Assembly (NCBI GenBank): GCA_026025075.1 | Contig: JAPEUI010000136.1 | Coordinates: forward strand, 1 to 40,080 | DNA from: Vezdaea acicularis | Taxonomy: Eukaryota | Length of the DNA: 40,080 nucleotides | Reading direction: 5' to 3' | Shown here: positions 1-40,080 of the stretch, piece by piece | Layout: every line of letters begins with the position of its first letter | Numbering within the stretch: position 1 is the stretch's first letter | The notes under the pieces: model-generated | What the model saw: only the letters and a program-made list of their open reading frames with translations | Databases searched by the model: none | What the model was told of the DNA's origin: nothing | Made by a program: the position numbers and the translations under genes

Positions 1-593
1 AATCCTAAGAGACATCTATTGAATACTATCTACCATTGACTACCGCCTGCGACTCGCATGCGATACGCATGCGACCATCCGGAGTGAGACTAGTCTGTTG
101 CCTGCCCATACGCACGCGCCTCACAGGCAGACAGACAGACACAACCACCGCCGAAGCGAAAAAGAGTTGGTTAATCGTGATTGGCGAATTTTTTACCTGA
201 CGGACGAACCGCCAGGGATATGCTTGACCCCACCCGCACACAGCCCCCCTCGTTGCCCGTTATCGAGTGCATGAACACCTCTCGAGGTTGTGGAGGGTAG
301 GCGTTTTGAGAGGCGTGCGCGTGAGGCTTGCCAGGACGCACGATGGGCCGGCGCTAATTATGGCAAGCCTGAGGACATACCACACCCCCCACTGCTGCTG
401 CTGCGGCGGCGCAAGCAAGCTTCGACCGTACGCGCATATGGAGTCACGATAGCTGCCTTGACTTTTTCCCTTACAAGGGAGGCAGGGTCCAGCGAATGGT
501 TCGATTGTCTGAAGGGGTGTTTTTTTACTATATTCTACTAACCAATTATACCGTTAGACTTGATCAAAGGTCTATTGTAGCCATCTTCGCAGA

Positions 594-1602
594 ATGGATT
601 CATCAACATTAAGGCAGCTCGTCCGGAACCAATTTCAAGAATCATCATGTATCGCGATCGCCATAACCATGAGCAATCGATGCCATAAGGGTATCAGGAT
701 CAAACACGTCCCAGGAACATGTGCAGCCAAGTTGAAAGCAGCTGCGATGGGCAAGCTATCCGGATCGTATCTTCACCAGGAATTGACCACCATCATGCTA
801 TCCATGCTTTGTTTCCAGCAAGGCAGGCAGAGTTGATCGTGTTTTTGTTCACCAGGAATAAGCAGATTGCGTTGTGCGGGAGTGGGTTCAAGAAAGCTGA
901 GGCTTGTGGTGGACTCTACGCCCTCTGGAACCCGGCGATGGTGCCGCGTTCCAAGTTGACGATCGTACCGTATCTCGTACCTGGAGTTGAGCCGTATACC
1001 ACACCTAAGGTCGAGCCATATACTGAATGTTAGAGCGAGCCATATACTGCACCTGAGAGGTCCGATACTCCGCGCCTAAGATCAAGCCGTATACTGCACC
1101 TGAAACCGTTCGACGGAGAGTTGTGGTCCGACTACCGAGAGTGTTAGACGACGAGTCTTACGTGCAGACAACGATAAGCCCCCAAATAACAACTTCTCAA
1201 GTCACGAGGAGGTTGTCAGCTCAAGCAAACGCGTTGGCCATGTTGCTGAAGCGGTCCCAACCCAAGCGTGTTGAATCTGCCAGCTTCTGGGGCCCACCAA
1301 CTTGCTTCGAGCTCAAAACCCACAACAAGGTCAAGCCCCACAAAGAAGAACTTGAGAATAACAAGGCCGATGAAGAGTCTGTGGGATTTGATTCCGAAGT
1401 TGAGCGCGATGGCATTCCCAATCCCAATCTTTCAGACACTCCAACAACCACAGCGGCAGCAAGCAGGAACACATCTGCAGAGTCACTTTCCCCTCTTGCA
1501 ATGCTGGGGAAAGGAAAAGAAGGGAGTGTGCGTGATGATCCCAAAGAGAAAGAGCTGATCGGACAAAAACCAATAAAGAATGAAGAGTGGGCAGATTCCT
1601 GA
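594..1602 (+). pseudogene. Probable disrupted gene; N-terminus resembles fungal treble-clef-type Cys-rich domains
   Basis: Three consecutive + ORFs (594-836, 719-1033, 1123-1602) join via a frameshift near 820 (MLCF.../QAELIV), an in-frame TAG at 1031 and a 23-bp unit within a 24-bp repeat. The N-terminus has CIAI..SNRC...LC. Confidence 0.35.
962..1104 (+). repeat. Degenerate 24-bp tandem repeat, 6 units (xEPYTxPx)
   Basis: Units include gttgagccgtataccacacctaag, gtcgagccatatactgaatgttag, agcgagccatatactgcacctgag and atcaagccgtatactgcacctgaa. Confidence 0.75.
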
Positions 1603-2319
1603 TAAATGCGTTTTAAAAATGGGCTTTTTGTTGTCAGAAAACGTGCAAAGGCGGACGAAAGAACAGTGAATCATGACGCAAATCGAAGAACAGAAGCAAT
1701 CGCACAAGCTGATCTCATTTTAAGGAAGACGCCTCTGCTGGAGACAAAGTCTTAGTTCATTATAGGGTCATCAATGTTTGTCTTCAATGCGTCATCTGAG
1801 CCTGTTCAATATTTTCTGGTCCCTTCGAAGGTTTCCGATGTATCTGATGAGAGCCAGTCCGCATCATCAGTACAGACTGCGGTATAAGAAACTCCAGTGT
1901 CTGCTTAAGGGCAACCCATTCTGCCAGCACAAGTAACGCCTGCGCCCGCCGAGGGACAACCAATGCCACCATCACAGCAGACGACACCATTTCCCCCTTC
2001 CCTGAACCAAGGTTTTAATCCTGATGCTGCCCCCGAACGGCGCTATTTCCCTAACTCGAGCTCTGCCGGCAGTCCTTGTTAAGACAACAGCCCTATAACT
2101 GACATAACAGAGGGGCTAGTTCAAGAGACATTTATTGACTCATACCCCGCCTATGCGACCAACCCGCTTGAGACTACTACATTGCCCGCCCGTATGCGCG
2201 CGGCTTACATTACTTCCCCGTCATTTTAGCGCTGACATCTAGATTCTTGCACAGGCGCATATCAAAGAGAGATGATGGAAAAATTAGTTAGAACACAGGC
2301 TAAAATCCACAAAATTAAT

Positions 2320-2487
2320 TGCCGCCATCGTGAATGCCGCCATCGTGAATGCCGCCATCGTGAATGCCGCCATCGTGAATGCCGCCATCGTGAATGCCGC
2401 CATCGTGAATGCCGCCATCGTGAATGCCGCCATCGTGAATGCCGCCATCGGGAATGGGGCCATCAGGAATGTCGCCATCGTGAATGC
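2320..2487. repeat. 15-bp tandem repeat (tgccgccatcgtgaa) x11
   Basis: Nine near-perfect units, one variant (tggggccatcaggaa), then one more unit. Confidence 0.97.
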
Positions 2488-4340
2488 AATGCACACGCCC
2501 ATTTAACAAGAACTTTTTCCTAGCTACTCGCGATCATTGACCTCCAGCTCATCTAGTTGTATGTGAAAATGTGCGTTATCCTTCTTAAGCCAAGAATTTC
2601 AGCCCCAATTCAAGAAACTCTTACTGAACATCCGCCACCATACAGAAATCAAGCGAAGGACGGATTAATCCAAATCTTTTTGGCAAAACTTGACGCAATT
2701 TTCTTAAAATATCCCACACAGCTCTAGAATCTTGTTCGGTCAGGATGTGCCTCTTCTTTATCATACCTCCGAAGCGGCCTCTTCCTCTCCAGACAGTTGG
2801 GTATCGTTTTGAGCCGCCGCCACCATATACAATTGATGGTGCAGAGCCTTACGTATCAGATCATACTCACAATGTACCGCGCGCAAAATTTTTTTCAAGG
2901 ATTGATGGGAAAGCTTTGAGTTGTTTAGTGCGATGCAGAAGAATGGTTGCGAGAGATGTGGGTATAGCCAATCACATACTTGGGGCATGAAGATTGGAGG
3001 GCTTGAGTATCCATAAGAACACCTCTTTGTGCATCAAGATACCAAATAGAGCTCTGGCTAATAGTTCCCATGATTTTTCACTCTTAGCATTCGTGAATAC
3101 ACAAAATCCCCTTCCAATGAACCCCTGAGAGCCTCCGCTTACATTCCAGTCACCATCCCTCTTTCGCGTTCAAGAACACCTGTCCCTTCTTGTGATCGAG
3201 TGCTCCAGAATGCTATCTTGTATTAGGTCCTTCTATTGCCGGCAAAGATAGATTCGGCAAGCGGAGTCCGATGTCCAGAGCCAATACGAGAAAGTCCTCT
3301 AGATCCATGTAGTGGTTGAGTCCCAAGAAAAGCGCACGATTTAGCAGTTACGCAACCACAACGAGCGAGGAAAACCGCCTCTATGCCGACCACAGAATAA
3401 CAAATGAGGACCGTAGGAGGACTGATTCCCTTTAACCAAAAAACGACCCCGCCATCGCCCTCATCATCTGGATAAATGATTGCAGGGTGAAACGGCTTAT
3501 CCGCATCCCTAAGAGAAGATACGTAATCAAGCAACGCGTATACCAACGCGCTGCTTCGTACAGTGACGCCCGTTCCTATAGCGACCAAAGGCACAGATCC
3601 AAGCTCAGAGGATAGCTTGAATTCAAAACGTACCTGAGACTCCATGCCTGACTGTAAGAGCGCAAAGCGAGAACGACAAAGAATAGAGACTATACGATGA
3701 TTATTTGGCCAGCCAGTGTCTGTGACCTTGGGTTGGAGTCTAATCAATGCGGAAGTAAGAAGAATAGCATTGGCTTTTGGCTTCACCTTATTATGTAGTC
3801 CGTTCGATGAAAACATTCTGCTACCACACTCTCTTAAGGCCTGGCACACGCTGGATGACCGTCTAGCGTCTAAGGACAGTTGCATGAGAAAGCCTTGCCT
3901 AGTGCCAGTTCCTGCATAAAACTCAGCGCTAGAGCGACGGTTGTAAGATGGCAAGAAGCTTCCGGCGGCTACAGCAAAGGATTTTTTTCTTGGCGGCTGG
4001 GTGTAAGAATGCGTGCGCGGGCCAAGCGAGTGGCCGCCTAGAAGGCAGAGGACGGCAGCAAGTAGGGCGCATAAGCGCTGTATCTCAGGAGATGAATGAC
4101 AGGGATCATTAGTGACCGGTCGAAGCTGTGGTCAAGATTCATGGTGCATAAGCGAGCCGCGGGCGAGTCTGGCCCAACCTGTATCATGCACTGCGCCATG
4201 TCTGTAGCCTTGTAAGGCTTATGCACCATCAATTTTGTCGGGTAGCATTGACGCCCAGAGCGTTTCAAGCGCCCCTAGTGCAGGAGCCCTTGGAGGATGG
4301 CGCATAAGCTGAATGCCCCAGGCTTGAAGGCACAGACCCT

Positions 4341-4486
4341 TACGAAGGTACGTGTACAACCCGTAAAGAGTGTTAGCACGGTCAAGGGTGGCAACCCCTG
4401 CCCAAGAAAATAGTGCGAAGATGTTTTGCTGGTGCAAGGGTCTTCCCCTGCACATGCTAACACTCTTTACGGGTTGTACCTCCGTA
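4341..4486. mobile_element. MITE-like inverted-repeat element flanked by TA
   Basis: Perfect 25-bp inverted repeat at 4354-4378 and 4455-4479 (gtacaacccgtaaagagtgttagca). The arms extend outward as tacgaaggtac / gtacctccgta, with TA at 4341-4342 and 4485-4486. Confidence 0.6.
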
Positions 4487-4681
4487 CACCAGGCTACAGA
4501 CATAGATCAAAGCTTGATACTTCAAAGCTTCACTACTATCGAGCTCATACTAAAAGTGGTTTTTATAAGCGTAACGTATGCTAATGAGTAAACATGCCCG
4601 CAGTTCCTCGTATAGGTAATCAAAGCATGAGAACTATTGTACTATTTGGAGCTCTGCTTTATGATTTTAAAACGAACTTTG

Positions 4682-5746
4682 TCAGAAAAGCCAATGATTT
4701 AACCCAGCAATGAGTGCAAAGAGAGTAAAAATCATCTGCACATTGTACATAATGCGCAATCCACCATTGTCTATCAACGGGGTGATGTTTGAAGGTTGAT
4801 GAGGACTGGTCAATGTGATTAGACTGTTACTTGGATATTTAGATGCGCTTAAAATTTGAAATGGCGGACCGTTAATTGTAGGGGTGATGGAAATATTTTG
4901 CACAGCATTGGAAATAAACTGATCCATAAGACCACCTGGGTTTAGTCCAAATACCATTCCGGCTTCGCAGTGAGATGTATTGCTCGTTTGAGCGCAATGA
5001 AACCATTGCGGTTGATCAACATCGACCGTCAAGCTTACTAAAAATCGGCCTGTCTCATTATGGGGGTTGTACTGATGAAAATCTGTGTTGAATTTGGCCG
5101 CATTTTGACAAGGATGAATGAAAGAAGACTGTGTCAATGTGTGGTTCAGAGACAAGAAATTGAATTCGATAACCTCGCCAACAGCGGCTTCGACAGCGTC
5201 GGGTTCAAAGGTTAGATGACCTGAGGCTCCGACAATGACCTGGTGCGTAATTTGCGCTTCAGGCTTGCAAGTCGCTGAAGGCACTGTGCTACTTGTAGTC
5301 ATTGCTGTTATGTAGGCTGAGCCATTTTGCCGTGAATATTGAGATTGATCAGACGCTGTTTTGCTAGCCATCATAGGTCCTATAGGATTTGAGGCGTGCT
5401 CATCACGGGTTGTTAAGGGAACAAGTACGCTTGTGATTCCAGTCATGACCATGACGCTATGAGTGCTTCGACTGACAACTTCAGCATCGTATTTTGATGT
5501 AGAGGAAGCAACACCACTTGAAGGATGCGATTGACATCTGCACATTACATCAGAGCTTTGTCCGATCGAAGTATTTTGGTGGACACTTTTTGGCCAGAAA
5601 AATATGGACTTGGGCCTGCTATAGAATTAATGATTTTGCTAGAGTGTTCTTGAAAGCCCTTACCTGATTGAATAGTAGTCAGGGTTTGCGTATTCTGCTG
5701 CGTTGGACCAGCCAAACAGATAGATCAAAACAGTCCAAAAGATCAT
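4682..5746 (-). CDS. Secreted, probably GPI-anchored Ser/Thr-rich cupredoxin-domain protein; join(5746..5664,5618..4682)
   Basis: Signal peptide MIFWTVLIYLFGWSNAA and a GTAAGG..TAG intron that joins in frame. Cupredoxin motifs: LTFEP..VEAAVGEVIEFNF..NHTLTQSSF..PC and WFHCAQ....HCEAGMVFGLNP. Hydrophobic C-terminus. Confidence 0.88.
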
Positions 5747-6240
5747 GGTTGAGAAAGGATTACAGGAAGATAGACATGGAAGGTAATTGAAAAACTACGT
5801 ACTGGGGTTAAGGCCAGGACCAAGAGGTTATGTGATGAGCATGTATTTGGACAAAATACAGCCTGCGGCTTTCCGCGCAATTGCCATAACTACCTACGAC
5901 AGGGATTTAGTGCCTTTCCCATAGCTGGTCTATTTTGGGGCCTGCGGGGTCTGGCTCGCCTAATCTTCAGTCTAAAGTCGGTTGACCGAAAGCCGCGTTC
6001 TGGACAGGCGAAATCTTGAAGTTGGATCCTGGCATCATGGAAGCCACATGCGGTCAGCCCGTTTTCTGTACTATAGTTCAGAGTATATAGTCACATTGAT
6101 CTGTCTCCAACTCATTTAGCTGTCTTACTTTACCTCCATCAGCCTGGTGCTTGATTTAATGCCTTGTAACAAATCATCTGTTTAACAAATTTGAATCGTG
6201 CAACTCCGATTCGTCTTCTAAGGCTCTAAATTTTGCAAAC

Positions 6241-8109
6241 ATGACAAGTCTTGCGTCATACTTTCGTGGAAATGCTAATAATCCGGCGGTCATCACAGAT
6301 GGACTAGATGGCAGTCGGCTCGATGAAACTCAGATCAGAGCTCTATTTGAAGAGAAACGCGCCTCACCAGATGAGAAAGTGATTACTGAAAACGTCTTAT
6401 TGGAAAACAAGAAGGATGCGGACCTACTGGACAAGGGAGCCTTCTTCAAGGACGTTGGAGATGACGTTAAGTCTTTCTTCATGGAAAAATGGGCAATAGG
6501 CTACAATGCACAGTTGTGCTATGCTAAAATTCTGTATAAATATGGCCAACACGAAGAGTGGGATGTAATGGATCACACTGCGGCTGAATCATGCGCGGCT
6601 AAAGTCAAAGGTCTGAATAGAGATATCAGACGCTTCAATCTTGGCAAGAGAGCTTCTTCCAAGAGAGGTTTCTTGAAAGCAGAGTTGTCAGACGAGGATT
6701 TGGAGTTACTTTACAGTCCTGAAGACAGCGACGAGAACAGCGACGAAGACAGCGACGATGAAAATATGCCAGATGCACCGCCATTAGAGGAGGACGCCCC
6801 TACTGTGCATAGCCAGCCTATAACCACAGCATTCAGGGGAGTCACTGAAGCAATGATGGATTACATTAGCAGTGCTGGAGATGGTGCAGGCTCACGAGCA
6901 AAGCTAAGAATTGTCAAAGAGAGTTTAAAGGATGTTGACGTTGAAATAAATTATCCAGAGCTCCAAACATACTACACAAAGACTGTCAGCGCCCAGGAAA
7001 AGTATCTCAAGGATCCGCAGTCCAAATCAGCTGAGGATTACCTGTTAAAAATTGGCCAGTTTGCGCGCGTTATACGATCAAAAGGCTATCCACCAGCCTG
7101 GATCCCCAAAAAGGGGTTTGAGCAGGGGATTGTATTCTCTGCTCTACTGAAAGCATCAACCGCCAACAAATATGCTGACGACGATTCAGTGGTGTTGTTG
7201 ACAAACGATGGAGAAATGAATGAACTAAAGACATTTGGGGAGCTATTGAAGCAAGCGCAGCTTCAAAAAAAAGATGGCAAGTTGTCAAACAGCTCCTCAA
7301 AGCAAAAGAACACCGGATCAAAATCATCTTCTGGAGACCCAAAAGCCACTCAGCTGGTTGGCTTTAGGATAGACTCAGGTGGAACTTCAATAAGCCCCAA
7401 TTGTGATGATCCCTGTAAGCTCCCAAACGGTAAGGACATTGAGGGATTTCGAAAGGTCGGAACTGGTTACCAGCTCATTGTCAGCACTCCGGCAAAACAT
7501 AAGCTCAAGATTTATGAAGCAATACCTGCCAGCGGCTACAGAGGAGCACTGTCCAGGTATAAGGGTGCTGGAAATCATGACACCATGAGCCTCAACCATA
7601 ACAGCGAACTCAAGGAAAGCTTGAAGAAAAATCCCGGCATTGAGCACTTGTGCCATGTTGTAGGTGTAGTGTCTACCAAAAGAGATACTCAAGAAAAATC
7701 ACGCCCGTTCTGGTCTCAAGCTCATACTAATGTGAAGGTGTACTTTGGCAATGAAGACAAACCAATCATCGCTCCAATGTGGATTACACGCACTTACTTC
7801 AAGCAAGCGGTCGGAACTATCATGGCGGACGAGTATATCGAGGCTTACTGCAACATCGTGGGCCAAAAGAAGCCTGGGAAGAGAGATCCGGAAGCTTATG
7901 TAGCTTGGAAATACGGAGAAGGTTCCATTGACTGCGGTGATTCTGATGATGACAATGACAAGGACGACGGAAGTGATGATGGAAGTGATTATGATGGAAG
8001 TGACGACGAAAGCAATCATGGAGGCGATGAAGAGGCAATGCATCAACTACAACTTCTTTTTTCTAAACTTCTAAAGGGTAAAAAGAAGTCCAAATCTAGA
8101 CGCTCTTAG
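6241..8109 (+). CDS. Hypothetical 622-aa protein with acidic tracts and a basic C-terminal NLS-like tail
   Basis: Long uninterrupted ORF with good ATG context (gcaaacATG), D/E-rich tracts and a KGKKKSKSRRS end. Confidence 0.85.
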   Translation: MTSLASYFRGNANNPAVITDGLDGSRLDETQIRALFEEKRASPDEKVITENVLLENKKDADLLDKGAFFKDVGDDVKSFFMEKWAIGYNAQLCYAKILYKYGQHEEWDVMDHTAAESCAAKVKGLNRDIRRFNLGKRASSKRGFLKAELSDEDLELLYSPEDSDENSDEDSDDENMPDAPPLEEDAPTVHSQPITTAFRGVTEAMMDYISSAGDGAGSRAKLRIVKESLKDVDVEINYPELQTYYTKTVSAQEKYLKDPQSKSAEDYLLKIGQFARVIRSKGYPPAWIPKKGFEQGIVFSALLKASTANKYADDDSVVLLTNDGEMNELKTFGELLKQAQLQKKDGKLSNSSSKQKNTGSKSSSGDPKATQLVGFRIDSGGTSISPNCDDPCKLPNGKDIEGFRKVGTGYQLIVSTPAKHKLKIYEAIPASGYRGALSRYKGAGNHDTMSLNHNSELKESLKKNPGIEHLCHVVGVVSTKRDTQEKSRPFWSQAHTNVKVYFGNEDKPIIAPMWITRTYFKQAVGTIMADEYIEAYCNIVGQKKPGKRDPEAYVAWKYGEGSIDCGDSDDDNDKDDGSDDGSDYDGSDDESNHGGDEEAMHQLQLLFSKLLKGKKKSKSRRS

Positions 8110-9678
8110 GCGATACAGGACACATATACAGATTGGCCTAATGGGTTAGCTTTCGAGATTTTGGTTTGGAGGTTTTGTCTTGCTTAGCGTTGTTTGTGCA
8201 GGCCACAAATATCCATATCAGTCCTTTGCAATTTTCTTTGCCGCGTTTGCGAGAACTAGTTTAAAGCTGGATTAGAGTTAGTGCGGTACCTGGTAGTATA
8301 ATTAGCTCAGATCTTTTTCTTTACTGCCTGCCATGCGACAAATGTGATTCGAGGTGATTTGGATCCAAGCCTAGAGCGTTGGTGGCTACGTCTGGTTCAG
8401 ATTTGGGATAGCTGATAGCGTTTTCTTTTATCATAGAGTTCATCCATGCTTTAACAGACATCGATGATAATATTGGCCTATGCTTTTCATGTAAGCAATC
8501 TTCAAAGTGATACATACCATTTCTGCCATGAAGAAACTCACAATATCTTCACCGACCAGCGCGTGCAATGAAAAGGGGCGGTGAAGCAACGGTGTGCAAC
8601 TGTTAGCCGTTTGAGGCTCTCAAAAGCATCACGATTAATCCCTTGGTGTACCTATTAGTAGCTGATCGCCTTGGTCCATGTAACAGCTTTCATCTATTGG
8701 CTTCGGCAAGAAGGCATCAAAACGCCACATCAGACATGGAGCCTGGGGATTGTAGCAAACCCATTATGATCACAGAAACGCGTCTGCTTGTGGTGTCCTG
8801 CACCTTTGCATGCACCAGGAGCCGCCTGGTTAGAATTTCCGTCTGCAGCTTTACCGCAGATGAGGGGTGACAATTGGAGAACCAGGGCTGTGAGCCAATT
8901 GCTGATCGCCGGTCAGCACCCTCATCGACGTGAAGCCATTTACTTGACCAAGTTAGGATACAGTTGCAAAAACGTTCGAGCACGGAAGAAGTTCCCCAGA
9001 TGCTAAAGATGCTTTATTAAATGTAGCAACGTTCTGGCCCAAGATTCAGACTCTGGCGCTTCTACTAAGGCTCGTCCACTGTTCGCACGGCTAGCGTAGC
9101 CGAATTCAAAAATTCCTGGAGGAAATTGCTCTGGTCGAGATAGGTCAGAGTTTGTTGAGGGATTGCGTTTGTTGATGACTGTCTCAGCGACGACGACTGT
9201 CTTGACGACGCCCCTATCCGTGCCGCGGGCCAAATGAGTATTACTCACGATCCCCAGGTGCCTAGATAACAAGCCAATAAAAGCATTGAGGTCTAATCCA
9301 GAACTTTGTCGATTAAGAGAGGAACGGAATCGCCTGACTCGGCTCATTTGTTTCTGCTGCAAGATCTCTGTTATGATAGCTGTAGCGCAAAATCTACGTC
9401 CTCACCTGAGTCGGTTGAATGAGCTGCTATCAACCTACGCAGAGCTTATTGATTCGAGACAATTGATATCGAGTAGAACGATAACTTGGACGGTCAATGC
9501 ATCAGATAATCAGGGACCAATGATAATGAGCAGATGGACATGCCGATGAAAGTGTAGATGGTTCATTTAGCTAGCTGCAAATCGTCTATCTATGTCGTTC
9601 GCGGCATCCTCTGCCCAGGCTTTGGCTCGAGAGGCAAGCGCTACCCTTAACCCCCTAACAGTCTTCTTGAATAGAACC

Positions 9679-11583
9679 CTAAGAACTATCCTTGTCGTCA
9701 TTGCCATCGCGGCTGGCCACTGAATTTGCGTACATATGAGACTTGATTGAATCCGAATCCGACCCGCCAACATCGTCATCAACGACCGGATCCCCTCCAG
9801 TCTTTGCATTATCGTGTTGAAATAGTTGACCAGTCGCGGTATACTTGAGTATGCTCGGCGATGATGACTTATTTGTGACTCCTAGCTGTTGAAAAGGCGT
9901 GACTGATTTATCGGGTTGTTCCTGGACGCCAGATAAGAAGCTGAAGGTATCCCAAGCCTCTTTCCAATCCTTATTGTTGCTTACTTTCTCTTCGGTGCGT
10001 CTTGCAATCACAGTCAATAGTCTTCTTGCTCTGTTGACTAAACCCAAATCTCCATCTGTCTTTGCACTTTTTCGGTAACGTCCGGAGCTGGCTGAACCTG
10101 GCGGCGAGGGGCTTCGTGGTCGTCTTGACGAAGTTGCTAGTGCTACTATTGGCTGATTGATATAACAGTTTTCTATTGCGAGTTGATTGGGTACCTGGTC
10201 ATATATTGGGTTTGAGGGCTTTGCACTACCGTGGATTATATTCCAGGTCTTTGGAACCGGTCCATTAAAGTCAGCCCCTACCAATGTGATGTTTTCTAGC
10301 GCTCCCACGCGGCCATCAATAAAGAAATAACCCGCCCCTTTAGGTACACGGTTCGAAGATATTTTGCAGTCTTTTCGAAAGTCGTGAGGCCAATATTCTG
10401 ACTTTTTACGGAAGGGAATCATCGAACGTACAATGTGGCCCAATGCTCGATCGCTGAGATCAACATAGACGGGAAATACCATCAAATGCTCCTCACCGGC
10501 GCTATAGACCCTTGCAGTTAGGACTTCAAGTGGACCTCTTGGATCAAAGAGCAGGAAAGTCTTATTGTCAGGATTGCCATGTCCATCGGTCGGCTGCCAC
10601 GTTCCTTTTGGATACTCCAATTCAGGAAGTCTCCAATAAGGATTCGCTAGTCCTGTCCGTTTTTTCGTGGCTGGTGATCCAATGAGGGTGTCTACTGTAT
10701 CATTTTTTCTTGCCGTTATTGATAATTCTTCCGTAGGAGTGTCCTGTCGAGGCAAGGAGATGCGATCAATCACCGTGTCATTCTGTTGTGGCGTTGACAA
10801 TGGTTCTTCCGTGGGAGTGTCATGTCGAGGCAAGGAGACGCGATCAATCACCGTATCATTCTGTCTTGCCGTAAATCGTAATTCTTCCGTAGGAGGGTCC
10901 TGTCGAGGCAAGGAGATGCGATCGATCACTGTGTCATTCTGTTGTGGCATTGACAATGGTTCTTCCATGGGAGTGTCCTGTCGAGATGGGGACATAGGGC
11001 CAATCACCGTATTATTCTGTTTGTCCTTTGGTGTTTCCAAACAGCCCGCCTTATTCACCCAACGGTTATATCGCCCAATAGGTCTGTCTTGTCCTGGCGC
11101 TTTCTTCTCGTCTACTATTATAATTCGGGGATACCTTACAACCCGTCTGTTGAGATCTTCCGGTATCTTCGACGTCCTTTTGATATAATCGTCCTTCGTG
11201 CGAGTTGAATCCTCCAGTTTTGCTTGAAAGATGATGTTTCGTTTTGTCTTAACATCAAGAGCGAGCGCCTTGACAAGTTCCCTATCGGTCTTTTCACACT
11301 CCGGAAATGCATGCCGAAATTTTGCGACAAGATCGGCTGAAAATACTTCTGGCTGCTGTATATCGAAAACTCGTCGCAATGCCTTGCAAGGGTAGTCTGT
11401 ACTATCGCATTCGATTGCTTTTAGGCGTTCGATGATTTCTTCTTCAGTTGGCTCGGTGAATAGATCAAACGTGACGTAAATCGCGTCAAAGACCATCTGT
11501 TTGGTCCACGTTGGTGGCCATGAGCCTTCAGTTGGTGCGAAATTGTCCGTAGGACAAGGCCCATCTGCCGTTAGTTCGTCCAT
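9679..11583 (-). CDS. Hypothetical 634-aa protein with internal 26-aa tandem repeats
   Basis: Long uninterrupted ORF starting at ATG; no family recognised. Confidence 0.82.
   Translation of the reverse strand: MDELTADGPCPTDNFAPTEGSWPPTWTKQMVFDAIYVTFDLFTEPTEEEIIERLKAIECDSTDYPCKALRRVFDIQQPEVFSADLVAKFRHAFPECEKTDRELVKALALDVKTKRNIIFQAKLEDSTRTKDDYIKRTSKIPEDLNRRVVRYPRIIIVDEKKAPGQDRPIGRYNRWVNKAGCLETPKDKQNNTVIGPMSPSRQDTPMEEPLSMPQQNDTVIDRISLPRQDPPTEELRFTARQNDTVIDRVSLPRHDTPTEEPLSTPQQNDTVIDRISLPRQDTPTEELSITARKNDTVDTLIGSPATKKRTGLANPYWRLPELEYPKGTWQPTDGHGNPDNKTFLLFDPRGPLEVLTARVYSAGEEHLMVFPVYVDLSDRALGHIVRSMIPFRKKSEYWPHDFRKDCKISSNRVPKGAGYFFIDGRVGALENITLVGADFNGPVPKTWNIIHGSAKPSNPIYDQVPNQLAIENCYINQPIVALATSSRRPRSPSPPGSASSGRYRKSAKTDGDLGLVNRARRLLTVIARRTEEKVSNNKDWKEAWDTFSFLSGVQEQPDKSVTPFQQLGVTNKSSSPSILKYTATGQLFQHDNAKTGGDPVVDDDVGGSDSDSIKSHMYANSVASRDGNDDKDSS
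10693..11019 (-). repeat. 78-bp coding repeat x4.2 with alternating A/B units
   Basis: QNDTVIDRISLPRQDxPTEE followed alternately by PLSxPQ or LxxTAR. Confidence 0.93.
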
Positions 11584-11660
11584 CGTTAGACTTTAGTTCG
11601 AGTGGAAGTTACTTAAAGTGGAGGTTAGTGAGATGAAGTTGGTTGAAGTGGGGTGAAATG

Positions 11661-11771
11661 GGGTGTGGTGAAGTGAGTTGGGTGAGGTGAAGTGAGCTGG
11701 GTGAGGTGAAGTGAGCTGGGTGAGGTGAAGTGAGCTGGGTGAGGTGAAGTGAGTTGGGTGAGGTGAAGTGA
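11661..11771. repeat. 19-bp tandem repeat (gggtgaggtgaagtgagYt) x~6, just upstream of the 634-aa gene
   Basis: Directly visible. Confidence 0.95.
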
Positions 11772-11980
11772 AGCTATGAAGAGTAATAGGGTTTAGGGCT
11801 ATACGGCAGCGGTTTATGGTGCCACGTATAGGATATATAAATGAAGTAAATTAAGCCTACAGGAAGAAAAGTAATGGCACAGTTAGCACTGTGTATTTCT
11901 GGAATTGCAACCCAATCCCTACAGTCCGCGAATGCCCAAGCGGCGATGGTTGCTCCAGAGAGAAGAATTCTGCCACCTTC

Positions 11981-12048
11981 AACGAGTGGAAGAGCGAACG
12001 AGTGGAAGAGCGAACGAGTGGAAGAGCGAACGAGTGGAAGAGCGAACG
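11981..12048. repeat. 16-bp tandem repeat (aacgagtggaagagcg) x4
   Basis: Directly visible. Confidence 0.95.
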
Positions 12049-12097
12049 TGTGGCTCTTGGTTTGAACACTAAGTACGACTCCTTTGCGAGAGCAACC

Positions 12098-13010
12098 GCA
12101 GAAGTAAAACTTTGTATTGAATAGGCCCTGCGTTACTAGCGCCACATCGTTATTCGTACGCATGTGGTTTTGCACATTGGCCCGAAACTATTCCATCTTG
12201 TTGACCTCATCAATGGCGGGCTCCGCATTCTCTGGCGGAAGAATTAGCCTCACGTTGTCAGGTTTTTTCTTATCTTCAATTCTGTTACGGTAACCTCTTC
12301 AGTAGGTTTGCCCATCTAGGGACAGCAATGACATAGAAGCCTTAAAAAGCTGAAAAGGGAACATCTCCTTGACAATATCCCTTACTTTCGAGGTTTTGGG
12401 GGAGGTTTGTGGGAGAGAGATATCCAGTATCAATCGATATCACCATGTCTGGCTCTCCACTTGATGGCCAGATCTTTCGACGCTTACCAAGTGCTGTTCC
12501 AAGCGGACTTTTTTGCTTCACTCCCCTGTCTTGGAGTGGAGCAAATGTCGGGAAATATTTGGGAGTGAAGAATCTTTCCAACCAACATGTTTGTAGGACG
12601 TTTGATGAAGAAAAATGCGTACCCTGGCGCTGCGGTAACACACCCAGCACTATTTACGGTCAGCTTTGTCCATTCAGCTAAGAGTCAGATCAATTTACGC
12701 TTCCCAGACCAATACTTCGTCCGCAAATTTTTTGGTGATCTCAGATGCTTGTAATGAGTTTGCAAACTTAGAATTTAAAGGTTAAATTTCCACATACCGT
12801 CCGAACCGTTGTCTATATGAGGATCCAAATCGTTATCTCCATGGCCGTTGTAATGAGACATATTGTTGCATCAGTAACTTTTGAAGCATAATTGCCAAGA
12901 CGAAGTTACCCTCCGATCTACTTGCGTATCTGGTGACTCCACCAGGAGTAAGTCATCCCTTAGTTTTGATATGCAATATGCCTGAGTTTCGGCGGTTGAA
13001 AAAGTCCTCT
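12098..13010 (-). pseudogene. Degenerate fragment of a patatin-like phospholipase (C-terminal half of the PNPLA domain)
   Basis: Hand translation gives SHYNG, EVLVWEA|AGCVTAAP|, FFTPK..LQDRGV...IWP..EPDMVISIDTG and SLDGQTY*...VRLILP...EPAIDEV...ME*...LFNTKFYF. These are colinear with the intact PLP and share its micro-exon. Stops lie at 12301-12299 and 12190-12188, with a frameshift near 12360. Confidence 0.82.
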
Positions 13011-13269
13011 CTTCCTCTCGGCTGCTGGGTTGATCCTGTGGCATCCCGGCTCCCACTCCGTCGTCCTCTCCTTTGAGGAGCAAGTCAATCTACCAGCCTC
13101 TTCTCCGCCCTTTTTGCCTTTGTCTGCTCTACCTCGCTAGCCTTATCTTCTCCACCCTGCGTCCACCTGCGGCCGCCATGACACCTGCCGCCCCGCCCCG
13201 GTCATTGTTCGTTCTCGGTGAGGAAGTTTTGGAGTGATCTGTTTCTTTAGATACGATTATAACAGCCTT

Positions 13270-13309
13270 CCCCCCCCCCCCCCCCCCCCCCTCCCCCCCC
13301 CCCCCCCCC
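13270..13309. repeat. Poly-C tract (40 nt, one T interruption)
   Basis: Directly visible. Confidence 0.95.
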
Positions 13310-13665
13310 TCCGCGCCTTGCGGCCTGTGCCGTGCAACATGCCTGCACTTCGACAGCGACCGTAGTCGTCCCTTCTCGTGGGAACTGTAAAGACCCTTAT
13401 GTTGGTAGCCAGGTCCTGCTCAGCTACCGTCGACTCCCAGCTGTCAGTGAGTTCCTTCCGCAGCTTCAAAACATGATAGCAGCAACACAGCAAATCTAGT
13501 GCAATATCAGCTTATTTCCTGGAGTTCATCTAATAGAAGCGTAACTGATGCCTTCAATCTCCCTTTGAAGCGCGCTACGGCAGCTCAAGTGTCTTAAAAC
13601 GTGCGTTGTGGCAGCTTAATTGTCGGTATCGCAAGTGAACTTGATGGTGGTTTAATTGGGACCCG

Positions 13666-13697
13666 TGCTAACATTCTTTACGGCCTGTACCTCCGTA
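13666..13697. repeat. Solo copy of the MITE-like terminal arm
   Basis: tgctaacattctttacggcctgtacctccgta matches 4455-4486 at 29 of 32 positions. Confidence 0.7.
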
Positions 13698-13989
13698 TGC
13701 GTATGGGTCGCTGCTTTACAAAATCGGCCTCTCGCTAGAACTTTGCCGCAGTCGTGCATTGGCAGCTGGCCCTGTCCAAATCAAAGCAGCGAGAGAAAAC
13801 ATATCCCCCGTACGGAGTAAGTTACCGACATAGCCGGCACACAGGGGGCCAGATCAATGCCTTGACACGTGATCGATTTACCCTCCCCTTAATCATTATT
13901 CACCAATCCCTAAAAGAACATTCAACTCAAAAGTTTTGATCAGTGAAAACTTGAGGAGCCCATGAATAGCGCAGGTGTTCCTTCCTCTT

Positions 13990-14410
13990 GGCGTTTCCCT
14001 TGCCGGCGTCTACTTGAACATCTCCCTCGCGGGCAATCTCCTTGTGGGCATCTCCCTTACGGGCATCTCCCTTACGGGCGTCTCTCTTGCGGGCATCTCC
14101 CTTATGAGCATCTCCGTAATGGGCATTGCCCCCAAAGAAAATTTTCTCATGGGTATCTTCCTTGTGGAGGTCGCTACTACGGAATTTTACCCTTTGAGAA
14201 TCTCCCTTGCGGCTGGTTTCCCCATGGGATTATTCCTTGCGGGCAGCTTCCGGGCGAATTTCTTCCCCGCGGCTCTCTTCCTTGTGGATACCTCTCCTAC
14301 GTGCCTCTTCCTTATGGGTGTCTCCCCTAAGGGTCTCTCCCCTAGAGATTTCTTCCTTGTGTTTACTTCTCCTACGGGCATCTTCCTTTTCTGTATCTCC
14401 CCTATGGACA
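13990..14410. repeat. Diverged 15-bp tandem array (~28 units; consensus catctcccttRYggg)
   Basis: Five-residue periodicity is evident in three frames (HLPYG, ISLxG, minus-strand MPxRE). Confidence 0.85.
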
Positions 14411-14503
14411 TCACTGGGGCCTTGAGTTGTCGGTTAGTCATATGGACAACCTACCATGTTCCCTTATACGCTCTTTCTAATGGCAAACTGCTTAGTACGA
14501 TAT

Positions 14504-15485
14504 CCTCACATTGGCGTTCAGGCGACTCCTAGGGCGCTCTCCTCCCTCGACGCATTGAGCAACCCTGAGGCGTTTCCTCCTCGCATTGGCGTTCAGGCGA
14601 CTCCCAGGGCGCTCTCCTCCCTCGACGCATTGAGCAACCCTGAGGCGTTTCCTCCTCGCATTGGCGTTCAGGCGACTCCCAGGGCGCTCTCCTCCCTCGA
14701 CGCATTGAGCAACCCTGAGGCGTTTCCTCCTCGCATTGGCGTTCAGGCGACTCCCAGGGCGCTCTCCTCCCTCGACGCATTGAGCAACCCCTGAGGCGTT
14801 TCCTCCTCGCATTGGCGTTCAGGCGACTCCCAGGGCGCTCTCCTCCCTCGACGCATTGAGCAACCCTGAGGCGTTTCCTCCTCACATTGGCGTTCAGGCG
14901 ACTCCCAGGGCCCTCTCCTCCCTCGACGCATTGAGCAACCCTGAGGCGTTTCCTCCTCGCATTGGCGTTCAGGCGACTCCCAGGGCGCTCTCCTTCCTCG
15001 ACGCATTGAGCAACCCTGAGGCGTTTCCTCCTCGCATTGGCGTTCAGGCGACTCCCAGGGCGCTCTCCTCCCTCGACGCATTGAGCAACCCTGAGGCGTT
15101 TCCTCCTCACATTGGCGTTCAGGCGACTCCCAGGGCGCTCTCCTCCCTCGACGCATTGAGCAACCCTGAGGCGTTTCCTCCTCGCATTGGCGTTCAGGCA
15201 ACTCCCAGGGCGCTCTCCTCCCTCGACGCATTGAGCAACCCCTGAGGCGTTTCCTCCTCGCATTGGCGTTCAGGCAACTCCCAGGGCGCTCTCCTCCCTC
15301 GACGCATTGAGCAACCCCTGGGCGTTTCCTCCTCCCTCGACGCATTGAGCAACTCCTGAGGCGTTTCCTCCTCGCATTGGCGTTCAGGCGACTCCCAGGG
15401 CCCTCTCCTTCCTCGACGCATTGAGCAACCCTGAGGCGTTTCCTCCTCGCATTGGCGTTCAGGCGACTCCCAGGGCGCCCTCCTC
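14504..15485. repeat. 75-bp GC-rich minisatellite, ~13 near-identical units
   Basis: Unit cctcgcattggcgttcaggcgactcccagggcgctctcctccctcgacgcattgagcaaccctgaggcgtttcct. Single-C insertions occur near 14790 and 15241, and one unit near 15320 is truncated. Confidence 0.98.
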
Positions 15486-15500
15486 TCTTTATGCGAGTGG

Positions 15501-15510
15501 ATATATAAAC
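15501..15510 (+). promoter_or_regulatory. Putative TATA box
   Basis: atatataaac about 165 nt upstream of the ATG at 15673. Confidence 0.45.
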
Positions 15511-15672
15511 GCATATTCCTCCCCGAAGACATCTGCATTGCCCATCACACTGCACGAGTCCTCTGCCTTCAATATTTTGCTTGGCTATCTGTCATCCACA
15601 TTTATATTCAACGTATTATATCCTACAGACAACCTCGTATTCATTACAATATATACGCAATCCTTCAAAACA

Positions 15673-16758
15673 ATGGGTCGTATCGAGCCAAGTCAACAAC
15701 AGCTTTGTTCTCAGACAGATGGTCTGACCACCAAAATCTTTACCTCTGCCCTTTTGCCTCCTCTCTGCGAAGATTCCGAAGATTCCGACGGTGGCGTGCT
15801 TACGGACAGCGCCACAAGTAGCATGAAAAGACCACCCTTTGCTGCCCAAAACTTTAATGATCGCACTGCGGTGAGCAACTCCAAAAAGCGGCTCGCTGTC
15901 GTGGAAGGCAAATACGACGACAACGACGACAACGACCATGACGACCATGACGACAATGACGACAGCGATACTACAAAGAGTGCCACTGCCGGCGGCGTCA
16001 AGAAATGTTCTGTTGCCAACGTCATTCGAAAGAAACGGAGTAGAGACGGCTCCTCCAAAAAGCGGCTCGCTGTCGTGGAAGGCAAATACGACGACAACGA
16101 CGACAACGACGACAACGACCATGACGACCATGACGACAACGACGACAGCGATACTACAAAGAGTGCCACTGCCGGCGGCGTCAAGAAATGTTCTGTTGCC
16201 AACGTCATTCGAAAGAAACGGAGTAGAGACGGCTCCTCCAAAGAGCGGCTCGCTGTCGTGGAAGGTAAATGCGACGACAACGACGACAACGACGACAGCG
16301 ATACTACAAAGAGTGCCACTGTCGGCGGCGTCAAGAAGTGTTCTGTTGCCAACGTCAATCGAAAGAAACGGAGTAGAGACGGCTCCTCCAAAGAGCGGGC
16401 CGTGGTCATCGAAGATAGTGACAACGACAACCACCACAACGATATTGTGAACAGCCCTAAAAAATCTGCTGCGGTCATCAAAGATGTTAAAGGTGGTGCC
16501 CACGCTGCCGGCGTCAAGGAACGTCCTGTCATCGACATCAATCATAAAAAACGGGTTAGAGCGAACACAGATCCTGAAGATGCAATCAGTCCATATAGGG
16601 AAAATAAGAGAGTCAAGGGTCAACATGAAGCGCTTTCAGTCGAGGATGATCAGAACGACGTTTTGATGTTCATCAGACATGCACAAGTGGCACTGTGCAG
16701 GGCCAAACAAAAAATGAAAGTATCGATCCGCCATCAGAATCTGGATATGGAGATTTAA
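15673..16758 (+). CDS. Hypothetical 361-aa low-complexity protein with alternating acidic and basic repeats
   Basis: ATG in aaaacaATG context within ORF 15421-16758. Three 50-61 aa repeats carry D/N/H tracts and RKKRSR motifs. Confidence 0.72.
   Translation: MGRIEPSQQQLCSQTDGLTTKIFTSALLPPLCEDSEDSDGGVLTDSATSSMKRPPFAAQNFNDRTAVSNSKKRLAVVEGKYDDNDDNDHDDHDDNDDSDTTKSATAGGVKKCSVANVIRKKRSRDGSSKKRLAVVEGKYDDNDDNDDNDHDDHDDNDDSDTTKSATAGGVKKCSVANVIRKKRSRDGSSKERLAVVEGKCDDNDDNDDSDTTKSATVGGVKKCSVANVNRKKRSRDGSSKERAVVIEDSDNDNHHNDIVNSPKKSAAVIKDVKGGAHAAGVKERPVIDINHKKRVRANTDPEDAISPYRENKRVKGQHEALSVEDDQNDVLMFIRHAQVALCRAKQKMKVSIRHQNLDMEI
15880..16410 (+). repeat. Coding repeat x3+ (174, 183, 150 bp) with a nested variable 9-bp microsatellite
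   Basis: Units start at 15880, 16054, 16237 and 16387; the length differences come mainly from (gacgacaac/gacgaccat)n. Confidence 0.93.
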
Positions 16759-17285
16759 TTGCGTTGACAGAAGATGCTTAGCTTACGAGATAGTCTCTAT
16801 ATAATTGAAAACTAAAAAATGATATCCCAACATCTCTCCAACCCCCATTTATGTTTTTGGGCTACGTGACATTTGCACAACGCAGGCTGTCTGTAGTCTT
16901 ATTTACAGGTTGAGCAGATTTGTGACGAGCGTCATCCCCTTGATGCACGCGGCCCCCACAGGCCTTGCTAGAACAAGTAGTAGAGATTACACTATTTTTG
17001 TACTACCGACAATACACACATGTATCATACAGTACCGGGCAAGTCTTCCTTAACTCTTTTTCTGTATTGCTGCGATATAGCTGCAGAGCAAATGCTAGCC
17101 GTCTTTAAGCTCAGCTCCCTCTGCCACTGCCGCCGCCACCGCCGCCACCGCCCCTGTAGTCGCGTTGTTCACGCTGGTAAAGGGTCCTATGCAAATGAAT
17201 GTGTCTTCTGATTTGCTCCTACTTATCTGCGCCTGCGGGATAAGAGGGCGGGCAAGAGAAAGTTCCAAACCTCGCGCTAGGTACC

Positions 17286-20200
17286 TTAAGTTCTTCTGTA
17301 TAAGAATCGAACATGTTCCTCCCGTACATGTTGACGTACCGATGTACCTTGCCATCCACAGACGCAATTGGGGTTGCGGAAAAAGTTGGAGGCCAAATAT
17401 ATCTTCCATAGTTCCCGAGCTTGGGCAACAAACTCATGGCGCTTCACGGTTTCCAGCTCGCTTTGTATGCCGATCCATCCTCTCAACGCTGCCGACCTAA
17501 TCTCTTCACGCTCGTCTGCGAACGCGTGCTTGAGGAATTTTAGATAAAGGTTCAGATTGATGTCAACTTCGCCATCCAATGCCGTCTTCAATTCGTCAGA
17601 GAGACAACGAGCGCTAATTACGCCACTCTGGAGAACTTTGAAAAGGATGCCGACCAAGACTCCTCCTTCTGACGTAATTGTAGAGTGTAGACTGCCTTCG
17701 GGAATATAGAGGCAATGAGAGCTATCTGTCCGGCACAGTATAGCACCTTCGAGCTGATCACATACCTGTCCTAGCCGATTCTTTTGTCCTGAGACGCTCC
17801 TGTAGACTTCACGATTTTTGGGAGTGGGAGGCCACATCATAAAGATCTTAGTCCCAGAAGCTGTATAAGATATACCGGCCTGGCCATGGTCTAGTTGCTC
17901 ATTCAGCGCTACTTCTGATGGGAAAGGATGATCTTACCAACGTGAAAGTCAACTACAGAGCCTTTCGGCACCACATTGGCTCCCCAGCCCACCCAATCAT
18001 CCAGAGGTGTCATAAACTGATGTAAGGAATCCGGAAATTTCATTAAAATATTATCAGGAAGCGTTGGTCTGAAATTAATCGCATAGGTTGGATCGTCTAG
18101 GCTGGGCCTCTCAATCTGTTCAAAAGCATTTCTTACATCTCCCTGCTCACCTCGCCAATAGGCTTCTCCTACATCTTTGATCAGACGTTATTCCTGGTTG
18201 TATGTATGACAAACTCACCGTCTTCTGCACACAGTTTACATGCATTGTATATTTCTTCCGGCAGAGGAGGGCGAGGTACAAAGCAGGACGTCGGAGAGAG
18301 AAGCCTTGGTGGAGAAGTTGTGCAACTCTTCCATAGAGCCTGTTGCTCTGTAGGCAAAGGTAGCAAAGGTAGCAAAGGTAGCCAGCCAGTATTGCAGATT
18401 GCCTGACGCAAGTCTTCGTTTTTGGATGTGAGCACGTCACACATCTCTTTCTTTAGACCGCTGACTTCTCGTTGAAGATAATAAGAATCCGCACCGAAGG
18501 CTTTCATTTCAATATTCACCATCATGGGGTAGGTTGCCGTATACGCATCCGTTAATCCATTTCTCACCTTGGTGACAAGTTTCCAGGCTTCCAATTCATC
18601 ATCTCCAAGTAAAATATACAGTTGTTGGAGGACTTCTGGGTCGTCCCAGGGTCGTTGTCCAGTTATAGCATCCCCCAATGCATAAACGCTCGGTAGACGG
18701 ACAGCTCCGGGAAATCGGCCTTGCGGAATGGCATGCTTTGGAGCTTGCCCTGTGACTTCCTTTATAGGAATCTCAAGATTGCGATGACATGCTGCAATCT
18801 GAAGCCTGTTTAATGCATTTGGCGTGTCTGAGATTGTCGAAGTGTCAGCGGCAGCAACAATAAACCAAGGAAAAATGGTTCTCCGCTGACGATTAGACAA
18901 GGGAGTTGACCCATGAATTATGTCTGGTCGCGTGAAACGGACGTCGAAAGCATTGCATGGTTGTGGAATAGGACACCCCCATTTAAGTTGATCGACTAAA
19001 GTATACGATTTAAGGCAGTTTGTTGTCTGCCCAGCACGATTGTCTCCGCGTTCACAAAGCTTTTTATGCCATTCTCTTATATGCTTATGGAAGCCAGGAA
19101 CTATTACCGTGCATCCGTGCTCATCTTCATTACGCAGCGAGATGGAAGTGCCAATGAGATTTGCTCCGATGCCATGGTCAATAAAGTTTTTCAAATTTAT
19201 ATCCAAATGCAAGAACTCAGTGTTCTCGCCGTTCTCGGTATTCTTGGTGATATACGGATACGATATCAAGTTCCACGCTTTGTCGGGTCTCGCTGCAACA
19301 CTCAGGGCGTACCAGACAGGGTCCTGCCGGACAAGCTGCTGAATCAAGCTGTAGAACATATTACGCATCCATCCTTGTCGGGATTTGCTCGGAGGGATCC
19401 AAAGATGATGTTCATACAGTTCAAATTCACCGTCGATCATCTCGCAAATGTTTTCTTGTTCAAGGTAACGGAACATGCCTGATGCAACGATCGATCCATC
19501 CTCTTGCCAAATGTTCCATGCGTCGGGGTTGATGTACCTTGCAAAAATGGTCTTTTCGTTGAAGACAAAGATGGGCGAGGGGACTGCAGCGTATCTATAG
19601 ATACCTCTTTCATCCTGAAGAGTACGAGGACGACTGTTCATCCTAAACCACCATGGCTCACGCCTCTTTAAGAGCTTCAGATCTGACATGCTTATGCGTT
19701 TCAGACGTTTTCCAAGCTCTCGATTTGAAATGTTATTGCACAATCCTAGATTTTTCGCAACGGCGCGCAAGTGCAGTCGGCATGCTTGAGTATAGTTGCT
19801 GTCATCAACAGTAGATAACTGACTGAGAAGGTCCTTTTCCGTTTGGAACGTTCGGGCCAAGCTACGCATCTGCTTTGTGCAGGTGCATGCCTCCTCTTCC
19901 ATTTCACACTCGTTGTCAAAACCTATCGCATCGTTCATCTGACTATCCGCAATGTTTTGATGTCCTTCTACGTCCTTGGCTATCTCACTATATGCTTCCT
20001 CATCCTCGTTGCTTTGTCCTGCGCAAGCTATATCGCTGATATTGTCGTTATCAAGATCCACGTTTGTGCCTTCTTCTGTATCAATTGAACTATGTTCTTC
20101 ATTCTCTCTATTCTCTTGACTTGTATTACTGGTGCTTCTTTGATCACTTTCACTACTTTCGCTATCCAACGTCCCTTGATCCACCATAGCTTGATCCACT

Positions 20201-20796
20201 ATGTCTTGATCTTCGTGTTCAAGGCTTTCGTTGGCTATTTGAAGCTCATATGTTGGCCCCACAGTTCGTGCCAATTTTGCTGCTCTGCACGCGGCTGTAA
20301 CATCTTGCAAGACGACATATTGGTACTTCCTGCTGCCCTTTGAAGTAAGTCGGCTGGCTATAGCCTTCTTAAGTAGCTCAACCGCCTCAGCTTGGCTTTT
20401 GAAAGAACTGAGTTCACGCAAGCCTTGAAGCAGGTGCCTCCCATATGTGGGCGGAGTGAGCTGTTGAGGGAGAATAGATCGACTATCACAACCCCAGACC
20501 TTGGTTATAGCTCTAATGTTTGATGCTATTCTCTTCTCGTTAGCTTCATGTTGGTCAATGTATTCACGGAAACCATCCTTGGCGATTAGAAAGTCGTTGT
20601 ATGAATCATATGAAGTCTTCCAAAGGTTTTTCAGTTCAATGATCTGGCATGCGACAGCGACTTCTTCCACAGCGCTATCGGCTTGGTTAGCACAGTCGAC
20701 GATGATGTCCCAAAGGTAATGAAACTGCTGCACAGGCGTTCCAGTCAGCTTCTGCGAGAGCCGATCAGCTACAGATTCTCCGGAGATTCCACTCAT
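17286..20796 (-). CDS. ~1137-aa protein with PhyH-like and JmjC-like 2OG-Fe(II) dioxygenase domains; join(20796..18219,18168..17938,17890..17286)
   Basis: Two canonical introns (GTGAGT..TAG, GTAAGA..TAG) join all segments in frame. Domain 1: FLHLDINL..SISL..CTVIVPGFH..DVRFTRPDIIHGS. Domain 2: NVVPKGSVVDFHVD..KIFMMWPPT..N..LYIPEGSLHSTIT. An alternative upstream ATG lies at 20847. Confidence 0.82.
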
Positions 20797-21143
20797 CACA
20801 CAATGTAGCCTCAGGTGATGAGAGATGGAGAATAATGCGAAAATCATTTTGATGCGTTCAAGCTAAGTACAACAGCGCAGATGCAGCTTGGCGCAGATGA
20901 GTCAGCATATGGGACATTCTACATGTCCCACATGCTGACTCATCCGACTTCAACTAAGCCACATCTGGGAACTCAAGGTAATACAGGTACCTGCCAAGCC
21001 TGCAGCAGGCGGTCATCTCTGTGGCTTGCATAGGTGCGTGCTAAGACATACACGCTCCTTGTATACGCTGCAATTAGCCACCACTTGCTATCATCCTGTT
21101 ATACATGGGTTAGGGCTTTCTTTCTGCCCAAAGCTACTCCATA

Positions 21144-22904
21144 CTATATGCAGAAAATCGCACTCCATTTGTGGAACCATCTGCGCTTGTTCTGTAAATT
21201 CTCTCCATCAGTTCCTTGCATCCTTTTAATAAACTGCGGGGAAGACTCGTGTGCGGTAGGCTTGTCTTGAACCCCTAGTGCTGACGGTGCCACATGCTTT
21301 GCCTTCTCTTCGTCGGTTCCTTGCGTCCTATTAGTAGACTGCGAGGATGACTCGTGTGCGGTAGGCTTGTCTTGAACATTCTCTCGATCAGTTCCTTGCA
21401 TTCTGTTGTTGGACTGCAAGGAAGACTCAAATGCAGTAGACTTGTCTTGAACATTTAATGTTTTCCTGTACATTAGTTCCAACGATTTCCTATTCCTGCA
21501 CATTTGTTCCATTGCGCCCTCGTGGGAATAACCATCGACGAATCTGATAATCCAGTACTCCTCCATACTCCTATCGGGGCTTTTTGTCAGAGGATAAAAC
21601 TCGTCGCTCTCGTCGCTCTCGGTGACACTATACATAAGCTCTAGAATATGTTGTTGCGCCTCAGCATCCTCATATACGAAAATGATTGCGCGAATGAATG
21701 AAATGACTGCATGCCATATGACAGCTCGATCGATATCAACGGGCTGTTCTCTATCAAGAAGAAGGCAAAACTCGCCCAACCCTACCAAGGCCACAAGCGT
21801 ATTTGATGGGGTAAAATGGTCAAGTGATATCATTGCAGCCATAATAAGGGCGAGCTCTTCAGGCTTGCTAGAGGTTTTGAGAGACGCAAGTAACCCGCGA
21901 CGGAACTCTCGGCCATCTGTGGAAGAGACCAAGCTTTGGAGTCCTTCCAAAATGCCCTTACTCTTGTAAGGGATTGTACGACACGCAACAAGAAAGCATG
22001 ACAGGTAGAATAGTTGACAATCCAGCACATGACGGTTTTGTTCATTGTGCTGCCTATGATTTGTTAGAAGCCAAACGCCCCAGGACTATTAAATTTGATA
22101 CTAACATGAAGAAGCGTATAAAGTCACTATCCTGGATGCTTGCCATCATGAGAATCATGTGCATAGCCGGAAAGGGCGTACGTTCTCCTCCTACGAAGTC
22201 TCCTAATAGTATTGTGATTGGCAAGGACGTTGCTAGGTGCGAGACATCAAGTTCAGCAACTTGTCGCGAGTCAGGGGATACGTCAAAGCCTAGTCCATAC
22301 TGCTGGATTATACTGATGGATTTTTTTGAATCGAAGGCAATCGTAGCAAAATTCGGCAGTCCAAAAACTTCATTGTACAGGATAAGATTTTGCAATGGCG
22401 AAAATCTTTTAGAATGTTTTTTATATTGGGAGTCCGCTTTGATACCGCTGCCAGATATGTATAGCAGAGTCCAAAGCAAGGCTAATGCTTGCGACCTCAG
22501 CTGCATTGCTCCTTTGTCAGCAAAAATGGCCCTGCTGCAGAGCTCTCGCCAGTAATCGTTGTCTCTCCAGGGCCGAGGAGTCCACGTCTTTAAACTTTGG
22601 AATTTGGGGTTATCAAGATGACAGCCGGAACAATCAAATAGGCCAATACAAAGAATTGCAGCGTAGTATCTGAATCTCTGAAGGGTTGAAGGAGAACATC
22701 TCTGCAAATAGTGAGTAGAGCTGCCAGTGGAATTGCAGGAAAACTTCTTACACCAAAGGCCTGATTAAACGCCGTCTCCCGGTTCTGTACTCTGGCTTGC
22801 TCCTCATCGAACCAGACATCATAATATGTGGGTGGGTTGGTCATTTCGACTAGATCAGACTCTGGCAGCGTCTCTATCACTAAGCAGCGCTCTGTTCGAT
22901 ACAC
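21144..22904 (-). CDS. Hypothetical multi-exon protein, apparently frameshifted near 22600 (possible pseudogene); start unresolved
   Basis: ORFs 22590-22904, 22054-22707 and 21144-22028. A GTTAGT..CTAAC..TAG intron at about 22104-22054 links the last two. The C-terminus has 25-aa repeats (VQDKPTAHESS..RxQGTD). Confidence 0.6.
21190..21455 (-). repeat. ~75-bp coding repeat x3
   Basis: VQDKxTAxESSxQxxxRxQGTDxE occurs three times. Confidence 0.85.
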
Positions 22905-23098
22905 AGCGAGTGAACCTACCCCCTATCAATGTTACTGGAGATATGGTATTAGTGTCAAGAATTTGAGGTTGTTCGTATGAAGAAAATGAGGTACAGCAGT
23001 AAAATGTTAAGTAGGAAATGAATGCGTGCGAAAGAAAGGAGGCCATGAGCGCCTGCGATATACCACAGATCCCGTATGATGACTTCAGTTTCGCATAT

Positions 23099-23390
23099 GA
23101 TTGGAGCTGCGTTGCCACAGCCCCAATTCGCCCATGATTGGGGCTGCGTCGCCACAGCCCCAATTCGCCCACGATTGGGGCTGCGTCGCCACAGCCCCAA
23201 TTCGCCCACGATTGGGGCTGCGTCGTCACAGCCCCAATTTGCCCATGATTGGGGCTGCGTCATCACATCCCCCAATTTGCCCACGATTGGGGGCTTCGTT
23301 GTCACATCCCCTATTTGCCCATGGTTGGGGCTGCAGCGTTACAACCCCAATTTGCCCACGATTGGGGTTGCGTCGTTACATCCTTAATTG
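23099..23390. repeat. 37-bp tandem array x8, each unit a hairpin (ATTGGGGCTG-N8-CAGCCCCAAT)
   Basis: Units start at 23099, 23136, 23173, 23210, 23247, 23285, 23323 and 23360, degenerating rightwards. Confidence 0.96.
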
Positions 23391-24368
23391 GGGGGTTTGC
23401 ACTCTGCTAGAAGAACCGTCCTGAGGGGCGAGCACTCCTCCTATCAGAAACCACACCGTATCAGCAAAGAGATGCATGATTGTTAGTTTGGGCAGAGCGG
23501 CAACCCCCTGTACCTGCGAAATACCTCCTTCGTATCTTGTTGGTGCAGGAGTTGCCACCCTGTCCGAGCTAACAATCATTAAGGCCTGTACGCTACCTCT
23601 GTAGAGAAGAGCAGAAATAATGATCTGCTGAGAAGATAGAAAGCCAACAATAAACTATTGTAGAAGAGACTGCTAATATGCATAAGCTTATTTTGAGTGA
23701 CTTATACACTGCAACTACGGCGGAAAAAAATCTCGACTTTACCTACCCGATTTAGGGCTGCGAACATCGGATGAGAAGAGCATGCAAGATCGGAGACGCT
23801 ACACGATGGTCTTAACGACCACTTTTGAGTGCCAGGCGTCAATTCCACGGCTGCCCTGTACCAAGATGCAGCTAATTTGACAGGAAATGTTTACAAGATT
23901 CAAGGCTCCGTGTAGTTAGGCTAGTTGCCTAACATCTTCACCGACCATTCAATGATGCTTGAGTGTTTCCGGCCAGCCTTACTTCTGATGTTTCCCACAT
24001 TTATAGGCGGCCTCACTGTCTAGCACTCCACCCTCTCATCTTAATCACAAGCGTGTATGTAGGTACTACTGATTCATATGTTAGATTCAGACGTTAACAA
24101 AGATTAGTTATCTACCAATACCAGAGGACATATCACATCTAACAGCGCCTATTTCTTGGCCTGCTTACGCGGACTTAGCTACACTTTCTTGATCAACACC
24201 AGCTCAGATAACATTATCGTTGAGTAAGCCATCTTATCACTAGGTTCTTGAATAGACAACTCCACATGCCCCGCTTGCAAGAAAAGCTCGCGTGTCATAA
24301 ACTCACAGGAAATGCCTCACCAAACTTACCCCTCATCATCAAACTTCAACCCCCACCACAACAAAAAG

Positions 24369-25115
24369 ATGGATATTCCAGACGTTCAAGTCATGATAAA
24401 GGGCACACAGATATCTCTGAAGGATGATAGGAATAAAGCGATGCAGGCTCTCATCACAAATGAATGGCTAGTGCTTAAAAAGGCCACCAGTCTCGCTCAA
24501 GTGGAGCCTATTCTGGAGCAAAAATTATTCTCGCTGGATGCCGTAACAAAAGGCATTGCATTAAATTCAGTATGTCTCCCTAGCAAGCTCTCAATTACTA
24601 CTAAATATTTGCATAGGCTGTTACTTCAGTCCTATTTTCAGCACAAAAACGGAAATTTCGTATAAGCGGCCACTTGCCTTTAAAACTGCCTGTGAATTAT
24701 CCGATGAGCCAAGATGATGAAGCAGCAGAAATACGTAAATCTGGCGATTTAGTTGCCATCCAAGCAACTCATCTTGGAGGTGACAATGAGGTCAAGTGGA
24801 CTATCAACGTTGAAGGAAACGATGGAAAGATGGAAGCAGTTGAAGCAAATGGCGGTGACGTGTATTGTGTTCAAAATTTACTTCCAATTTACAGTCTAAC
24901 AGCAGTCTAGTTTTATGTGCAGCACTGCGTTGAAGCGATCGCCACCTTCACCAAACCCAAAGCAATCTCCACAGCATGCAATCGTAATATCTTACCTTTG
25001 GGAAGGGTTCTCGGATAAAGGGACTTTGCCGGATGATCTTGTTAGGAAACTTGTTAAAGTAGGAGAAGGACTTGTCTCTCAAGAGGGAAAATATGTCCTT
25101 CTAGATCAAGCATGA
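24369..25115 (+). CDS. Hypothetical ~216-aa protein; join(24369..24569,24617..24861,24911..25115)
   Basis: Introns GTATGT..TAG (47 nt) and GTATTG..CTAAC..TAG (49 nt) join three ORF-track segments in frame. Confidence 0.65.
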
Positions 25116-25188
25116 GGGAATGAGCTGCTAGCAACACAACTTAATTGTGAGCAAATTAAATTGTATGTATAATCAAATAAAGCCGCAT

Positions 25189-26182
25189 CTAATCCATTGC
25201 TTCGTTATAGAGAAACGTTGGCTCAGATTCATAGGATAGTGGGAGATCATTGTTTCCATACATTGCTGCGTTGCCAGACCAAAATACAGATCTTAGATTC
25301 GGGATACTAGTATGTGCCGTTGCTGCAGCTTCATAGGATAGTGGGAGATCATTGATTCCATACATTGCTGCATTGCCGGACCAAAATGGAAATCTTGGAT
25401 TTGGGGTACTAGTGTGTGCCGTTGGCGCAGCATCATAAGATGATGGGAGATTATTGCCGTCATACACTGCATCCGAGGTTTGACTCAAAACAGTTGCTGG
25501 GTTGCTAGCAGTAGTAGCATTAGATGCTGTAGTGAATGTTCCAATTGCGGGACGACGGGTGTCGTTATCAGCCGTGAGCCTCGGAGAGTCGTCATCAGAT
25601 TGCTCATCCAAAGATATCTGCGAAGAATCGTCGCTTTGCTCTGGGGATTCTCTTAATTGGAAAGCTACTGCAAAAGAACATATTAGCAGCTATTCAAGAT
25701 GCTATTTAGAAACACTGACTTGATCCTCTGTGAAGCATATTGAAATGAAAGCTACGACCCTGTTTTGAACTGAAAGGCTTTTTGCAAGCGCGACAAGTAT
25801 ACCATTTCTTATCGGTACGATATTGACGATGAGCTGGATCAATTTCACTCTTTATATGCCGCAGTAGATGACATGGCCTGGTGAACGACTTTGAACAGGA
25901 ACTAACTGGGCAACAGTGTACCTTCGCCCACTTTTCTAGACGAGAAAGTCTTTTTTCGGCGTATTCCAGACGTTGAAGCAGTTCGTTGCCTTCCTGAGGC
26001 CTACGATTCTCAGGAACTGGACCTTCATCAATTTTGGTAAATCTGCTGTTGGTCTCCAAAGTTGAGATACGGGAGTTGATGTCCTGGATGCGAGGTTCTA
26101 TAGCGGAGTGGTCCGGATTAGGCTTGCGACGTTTTCTCCGGGAACGCGTACTGTTAACCGCCGATGAAGTCACCAAGCTCAT
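25189..26182 (-). CDS. C2H2 zinc-finger protein (~313 aa); join(26182..25720,25667..25189)
   Basis: CPVSSCSKSFTRPCHLLRH and CRACKKPFSSKQGRSFHFNMLH, an NLS-like RRKRRK, and an in-frame GTCAGT..GCTAAT..CAG intron. The C-terminus has 34-aa repeats (AAMYGxNDLPLSYE..FWSGN). Confidence 0.85.
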
Positions 26183-27203
26183 AGTGAATAACAAGTTTGC
26201 TCGGGATAGAAGGCTTGAGGAGGTTGATCAAGGAGTTTTGCTTGAATGATTATAAGAATAGAGCCTTTCGCTAAACAAGTATCCAACTCATGGTCATGTG
26301 ATTCAAACATACCCGTCCCGTGATCACAGTGCCTGCACAAGGCTTAATTACACGACTCACCATAGATTAGAAAGCAGGGAAGTGCTGAGGCATTGCTTCC
26401 CCAGCGTTCATGCCGGATGCGGTTTAGTCTGCTCCCTGCTCGTACGCCTACACCTCACAACTACTCGCCCCCTTTCATATATCCTCCCTATCACGTGACC
26501 CTCACTCAGTACAAGGGAGCTTGCAACAAGTGGCTGTCACAACATATAGTCAAAGATTACTGTTTGATGCAGCCACATTCTTTCGTCATCCGACTTCAGA
26601 CTGTTGTGGGTATACCAAGGTCACGTGGATTCATTGTAGATAAGAGCATGAGGAAGTTGTCTATGTCATCCAAATAGATTCATTGAATACTGCCTGCCTG
26701 GCCTGCTCCCTGCTTGTATGCACGCCTCTTACAAGAGGTACGCACAAAGCTCGCCCACTTAATAATGGTTGGCTACCGAACAACCCTGATGTAGATATGA
26801 ACAGCTCAGACAGAGACTCAGAGACTCAGAGAAAATTTTCAAGTTATGGCTTAGTGAGATCCAACTTTCATAGACGTGGGACTTAATACTGATGGTGACT
26901 CAGCGTGAAGTCTTTGGGGCATGTCTAAGAAAAGGTACCAATCCTTCAATGACCAGATTTGGAGGAATGGGCAGACAATATTGGCTGCACTATTCGCATC
27001 CTGGCATATTAGTGGACTGGGACGAGGTTCGGAAAACATGAAGCGCCGCCTTGTGAATGAACGCTTTCATAGGATCAGATTTTTTGACGTTTGGAGGATG
27101 AGAGATGGATCCTTGTTAACATGATGCGGTCTGAAAGATTCTGAGCCTCATGGCGCCACGAGGGGTAAAGAGAAAGCTTGAAAGAAAGAGCAAGTTTAAG
27201 AAT

Positions 27204-27566
27204 TTAGGGTGATGTTTCTTTATCCTGGAATGAAGAATTGATTCTGCCAGCATTCTTGTTGAAATGCGCTGGTGTCTTCAGATCAGGCAGAGGGTAGGAT
27301 CGGGCCTATATTTGGTCAACGACGAAAATAGAGGGGTACTTGAGACAACATACAATAGTTTTGAGAGAAGGCGGCCACGACTCCTGGTCGTCAGACTGGA
27401 TGGATGTATAAACGTAGAATTTACCGTCGAGCAGTACGCAAACAAATGCATCTGCCAGGCACACTTCTTTCAGACCATGCGCCTTCCTCATGAGGCTTTT
27501 GATACGTCTGAGGGCTCTTTGCCTGTCAGCTCTTCTTTTCTTTTGATGTCCAATCTGATAATTCAT
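27204..27566 (-). CDS. Small MADS-box (SRF-type-like) protein, ~104 aa; join(27566..27354,27305..27204)
   Basis: RRIKSLMRKAHGLKEVCLADAFVCVLLDGKFYVYTS, then SWPPS..I|ARSYPLP across a GTATGT..TAG intron. Confidence 0.85.
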
Positions 27567-27713
27567 CTTAGAACAGAAGTCTTATGATGTAGAAAGTGTT
27601 GTTTGATGTCGACTTATGGAGCATGGCGGCAAGTTTGAGTTATAAACCCTCAATTGCATTCACCGAGAGTCCTTGGCTGACAAGCGGCAAGTGGATTTTT
27701 TATTCTATGGATG

Positions 27714-27773
27714 GCAGCCGGCGAGCAGCCAGTGAGCAGCCTGCGGGCAGCCTGTGAGCGGCCAGCAGGCAGC
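27714..27773. repeat. Degenerate 11-bp repeat (gcagccNgYga) x5.5 upstream of the MADS gene
   Basis: Directly visible. Confidence 0.75.
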
Positions 27774-28162
27774 TACGTAGTGGTGACTGACATACGGTGG
27801 ACGGCGGACAGTGGAAGGTCGGCGGCTGGGGCCTATTTTTATCCAAAGATCGGCGGCTAAGTAGGTTAGATCAAGATGTAGCTGGCGCTAAACTGAGGAT
27901 GTTTACTCCGTATTTCGTAGTGAGGCTGACACTGACTGGGGAGTACAGCGGTTAAAAAGTGAACCCGATGTGTGAGAGATCTAATGGATCTGCAAGATAT
28001 ACGGAGGTACAGGTTGTGATGACGGATGATGTTTTCACGTGTATCAAAGAGTTTTGGGGAATTTACATCACCATCAGCCTCAAAATACTGCCTGATATAA
28101 AATGCGGCCTACAAACGTTTTCTAACATTTAAGACATATCTACTGTATGATAGTTACACCAA

Positions 28163-31100
28163 TCAGAAGAACTCTCCACGCTTACGCTTCTGCGGGATCG
28201 AAGGCAATGGTTTTTCCCTAAACTTTTCCAACTGATAATTCCAGCCCCCTAAAGGCATATGAAGCCTCTGCATTCTATCCAGTTCTTTAATTGTTCGCGG
28301 CAGTCCGCTGATCAGAGTTGGTCTAGTGGTTATCCCTGAGAGAGATATGTATAACCTCTCGTTTGAGCTGCGAATACTGAAGCATATTGGCCGACGAAAA
28401 GCAACTGTAGAATCAGAAGGATAAATGGGCGACTCTACGCAAGGGACTGCTCTGCCAGCTACGTGAAACTTTGAGGCTGTCAAAGCAAGACGTCTCATAA
28501 GTTGATTTAATGAGGAAGTTGAATCGTGCAACCTGCAAAATATGGTTGCATAACATTGATGTGGTCCATCGACGTATTGCAACAAACCAGGCGTCTGCAG
28601 CTCGACATAGAATAAGGAAGCTAGAATTGAATCTGTTACTGCTATTAGTCTGGTGTCATTTCTGATGCACTGGCGAGCTTGAGTTGTTAATCGACTTATG
28701 ATAGCCACATCATCTAGCCCTGGCTCCGAACCTGTAAAGGATAAATTCAACCTATGGAACCGACTTTTAGCTTCCTCTGACAACGTGTTTATAAGCTCTA
28801 TCCAAGTCTTCTCACCGTCGAGGGATGCCATATAGGATCGAAAGAGCCTTGAGCAGAATCCGTCCTTGACTGGTGAACCTGGGTAGTATTGTTTGGTTTC
28901 AGCAGGGCTATCAGAAGTTCCGGTCCCGAGAGAGAGGACAAAGTCATAGGAGCAATCGGATCCTCTCAGCCTCTTAGACTCCCATAGGGCAAGCTTGACA
29001 GGGTTGTTATGGTGAAGTAAACCTCCATCTTGAAATGTGCCTAACGATTTTAAGCTCTTTGCTTGAAAGAAACTAGAAAATATCAACATCATCTGCAACA
29101 ACGGAGAGAGACTTCTTACAAAGGGGCGGCGGATGTACAGCGAGCACTGGAGTTCAAAGTCAGCTGTTATTACTTCTAGCTGGAATTCGAGCACTTACGC
29201 ATCTTGAATTGATACATCATCATTCGGGCACTGGGCCCGTATTAAGTTGTAGCCTGAGCTCTGCGAAGGCGGCATAGGGCCATTGTAATTCGTGAATATA
29301 CACTGCATAGTTTTTCCTGCAGTGGTTGCAGTCACGGCAACGTTGATATCGCTGGTAATAGGGTTAAACATCCCCTGACTTGGTGCAAAAGCTGATTGGA
29401 AAGCTGCTTCGATAGCGGTTGTCTTATACACAGAGTCAGCAAAGTAGGTACGAACGAGATTAGGCATTGAGGAGAGGATTGGGATGGTGGACATCTTTCG
29501 TCGCTCAAATGCTTTAGACGCAAAAATCTCAAACTTTTCTTTGCATTCCTCAAGTGTCCATTTTTTGAGAAACAGACCTAGAACGACTAGTCCGCCTATA
29601 GAAAGATCAGATTCATGTAGTTAGATGAGTTTTCGAGCGACATACCTGCAGAGGTTCCAACCACCTGGTCAAAATGATCTTGAATGGGTATAGCAAGCCC
29701 TAAACGCTCTTCGATGCTTTGCAAGAACACTATAGGGATTATTCCTCTAATGCCTCCTCCATCAATGCACAATACTCGAATGCCGGCAGTAGGCGGCTGA
29801 TATCGAAATTCCCCCGATTTATTGATTTTCCCGCAAAGGAGACATCGATTTAAAAGATAAAAGAAAGGCTTGTTCTTCAGAGGGGTGCCAAAAACTCTGA
29901 TGCAATGGTTGCATAAGGCGTGGCCGCAGCTCAAACTCTTTTCAGGCATGCGCATCAGACAATTGAAACAAGTAGTATGACTTTTGAGATCTTGAAGCTG
30001 CGTCTGGAGGCCTATCACCTTGTTACGATGTAATTGCACGACTGACATACAAGACTTGGTCAGCTCCTTACTATACAATTTGAAATTTTCAAAAAGAGAG
30101 TTGAAGGCGCGTATCTGCAATGTAATGAGCGATACACTTTTGGGGGCCGTTCCATTATACTGGCTAATGGCGGCTATGCACGTGTCCCGATAGAAGCGAT
30201 CGAATAGCATTGTAGGAGGAAATTCTGTCATCACAATTAGCTTTGCATTTAGGGGTTCCAAGTGCGATGATACTTACGATGCGAGCCAGGAGGAAAGCTA
30301 TCGAGGACAAGGGCTACAGCCACAAGTATCACAAAACATTCCGTCAGAAAATGCTCAGATCTCTGTAACATCAGCAACTCTTGGATATGAGTCTGCAAGG
30401 AATTCGACAATGGATTATGAAGCCTGGCTGCCTGAAGAAAGCTGAATGATTCCAGGTTTGTTGCACAGAAGTGATCTAGCAGGAGTGACATGTATGTCTG
30501 ATGGTGGTGAGCTCGAAAAGAGAATCCTTGCGCTTTCCGTACCTTCTGCAGGTCTGCGCACTCGGCATTTAATTGACTTTGGAGCTTGTGATATAATGTT
30601 AGTTTGGCGCCTTGTCGCTGTCGCTTGTCAACAGGCATTATTGATAGATGTTGAAAGTGGCGATCAAGGTCACACTGCAGCTGCTCTTCATCTGCACGAC
30701 CGTATGCTAATCTCAATTCATCCAGCATGTATGAAAAGAGCTTATTTTTCATGGTTTTGCTGTCAAAGCTAGTAGAAGCAGTCTCCACCACCACCTGCAA
30801 TCGAGGTAGAATTGCCGTTGGTGCATCTGAAGCCGCTGGTAAAGCTATCCAGCGAACTAGTCGTCTTGCAATGCCTTTCAAGCCACCAAGGTCGGCTGCA
30901 AATAAACAGAATACGTTTACTAGGGGTGCTAGAGCTCTAGCGTAAAGATTAAAAGCAATACCTTCAGTATTTATGACCGGACCATGATGGTCAGGCCATA
31001 TCAAAGGGCGACGCACAATTTCTCCGCCATCAATTCGGGATTCAGGTCTATATGCTGTTTTGATGTTGTGGATTTCGCAGTCCAAGAGAACAACGGGCAG

Positions 31101-31358
31101 AGAATGAGGGGTTTCAGTCGTGTCGCTGTATAATCTGACACTCTTGTGAGAATCTTGGCCAGCGCGCTCGATACCCCAAATATGATCGAGCATGTAAGCT
31201 TTAGAGCGATACCCAATAAAAGCGATTAGCACGGGGGAATTCTCAGACATTCTTGGAGCGTAGGTAGATAACGCTCTGTAGGCATCTCTATGTTCTAGGA
31301 GAGTGATTTCATGTGGGGTATGCCTAATCTGCAGCCATGTGTTTATCCCGAGTTCCAT
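28163..31358 (-). CDS. Patatin-like phospholipase (PNPLA) with RING-like Zn finger, Starship PLP type; 5 exons
   Basis: DGGGIRG, GTSAG|G, A|ARCTSAAPF| and FQDGG motifs, preceded by CFNCLMRMPEKSLSCGHALCNHC. Introns at 30277-30225, 29645-29596, about 29198-29147 and about 29120-29074 restore one reading frame. Confidence 0.93.
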
Positions 31359-31676
31359 GGTGTGCAGTCAAAAGTGATGAGAACAGACCGACTCTGTAGG
31401 AGCAGAAAGCAGAAAAAATGAATGTATTTCAAGACAGCTTATTCCCTCACCTCTTCTGGTTTAAGGGTGTAAGTCGCGGTGGTGTGCAGCCCGCGGTTGT
31501 TGGCCCGCGGCTTTCCAACTTTCCAAAGTTAGGCTCTGTTACTGTCTGGGTTGTGACAGGGATCAGATCCCCTGTGCGTGATCGGGTTTCCCAAAAACTC
31601 TCACATTGGCTCTTAATCATGGCCGTGAGCTCAAAAAAACTCCATTCCAGTAATCATTTTCAGCAAAGGCTTCAAT

Positions 31677-34600
31677 ATGGAAAACGAAAGTAGTTCAAGC
31701 CAACGCCTAAAAAGTGAGAACTTCCGTGGTGCAGCTCGGATCAGATTTGCCAACCTTGATTTCTGGAACACCGAACGATCTGATGGACCGCCAGGCCGAC
31801 TGCATCGATCTCTATCTCCTGCTATAGTTAGTCGACTGCGAAGGGTGTTTGAGCTAGAAGGCTGCTTACGTCTAGATTCTGAAAATTATATATCGGCGAT
31901 ATTAGATCAGGTCTCACTGGACGCTATTCTCTCAGCTTCTCACATCAGTGCGCAAGACCTATTGCTTCCGCGTGATAATGGGATTCCGCCGCTCTTGGAT
32001 GTTCCCTTGTCCTGCAAAATCCAATGTCTCTCGGGACAGCATCGTATTGCCGCAGCTAAAGAGATTCTGGGAGAAAACGAAGAAGAATCCTGGTGGACAG
32101 TTAGTTTGTACGTATCAGGTAAGTCAAAATGTTTAACGCATGGCTCGTGCACACACTCTAATATATCCCAGAGTTGCCAATACCCACACTTTTACATATA
32201 CAAGAAGCATTTCCAAACGCTCAACCGTATTCGGACGGCGAGATCTTCCAGAAAATTTGTTTTTACCGTCAGACACAGCTGTTCAAGGCCGAAAGTAAGT
32301 GGTGGGCCAGACTTTCTCCAGCTAAGATGCGAGATCTTAAGCAGTTGCTTCGTCGTAGTGATTACACTGCAGAACTTGAAAACCTTCTGCATATGCCAGG
32401 ATTTTGGCGTCCTCTCCAATTTGGCGCTTTACATCGAGTACTGCCATTACGCAGTGACGAAGTTTGTGACCCGAGCATTGTTCCGTCAACATCAGCTAAT
32501 TGATAGTTAGGAAATGCTCAGCTATCTTCGACATATCACAGATACCTGGAAAAGAATTCTGGGACCTGTTCCGGGCTCCGCTGTGGATGTTACAACGGTT
32601 TCGAACCTTGAATTACTTGCACCCGGCCGTTCAAATCAGGATCGGCGTTTAGTACAACAACGAATGGAATCATTTCAGTTATTCCCTAAGGTGATTGACC
32701 GGAGTAAACGCACAATGCTTATGACTAACTTAAGTGGACTGGACTGTATCGTCCCTAGTTTACGAACTTTCTTCGACAACACCATTTATCTGGAACCTTG
32801 CTGTCTTGCTTTGAGAAGGCTTATTGGTCCAATGGAGCTACCAACTATCCGACAATGCCTTTTTGCATCCTATCGTCTACCAATCAAGCAAAACGTTGAG
32901 GTATATGAAGCTCGTTCACTACCAATAACCTGCTTTTCAACAGATCTCTTTCGATATTGTGGCTATAAACAACTCTGGTTGTACGCCATGCGACACCTTC
33001 CTGAACTGATATCATCTACCTGCGCACAAGCTCTGCCTAAAAAGGATCGACGAAAGCTGAAACCTCTTGCCAAAAGTACAGATCTTAACGCTTGGGACAA
33101 GTTTGCTAGGTTAGCACATCGCCTAGGTTTTATGACTCGAGGCAGTCAAGAAGCCCTTCTGGAGAATGCGGATCAGCTTATCGCAAGGGATTTTCTAATT
33201 CATGCCAAACCACGTTCCTCTCATAGTGTACATCAAGTGAACTTTGAGGAAGGGGTGAGGCAAATCACAGAAGTTTTATCTTACTTTCCAGCAAAACAAA
33301 CCCCTCCTAAAGAGGCTCCCCGATGGACATCAACTCAGCCTCTTCCGCTAGAACGAAGATGTGGCCGTCCTTTTGAGGGAAGCTATCATAGTGATTTCCC
33401 TTTTCTTTTCCTCAATCACATGTACGGAAACAGCTCAAATGATAAGGGAGAAGATATTACAACTCTTTTCGTGCGTAGAGATTTTGTGCGCGCTTTTTGG
33501 GGAAGAGATCAGGTAAGCTCCACTCCGCCATACTCATCTCTACTGCTAATTGATTCAGGAGTTTGATGTGAACACTCTTCAAGGTAATGCTGGCCCTGAT
33601 GATTCGTCTGAGCCAGCCATACGAATTATGGCATCGCAAATAAAAACGGTCAACAATCGTGCGAATGAGCACGCATCAGAACAGTCCACTGCTGATGCGA
33701 GGCCAACACAGGTACTAGAGGATACAATCCAGGAGCTTAAAGCCAAAGAGGCTATGTCTTCTATAGAACTACCCAAACTCAAGCAGCAACTGGCGGAGCT
33801 GGAATCGAAGCTTGAGTCTGTATTATCTGAGAAGCTTCCACTTTCAGAGAAGAACGTAAAATTATCAAATGACCTTCAAAAAAAAGACGCAGAGATTGAA
33901 CAACTGCAGCGGGATTTGCTTCAAATTAAGACTATTCAGCAAGCATCTAACTCGATTTCGGTCCAAGCCCAAGGAAGACGTCTACGTGAATATGAGGCTG
34001 AGATTGCCATATTGAATGGGAGATGCAATGAAGTCACAAAAGAAATGAACCAATTAAAGCAACAACACGAGAAGGTAATACAAGATCATGCGGGAAGAGA
34101 AGGTAATATTGAAGCAGAAAAAGCAAGACTCCAGGAAGAGATTAACAAATTGAACGGAAGGTGTAATGAAGTCACAGAAGAAAAGAATCAATTAAAGCAA
34201 CAATACGAGAAGGTAATACAAGATCATGTGGGAAGAGAAGGTAACATTGAAGCGGAAAAAGCAAGACTCCAGGAAGAGATCAACAAATTTAACGGGAGGT
34301 GTAATGAAGTCACAGAAGAAAATAATCAACTAAAGCAACAATACGAGCAGGTAATACAAGATCATGCGGGAAGAGAAGGTAACATTGAAGCAGAGAAAGC
34401 AAGACTCCAGGAAGAGATCAACAAATTTAACGGGAGGTGTAATGAAGTCACAGAAGAAAATAATCAACTAAAGCAACAATACGAGCAGGTAATACAAGAT
34501 CATGCGGGAAGAGAAGGTAACATTGAAGCAGAGAAAGCAAGACTCCAGGAAGAGATCGCCAGATTGAAAGAGAAGTGCAGCGAAGTCATGGAAGAAAAAA

Positions 34601-35562
34601 GCCAAGTGATGCAGCAATACGAGAGGTTGTCACAGGAGCATACTGAGACCAAAAATACCGCTGAAGCAGTATTATCCAAGCTCCAGGGGGATATTTCACT
34701 TCATCAACATGAAACAGGACGTCTACAACAACAGCTGACCAGCTCGGAGAGAAATGTCTTGGCTTTACGTGAGGATCTCATACAAGCCAAAGAACAAGCT
34801 GCAGACACTCGGATGGTTGCTGCCAATACATTCTCAAGTATGACGATATCTGCAGCGGATGCTATTGCAAAAAGTCGGGAAGAAGCTTTGGAGAAAGCGC
34901 TGATATTACTCAAAGAGTTAAAGACCTCTCAGGATGATGCTTCCACTAACGATCAGGGAGTACTCATAATATACCATGGTACGGAATTGGATCGCATCCG
35001 GGTTCATACTATCAGAGCGGATGACGAGAACCTTCAGCGACTTGCTATATACGTCACGCAAGCAAAGGTACGCTTGTTGTCTTACTGTGGTAGTTCTCTC
35101 GATCCCGAGCAATTTGCAGCAATGAGAGCGTACGCCAAGGAGTATCATGTTGTCTACATTGTTACAGAAGAAGACCTAGGGAGATTTAAAAATACGCTTG
35201 AGGAGCAATTCAATAGCTGGTGTGGAGAGGATGATTTGTCTCAATCAGCCGTAGGGAAGCGATCAATAGGGAAGCGATCAATAGGGAAGCGACCAATGTT
35301 GACAATAGAGTATCCTGAACAACCCAGCAGCTCTCTAACAATTTGGAAGCCTGAACAGATACTAGGAAAGAGGGGCAATCAGAAAGAAAAGGCTGCTGCC
35401 AAAGGAACACAAATTAAACGGAGGCTGATCAAGGAACCAAAGAGTATTAAAGGCCGCAAAACTGATAATATGGAGGTTGAAGAACCTAGTCTCACGTCTG
35501 AGGATGTTCTTGAGACGGCCATGCAGGATCTTACGCCAGGTAGCAGCTCAAGTCAGCAATAA
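31677..35562 (+). CDS. DUF3723-family protein with long C-terminal coiled coil (~1245 aa); join(31677..32118,32172..32461,32511..33512,33559..35562)
   Basis: Characteristic blocks RLRRVFELEGCLRLD.ENYISA, CLSGQHRIAAA, WWTVSLY, YSDGEIFQKI, WWARLS, VPSLRTFFDN..YLEPC, QLWLYAMRH and RRCGRP. Three canonical introns join the segments in frame. Confidence 0.9.
34012..34640 (+). repeat. 138-bp (46-aa) coiled-coil coding repeat x4.5
   Basis: NGRCNEVTEExNQLKQQYExVIQDHAGREGNIEAEKARLQEEINK units starting at 34012, 34150, 34288 and 34426. Confidence 0.95.
35251..35295 (+). repeat. 15-bp coding repeat x3 (GKRSI)
   Basis: Rtagggaagcgatca x3. Confidence 0.85.
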
Positions 35563-35695
35563 CAAAAAAGGTCCCCATTTATTACAGGAAAATTCATGCT
35601 AGTGGGATGCTTGATCACATGCTACAGTCTCCCAACTGATAAATTTGGTGTTTGAAATGCCTAATAACGACTATATACGTCCCAAACGGCCGAAA

Positions 35696-36275
35696 TCAAG
35701 CATCAAATCTCCGATTTTGAACAACAGATGCTCTCTGCATCAATTCTTTCAGTGGCCGCGGCTTTGGTATATGGGAGGATCTCACAGGAGCAGCTTTTTG
35801 GATACCTGTCCCTAATCGCCGTATTTTCGGCGGCGAGTACAGCTCGGTTCTTTCCTTCTGTGGCATTTGGAACATACTGGCACAGTCGTGAGGTTCAGGA
35901 GATTGAGTGAAGTCAATCAGCCGAACGTTGCCCTTCTGAGGTGGATCGGGAGAGCATGATTTTGTTTTTTTTAACTGCTCTGCTTCACGTTCGGTCCGAA
36001 AATCAGAGGGACCATAGAATCTTATGTCATTTGGTAGAGGCTAAGCTAGAGTCAGTGGAAAATCTGCAAGTAAGGTGAAATCTACCTACTGTATCATTCA
36101 GTATATGGGGAAGAAAATCTGGGGAAGAACGGTAGACAAAACCCAGCTCATCCCGAAGCAAGATAATGAAGATACCCGCCTCAAAGTGCTGCGCGTAATC
36201 GTGACATTTGGTGAATAGCCCTCTTTGTCGACGGTAAAAGCTCCGTTTTTTTGAAGAAGACTCAATGTTTGCCAT
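35696..36275 (-). CDS. Second small MADS-box-like protein, ~176 aa; join(36275..36090,36040..35696)
   Basis: RSFYRRQRGLFTKCHDYAQHFEAGIFIILL..GFVYRS. A GTAGGT..CTGAC..TAG intron opens a 115-codon second exon (..FYGPSDF..). Confidence 0.8.
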
Positions 36276-37012
36276 GGGATCAGCTTTAGGAGTAGAGCCC
36301 GGAGAATGAAGCTGGAAGAATGGGGCTGAGAGTATGGGGTTGAGGGAATGAAGATGAGAGAGGTCAATATAAAGGCATAAAAGAATGGCAGGAATAATAG
36401 GCGTGAGTCAAAGAAATCACACCTTTTTGGAGCTCTGATCCTTTGCCAGTTTAGCTGATTTATATGCTCTTCGCTCTTCACATTTCTAATTATATTTGAA
36501 ACAGGATGGCGATACAAGTCACCATGTTTCATTAACATTCTTCATTTCAATATGGGCTCCATCTTCACGCACTGGTGGGCGCGTACGCAACAGGATTAAA
36601 GAGCGCTCCGTGGAGCGCTCTCCGTGAGGTCAAAGTTGCCTTCGCCAAAGCGCTTGGAGAGATTTATCATCTCACTCTTGCAGCGCCAGCTTAGCAACAG
36701 TCAGAACCGCTATTGCATCACCAGAGCACCACTATATTTAGCGCCCTATCTCTATTTCTTACAGAATCATGCTATTTTGGTCGTCTCGGACATCATCAAG
36801 CGTCAAGCTGAGGGTTTACCACACACGCTTTATCCCTTAACGCTGGTTGGCATTCCAACTTCTACATTAAAGGTGAACCCCCGAGCTTTTTTCTAGGAGC
36901 AAGCGAATGCTCTGCCGTCTCTGATAAACACTCGGAATACTTACACAATATTAACGGAAGTGCTGTTGCAACAACGTCAGCTTTCTGACTATTCCCGGAC
37001 AATTGCCTTGCA

Positions 37013-38695
37013 ATGGATCTCACTACTCGATACGCTATTGCGATTGCCTCCTTTGTCAGTATTCTTTGTATCTACCAAATAGGCTCGATTGTGGGATTTT
37101 TGTTGGTGAAACACGTCATGAAGAGAATTCTCAAACACGTCTGCTACGCCATATTCATTAATCGCAGAGCGGGTTCGCTCAACATGTCAAGATATCACTG
37201 GATGCTCTTCATCCTGTATATCATAGCTAACATCTTCTGCAATACTGTAGGTGTCAAGAGCAGTGTGCAATTTGGAAAAAGGGCCGGTGTCCTCGCTGTG
37301 ATAAATATGACGCCGTTACTACTAGGGGGCAGAACAAACATTTTTGTGTATCTTGTCGGGTTAAGATATACCAATTTTGCCAACATTCATCGCTGGGTAG
37401 GTCGAGTCAGTGCCTTGCAAGGGGTCGTACATGGCATTATATATCTCTTGTTGCCTGGTAGGAAGGGGTCTATTACATACAGAGAGATTACCGTGAGTAT
37501 TTTCTTCTTTGCGATTGCCATGTGACTAAACACAGCTCTTCTACAGTTGATCTCTACGATATTGATGATCTTCATCACATCAGTAACCTTCCTCCGGCGT
37601 TTGTTCTATGAAGTTTTTCTCAAACTTCATTTACTGCTTAGCCTGATTCTTGTGGTTGGAATATGGCTTCACCTGGGTCAGAAAGAAACCTTGTCATCGC
37701 TTTGCCTGCTCATAGGGTCAAGCCTCTGGCTATTCAGCTCGATCATTCAGACCTTATTATTCATATATCGCAATATAGGCTCGGGACCGCCAAGCAAACT
37801 CAAAGTTCAGCAGGAGGGCAACCTGCTGAAGGTGGAGGTTACCCTCAAACGCCCCTGGGATGTCAAACCCGGGCAGTATGTGTATCTCACCGTCCCAAGT
37901 AATGGATACCTTGGTATCCTTCAAGCGCACCCATATTATATCGCATGGTGGGGAACCAAGAATAGAAATAATACTATAACACTTCTCATCCAAACACGCA
38001 CAGGATTTAGTAAATATCTAAATTTAATCGGCCAGAATACCTCCGCAATCTTACAAGGGCCTTGGGGCCACACTGAAAATCTCCATGATTACGACAAGGT
38101 ACTTATGTTTGCTAGCGGCATTGGTCTCGCCGTGCATCTTCCGTACATCAGGTATCTCCTTGAACTTCATAATGAGGTAAAGTCTCGTGTGCGAAGATTG
38201 ACCGTTGTATGGCTAATCGAAGAATCGTGTAAGTGCATACCTGTCTATAAGTACTCGTTGTTAACGTACCGTAGCACATGACCATTTATTAGCGGATTAT
38301 ATGAGTGCACTCCTGAAGATGGATAGCAGACGTATCCTGATCCTACATCCAGCTCCAAAAGCCAATCTATATGAGAACTTCCCTGAAAGCGACAGGTTGA
38401 AACCACTGAATACGATTGATGTACAGAGCATGGTTGAGGAAGAAAATGCAATCGAAGCCGGAAACATGGTTGTATCCGGTGAGTGATTTGCAGTAAGTTG
38501 CACAATGTCTCCGCTGAACAAATCATAGTGTGCGCACCACCAGCACTGGAAAATGAGGTCCGCGCAGCAGTGAAGGCCTCATCAGAAGACATTCGGTTAA
38601 TGGTGATGGATTATCAGCCTGACGAGAGTTTAACAAGCAGTGCATTAGCAAGGAACTGCCTTGTGAAGTGGTCCAATGAGCATAGCGCTGTTTGA
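37013..38695 (+). CDS. Ferric reductase / NADPH-oxidase-like transmembrane protein; join(37013..37492,37547..38228,38275..38478,38529..38695)
   Basis: Heme histidines (IHRWVGR..VVH, KLH..WLH), FAD-binding PGQYVYL..QAHPY, and NADPH-binding GPWG and FASGIG, ending in DYQP. All three introns are canonical. Confidence 0.92.
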
Positions 38696-38847
38696 TACTG
38701 CTAGAAGATTGAATGAATCACAAGGGCTAGCAAAAGCATAAGAGAAACTCAACCACCAACAATACGACAACTCGACCCCGCCTTTTTTTTCATGCCAGAG
38801 TCAACCTCACACTATCCTTGACAGGCTTGGACGTCACTGGATTGGCC

Positions 38848-39335
38848 TTAAACAGCTCCTGCATCACTTTCTATTGCTTCGTTCTCATCTTCCCTTCCTA
38901 ACTGATTGCGATGCTTGTCCTCGCACATCTTGCTTGGCATGGATTCAGACTCGTGAGAGGCTGGCTTTTCACGGTCCTGGCCCACTTCTTCGTCAGAATC
39001 ATCTAGTTCCTCCTTGTCGTTCAGAGCGCTGTTTTGCCGTTTTATCTGTTTTATTTCGTTTTTCTTCTGCTTTATACTGGAACTTATTCTCCCTCTTTCC
39101 TTAAAATTGAATAAGAGACTGGGATTGCGAATAAGTCCTTTCTTTTCTTTCAATTCTGCAATCTCTTCTTTTAAATGGACGTACCGGTCCACGTGTCTAC
39201 ACCGTTTACTACATCAAACGCATTTTAGCCACGAAATTAACGACAAGGGACTATTTCTAACCAGTTCTTCTGTTTATGATGCCTACGATCTTCCTGTCTC
39301 CTGCAATATGGTAGTTTTGGCGGATTAACACCCAT
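38848..39335 (-). CDS. Hypothetical ~144-aa protein (Cys/His N-terminus, coiled coil, acidic tail); join(39335..39262,39208..38848)
   Basis: A GTTAGA..GCTAA..TAG intron gives MGVNPPKLPYCRRQEDRRHHKQKNC|KRCRHVDRYVHLKEEI. The start could lie further upstream. Confidence 0.6.
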
Positions 39336-39942
39336 AACGTAGTGAAGTCTCCTTGTAATAAGATCAGCTCGAACGCAAAACATAGAACAGGCGCCTGAGT
39401 GGGGCTTGATATAGAAACCACGTTCGAATAAAGCTCCCAAGGTCCAGCTTCCAGGTCGCTCAGTTGAACAACGCACAACTTGCAAGAGCGCCATCTCAGG
39501 CAGGGTCACCAGAACTAAGCCTCATTTTGGGACAGACAAGCCCAGCCTTCCCTGCTCCATGCTTGGGCTATTATTCTACGGCCAATGACTTAGATACCCA
39601 CGTTTTTGCATTAATGACTCGCATCCTATATCACACCGCCTTTTTCCACCGCTTTGTGACTGTATATGAGTTTTGGAAGCAGCGTCACTCGCGTACTACG
39701 CTGAAGTCTCTTTTTCGCAGCTAGATTCCATTTATCACGTCTCTTGTATCGAACAGGTCGCTCCTTTGCGCAGCAATGCCAGCTGGGAAGTCAATGTGCA
39801 GTCGGTACAGTACAGAAGGGCTCCCTAGGAGATCATACCAGCGCTAAGGGGGACAAATATGGGTTATGAGCCGTGAAGACCGGCGGCAATGTTGAGTCAA
39901 GCTTCGTGCCGTTGGAAAAAAAATAATCTCTTGAACAAGGCT

Positions 39943-40080
39943 GGGCTGCACCAACAGCCCCCGAATGTATGTAGATTGGGGCTGCGCGTACAGCCCCCGA
40001 ATGTATGTAGATTGGGGCTGCGCGTACAGCCCCCGAATGTATGTAGATTGGGGCTGCGCGTACAGCCCCCGAATGTATGT
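39943..40080. repeat. 36-bp tandem hairpin array (gattggggctgcgcgtacagcccccgaatgtatgta), runs off the window end
   Basis: Identical units at 39974, 40010 and 40046, plus a variant unit from about 39941. Confidence 0.96.

Follow-up and report, generated by a model that had tools for sequence, protein, structure and literature searches.

Two tandem arrays of a short palindromic unit bracket Starship accessory genes on a contig of the lichen-associated fungus Vezdaea acicularis

Genomic context of the arrays

The window analyzed here is a whole contig of 40,080 bp, derived from the metagenome-assembled genome of V. acicularis, a lichen-associated ascomycete of the order Vezdaeales. All 174 stop-to-stop open reading frames (ORFs) of at least 70 amino acids (105 + 69) were scanned against Pfam at E ≤ 0.001. 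The informative families were DUF3723 (three ORFs, which are exons of one gene), Patatin, and Ferric_reduct/FAD_binding_8, while two further matches, to SWIRM-assoc_2 and ArsA_HSP20, were weak or compositional and thus uninformative. No DUF3435 captain, no other integrase family, no MADS box and no ParA-type ATPase was present among these 174 ORFs of the 40-kb contig. Loci with at least three of the families DUF3723, FRE, PLP, and NLR but no captain have been termed degraded Starships (PMC9156397). The contig carries the accessory families DUF3723, Patatin, and Ferric_reduct/FAD_binding_8; a captain at the 5′ end of a Starship was not found within its 40 kb, and might lie past the contig ends. 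The DUF3723 gene (31677–35559, plus strand) encodes a protein of 1245 amino acids (P0003) in four exons. It is intact, with an in-frame TAG at position 32508 falling within an intron.

The contig is exceptionally rich in tandem repeats: the 60 rows reported by Tandem Repeats Finder collapse into 18 arrays that do not overlap and have periods between 12 and 160. Two of these minisatellites, array A (23099–23399) and array B (39938–40080), neither of which is assigned to a strand, bracket the Starship accessory module formed by the patatin, DUF3723, and ferric reductase genes. The DUF3723 gene lies between them, with array A 8.3 kb upstream and array B 4.4 kb downstream. Array B, at the contig end, follows the ferric reductase gene and has no known gene start beside it. 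Array A, in contrast, lies in the roughly 1.5 kb of intergenic DNA between two divergent genes, as the preliminary description of this DNA had stated. To its left, an annotated three-exon gene for a hypothetical protein of 532 amino acids (P0002; 21147–22844, minus strand) has its ATG at position 22844, 255 bp away from the first unit of array A, and the array spans the region from 255 to 555 bp upstream of this start codon. No homologue of the 532-amino-acid protein except itself was detected in the length range searched, and its best score in the ESM Atlas (0.79) was uninformative. To the right, a set of plus-strand ORFs starting at 24312/24370 makes up a putative small gene in three pieces (24312–25115). 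Its two short GT...AG introns with CTAA-type branch sites were read by eye and have no homology support, and it matches no Pfam family. About 2 kb from array A, two weak C2H2 fingers are encoded at 25709–26227 (E = 0.003, which fails the Pfam cut-off).

Two other inverted repeats were observed on the contig. A near-perfect long hairpin of 104 nt (23476–23579, no strand assigned) is separated from the right end of array A by 77 nt, and a small dispersed inverted repeat at 4354–4479 has a copy at 13666–13697.

Anatomy and folding of array A

According to repeat finding, direct reading, and folding, array A consists of eight units of 37–40 bp each that are arranged head to tail. A unit comprises two complementary 10-nt arms that flank an 8-nt spacer, and a linker of 9 nt; read directly, it is composed of a G followed by ATTGGGGCTG, the 8-nt spacer, CAGCCCCAAT, and the linker. 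Tandem Repeats Finder delimited the array to 23099–23380 with a period of 37, 7.6 copies, 87% matches and a score of 371, and a repeat search recovered seven in-register copies at spacings of 37, 37, 37, 37, 39, and 37. The eight-unit organization with a 37-bp period, 10-nt inverted arms, and an 8-nt spacer, which had initially been proposed by inspection, is thus borne out. Because its units have diverged from each other, the array is real and not an artefact of the assembly. Having head-to-tail copies of a unit in the range of 10–100 bp, it is a minisatellite.

The arms of units 1 to 8 are complementary to their own partners at 9, 10, 10, 10, 7, 6, 8, and 7 of 10 positions, respectively. Units 2–4 are therefore perfect and units 5–8 are decayed, and the rightward course of this decay agrees with the preliminary description (10/10 versus 6–8/10 in own-arm pairing). 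With DNA parameters, the hairpins of units 1–4 have predicted energies of −6.0, −11.2, −11.2, and −11.2 kcal/mol, and those of units 5–8 of −5.6, −2.2, −5.3, and −0.7 kcal/mol. The whole array folds as a single strand with −74.8 kcal/mol, compared to −52.6 ± 3.8 kcal/mol for shuffled sequences (z = −5.9), and none of 100 shuffles folded as well. The pattern GGGGCTG-N4-12-CAGCCCC occurs six times in the 40-kb window, whereas 0.00 matches were expected from 100 shuffles. Among the 18 minisatellites of the contig, A and B are the two most self-complementary. The unit of array A folds with −0.336 kcal/mol per nt (z = −3.8) and that of array B with −0.240 kcal/mol per nt (z = −1.8). The minisatellite that ranks third has a composition that allows folding, but its z is only −0.2.

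Array A does not encode protein. Its period of 37 is not divisible by three, its ORFs match none of the Pfam families, and one of these ORFs had no match among 5.8 billion predicted proteins (lengths 61–196 amino acids); a coding repeat was dropped as an explanation on account of the period and the missing family matches. Searches of Rfam at gathering thresholds and for tRNA genes by ARAGORN returned no matches. Two further candidates were discarded: a small-RNA precursor because stems of 10 bp are too short for Dicer, and a G-quadruplex because 37 nt lie between the G-runs.

Decay of the array A hairpins

The hairpins of array A are not maintained. Units 5–8 have lost 2–4 of their 10 arm pairs, the unit energies drop from −11.2 kcal/mol to between −0.7 and −5.6 kcal/mol in these decayed copies, and no compensating arm change was found within any unit's own hairpin. 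There is a single case in which two changed arms match each other, the right arm of unit 7 being exactly complementary to the left arm of unit 8. Compared to the consensus, the units contain 23 transitions, 10 transversions, and 2 indels. Changes affect 13 of 162 positions in the arms and 22 of 136 positions in the loops (p = 0.03; p = 0.06 without the terminal unit). Almost all loop changes are from CpG to TpG or CpA, and the arms contain no CpG. The difference in rate between arms and loops can thus be ascribed to the mutability of CpG, and selection need not be invoked. The decayed units 6, 7, and 8 have lost CCAAT/ATTGG pentamers of the palindrome.

Array B and the shared palindromic core

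Array B was identified by repeat finding and by its match to the core of array A, and it provides three of the six core matches in the window, which the preliminary description had overlooked. Tandem Repeats Finder reported a period of 36, 97% matches, and at least 3.8 copies, with the array running off the contig end; at least four units of 36 bp can be counted. As the contig ends within array B, the assembly broke there, and the copy number of this array is unreliable. Both arrays have the core and its orientation in common, but the spacer is 6 nt long in array B and 8 nt in array A. The arm and spacer geometry of array B is about 7-6-7, a 2-nt insertion in its right arm creates CGAAT where array A reads CCAAT, and the linkers of the two arrays are unrelated. 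The shared sequence consists of a 13-nt word, which runs from the G through the left arm to the second base of the spacer, and an 8-nt word made up of the final spacer base and seven bases of the right arm. In all 153 pairs of the 18 minisatellite consensus units, the next-longest shared word has 9 nt. The common 13-mer and 8-mer indicate that the two arrays are related either by descent or by a shared constraint.

Beyond the arrays, a profile of the cores gave no solo copy anywhere else in the window, where its best match had an E-value of 0.17. A 10-mer search that allowed one mismatch yielded 19 matches where 2.7 were expected, with 15 of them within the arrays and the other four being isolated half-sites. 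The 20-base core pattern was also used to scan metagenomes, where it was found at 17 loci, each a solitary hairpin on unrelated contigs (G+C content 0.38–0.65). In a scan of viral contigs, 55 of 58 loci were a single match and three were the same palindrome read on both strands; no array was present in either collection. Both scans demonstrate that a single hairpin of this kind often arises in unrelated DNA, and they are silent on related fungi.

Arrays A and B are 16.5 kb apart, and pure slippage leaves the presence of the core at two such distant loci unexplained. The dispersal step that this distribution needs could have been provided by a small mobile element, if the core were the end or a sub-terminal protein-binding repeat of such an element that was scattered to both loci and subsequently amplified in tandem. 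A miniature inverted-repeat transposable element (MITE), a Helitron-type 3′ hairpin, or CACTA-like sub-terminal repeats would be candidates for this origin. The break of the contig within array B would be expected of a long or multi-locus repeat, and small foldback elements do exist on the contig, namely the 104-nt foldback and the repeat at 4354–4479 with its copy at 13666–13697. However, repeat searches revealed neither a flanking terminal inverted repeat (TIR) nor a target duplication at array A or array B, the 40 kb contain no solo copy of the core, and the ends of the array units do not fit the CTRR end of Helitrons. Furthermore, no autonomous or non-autonomous element is to our knowledge nearly as short as a unit of 37 bp. 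We therefore regard derivation from a transposon as unlikely.

The arrays as candidate recombination or regulatory sites

From the geometry of its units, array A had been likened in the preliminary description to the core sites of tyrosine recombinases and to parS-like dimer-binding sites. The geometric part of this comparison holds, because the 10-8-10 arrangement is within the range spanned by loxP and FRT (13-8-13) and by dif (11-6-11), which likewise have inverted arms around a spacer of 6–8 bp, and it also falls within the range of palindromic dimer sites. The functional link is unsupported, since neither a captain nor a ParA-type ATPase is encoded in the 174 ORFs of the contig. If each unit were a core site of the captain, it would consist of two inverted arm sites and an 8-bp crossover spacer. 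In contrast to loxP, FRT, and dif, which are single sites at the ends of elements beside the recombinase gene, array A comprises eight direct copies, is internal to the contig, and has no captain gene beside it within the 40 kb. Eight direct, asymmetric core sites would moreover be deleted by their own recombinase, and a crossover between A and B would not be homologous, as the 6-nt spacer of array B also differs in sequence. We know of no cis-acting sequence described for Starships beyond their short terminal repeats. A palindromic target has been attributed to one member of a Starship family (PMC11162782). The ends of Starships, as they are portrayed in the accounts cited here, are short direct repeats of 4–5 bp and short TIRs of 10–12 bp rather than arrays, and in this respect are unlike array A (PMC13486527, PMC9156397). 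A role of the units as captain core sites is thus extremely improbable.

A regulatory role could be envisaged for array A, whose units might be sites or site pairs of host transcription factors and tune both divergent genes. Firstly, the CCAAT-binding complex could act on the ATTGG, CCAAT, and CGAAT pentamers. The complex of fungi reportedly binds CCAAT as well as CGAAT (PMC4954732). Array A, 255–555 bp upstream of the ATG of the 532-amino-acid protein, contains 14 CCAAT/ATTGG pentamers in 301 bp, whereas the median across the window is one per 300 bp and the highest value elsewhere is five; in array B, ATTGG is retained and the right arm contains CGAAT. All of these are predicted sites only. 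Secondly, a zinc-finger factor might recognize the GGGGCTG half-sites, which we take to resemble calcineurin-responsive (Crz1-type) sites, and the small gene at 25192–26182 with two C2H2 fingers, too weak to pass the Pfam cut-off (E = 0.003), is located 2 kb from array A. A promoter repeat of comparable size is known from Aspergillus fumigatus, where the 34-bp tandem repeat TR34 alters transcription-factor occupancy at cyp51A (PMC4954732). TR34 resembles array A in its repeat length of about 35 bp, in lying a few hundred bp ahead of a start codon, and in containing CCAAT/CGAAT, and it carries sites for SrbA and the CCAAT-binding complex; unlike array A with its eight copies, TR34 as described there has two copies and is not palindromic, and its binding and phenotype were shown (PMC4954732). 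It has to be considered, however, that the pentamers of array A belong to the palindrome by construction, and their density is thus not independent evidence. In addition, some of them have been lost from the decayed units 6, 7, and 8, and array B has no known gene start beside it and is placed downstream of the ferric reductase gene. A cis-regulatory array therefore appears possible but on the whole unlikely.

The DUF3723 protein and a partition-like reading

The DUF3723 protein is predicted to have a ParB/sulfiredoxin (Srx)-like domain at its N-terminus, followed by a helical domain in the middle and a long coiled coil at the C-terminus, the last of which is matched by coiled-coil families of Pfam. 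Approximately the first 150 residues are conserved, with 726 cluster representatives at E ≤ 0.001. In 63 aligned DUF3723 sequences the motif C-L-H-G-x-H-R-I-x-A-A is near-invariant, with G120, R123, and A126 being invariant. The AlphaFold model of the N-terminal domain has a mean pLDDT of 89. In Foldseek, its top rows were weak (E = 0.18–1) and consisted of sulfiredoxin, KorB, ParB, Noc, PadC, and SbnI. A structural search against 48,161 PDB representatives gave 12 matches at Z ≥ 2, all of the ParB/Srx type. They include sulfiredoxin (Z = 7.9; 2.6 Å over 80 residues), PadC (6.6), a serine kinase (6.6), Atu1540 (5.9), KorB (5.8), SbnI (5.7), the ParB-N domain of pNOB8 (5.0), Spo0J (3.0), Osa (3.0), and SspE (2.2), where values below 8 are to be read as middling on the scale of this search. 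A ParB-like motif in DUF3723, as had been suggested from the sequence, is thus upheld by the near-invariance of the motif and by these matches of the predicted structure. The fold is out of reach of sequence methods alone: a profile of the N-terminal domain had no match among PDB sequences at E ≤ 10, and the Pfam family DndB matched it with E = 0.13. On the basis of the model, assignment of the N-terminal domain to the ParB/sulfiredoxin-type fold is supported. The middle domain of 351 amino acids was modeled with a pLDDT of 83.6 and found no Foldseek match at E ≤ 0.001, its best VIA-align Z being 5.0 over 44 residues; neither a helix-turn-helix nor another DNA-binding fold was recognized in this model by the two programs. 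The literature searched contains no report that mentions DUF3723 together with ParB. Published statements on DUF3723 describe its function as unknown (10.1101/2025.02.28.640899) and the family as related to SMC-type segregation proteins (PMC9156397).

With such a protein encoded between the arrays, these might be centromere-like sites similar to sopC, parS, or the STB locus of the 2-micron plasmid. They would be bound by an element-encoded protein, most plausibly DUF3723, and this binding would tether, condense, or segregate the excised Starship. The sopC site of the F plasmid contains 12 repeats of 43 bp, and the 16-bp inverted repeat in each of them is bound by the ParB-family protein SopB. 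Tandem units with one inverted repeat each, as found in array A, recapitulate this anatomy and that of the 2-micron STB, and the element contains a gene whose N-terminal domain model matches only ParB/Srx-type folds. This fold, however, also occurs in enzymes that do not bind DNA, and sulfiredoxin, the serine kinase, and SbnI are among the matches. The resemblance to sopC and STB is further limited by several differences. No ParA partner was found in the 174 ORFs of the contig, no DNA-binding domain was recognized in the DUF3723 protein, and its gene is 8.3 kb away from array A and 4.4 kb from array B. Half of the units of array A are decayed, and their 37-bp spacing corresponds to approximately 3.5 helical turns, which unlike in sopC and STB is not a whole number. 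Although an inverted repeat is present in every unit as in parS and sopC, the half-site spacing is not the same in the two arrays (8 versus 6 nt). Taken together, the 6-nt spacer of array B and the uncompensated loss of arm pairs in array A leave the functional link unsupported; there is no evidence for array A as a recombinase or partition site, and nothing connects the ParB/Srx fold of DUF3723 to either array. A centromere-like role of the arrays is accordingly very unlikely, and the more specific proposal that they are the cis sites of an element-borne partition or tethering system, on which the DUF3723 protein with its long SMC-like coiled coil would load and then bridge or segregate the excised Starship, is if anything slightly more improbable still.

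A hairpin-prone minisatellite family

The explanation that we prefer, with a probability of roughly 0.5, is that arrays A and B belong to one family of non-coding minisatellites in which a short G+C-rich palindrome forms the basis of the unit. According to this explanation, a unit that becomes single-stranded would fold back on itself, and the fold-back would favor replication slippage and unequal exchange, which would generate head-to-tail copies of the unit. Array B throughout, like array A at its left end, would then be young and uniform, whereas the right end of array A would be old and decaying, mostly by CpG-to-TpG transitions. No dedicated protein would be required by either array. If array A has any effect, it would most likely be incidental, on promoter strength or chromatin rather than on recombination or partition. 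We infer the slippage mechanism, the common origin of the two arrays, and the lack of a dedicated function from the properties of the units and their distribution.

The uncompensated decay of the hairpins, the non-coding nature of the array, the lack of flanking TIRs and of solo copies in the window, and the absence of captain and ParA genes from the 174 ORFs all fit this minisatellite explanation, as do two further observations. The presence of 18 minisatellites on the contig indicates that tandem duplication is common there whatever the sequence. Moreover, the differences between arrays A and B in the spacer (8 versus 6 nt), in the tail of the right arm, and in the linker are compatible with fold-back, but would not be tolerated by a rigid dimer site of fixed spacing. 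Several others count against a neutral reading: only A and B among the 18 arrays are strongly self-complementary, they are the ones that bracket the Starship accessory module, the arms of array A have changed about half as often as the loops, and the pentamers reported for the CCAAT-binding complex are kept in both arrays, as CCAAT in A and as CGAAT in B.

Palindromic minisatellites are known from the human fragile sites FRA16B and FRA10B, which are AT-rich and whose growth is ascribed to slippage on fold-backs. Arrays A and B resemble them in having head-to-tail, self-complementary units of tens of bp that are non-coding and variable. Array A differs from them in its G+C-rich core, its small number of eight units, and its position in a fungal promoter gap, and also because its palindrome recurs in a second array with another spacer and linker. 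The REP/BIME sequences of prokaryotes occur as hundreds of dispersed copies in alternating orientation and are associated with RAYT transposases. Arrays A and B have in common with them the clustering of short G+C-rich intergenic palindromes, but do not show the other REP/BIME traits. The literature searched contained nothing relevant on palindromic minisatellites in fungi or on internal palindromic or tandem arrays in Starships.

As a minisatellite, array A is of limited importance, although it may render the local promoter variable. The break of the contig at array B illustrates that arrays of this kind interrupt short-read assemblies. The importance would be greater if the palindrome proved to be a protein-binding site tied to Starship accessory genes. 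Should the partition-like reading be true, it would assign a first function to DUF3723 and add a plasmid-like maintenance step to the life of Starships, by analogy with SopB on sopC or Rep1/Rep2 on the 2-micron STB. Independent of the arrays, the predicted ParB/sulfiredoxin fold, together with a motif of the type G-x-H-R-x-x-A-A, provides a lead on DUF3723.

Inverted Repeats and Hairpins

At the right, decayed end of array A (23099–23399), the series of eight head-to-tail units with 10-nt inverted arms, changed arms of the last two units match each other. Within 23323–23370 the changed right arm of unit 7 pairs exactly (10/10) with the changed left arm of unit 8 across the linker, while both arms have lost the pairing within their own unit. 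This cross-unit complementarity occurs only once in array A; it could be due to chance, or it could reflect templated repair on an alternative fold-back.

Past the right end of array A, after a gap of 77 nt, comes a near-continuous hairpin of 104 nt (23476–23579). Folded as RNA, it reaches −61.7 kcal/mol (z = −8.5) on the plus strand and −53.6 kcal/mol (z = −5.3) on the minus strand, and an Rfam search returned no match for it. This hairpin could be a foldback or MITE-like element, or alternatively the precursor of a hairpin RNA. Another inverted repeat pair (4354–4479) has 35-nt arms that are 89% complementary and separated by 56 nt. One of these arms recurs 9.2 kb away at 13666–13697 with 91% identity, and the two loci represent a small dispersed foldback repeat that is separate from array A and from array B, the second palindromic-core array (39938–40080). 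The contig terminates within array B, which suggests a break in the assembly at this array.

Minisatellites and Orphan Proteins

For 40 kb, the window has a very high density of minisatellites: the 60 rows reported by Tandem Repeats Finder (TRF) collapse into 18 non-overlapping arrays with periods of 12–160. Examples are repeats of 15 bp × 11 (2320–2487), 78 bp (10697–11021), 19 bp (11661–11771), 75 bp × 13 (14503–15485), 150–183 bp (15879–16442), and 102 bp (25216–25456). Several window minisatellites fall where long ORFs without family match overlap on both strands. Two large annotated proteins of 1203 aa (17098–20847) and 532 aa (21147–22844), both encoded on the minus strand, had only self-matches and no other homolog within the length ranges searched, and Pfam assigned no family to either of them.

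The DUF3723 Protein

The first exon of the DUF3723 gene (31677–32135, plus strand) codes for the conserved N-terminal region of approximately 150 aa, which is predicted to adopt a ParB/sulfiredoxin-type fold. For the structure model of this domain (pLDDT 89), all 12 PDB representatives matched with a structural score of Z ≥ 2 are of the ParB/Srx type (top Z 7.9). The sequence motif C-L-H-G-x-H-R-I-x-A-A is near-invariant. No link between DUF3723 and ParB was found in the literature searched. The exon encoding the coiled-coil C-terminus contains, on the plus strand, a 138-bp repeat (34011–34624; 46 aa, 4.4 copies, 91%). In-frame tandem duplication is lengthening the DUF3723 coiled coil.
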